The translations under genes and the position numbers were made by a program. The notes beneath the pieces are model-generated. The model made no database searches, was not told the DNA's origin, and worked only from the letters and a program-made list of their open reading frames with translations. Shown here piece by piece: positions 1-6,105 of a stretch of DNA of 6,105 nucleotides. The DNA comes from a virus (Duplodnaviria > Heunggongvirae > Uroviricota > Caudoviricetes), in the IMG/VR virus record IMGVR_UViG_3300039366_000164, positions 1 through 6,105 of that record; one strand, written 5' to 3'. Every line of letters begins with the position of its first letter. Position 1 is the first letter of the stretch.

Positions 1-2313
1 ACAGCGTTATATTCACCCATAGCATTGGCATCAACAGTTGAGTATGGTGAGACAGTTGATGGTGTTGTCCTGGAAAAAGATATCCAGCTGGTTTATGGGA
101 CCGCCAATAATACGAAAATCAATCCTGGCGGAGAACAGCATATTAAAGAATTTGGTATAAGTAGTAATACTGAAATTAACGGCGGGTATCAGTACATTGA
201 AATGAATGGCACCGCAGAATACTCAGTATTAAATGACGGTTATCAAATTGTTCAAATGGGTGGCGCGGCAAACCAGACTACCCTCAATAATGGTGTGCTA
301 CAGGTTTATGGCGCAGCGAATGATCCCACGATTAAAGGCGGGCGCTTAATCGTTGAAAAAGATGGGATTACCGTCCTTGCCGCTATCGAAAAGGGAGGAT
401 TACTGGAGGTTAAAGAGGGGGGATTAGCGATTGCGGTAGATCAGAAAGCAGGCGGAAAATTAATTGTCTCAACGAATGCGCTGGAAGTGAGTGGTACAAA
501 CAGTAAAGGTCAATTTAGTATAAAAGATGGTGTGTCAAAAAATTATGAACTGGATGATGGTTCCGGGCTCATTGTTATGGAGGACACGCAGGCCATTGAT
601 ACTATCCTTGATGAGCATGCCACTATGCAATCGCTGGGAAAGGATACTGGGACGAGAGTGCAGGCAAATGCGGTGTATGATCTCGGTCGATCAGATCAGA
701 ATGGAAGTATCACGTATTCCTCAAAAGCCATCTCTGAAAATATGGTTATCAACAATGGCCGCGCTAACGTCTGGGCTGGCACAATGGTTAACGTTTCAGT
801 CAGAGGGAATGATGGCATTCTTGAGGTCATGAAGCCGCAAATAAATTATGCACCCGCAATGTTGGTGGGTAAGGTAGTGGTTTCTGAGGGCGCTTCTTTT
901 AGAACGCATGGTGCCGTGGATACCAGCAAAGCGGACGTTTCGCTCGAAAATAGCGTATGGACCATCATTGCCGATATCACTACGACGAACCAAAACACCC
1001 TCCTCAACTTAGCCAACCTTGCGATGTCTGACGCAAATGTGATTATGATGGATGAGCCAGTGACTCGTTCATCAGTGACGGCAAGTGCGGAAAATTTCAT
1101 TACGTTGACCACCAATACCCTGTCGGGAAACGGCAATTTTTATATGCGTACCGATATGGCTAATCATCAGAGCGATCAGCTCAACGTCACCGGTCAGGCA
1201 ACAGGTGATTTCAAAATATTCGTGACGGACACCGGTGCCAGCCCGGCAGCAGGAGATAGCCTTACACTGGTAACAACGGGCGGCGGTGATGCTGCATTTA
1301 CGTTGGGCAATGCTGGAGGCGTTGTTGATATCGGTACGTATGAATATACCTTGCTGGATAATGGCAACCATAGCTGGAGTTTGGCAGAGAATCGCGCGCA
1401 AATTACCCCTTCAACCACTGATGTGCTGAATATGGCGGCCGCACAACCGCTGGTATTTGATGCAGAACTGGACACCGTGCGTGAGCGTCTTGGTAGCGTA
1501 AAAGGCGTTAGTTACGATACGGCGATGTGGAGTTCGGCAATTAACACCCGCAACAACGTGACCACTGATGCGGGAGCTGGTTTTGAGCAAACATTGACGG
1601 GCCTGACGCTCGGTATCGATAGCCGTTTCTCCCGTGAAGAAAGCAGTACAATTCGCGGCTTGTTCTTTGGTTACTCTCATTCTGATATTGGTTTTGATCG
1701 CGGCGGAAAAGGTAATATCGATAGCTATACCCTGGGGGCTTATGCCGGTTGGGAGCATCAGAACGGTGCCTATGTTGATGGGGTGGTGAAAGTTGACCGT
1801 TTTGCCAACACCATCCATGGCAAGATGAGTAATGGGGCAACAGCGTTTGGCGATTACAATAGTAACGGCGCGGGTGCTCATGTTGAGAGCGGGTTCCGTT
1901 GGGTTGACGGATTGTGGAGTGTTAGACCCTATCTGGCCTTTACCGGCTTTACCACAGATGGTCAGGACTACACGTTATCAAACGGCATGCGCGCTGATGT
2001 GGGAAATACCCGGATATTACGCGCTGAAGCGGGAACGGCGGTAAGCTATCACATGGACCTGCAAAATGGTACGACGCTGGAACCCTGGCTGAAAGCCGCC
2101 GTACGTCAGGAATACGCCGATTCTAACCAGGTGAAAGTTAATGACGATGGCAAATTTAATAATGATGTGGCTGGAGCCCGTGGCGTTTATCAGGCTGGGA
2201 TAAGGTCATCGTTTACCCCGACGTTAAGCGGTCATTTGTCAGTCAGCTATGGCAATGGCGCAGGGGTAGAATCGCCGTGGAATACTCAGGCGGGTGTGGT
2301 CTGGACGTTCTGA
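1..2313 (+). CDS. yejO: AIDA-I-type autotransporter adhesin, 5'-partial (gene begins upstream of window); passenger beta-helix repeats plus C-terminal outer-membrane beta-barrel translocator domain
   Basis: Seen: frame 1 is open from base 1 to TGA at 2311-2313 (tandem TGA TAA); the TTG at 25 in the ORF track is not the real start. Translation shows Gly/Asn/Thr-rich ~20-aa repeats typical of pertactin/AIDA passengers (e.g. VYGTANNTKINPGG, VYGAANDPTIKGG), an autotransporter linker (AAQPLVFDAELDTVRERLG, near nt 1440) and a beta-barrel ending in the aromatic signature ...GVVWTF. Symbol is by synteny only: convergent tRNA-Pro about 100 bp downstream matches my recollection of the K-12 proL/yejO arrangement; not verified by alignment. 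Confidence 0.85.
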   Translation, partial: TALYSPIALASTVEYGETVDGVVLEKDIQLVYGTANNTKINPGGEQHIKEFGISSNTEINGGYQYIEMNGTAEYSVLNDGYQIVQMGGAANQTTLNNGVLQVYGAANDPTIKGGRLIVEKDGITVLAAIEKGGLLEVKEGGLAIAVDQKAGGKLIVSTNALEVSGTNSKGQFSIKDGVSKNYELDDGSGLIVMEDTQAIDTILDEHATMQSLGKDTGTRVQANAVYDLGRSDQNGSITYSSKAISENMVINNGRANVWAGTMVNVSVRGNDGILEVMKPQINYAPAMLVGKVVVSEGASFRTHGAVDTSKADVSLENSVWTIIADITTTNQNTLLNLANLAMSDANVIMMDEPVTRSSVTASAENFITLTTNTLSGNGNFYMRTDMANHQSDQLNVTGQATGDFKIFVTDTGASPAAGDSLTLVTTGGGDAAFTLGNAGGVVDIGTYEYTLLDNGNHSWSLAENRAQITPSTTDVLNMAAAQPLVFDAELDTVRERLGSVKGVSYDTAMWSSAINTRNNVTTDAGAGFEQTLTGLTLGIDSRFSREESSTIRGLFFGYSHSDIGFDRGGKGNIDSYTLGAYAGWEHQNGAYVDGVVKVDRFANTIHGKMSNGATAFGDYNSNGAGAHVESGFRWVDGLWSVRPYLAFTGFTTDGQDYTLSNGMRADVGNTRILRAEAGTAVSYHMDLQNGTTLEPWLKAAVRQEYADSNQVKVNDDGKFNNDVAGARGVYQAGIRSSFTPTLSGHLSVSYGNGAGVESPWNTQAGVVWTF

Positions 2314-2374
2314 TAACAGAAAATAAACAGGCTGTGATGTGTCACGGTCTGTTTATCGAATTAATTGCAGATAT

Positions 2375-2406
2375 AAAAAAACCAACCGTAATGGTTGGTT
2401 TTTTTT
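2375..2406. terminator. Bidirectional rho-independent terminator (A6, 7-bp stem ACCAACC/GGTTGGT, 5-nt loop, T7)
   Basis: Seen: aaaaaa-ACCAACC-gtaat-GGTTGGT-ttttttt. Perfect stem with A-run on one side and T-run on the other, so it can terminate both the plus-strand autotransporter gene and the minus-strand tRNA whose 3' end is at 2415. Confidence 0.6.
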
Positions 2407-2414
2407 GGGATTTT

Positions 2415-2462
2415 TGGTCGGCACGAGAGGATTTGAACCTCCGACCCCCGACACCCCATGTC
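2415..2462 (-). other. 3' fragment (~48 nt) of tRNA-Pro (proL-like): att core copy at a prophage/chromosome junction, not a functional tRNA
   Basis: Seen: minus strand reads GACATGGGGTGTCGGGGGTCGGAGGTTCAAATCCTCTCGTGCCGACCA, i.e. anticodon loop with GGG anticodon, variable loop, T-arm (GGAGG-TTCAAAT-CCTCT), acceptor 3' strand and CCA. Upstream of this (2463-2492) there is no U8, no D-loop GG, no D-stem, and the anticodon stem is mispaired at its outer two positions. Established knowledge: integrases targeting tRNA 3' ends leave a partial 3' copy at one prophage end. Exact left boundary of identity is uncertain by a few nt. Confidence 0.75.
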
Positions 2463-2511
2463 ACCGCGCCTGAAACGCTGGAGGCCGCGCCGTTACTGGG
2501 CTGGTGGGGTG

Positions 2512-2540
2512 TTTTACTGTATGCGCAAACAGTGTATAAT
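2512..2540 (+). promoter_or_regulatory. Candidate sigma70 promoter (-35 TTTACT, 17-bp spacer, -10 TATAAT) facing the cargo cassette
   Basis: Seen: perfect TATAAT at 2535-2540 with TTTACT at 2512-2517. A consensus TTGACA also occurs at 2657-2662 but has no convincing -10 at 16-18 bp. Sequence-pattern prediction only. Confidence 0.3.
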
Positions 2541-2702
2541 TCGCAAAATTCACGCTATATACATCAATGACTTAGGTGGTGGTTTCTCCCCATATAATTT
2601 TTTTACTTTTTGATCACAAGCCTTTTTTTTGATAAAAGTTTGCTACGGTTTCTGCCTTGACATAAGATTGAGTTGAAACCTCAGCTTGATGAGGAGGAGC
2701 AA

Positions 2703-2903
2703 ATGGCAAATAACAAACAAAGACATGTTGATGACATGACGGACTATGCTCGCATCAGAGTTGGCTCGAGGGGAGGTGCTTACATACCCTCTGAGGAAAT
2801 TGCCAATCTCCCTGAAGTCAGGGATATGCAGCAGCGAGCAGCAGCTATAGTAGGACGAGCTGCTAGAGTGCAAACTATGCAAAAAGCAAAGGAAAAGGTT
2901 TAG
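2703..2903 (+). CDS. Hypothetical small basic protein (66 aa), first gene of AT-rich cargo cassette; function unknown
   Basis: Seen: ATG at 2703 preceded by strong SD GAGGAGG (2691-2697) with 5-nt spacer; stop TAG 2901-2903. The ORF-track start at 2673 is a TTG with no SD, so I prefer 2703. Translation MANNKQRHVDDMTDYARIRVGSRGG... is Arg/Lys-rich (12 basic vs 8 acidic residues). No family recognised by eye. Confidence 0.6.
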   Translation: MANNKQRHVDDMTDYARIRVGSRGGAYIPSEEIANLPEVRDMQQRAAAIVGRAARVQTMQKAKEKV

Positions 2904-2907
2904 CTAG

Positions 2908-3759
2908 GTGATTGCTTTACTACTGATTCCCATTCTTGTTAGCGGCTACATTTTAGTAGTCGCTAATTTATATCATTACTATCAATTGCATCGATACGAT
3001 GGCCAACTTTTGTATATAAAAGTTGCAGCTCATGGAACAATGAGTGTTGTTTTTGTGATTTTAGCAGCAGTAGTAGTGAAATATTTCTTTCCTAATTTTC
3101 ACCCAATAGGAATGCTTTCAGATATTCTTAATGTCAAGAAAATAATAAATGGTAATAAAGCTGAAACATGGCTTGCTTTGATTTCATTATCATCAATTAT
3201 ATTTTCTTTAATTTGGGTGGCTTTAGTTTGGTTAAAAAATATGTTTTTTGGTTTCTTTTGTGAAAAGAAACATCATGAAAACATCTTTCATGCTAAGAAA
3301 CTTAGAGTATTAAGAAAAACAATTTCTAACTCAACTTTGGATAGTATGCTTTTAGATGCATTAGAAAGCAGTCCTAAAGAACCGATTCTAATAACCTTAT
3401 CTTCACGGAAAGTTTATGTTGGTATAGTTAATGGAATTCAAGAACCAACAGAAAGCGAAGCGCCAAATAGTTATATATCAATTTTCCCTATTATGTCAGG
3501 CTATAGAGATAAAGATACTCTTTCCATCACCTTTACGAATTCATATCCATCAGAAGTACTAGTGAGTTCAGCTATTACAATGGACTCCCAAAAAAGGCAT
3601 AAAGTGAAAAATATGGATATAATATTTCGTGCTGATGAAATTTCTCATCTTTCATGGTTCGATTTTGAACTATTTGAACAAGTCAATGATTCGATGAAGC
3701 ACGATACCATTGACTTGCGAAGTGAGACTTACTCAGGGGAAACTAGCGAAAATTTTTAG
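2908..3759 (+). CDS. Hypothetical membrane protein (283 aa): three predicted N-terminal TM helices plus ~170-aa soluble C-terminal domain; function unknown
   Basis: Seen: GTG at 2908, 4 nt after the upstream stop (translational coupling), purine-rich AAGGAAAAGG 11-20 nt upstream. Hydrophobic segments IALLLIPILVSGYILVVANLY, MSVVFVILAAVVVKYFF, WLALISLSSIIFSLIWVALVWL, then a polar C-terminal domain. Very AT-rich, AT-biased codons. Start codon uncertain (first in-frame ATG would delete TM1). No family recognised. Confidence 0.65.
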   Translation: MIALLLIPILVSGYILVVANLYHYYQLHRYDGQLLYIKVAAHGTMSVVFVILAAVVVKYFFPNFHPIGMLSDILNVKKIINGNKAETWLALISLSSIIFSLIWVALVWLKNMFFGFFCEKKHHENIFHAKKLRVLRKTISNSTLDSMLLDALESSPKEPILITLSSRKVYVGIVNGIQEPTESEAPNSYISIFPIMSGYRDKDTLSITFTNSYPSEVLVSSAITMDSQKRHKVKNMDIIFRADEISHLSWFDFELFEQVNDSMKHDTIDLRSETYSGETSENF

Positions 3760-4945
3760 TAATTTCAGGTTTCGCTAAAATTTCAGCATGAGGTACACAC
3801 ACCCAATCGATATGATTTTTAGTATAAATTTTTGTAGATTTGGCGTCGCTGTGTGCCATGCGGCCTTGCGGATCTATTCCCTGCTGATCGAAAAGGTGTG
3901 CCGCCAGCGCACGGATTTCGTGGAAGGTTGGTCTTTCTTCCATGGGTACATTGTCAAATAGTCTCAACCGATCACGAATTGCGGAAAACGATCTACTTAA
4001 ATAATCTGGGGCAACTTGTGTCGGATGTGAAACCTCTTTGCTTCGTTTAACTTGGCGTTCTGGGATCCTGTGAACGACAAACGGACTTGCCACATTATCT
4101 CTGCTATCGTCAATTATCCGTTTCAACTCTTCACCAATCGGTATTGCAACGTGTGATGCCTCTTTTTTTTGTACTTTCTGCCTATGGATATATAGTGTCC
4201 CATAAATACCGTTTTTTGGCTGTTCTAACCATACGCACCCGCAGATGCCGTCTTTAGGTTCGCGAATTGAGTAACGGATTCGCGATACTTCGAGTCGTGC
4301 ATGTGTAGTTTGCAATGCTAGATCCATTGCTGTTCTTAACCATGGTGCAGCGGCCTGCCTGATAGCTATAAAATGCTCGAGTGACAGGCGCCGTCTTTTC
4401 TTCTCATCAGTCCTACGCATTTTTTTTCTGATGGCCGGGTTATCCAGCATTAGTGATTCATCGACCGCATAAGAGAACAACTTTTTAAGAAAGCTGACCT
4501 TTCTGTTCTGCACATTTGCGGATGCGCTGGCATGATATTTGTTGATGTAGGTATTAACGTGTTCAAGTTCGATATCGCATGCCGGAACATTTACGAAAAA
4601 CGCTTTTACGCGTAGAGCGTCATTTTTCCAGTCATCTAAGGTACTCTGGGAAGGACGTTCGTCTTCGATAATCCGGGTCATTATGTGATCAACATGTTCA
4701 GCAAATGGTTTTGCTTCTCCGATAACACCGCCAGATTCTCTAATAAGATTTTCTACTGATGGAGATAATTCTGGTCTCATCCTCAGGTTGTACTCTCTGG
4801 CGATTGCAATAGCTATTGCCCTATCCTTACCTATATTTTTCTTCTTTCCGGTAATAAGTGTGAATTTATAAACACCTCGATCTTTATCAAAAATCAGATA
4901 ATCAGGAAGATGTCTGTATTCTTTTTTACGTGGCCTTGCCGCCAT
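3743..4945 (-). CDS. int: Site-specific tyrosine recombinase, lambda-family phage integrase
   Basis: Seen: 400-aa ORF. N-terminus MAARPRKKEYRHLPDYLIFDKDRGVYKFTLITGKKKNIGKDRAIAIAIA parallels the lambda Int arm-binding domain as I recall it (R-x-LP-x-L ... GK ... G-x-DR-x-IAI). C-terminus has HEIRALAAHLF and HSDAKSTKIYTKNH, consistent with the conserved His/Arg and catalytic Tyr box. Start: ATG at 4945 has SD GAGGGG 5 nt upstream; the GTG at 4951 from the ORF track overlaps the xis stop (GTGA) and is the alternative. Confidence 0.93.
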   Translation of the reverse strand: MAARPRKKEYRHLPDYLIFDKDRGVYKFTLITGKKKNIGKDRAIAIAIAREYNLRMRPELSPSVENLIRESGGVIGEAKPFAEHVDHIMTRIIEDERPSQSTLDDWKNDALRVKAFFVNVPACDIELEHVNTYINKYHASASANVQNRKVSFLKKLFSYAVDESLMLDNPAIRKKMRRTDEKKRRRLSLEHFIAIRQAAAPWLRTAMDLALQTTHARLEVSRIRYSIREPKDGICGCVWLEQPKNGIYGTLYIHRQKVQKKEASHVAIPIGEELKRIIDDSRDNVASPFVVHRIPERQVKRSKEVSHPTQVAPDYLSRSFSAIRDRLRLFDNVPMEERPTFHEIRALAAHLFDQQGIDPQGRMAHSDAKSTKIYTKNHIDWVCVPHAEILAKPEITKNFR

Positions 4946-4947
4946 GG

Positions 4948-5157
4948 TCACCCCTCGTTTATTAACTTGCGAACAGCTTGACTAACCATTGAGTCGACTC
5001 CCCATTTTTCTGTTTCGCAGACAAAAACAGAACCGTCCACGATGCGTCCCATGAGTAGACCGTTCTCGACCCAACGTTTTATCGTTCGGTTGTCAGGAAT
5101 TGAGCCATTAGAGAATTCACGGCGTCCCCATTGGCTCGCTTTCATTAGTTTTGCCAT
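4948..5157 (-). CDS. xis: Excisionase (lambda Xis-like recombination directionality factor)
   Basis: Seen: 69-aa ORF from ATG at 5157 (SD GGAG 8 nt upstream); stop TGA at 4950-4948 abuts/overlaps the int start. MAKLMKASQWGRREFSNGSIPDNRTIKRWVENG...DGSVFV resembles the lambda Xis pattern (...EW...R...TVRRWVRE...DGREYLF) from memory. The longer ORF-track version (to 5202) lacks an SD. Confidence 0.75.
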   Translation of the reverse strand: MAKLMKASQWGRREFSNGSIPDNRTIKRWVENGLLMGRIVDGSVFVCETEKWGVDSMVSQAVRKLINEG

Positions 5158-5432
5158 GGCTGTTTCTCCACTTAGCCCGCTGCACTCGGGCAGTAATATC
5201 AAATTCCAGTCCTGATAATTAATTTTGTTCTCTGGTTGCTACCTGTTTTATTGGCCTGATGCTGTCCAGGATAAGACGGCGACGCATGTTTGGCGCACCC
5301 CAACGGTAACCAGTCTTTTTGTCGTAGGATTCACAACGTCCGGCAACCCAGGACGTTTCAGTGGAATGTAATTTCATCCGCTTTTCACCGTCTCGGGTGA
5401 GATAACAATTCCTGTATGAGTTTTTATCACGC

Positions 5433-5795
5433 TCATTTCTTAGTCTCCGGTGCTTTCGGCATTACTGCCCAGTGAGTGATATTGACGTTTTCAAGGTCCC
5501 CGACCTGAAATGTCCACTGCCATTCTCCGGTTTCTTTTTGCCCCCATGTGTACCAGAGAGAACGCCAGCCAATCAGCCAGCCTTCTCCACTAGCATCAAA
5601 TAACAGAACACTTTCATTTGCTGGTGGCAGTTCAGCTGACACTGGTATTATTTTGTTTTCCAGTGCCGCACATTTAGCTTCAAGCGCGTTGAATTTACGT
5701 ACCAGGTACTCAGCATTTGTTTCGTTCACTTTCAGATCTCGCGGTACACATTTCCCGCGAAGAAACCCTTCCATTTCGAAAACATTCATGCGCAT
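5433..5795 (-). CDS. Hypothetical phage early-region protein (120 aa; Trp-rich C-terminal half)
   Basis: Seen: ATG at 5795 with SD GGAG 8 nt upstream (alternative ATG at 5789 forms an ATGA overlap with the upstream gene stop); stop TGA 5435-5433. Same strand and operon context as xis/int. No confident family assignment. Confidence 0.6.
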   Translation of the reverse strand: MRMNVFEMEGFLRGKCVPRDLKVNETNAEYLVRKFNALEAKCAALENKIIPVSAELPPANESVLLFDASGEGWLIGWRSLWYTWGQKETGEWQWTFQVGDLENVNITHWAVMPKAPETKK

Positions 5796-5992
5796 TTGCG
5801 TAACTCCGATAACTCGTTAAAACGTTCCATAAACATCCCGTAGGCCTGGCCCGGTGCCAGTGGAATCACGTTGAACATCTCTGTTGCCGGGATGCCTTCC
5901 AGTACAGGCCAGAAAGAGCCATCATCAAGCCCGAGATCGCGGCGTTCGGTTGCCAGCATGATGAGATCGGCATATTTCACAGGCGTGCTCAT
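5786..5992 (-). CDS. Hypothetical phage early-region protein (68 aa)
   Basis: Seen: ATG at 5992 overlaps the stop of the upstream minus-strand ORF (ATGA) and its own stop overlaps the next gene start, suggesting translational coupling. Weak own SD. No family recognised. Confidence 0.5.
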   Translation of the reverse strand: MSTPVKYADLIMLATERRDLGLDDGSFWPVLEGIPATEMFNVIPLAPGQAYGMFMERFNELSELRKCA

Positions 5993-6105
5993 AACCGGGG
6001 TAACCCGTATTTCTCACGGATTACAGCGTCTATTTTTTCTTCCATCCGTTTATAGTCAGGAAGAAGGCGTTTCAGTGGCGCCGGGATGTCCTGGCAATAC
6101 GCTTC
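5989..6105 (-). CDS. 3' end of a further minus-strand phage gene entering from the right edge (partial; 38 C-terminal codons visible)
   Basis: Seen: minus-strand frame open from 6105 to TGA at 5991-5989 (...EAYCQDIPAPLKRLLPDYKRMEEKIDAVIREKYGLPRL*), overlapping the ATG of the 68-aa gene. Not in the ORF track because truncated by the window edge. Confidence 0.4.
   Translation of the reverse strand, partial: EAYCQDIPAPLKRLLPDYKRMEEKIDAVIREKYGLPRL

Follow-up and report, generated by a model that had tools for sequence, protein, structure and literature searches.

The 6,105-nucleotide stretch of DNA analysed here (hereafter the window) carries, beside a yejO-type autotransporter gene, a sequence that RefSeq/PGAP labels as a plain tRNA-Pro (2415-2492, minus strand), with no pseudogene flag in all inspected genomes with the exact sequence. 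The question raised by this locus is whether that sequence is a tRNA gene in its own right or the mark left by an insertion into one and, in the latter case, what was inserted and where the inserted element ends. Our reading, held with high confidence, is that a decayed lambdoid prophage of ~16 kb lies in the tRNA gene proL, with its integrase-proximal junction (attL, in lambda naming) at window 2407-2460, and that the annotated tRNA-Pro is most likely a chimera, not a working tRNA gene.

The DNA of the window belongs to the E. coli chromosome and is matched at 100% identity by 11 complete genomes, among them NZ_AP027971.1 and those of two APEC O78:H4 strains; at least 80% of it is present in 81 of 5426 genomes. 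The phage arm described below is carried by only 86 of the 5426. The far end of the island was inspected in one 100%-identical genome, NZ_AP027971.1, whose locus (L001) supplied both the second copy of the core and the intact proL used as the reference for comparison (L001 38501-38577, minus strand). The reading frame of the autotransporter gene (window 1-2313, plus strand), the counterpart of K-12 yejO, is intact, with a RefSeq CDS of 789 aa (L001 19944-22313). K-12 yejO is interrupted by IS5, and the yejO copies of CFS3313 and 2020N21-246 contain internal stops.

A displaced proL fragment beside yejO

Alignment to the intact proL of the same genome identifies the minus-strand piece as tRNA positions C31 to A76, which span the anticodon loop, variable loop, T arm, acceptor 3′ strand and CCA, with the anticodon GGG (the GGG of the intact gene is from ARAGORN). 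Identity runs on for 8 trailer bases past the tRNA 3′ end (AAAATCCC, 2407-2414), giving a core of 54 bp. An earlier note on this DNA, made from the letters alone, had described a tRNA-Pro 3′ piece of ~48 nt with the anticodon GGG at 2415-2462, and an island boundary at about 2462. The identity of the piece is borne out (46/46 to proL C31-A76), but its extent overshoots by two bases: the alignment to proL that the note had proposed for locating the first mismatch places it at 2461, the match at 2462 being due to chance, so the boundary lies close to the proposed one, at 2460/2461. The proL site used here is, as judged from this alignment, of the anticodon-centred class, because the identity block begins at the last anticodon-stem pair; from the anticodon arm it continues to the 3′ end of the tRNA. 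Four further Rfam models with matches here (HPnc0260, OrzO-P, Thr_leader, mascRNA) were set aside as chance; all lie far below their gathering scores, and the opposite strand of the tRNA T arm, or the terminator hairpin, accounts for them.

Features of the window, with coordinates, strand and basis
Feature	Position	Strand	Basis or remark
yejO-type autotransporter gene	1-2313	+	Chromosomal; 5′ end just beyond the window; Pfam Pertactin, AIDA and Autotransporter domains
Chromosomal hairpin terminator between converging yejO and proL	2375-2405		Terminator-like site; same hairpin at the K-12 empty site
att core, 54-bp perfect direct repeat	2407-2460	-	Second copy at the far end of the island, L001 38493-38546
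Displaced 3′ fragment of proL tRNA-Pro(GGG), positions 31-76	2415-2460	-	46/46 identity to intact proL
tRNA-like phage arm sequence in place of the tRNA 5′ half	2461-2492	-	Covariance alignment and pair counts
Integrase-proximal att arm	2461-2594		~80% identical to attP of Flotzy, Eeyore and Phi06_2987 S
Small cargo ORF between att arm and integrase gene	2703-2903	+	RefSeq hypothetical protein; phrog_5739, function unknown
Low-GC cargo ORF, 283 aa	2908-3759	+	phrog_3630 (6.9e-75), function unknown
Tyrosine integrase, lambda-type arm-binding N-terminal domain	3743-4951	-	Pfam, PHROG, phage identity
Small ORF directly upstream of the integrase gene	4948-5202	-	RefSeq hypothetical protein 4948-5157

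The island and its two junctions

The earlier note had inferred that an intact tRNA-Pro with the same core must lie outside the window, at the other end of the prophage, and had proposed a search for it. That search found the 54-bp core in the intact proL of NZ_AP027971.1, which adjoins yejM (ARAGORN and RefSeq). Both copies lie on the minus strand in the same orientation with a start-to-start spacing of 16,086 bp, which gives the size of the island, and the fragment is downstream of intact proL in the tRNA sense. The island region holds two core copies only, with no third fragment inside it. In K-12 the site is empty, yejM, proL and yejO following one another without interruption.

The sequences flanking the two cores reveal which piece is which. 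In a six-way alignment, the CCAACC...GGTTGG hairpin found downstream of proL in K-12 lies beside the window fragment, which identifies the fragment as the displaced chromosomal 3′ piece. Behind the intact proL of the lysogen stands a CCAGCC...GGCTGG hairpin, as in phage attP sites, which indicates that in this gene a chromosomal 5′ part is joined to the 3′ part and the terminator of the phage. The prophage terminator (L001 38459-38500) is similar to, although distinct from, the chromosomal one (window 2375-2406); since the prophage brings a similar terminator, the homology of attP to the proL locus extends, in diverged form, beyond the tRNA.

Between the core copies lie yfdP/Q/R-type genes, holins, an endolysin, tail-fibre fragments, IS2, a DinI-like pseudogene, truncated regulatory genes, and the integrase gene with the small ORF upstream of it. 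We have little doubt that this ~16-kb island is a decayed lambdoid prophage inserted in proL, and nothing in the data contradicts such a model. Several prophage genes inside the edge (window 5219-6105; L001 25219-28900) are frameshifted or truncated, namely yfdR, a PerC-family regulator, a methyltransferase and an antiterminator, which makes it unlikely that the element is a viable phage, even if the remnant can perhaps still be excised.

Matching attP sites in free phages and the history of the remnant

Phage matches to the window span 2380-2594 at ~80% identity. In Flotzy (PP925827), Eeyore (PP925821) and Phi06_2987 S (KM389287), arm, core and terminator are contiguous and stand immediately downstream of the integrase gene. 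A phage-specific junction (GTGAC followed by the anticodon loop) is present in 26 IMG/VR stretches, some with phage flanks and some with E. coli flanks. The att arm of the window presumably carries Int arm-type sites and host-factor sites.

A shorter proL-like piece, consisting of the T arm, acceptor 3′ strand and trailer and accompanied by a phage-type terminator, was observed at the right end of the Salmonella prophage Gifsy-2, downstream of sseI (L006 2501-2557; NC_010393.1 44278-44334). Gifsy-2 is not known as a proL integrator, for which reason this piece was probably left over from a mosaic att region.

The arms at the two ends of the island are unlike each other. The near arm is of the type seen in two further loci (L012 and L025), whereas the far-end arm resembles Flotzy-type phages and the trailer and terminator there are of the Flotzy/Gifsy-2 type, so the remnant could be either a mosaic or the collapsed product of two tandem prophages in proL. 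On the latter account, the 16-kb island would be what remains of two tandem proL elements after a deletion between them, its junctions deriving from different phages. There is a precedent for such an arrangement, since L012 (IMGVR_UViG_2923307698_000002, 6650-8160), in which three CACCGGA repeats and the gene of a P4-type integrase (Arm-DNA-bind_3, PF13356, 419 aa) come directly after an arm and core of the window type, is a case of tandem occupancy of proL; the many truncated genes and the IS2 within the island would also fit a deletion. We nonetheless consider a tandem origin unlikely, because the region holds just the two core copies and because mosaic arms are common among lambdoid phages without tandem insertion.

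Integrase and cargo

The integrase gene reads towards the junction, in the tRNA sense. The N-terminus of the protein (residues 3-58) matches Arm-DNA-bind_1 (PF09003, the arm-binding domain of lambda Int) at 26.7 bits, above the cut-off of 22, and the Pfam search gave no match to Arm-DNA-bind_3 (PF13356, DUF4102). For the catalytic domain (PF00589) the score of 17.7 bits stays below the cut-off of 27.1, and the Flotzy homologue reaches 26.9; the motifs HEIR...H...Y (HxxR...H...Y) can nevertheless be read by eye. The protein matches phrog_1 (integrase; 1.4e-30) and is 76% identical to the Flotzy integrase over 393 aa. Integrase activity is a prediction, based on this identity to phage integrases and on the motifs.

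The gene lies 1.28 kb from the fragment and ~13.5 kb from intact proL, that is, on the side of the partial copy as the earlier note had stated, and this position follows from the order of integrase gene then attP, as in Flotzy and Eeyore. The note had further called the arrangement lambda-like rather than P4-like. This description suits the enzyme but fits the layout only loosely: the target of lambda is not a tRNA gene, so lambda has no partial-copy side. The P4-type arrangement, an Arm-DNA-bind_3 integrase beside the intact tRNA gene, is not found in the island.

The ORF directly upstream of the integrase gene is a candidate excisionase on account of its position; Flotzy and Eeyore have a small ORF at the equivalent place, and the protein shows a helix-turn-helix match, which is weak and below cut-off. 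Two cargo ORFs (66-76 aa and 283 aa) fill window 2673-3759 (plus strand) between the att arm and the integrase gene, and a sigma-70-like site at 2513-2540 (plus strand) is directed towards them. The larger has a GC content of 29-34% and a hydrophobic N-terminus; distant homologues lie near the genome ends of Cronobacter, Klebsiella and Pseudomonas phages. A known defence system was considered for this cargo and rejected, since a PADLOC search gave no match to either ORF and both fall in PHROGs with no assigned function.

Proposed mechanism of insertion

The positions of the repeat, the terminators and the integrase gene support the following outline. The phage attP contained its own terminator and an exact copy of the 3′ part of proL, from the last anticodon-stem pair through CCA into a short stretch of trailer, and the phage tyrosine integrase recombined this core with proL. 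The alignment is compatible with exchange at any point of the 54-bp identity; by analogy with other anticodon-centred sites, strand exchange took place most probably in or beside the anticodon loop, the probable 7-bp exchange region. At the yejM side, the product is a regenerated proL composed of chromosomal 5′ part, phage 3′ part and phage terminator. At the window junction, the phage arm abuts the displaced chromosomal 3′ part, followed by the chromosomal terminator ahead of yejO. The insertion spares proL, because the phage carries a copy of the 3′ part of its target.

A chimeric junction annotated as tRNA-Pro

The fragment is preceded, in the tRNA sense, by 32 bases of phage arm that replace the true 5′ half (CGGCGCGGCCTCCAGCGTTTCAGGCGCGGTGA, 2461-2492). 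The earlier note had described this part as unrelated sequence. It is indeed phage arm DNA, but the description is too strong: 17/32 bases are identical to the real 5′ half, and joined to the fragment the arm retains 7/7 acceptor pairs, 3/4 D-stem pairs and 4/5 anticodon-stem pairs, 14/16 cloverleaf pairs in total. To gauge this, 628,297 natural 32-mers, taken from both strands of ~317 kb of fetched loci, were substituted for the arm; 14/16 pairs were reached by 0.16% of them and a full acceptor stem by 0.5%.

Over 15 distinct arm variants from phages and IMG/VR, acceptor and D-stem pairing ranges from 4 to 10 of 11 pairs, with most at 5-7 and a null mean of 6.2. These values do not support the arm as a family-wide relic of a tRNA 5′ half; with pairing near the null across the variants, the resemblance to tRNA is limited to the lineage of the window, L012 and L025 and, for the acceptor only, to that of L010. 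At the homologous position, the attP sites of Flotzy, Eeyore and Phi06_2987 S read TTTACAAG..., which is not acceptor-like, where the window has CGGCGCG. The tRNA-likeness of the arm is most likely due to chance or to lineage-specific drift.

An origin other than chance, in which the 5′ part is the decayed relic of a whole phage-borne tRNA-Pro or has been patched by conversion from intact proL, is possible but rather improbable. The 17 identical bases do lie in patches (CGGC.CG, CAGC, GCGC) and, with the extent of cloverleaf pairing, fit such an origin, as does an acceptor-like YGGCGCG common to two otherwise different arm lineages (window/L012/L025 and L010/L028-30). At the junction of strain 2020N21-246 (L036 2950-3027; NZ_CM125675.1), the same arm is joined to native proL from position 22 onwards, over 55 nt as against 46, which looks like local conversion of the fragment by the intact gene; it implies that the junction boundary can shift, as conversion predicts. 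This extended-identity junction is, however, confined to two assemblies of that one strain, the wider family of arms carries no tRNA signal, and the pairing test was devised after the pattern had been noticed. A stronger form, in which the arm has been kept tRNA-like for a reason, either because attP encodes a transcribed tRNA-Pro-like RNA or because repeated conversion by host proL has pulled 5′ sequence into attP, is very improbable, and a function for the tRNA-like part is judged unlikely. If repeated conversion did occur, it would offer a route by which phage attachment sites gain and extend identity with their target genes.

As for the RefSeq tRNA-Pro at 2415-2492, ARAGORN finds no tRNA within the window, although it calls the intact proL in both L001 and K-12. 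The Rfam tRNA model (RF00005) aligns end to end with 2418-2492 (minus strand), but its 18.1 bits fall short of the gathering score, which is 29. The earlier note had expected a tRNA predictor to fail here or to call a pseudogene; this is what ARAGORN and Rfam bear out, and the RefSeq pipeline departs from it. The RefSeq annotation probably results from the substituted 5′ part pairing so fully in the acceptor stem and the cloverleaf, and it is borderline, as the CFS3313 variant, two bases different, receives no such call. The chimera retains C1:G72, A73, the anticodon GGG with G37, and A14, G15, A21 and C48. Its defects are G8 in place of U8, UU at G18-G19, an extra base before the anticodon stem, which makes the stem lengths irregular, and a G-G mismatch at 27:43. 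The tRNA strand showed no promoter-like site. The minimum-energy fold is a long rod with no cloverleaf, and its stability does not exceed that of shuffled sequences (z = -0.89); thermodynamic folding was discarded as a test of tRNA function, as the genuine proL likewise gives no cloverleaf and neither sequence beats its shuffles.

That 2415-2492 is a genuine second tRNA-Pro(GGG) gene, with a phage 5′ half and a chromosomal 3′ half, expressed and charged, is scarcely credible: the unflagged RefSeq call in every inspected genome with the exact arm (24 genomes hold at least 80%) speaks for it, as do the retained nucleotides and a degree of pairing that so few substitutes equal, but ARAGORN calls nothing, the Rfam score is below threshold, the sequence has the defects listed above, the fold is a rod, the two-base variant goes unannotated, sister attP sites do not pair at the same place, and the tRNA strand has no promoter-like site. 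In our view, the RefSeq call is a marginal false positive.

The mislabelled junction is the one useful by-product of the analysis. RefSeq lists a spurious extra tRNA-Pro gene in ~25 complete E. coli genomes with an identical arm, which would inflate tRNA gene counts and could mislead island finders that expect a fragment, not a gene. The value of the fragment itself is practical, not conceptual, in that it sets one boundary of the proL prophage remnant to the base.

Comparison with known systems

The feature is of a known kind, with a textbook mechanism, a target site that is in the literature and a sequence present in many RefSeq genomes. The yejM-tRNAPro-yejO locus is a phage integration site in Shigella flexneri 1c, where a CP4-57-like integrase gene lies 210 bp from an intact tRNA-Pro between yejM and yejO (PMC4924310). 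Islands of the P4/CP4-57 type, including that one, share with the window island the proL target and the logic of target duplication. They differ in the integrase, which in Shigella flexneri 1c (PMC4924310) is P4-type and ~210 bp from the intact tRNA gene, compared with the lambda-type enzyme described here, at the fragment end and 13.5 kb from the intact gene. The K-12 cryptic prophage CP4-6, at thrW, offers a precedent for the layout, since intF and the intact tRNA gene stand at opposite ends of it, but it has another tRNA target and another integrase (466 aa), and its intF is opposite in direction to the tRNA gene.

Also close are Flotzy, Eeyore and Phi06_2987 S, which have the proL core, the arm (~80% identical over 2380-2594), an integrase 76% identical to that of the window and the same order of DinI/UmuD-like genes, attP and integrase gene. 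In these phages the integrase gene abuts attP, whereas in the window ~1.1 kb of low-GC cargo separates the two; Flotzy and Eeyore have no ORF where the window has the 283-aa one. The Flotzy/Eeyore-type lineage of lambda-type integrases can be added to the known users of the yejM-proL-yejO site.

The ends of islands in tRNA genes are marked by a regenerated tDNA and a displaced fragment; the fragment was a 3′ one in 3760 of 3919 islands, and the site was anticodon-centred in 2083 (PMC4383910). All parts of the Islander signature are present in the island described here: an intact tRNA gene, a same-orientation 3′ fragment, a tyrosine integrase gene between them, an empty site and a free attP. 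As in the anticodon-centred class of Islander tDNA elements (Hudson, Lau and Williams 2015, PMC4383910), the regenerated tRNA gene is at one end and the fragment at the other, with the integrase gene inside, and the identical segment reaches from the anticodon arm to the 3′ end of the tRNA. Nothing essential sets the island apart from that class; the identity continues here for 8 bases beyond the tRNA, and the replacement terminator comes from the phage.

Follow-up and report, generated by a model that had tools for sequence, protein, structure and literature searches.

Two-gene exclusion by a prophage is exemplified by lambda RexAB, which is expressed in the lysogen and excludes other phages through RexA, a cytoplasmic sensor of 279 aa, and RexB, a channel with four transmembrane (TM) helices. 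Cap15 of CBASS is reportedly a membrane effector with a small cytosolic ligand-binding barrel. In MscS channels, an Sm-like beta domain and an alpha-beta domain come after three TM helices, and the Sm fold typically builds hexameric or heptameric rings. Here, we analyzed a stretch of viral DNA of 6,105 nucleotides (the window) containing a cassette that encodes a small basic protein and a larger, predicted membrane protein. The cassette resembles RexAB in being prophage-borne, in having two genes and in encoding one polytopic inner-membrane protein, but it shares no homology with it, carries its soluble domain within the membrane protein itself and has a tiny partner. As in Cap15, N-terminal TM helices are combined with a compact C-terminal beta-barrel in the predicted large protein, and the proposed logic would be that the barrel controls helix oligomerization and membrane damage. 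In contrast to Cap15, no PADLOC Cap family is matched, the operon is without a cyclase or other signal-generating enzyme, and the partner is a 66-aa protein. We rejected a reading as MscS-like mini-channel, since neither a fold match nor a match to the MS_channel profile backs such an assignment.

A described relative is unnamed system #57 in the E. coli P2 gpA-gpQ hotspot, which was catalogued without name, domain or test (Rousset et al. 2022, Table S5B, PMC9122126). It is a homologous pair that occurs 75 times in P2-like prophages; the DGQLLY and SGYRDK motifs are present in protein 1 (253 aa), and VVGRG in its 78-aa partner, protein 2. Copies of this system share ca. 35-40% identity with the window protein, differ from it in occupying the P2 hotspot instead of an att-int slot and have two TM helices according to Phobius. 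System #43 is a single gene encoding a distant homolog of the large protein (93 occurrences, including CFT073). The 2TM+1TM+TIR and Hydrolase+3TM systems of the same survey are unrelated in sequence to the pair, with BLASTP E values of 2.1 against the second protein of AC1 (1 TM) and 15 against the 3TM protein of Hydrolase+3TM; the first AC1 protein (2 TM) was compared by reading the sequence alone. In Table S10 of DefensePredictor (DeWeirdt et al., Science 2026, PMC13092281), cluster WP_000561018.1 is listed as a 'Predicted novel defense gene', and this is the RefSeq accession of the large protein in the window. Its member WP_089614730.1 has a mean log-odds of 6.71 (cutoff 4), and 45% of all transcription units tested in that study gave protection (PMC13092281). 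The portion of the supplement text available to us contains no further mention of the searched accessions, and the entry there is a machine-learning prediction without mechanism, fold or partner gene. It is the only direct literature statement on the function of the family: literature searches by accession, PHROG identifier and Sm-like defense returned no characterization of either protein, and the supplements of Vassallo et al. 2022 held no match to the pair.

Gene structure and prophage setting

The ORF list and sequence confirmed that the cassette consists of two intact plus-strand genes flanked by a proL att core and int, as had been claimed when the locus was first described. The att core (2407-2463, minus strand) forms the left junction of a prophage remnant of ca. 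16 kb. Its 57 nt are identical to the 3' part of the proL tRNA-Pro gene, covering the anticodon loop through the 3' end and a further 8 nt beyond it, as seen by aligning it with the intact proL copy on the far side of the element (strain NC19); ARAGORN found no tRNA within 2407-2463 and Rfam gave no tRNA match there. On the other side, int (3743-4951, minus strand) encodes a lambda-type tyrosine integrase with an arm-binding domain (Pfam Arm-DNA-bind_1, 5.8e-6; PGAP) and is treated as context only, marking the att-int cargo slot. The non-coding leader of the cassette (2464-2702, plus strand) was examined by promoter scan and alignment with Klebsiella loci. It contains a promoter-like site at 2513-2540 matching the consensus at 10 of 12 positions, in a scan whose number of sites was not above the expectation from shuffled sequences, and a TTGACA at 2657-2662 that is also kept in the Klebsiella copy, while the alignment of Klebsiella loci revealed conserved blocks. 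Part of the leader is probably an attP arm. An Rfam scan of the cassette yielded sub-threshold matches only.

The small partner gene (2703-2903, plus strand) encodes a protein of 66 aa with a pI of 10 that matches phrog_5739 at E 2e-8. Its reading frame is open from 2673, which had been taken as the start, yet that position is merely the first TTG of the frame. The likely start is the ATG at 2703, which lies 3 nt past the Shine-Dalgarno sequence GAGGAGGAG (2691-2699) and is exactly the RefSeq/PGAP annotation in 24 identical E. coli copies. The gene ends with TAG at 2901-2903, 4 nt from the GTG start of the large gene (2908-3759, plus strand, 283 aa), and AAGGAAAAGG stands just 5' of this GTG, an arrangement compatible with translational coupling. 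The last 17 nt of the large gene overlap the 3' end of the convergent int. The large gene has a GC content of 32.2% (0.27-0.35 in sliding windows; GC3 24%), compared with 42.8% for int (GC3 37.5%) and 48.6% for the autotransporter gene, and is thus far more AT-rich than these neighbors (32% versus 43-49%), as originally stated; the small gene has 47% GC.

Conservation, pairing and mobility of the cassette

Both genes are under purifying selection, with dN/dS values against the Klebsiella copy of 0.08 for the large and 0.18 for the small gene. Low dN/dS together with hundreds of homologs indicates that both genes are real and beyond chance. Around the cassette, the prophage is in an advanced state of decay and contains many pseudogenes as well as an IS2, as would be expected if the ORFs were a decayed or meaningless remnant kept by chance. 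However, both ORFs are intact and under strong selection, residues are invariant in 82 homologs and the family comprises thousands of clusters; these conservation data effectively refute the remnant explanation, which we regard as extremely improbable.

Clustering at 50% identity leaves 2,667 representatives of the large-protein family. An upstream ORF of 45-110 aa with a VVGRG-type motif was present in nearly all of the ca. 35 loci examined and ends at most ca. 55 nt from the start of the large gene, mostly between -1 and ca. +20 nt. Paired loci span Enterobacterales, Pseudomonas, Vibrio, Legionella, Lautropia and Asticcacaulis. Distances among small proteins follow those among large proteins (Mantel r 0.87; none of 2000 permutations as high), i.e. 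the two co-diversify and travel as one unit. Hence, the question raised by the original prediction of whether the pair is conserved together can be answered with yes, across Proteobacteria. A third gene common to the loci was not found in scans of the neighbors, which were classified in bulk with Pfam and PADLOC. The cassette shares the layout of type II toxin-antitoxin (TA) modules, where a short gene is closely coupled to the larger gene behind it and both are inherited together.

Among 5,426 complete E. coli genomes, 24 contain the pair, while a related int region is found in 107. The 24 copies are 99.9-100% identical, and those listed come mostly from poultry, duck and avian-pathogenic (APEC) isolates. 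A factor for lysogenic conversion or host physiology that has nothing to do with phages, e.g. one modulating envelope or stress responses to the benefit of avian-pathogenic and other E. coli, would account for this isolate bias. The att-int slots of other phages are known to hold conversion genes as well, e.g. gtr operons. Since the copies are nearly identical, the bias may equally reflect clonal spread, and the Proteobacteria that harbor the module come from soil, marine and host-associated habitats and share no niche. Neither protein showed a signal peptide, an enzyme domain or a match to a virulence family. We consider such a role very unlikely.

Related prophages with ca. 91% identical int-region DNA hold a DUF2971/PDC-S31 gene in the same att-int slot. 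Together with the GC contrast, this exchange supports the proposal of a moron of foreign composition in this slot. In phiES15 the pair also lies between att and int, reversed in orientation relative to int. The association with int does not hold throughout: the pair is found in the P2 gpA-gpQ hotspot of SEN4/5, ST15-OXA48phi14.1 and 75 E. coli loci, in a podovirus-like prophage, in AlpA/integrase islands and in islets among housekeeping genes. Foreign composition, alternative cargo in the slot, a predicted promoter and presence in several unrelated elements (lambdoid, P2-like and podovirus-like prophages as well as islands) are the marks of moron or hotspot cargo. At one island locus the pair is convergent with IetAS at a distance of 37 nt, and at another locus a 69-aa ORF separates it from a bSEFIR TIR gene, which lies two genes downstream. 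A type IV restriction enzyme is encoded at the opposite end of the same E. coli prophage remnant. The P2 hotspot, the IetAS and bSEFIR neighbors and the exchange in the att-int slot are settings typical of defense cargo. In distant taxa, the neighbors are mostly housekeeping genes, not defense islands, which speaks against a defense role.

Pairing and dispersal also bear on the possibility of a pure addiction module in which a labile small antitoxin and a stable membrane toxin stabilize the prophage or island without any direct anti-phage role. In favor of addiction, the small gene comes first and is tightly coupled, both genes co-diversify, autonomous islets made up of the pair are found here and there among core genes, and the decayed prophage remnant of 16 kb has retained it. 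Against this, Pfam, NCBIfam and PDB profile searches gave the small protein no recognizable DNA-binding antitoxin domain (RHH, HTH, AbrB or Phd), neither protein matched a known toxin family in Pfam or NCBIfam, and the repeated placement in defense hotspots, the IetAS and bSEFIR neighbors and the machine-learning prediction all point towards immunity. We therefore judge pure addiction to be quite unlikely, though it overlaps with an abortive-infection mechanism because many TA modules are themselves abortive-infection systems.

Predicted architecture of the two proteins

Profile searches placed neither protein in a characterized family, so that the initial failure to recognize them stands. Scanning both proteins and their phage homologs against Pfam, NCBIfam and PADLOC returned nothing above threshold; an FPL match remained below its cutoff (17.9 versus 26.1 bits) and was judged spurious. 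PADLOC-DB v2.0.0, which includes Abi, CBASS effectors, Rst, PD systems and PDC candidates, gave no family at E<=1 for the window proteins or the phage homologs, and PHROG matches of both proteins and their homologs were to PHROGs of unknown function only.

Hydropathy, charge counts and AlphaFold2 (AF2) helices define a membrane part of the large protein at residues 1-118 (2908-3261, plus strand). Hydrophobic segments at residues 1-23, 34-65 and 85-118 are predicted to hold TM1 (1-23), TM2 (ca. 39-60) and TM3 (85-118), with the N-terminus outside and the C-terminus inside. Between TM1 and TM2 runs a nearly invariant juxtamembrane motif, LHRYDGQLLYxK (residues 27-38), and the invariant columns of the membrane part are L27, G32, Q33, L35, Y36, K38 and G43. 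A basic post-TM3 stretch and two linker helices follow (3262-3369, plus strand; AF2 model and charge counts), with a net charge of +5 over residues 111-140 and the linker helices at residues 126-153. The soluble part after the basic stretch amounts to ca. 165 aa, and this topology is in good agreement with the three TM helices and cytoplasmic-looking domain of ca. 170 aa in the original prediction. Finally, residues 263-283 and the stop codon (3694-3759, plus strand) form a variable C-terminal tail predicted to be disordered (pLDDT <50).

In the AF2 model (pLDDT 77.7), residues ca. 155-262 (3370-3693, plus strand) fold into a cytoplasmic beta-barrel resembling Sm, LSm and Hfq proteins, with an alpha-helix at its N-terminus and, after it, a five-stranded antiparallel beta-sheet that is strongly bent. 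With moderate confidence, and by fold-level similarity only, we assign this domain to the Sm/LSm-like fold. Its invariant residues are K168, Y170, G172, P180, E182, S197, G198, R200 and Y213; the invariant positions hold across 82 diverse homologs. Sequence-level searches yielded no Sm signal: Pfam LSM and Hfq gave no match at E<=1 for Sm1/Sm2 motifs, hhalign returned a probability of 0.4% when the family profile was compared with E. coli Hfq, and a profile search against PDB sequences found chance-level matches and no Sm protein. WYL-domain sensors (BrxR, CapW, DriD), in comparison, are soluble HTH transcription factors and scored below true Sm proteins, and the large protein had no WYL match in Pfam. 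In contrast to Sm, LSm and Hfq proteins, the barrel is fused to three TM helices and is mostly acidic. The core carries a mean net charge of -3.2, and its charge is below zero in 85% of the family, which argues against a general RNA-binding surface.

The small protein is predicted to form a beta-hairpin around a G-x-R-G-G turn, followed by a short and then a long helix (AF2 pLDDT 74). The family motif is h(R/K)VVGRGxhxI(D/P)xxE...A+xIV and the mean net charge is +3.7. A profile search against the PDB gave weak and short matches only. An AbrB/MazE- or RHH-like antitoxin, hinted at by a strand-Gly-strand-Pro-helix pattern, was discarded: it found no support in Pfam, the PDB profile search or the AF2 model, whose hairpin and helices are incomplete as an RHH or AbrB domain. 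An orphan homolog with 61% identity across the core, URC22607.1, is encoded by the virulent Serratia myophage Kashira among small early-type genes, with the large partner absent. This is a single case, i.e. one protein that is identical in both phage records holding it. A small protein without its partner fits the expectation for an antitoxin or inhibitor mimic, and its presence in a virulent phage is more easily explained if the small protein turns the system off.

The orphan also helps to weigh superinfection exclusion without cell death, where an inner-membrane protein would block genome entry and the small protein would act as an assembly or specificity cofactor. P22 SieA, T4 Imm and HK97 gp15 are blockers of this kind. 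A predicted inner-membrane protein that exposes most of its mass to the cytoplasm and is carried by prophages as cargo of att-int and P2 hotspot slots would suit this role, and the classical exclusion genes old and tin reside at the same P2 locus. Exclusion accounts less readily for pairs outside prophages, in islets among housekeeping genes, for a virulent phage carrying the small protein alone, and for the strict two-gene, antitoxin-first layout, which is more typical of TA and abortive-infection modules. Thus, we regard exclusion by entry blocking as unlikely.

A candidate anti-phage module

In the best reading, the two genes form a self-contained module that moves horizontally as accessory cargo of temperate phages and genomic islands. 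An anti-phage role of some kind is probable, and the defense neighbors IetAS, bSEFIR and the type IV restriction enzyme were counted in its favor. Of the earlier moron and defense interpretation, cargo status and co-conservation have thus been borne out, while superinfection exclusion, abortive infection and TA behavior keep the conditional standing given to them here.

Tentatively, the module may protect the lysogen from other phages by an abortive-infection or TA-like mechanism in which a membrane effector is restrained by its small partner; that the small protein is a negative regulator is similarly plausible, falling just short of probable. The large protein would be the effector, and its Sm-like domains would drive or gate oligomerization of the TM helices; the outcome would be membrane damage or a block of phage entry or development. 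The partner, small and basic, would bind the mostly acidic Sm-like domain and hold the effector off; the opposite charges of core (-3.2) and small proteins (+3.7) were counted for such binding. Infection could remove, titrate or outpace the partner and so free the effector. TM helices joined to a small cytosolic beta-barrel parallel known membrane-disrupting defense effectors, though membrane damage gated by a ring is in itself doubtful. Rather doubtful, too, is a new class of immune module with a membrane-tethered Sm-fold ring as effector or sensor that forms or gates a pore or traps a phage component at the inner membrane, a small basic hairpin-helix protein as its check and decoy copies of the latter in virulent phages. 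If this class were true, the Sm fold would be employed as a membrane immune effector for the first time, and the module and its phage decoy would make up a new defense/counter-defense pair.

If an anti-phage function holds, the cassette would represent a widespread defense family with thousands of sequence clusters across Proteobacteria and an unusual architecture, a predicted Sm-like barrel on a membrane anchor with a micro-protein partner, for which a virulent Serratia phage supplies a counter-defense candidate. Entries left as anonymous 'hypothetical' systems by two large surveys gain content, and the att-int slot of proL lambdoid prophages would be a swap site for defense cargo. Such a module would also have practical bearing on phage therapy wherever APEC, Klebsiella and Serratia lineages with the pair are the target.

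Gene structure and prophage context

The window comprises E. coli chromosome and the left end of a heavily decayed lambdoid prophage of ca. 16 kb. A yejO-type autotransporter gene (25-2313) precedes the 3' part of the proL tRNA-Pro and the prophage left end, and at the far end an intact proL adjoins yejM. The att core common to the two junctions (2407-2463) and the integrase gene int (3743-4951, minus strand) are separated by 1.28 kb in which the cassette is located. Based on ORF list and sequence, both ORFs are present as described in the original prediction, except that 2673, taken there as the small-gene start, simply marks where the open frame has its first TTG. The ATG at 2703, with GAGGAGGAG 3 nt upstream, is preferable and was also chosen by PGAP, yielding a 66-residue product (2703-2903). 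The GTG of the large gene (2908-3759) begins 4 nt after the small gene's stop and its product has 283 residues. The large gene was indeed AT-rich, with 32% GC and 24% GC3 compared with 43% and 37.5% for int.

In the E. coli window, the converging 3' ends of the large gene and int share 17 nt (3743-3759). The leader blocks CTATATACATCAA (2555-2567) and CTTGACATA (2656-2664) are kept in the E. coli and Klebsiella copies with diverged flanks and may represent arm sites for Int or serve the cassette as promoter/operator elements. A sub-threshold match to the Rfam 'Bacillus-plasmid RNA' in the 3' part of the large gene (3670-3717, minus strand; 26.9 bits, E 0.003, gathering score 31) is probably due to chance. 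The 78-nt 'tRNA-Pro' annotated by RefSeq/PGAP at the prophage junction (2415-2492, minus strand) is a chimera: its 3' 49 nt are true proL inside the 57-nt att core, and phage DNA makes up its 5' part, in which a 7-nt complement of the acceptor stem is preserved (CGGCGCG versus CGGCACG in proL). Neither ARAGORN nor Rfam called it, the intact proL being that at the element's other end.

Between the xis-like ORF and the DUF551 gene lies a gene that PGAP flags as frameshifted (5219-5436, minus strand; L001:22920-23137 in strain NC19), and many further genes of the element are partial, confirming the prophage as a remnant in which the cassette is still intact. At the far prophage end of NC19, which lies beyond the window, a gene adjoined by an IS2 encodes a DUF262 protein of 629 aa (L001:32133-34022). 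This protein aligns along its entire length with the PADLOC model for type IV methyl-directed restriction enzymes (E = 0); the decayed prophage thus retains defence-type cargo at both ends.

Conservation and distribution of the pair

Relative to the Klebsiella copy, which shares 76% amino-acid identity, dN/dS was 0.08 for the large and 0.18 for the small gene, which excludes a meaningless remnant. A word-indexed search returned 229 relatives of the large protein and an exhaustive profile search 2,667 representatives at 50% identity, nearly all of 240-340 aa. Scanning one genome per species yielded 43 loci in Enterobacterales, Pseudomonas, Vibrio, Shewanella, Legionella, Halomonas, Lautropia, Asticcacaulis and others. 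Nearly all loci examined carry an upstream ORF of 45-110 aa that ends at most about 55 nt from the large-gene start, in most loci within ca. 20 nt of it or overlapping it. These ORFs have in common the motif hydrophobic-(R/K)-V-V-G-R-G-x-h-x-I followed by a helix ending A-(K/R)-x-I-V, the motif reading ARIRVGSRGGAYIPSEEIANLPEVRDMQQRAAAIV in the window's small protein. Whether the genes are conserved together, a question left by the original prediction, can be answered positively, with small- and large-protein pairwise distances being correlated as well (Mantel r 0.87, reached by 0 of 2000 permutations). No further gene family is common to the neighbourhoods of the pair. A partner that is nearly always present, correlated distances and the lack of another common gene together identify an autonomous two-gene unit.

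The pair is not, as had been considered, always found next to int. It lies between attL at proL and int in E. coli (window) and Klebsiella, between int and attP in Cronobacter phage phiES15, where its orientation relative to int is reversed, and beside the integrase of a Vibrio cholerae element that also has TraN. In Salmonella phages SEN4/SEN5 and Klebsiella phage ST15-OXA48phi14.1 it occupies the P2 gpA-gpQ cos-proximal locus, in the latter with a bSEFIR TIR gene (E 7e-103) two genes downstream, beyond an intervening ORF of 69 aa. Other E. coli carry it in a podovirus-like prophage, flanked by injection/tail genes on one side and a Bro-N gene on the other, Salmonella/Citrobacter in an island with P4-type integrase and AlpA, and Serratia in an AlpA islet, while in many Pseudomonas and other genomes it forms a two-gene islet amid housekeeping genes. 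In the Salmonella/Citrobacter island, a complete IetAS system (L060:6802-10263; IetA 1e-132, IetS 3e-270) is convergent with the homologous pair at a distance of 37 nt.

The window's version was found in 24 of 5,426 complete E. coli genomes, with copies 99.9-100% identical, compared with 107 carrying a related int region. Its absence from related prophages is illustrated by E. coli CT282, one of these 107, whose int region is ~91% identical in DNA and whose proL att-int slot holds, instead of the pair, a DUF2971 gene (L059:3871-4827) matching PADLOC candidate PDC-S31 (E 5e-22). Beyond this gene, towards the chromosome junction, CT282 carries a recombinase pseudogene and two hypothetical genes. 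In Arsenophonus, too, the pair has a DUF2971/PDC-S31 gene close by (L006:2191-2895). In Klebsiella pneumoniae, an extra 225-aa gene absent from the E. coli window lies between pair and int (L054:9285-9962) and weakly matches PADLOC candidate PDC-S64 (E 6.5e-7).

Architecture of the two proteins

Neither protein had been recognised initially, and neither matched Pfam, NCBIfam or PADLOC; the large protein belongs to phrog_3630 (E 7e-75) and the small one to phrog_5739 (E 2e-8), both of unknown function. Hydropathy and an AlphaFold model (82-sequence alignment, pLDDT 77.7) agree with the three membrane helices described before (residues 1-23, about 39-60 and 85-118), and a stretch of net charge +5 after the third helix places the C-terminal ~165 residues in the cytoplasm. 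The model continues with two linker helices, a beta-barrel (residues 160-250), a trailing helix and a disordered tail. Foldseek searches against PDB and BFVD are in agreement with an Sm-like barrel, which would sit on a membrane anchor. Pfam, a PDB-sequence profile search and Hfq profile alignment gave no sequence-level signal for Sm families, so that Sm-like here denotes a fold assignment and not family membership. The best-conserved positions form two sites, the first helix with the juxtamembrane motif LHRYDGQLLYxK, and K168, Y170, G172, E179-P180-x-E182 and S197-G198-Y199-R200 in the barrel. In 85% of family members the core of the barrel is acidic, which makes a general surface for RNA binding less plausible. 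The small partners carry a basic charge, with a mean of +3.7, and this charge pattern is compatible with partner binding.

In its model (pLDDT 74), the small protein has a short hairpin centred on a Gly-rich turn and then two helices, the first short and the second long; a PDB profile search found no solved relative. In NCBI and UniRef, many small-family members of 67-74 aa (P0159, P0166, P0171, P0173, P0179 and others), as well as two shorter entries that are partial, bear the name 'multidrug ABC transporter ATPase'. We rejected this label as a propagated annotation error, impossible at 70 aa.

Proposed function and predicted defence systems

The analysis establishes the anatomy, conservation, mobility and context of the pair; beyond these, we infer that it is most likely prophage/MGE cargo protecting the lysogen, with the membrane protein as putative effector. 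The Sm fold normally forms six- or seven-membered rings. Sm-like domains might therefore gather 18-21 helices or gate them, which could damage the membrane or block a membrane-associated infection step. The small basic protein would dock on the acidic barrel and restrain the effector until infection frees it through host-synthesis shut-off, partner degradation or a phage trigger. The main alternatives are superinfection exclusion without cell death, a pure addiction module, and a conversion function unrelated to phages.

An orphan gene offers a hint as to which partner controls the other. Serratia phage vB_SmaM-Kashira, a virulent Vequintavirinae myophage, encodes a 63-aa homolog of the small protein's core, MARIRVTDRGGCYIPSSEIRELPEVKEMQRLAKIIV... 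(ON287374.1 5207-5398, L069:1498-1689), and the identical protein occurs in a record named Acinetobacter phage ABPH49 (MH533020.1 121666-121857, L070:1516-1707). It is 61% identical to the window's small-protein core (E 3e-15), matches phrog_5739 and is placed within a run of small early-type genes. Neither phage genome contains a large-protein homolog, and the pair is often present in Serratia marcescens. Phage-borne antitoxin mimics act by keeping the effector off in other systems. A lytic phage would benefit from the orphan gene if the small protein holds the membrane protein off, making a counter-defence decoy possible in this one case.

Our literature search found no experimental characterisation of the pair, and two catalogues list it or its relatives. 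Anti-phage systems are concentrated at the P2 gpA-gpQ hotspot, whose catalogue has a homologous pair as unnamed system #57 (Table S5B; '2 TM in protein 1', 75 occurrences) and a distantly related single gene as system #43 (93 occurrences), both outside the set that was cloned (Rousset et al. 2022, PMC9122126). The 2TM+1TM+TIR and Hydrolase+3TM systems from that work have no sequence relation to the pair. In the DefensePredictor study, cluster WP_000561018.1, the accession of the window's large protein, is one of 1,041 E. coli pangenome clusters that are uncharacterised and predicted to act in defence, with a predicted mean log-odds of 6.71 (strict cutoff 4) and no remote-homology or Foldseek matches listed; 45% of all units assayed by its authors gave protection (DeWeirdt et al., PMC13092281). 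The accessions searched were not found in the other supplement text available from that study.

In conclusion, the observation holds and merits experimental work, and the pair is one among many predicted defence candidates. New here are the predicted membrane-anchored Sm-like fold, the micro-protein as an obligate partner co-diversifying with the large protein, how broad the family is, the att-int site acting as a swap slot, the linking of two anonymous catalogue entries, and a candidate phage decoy.
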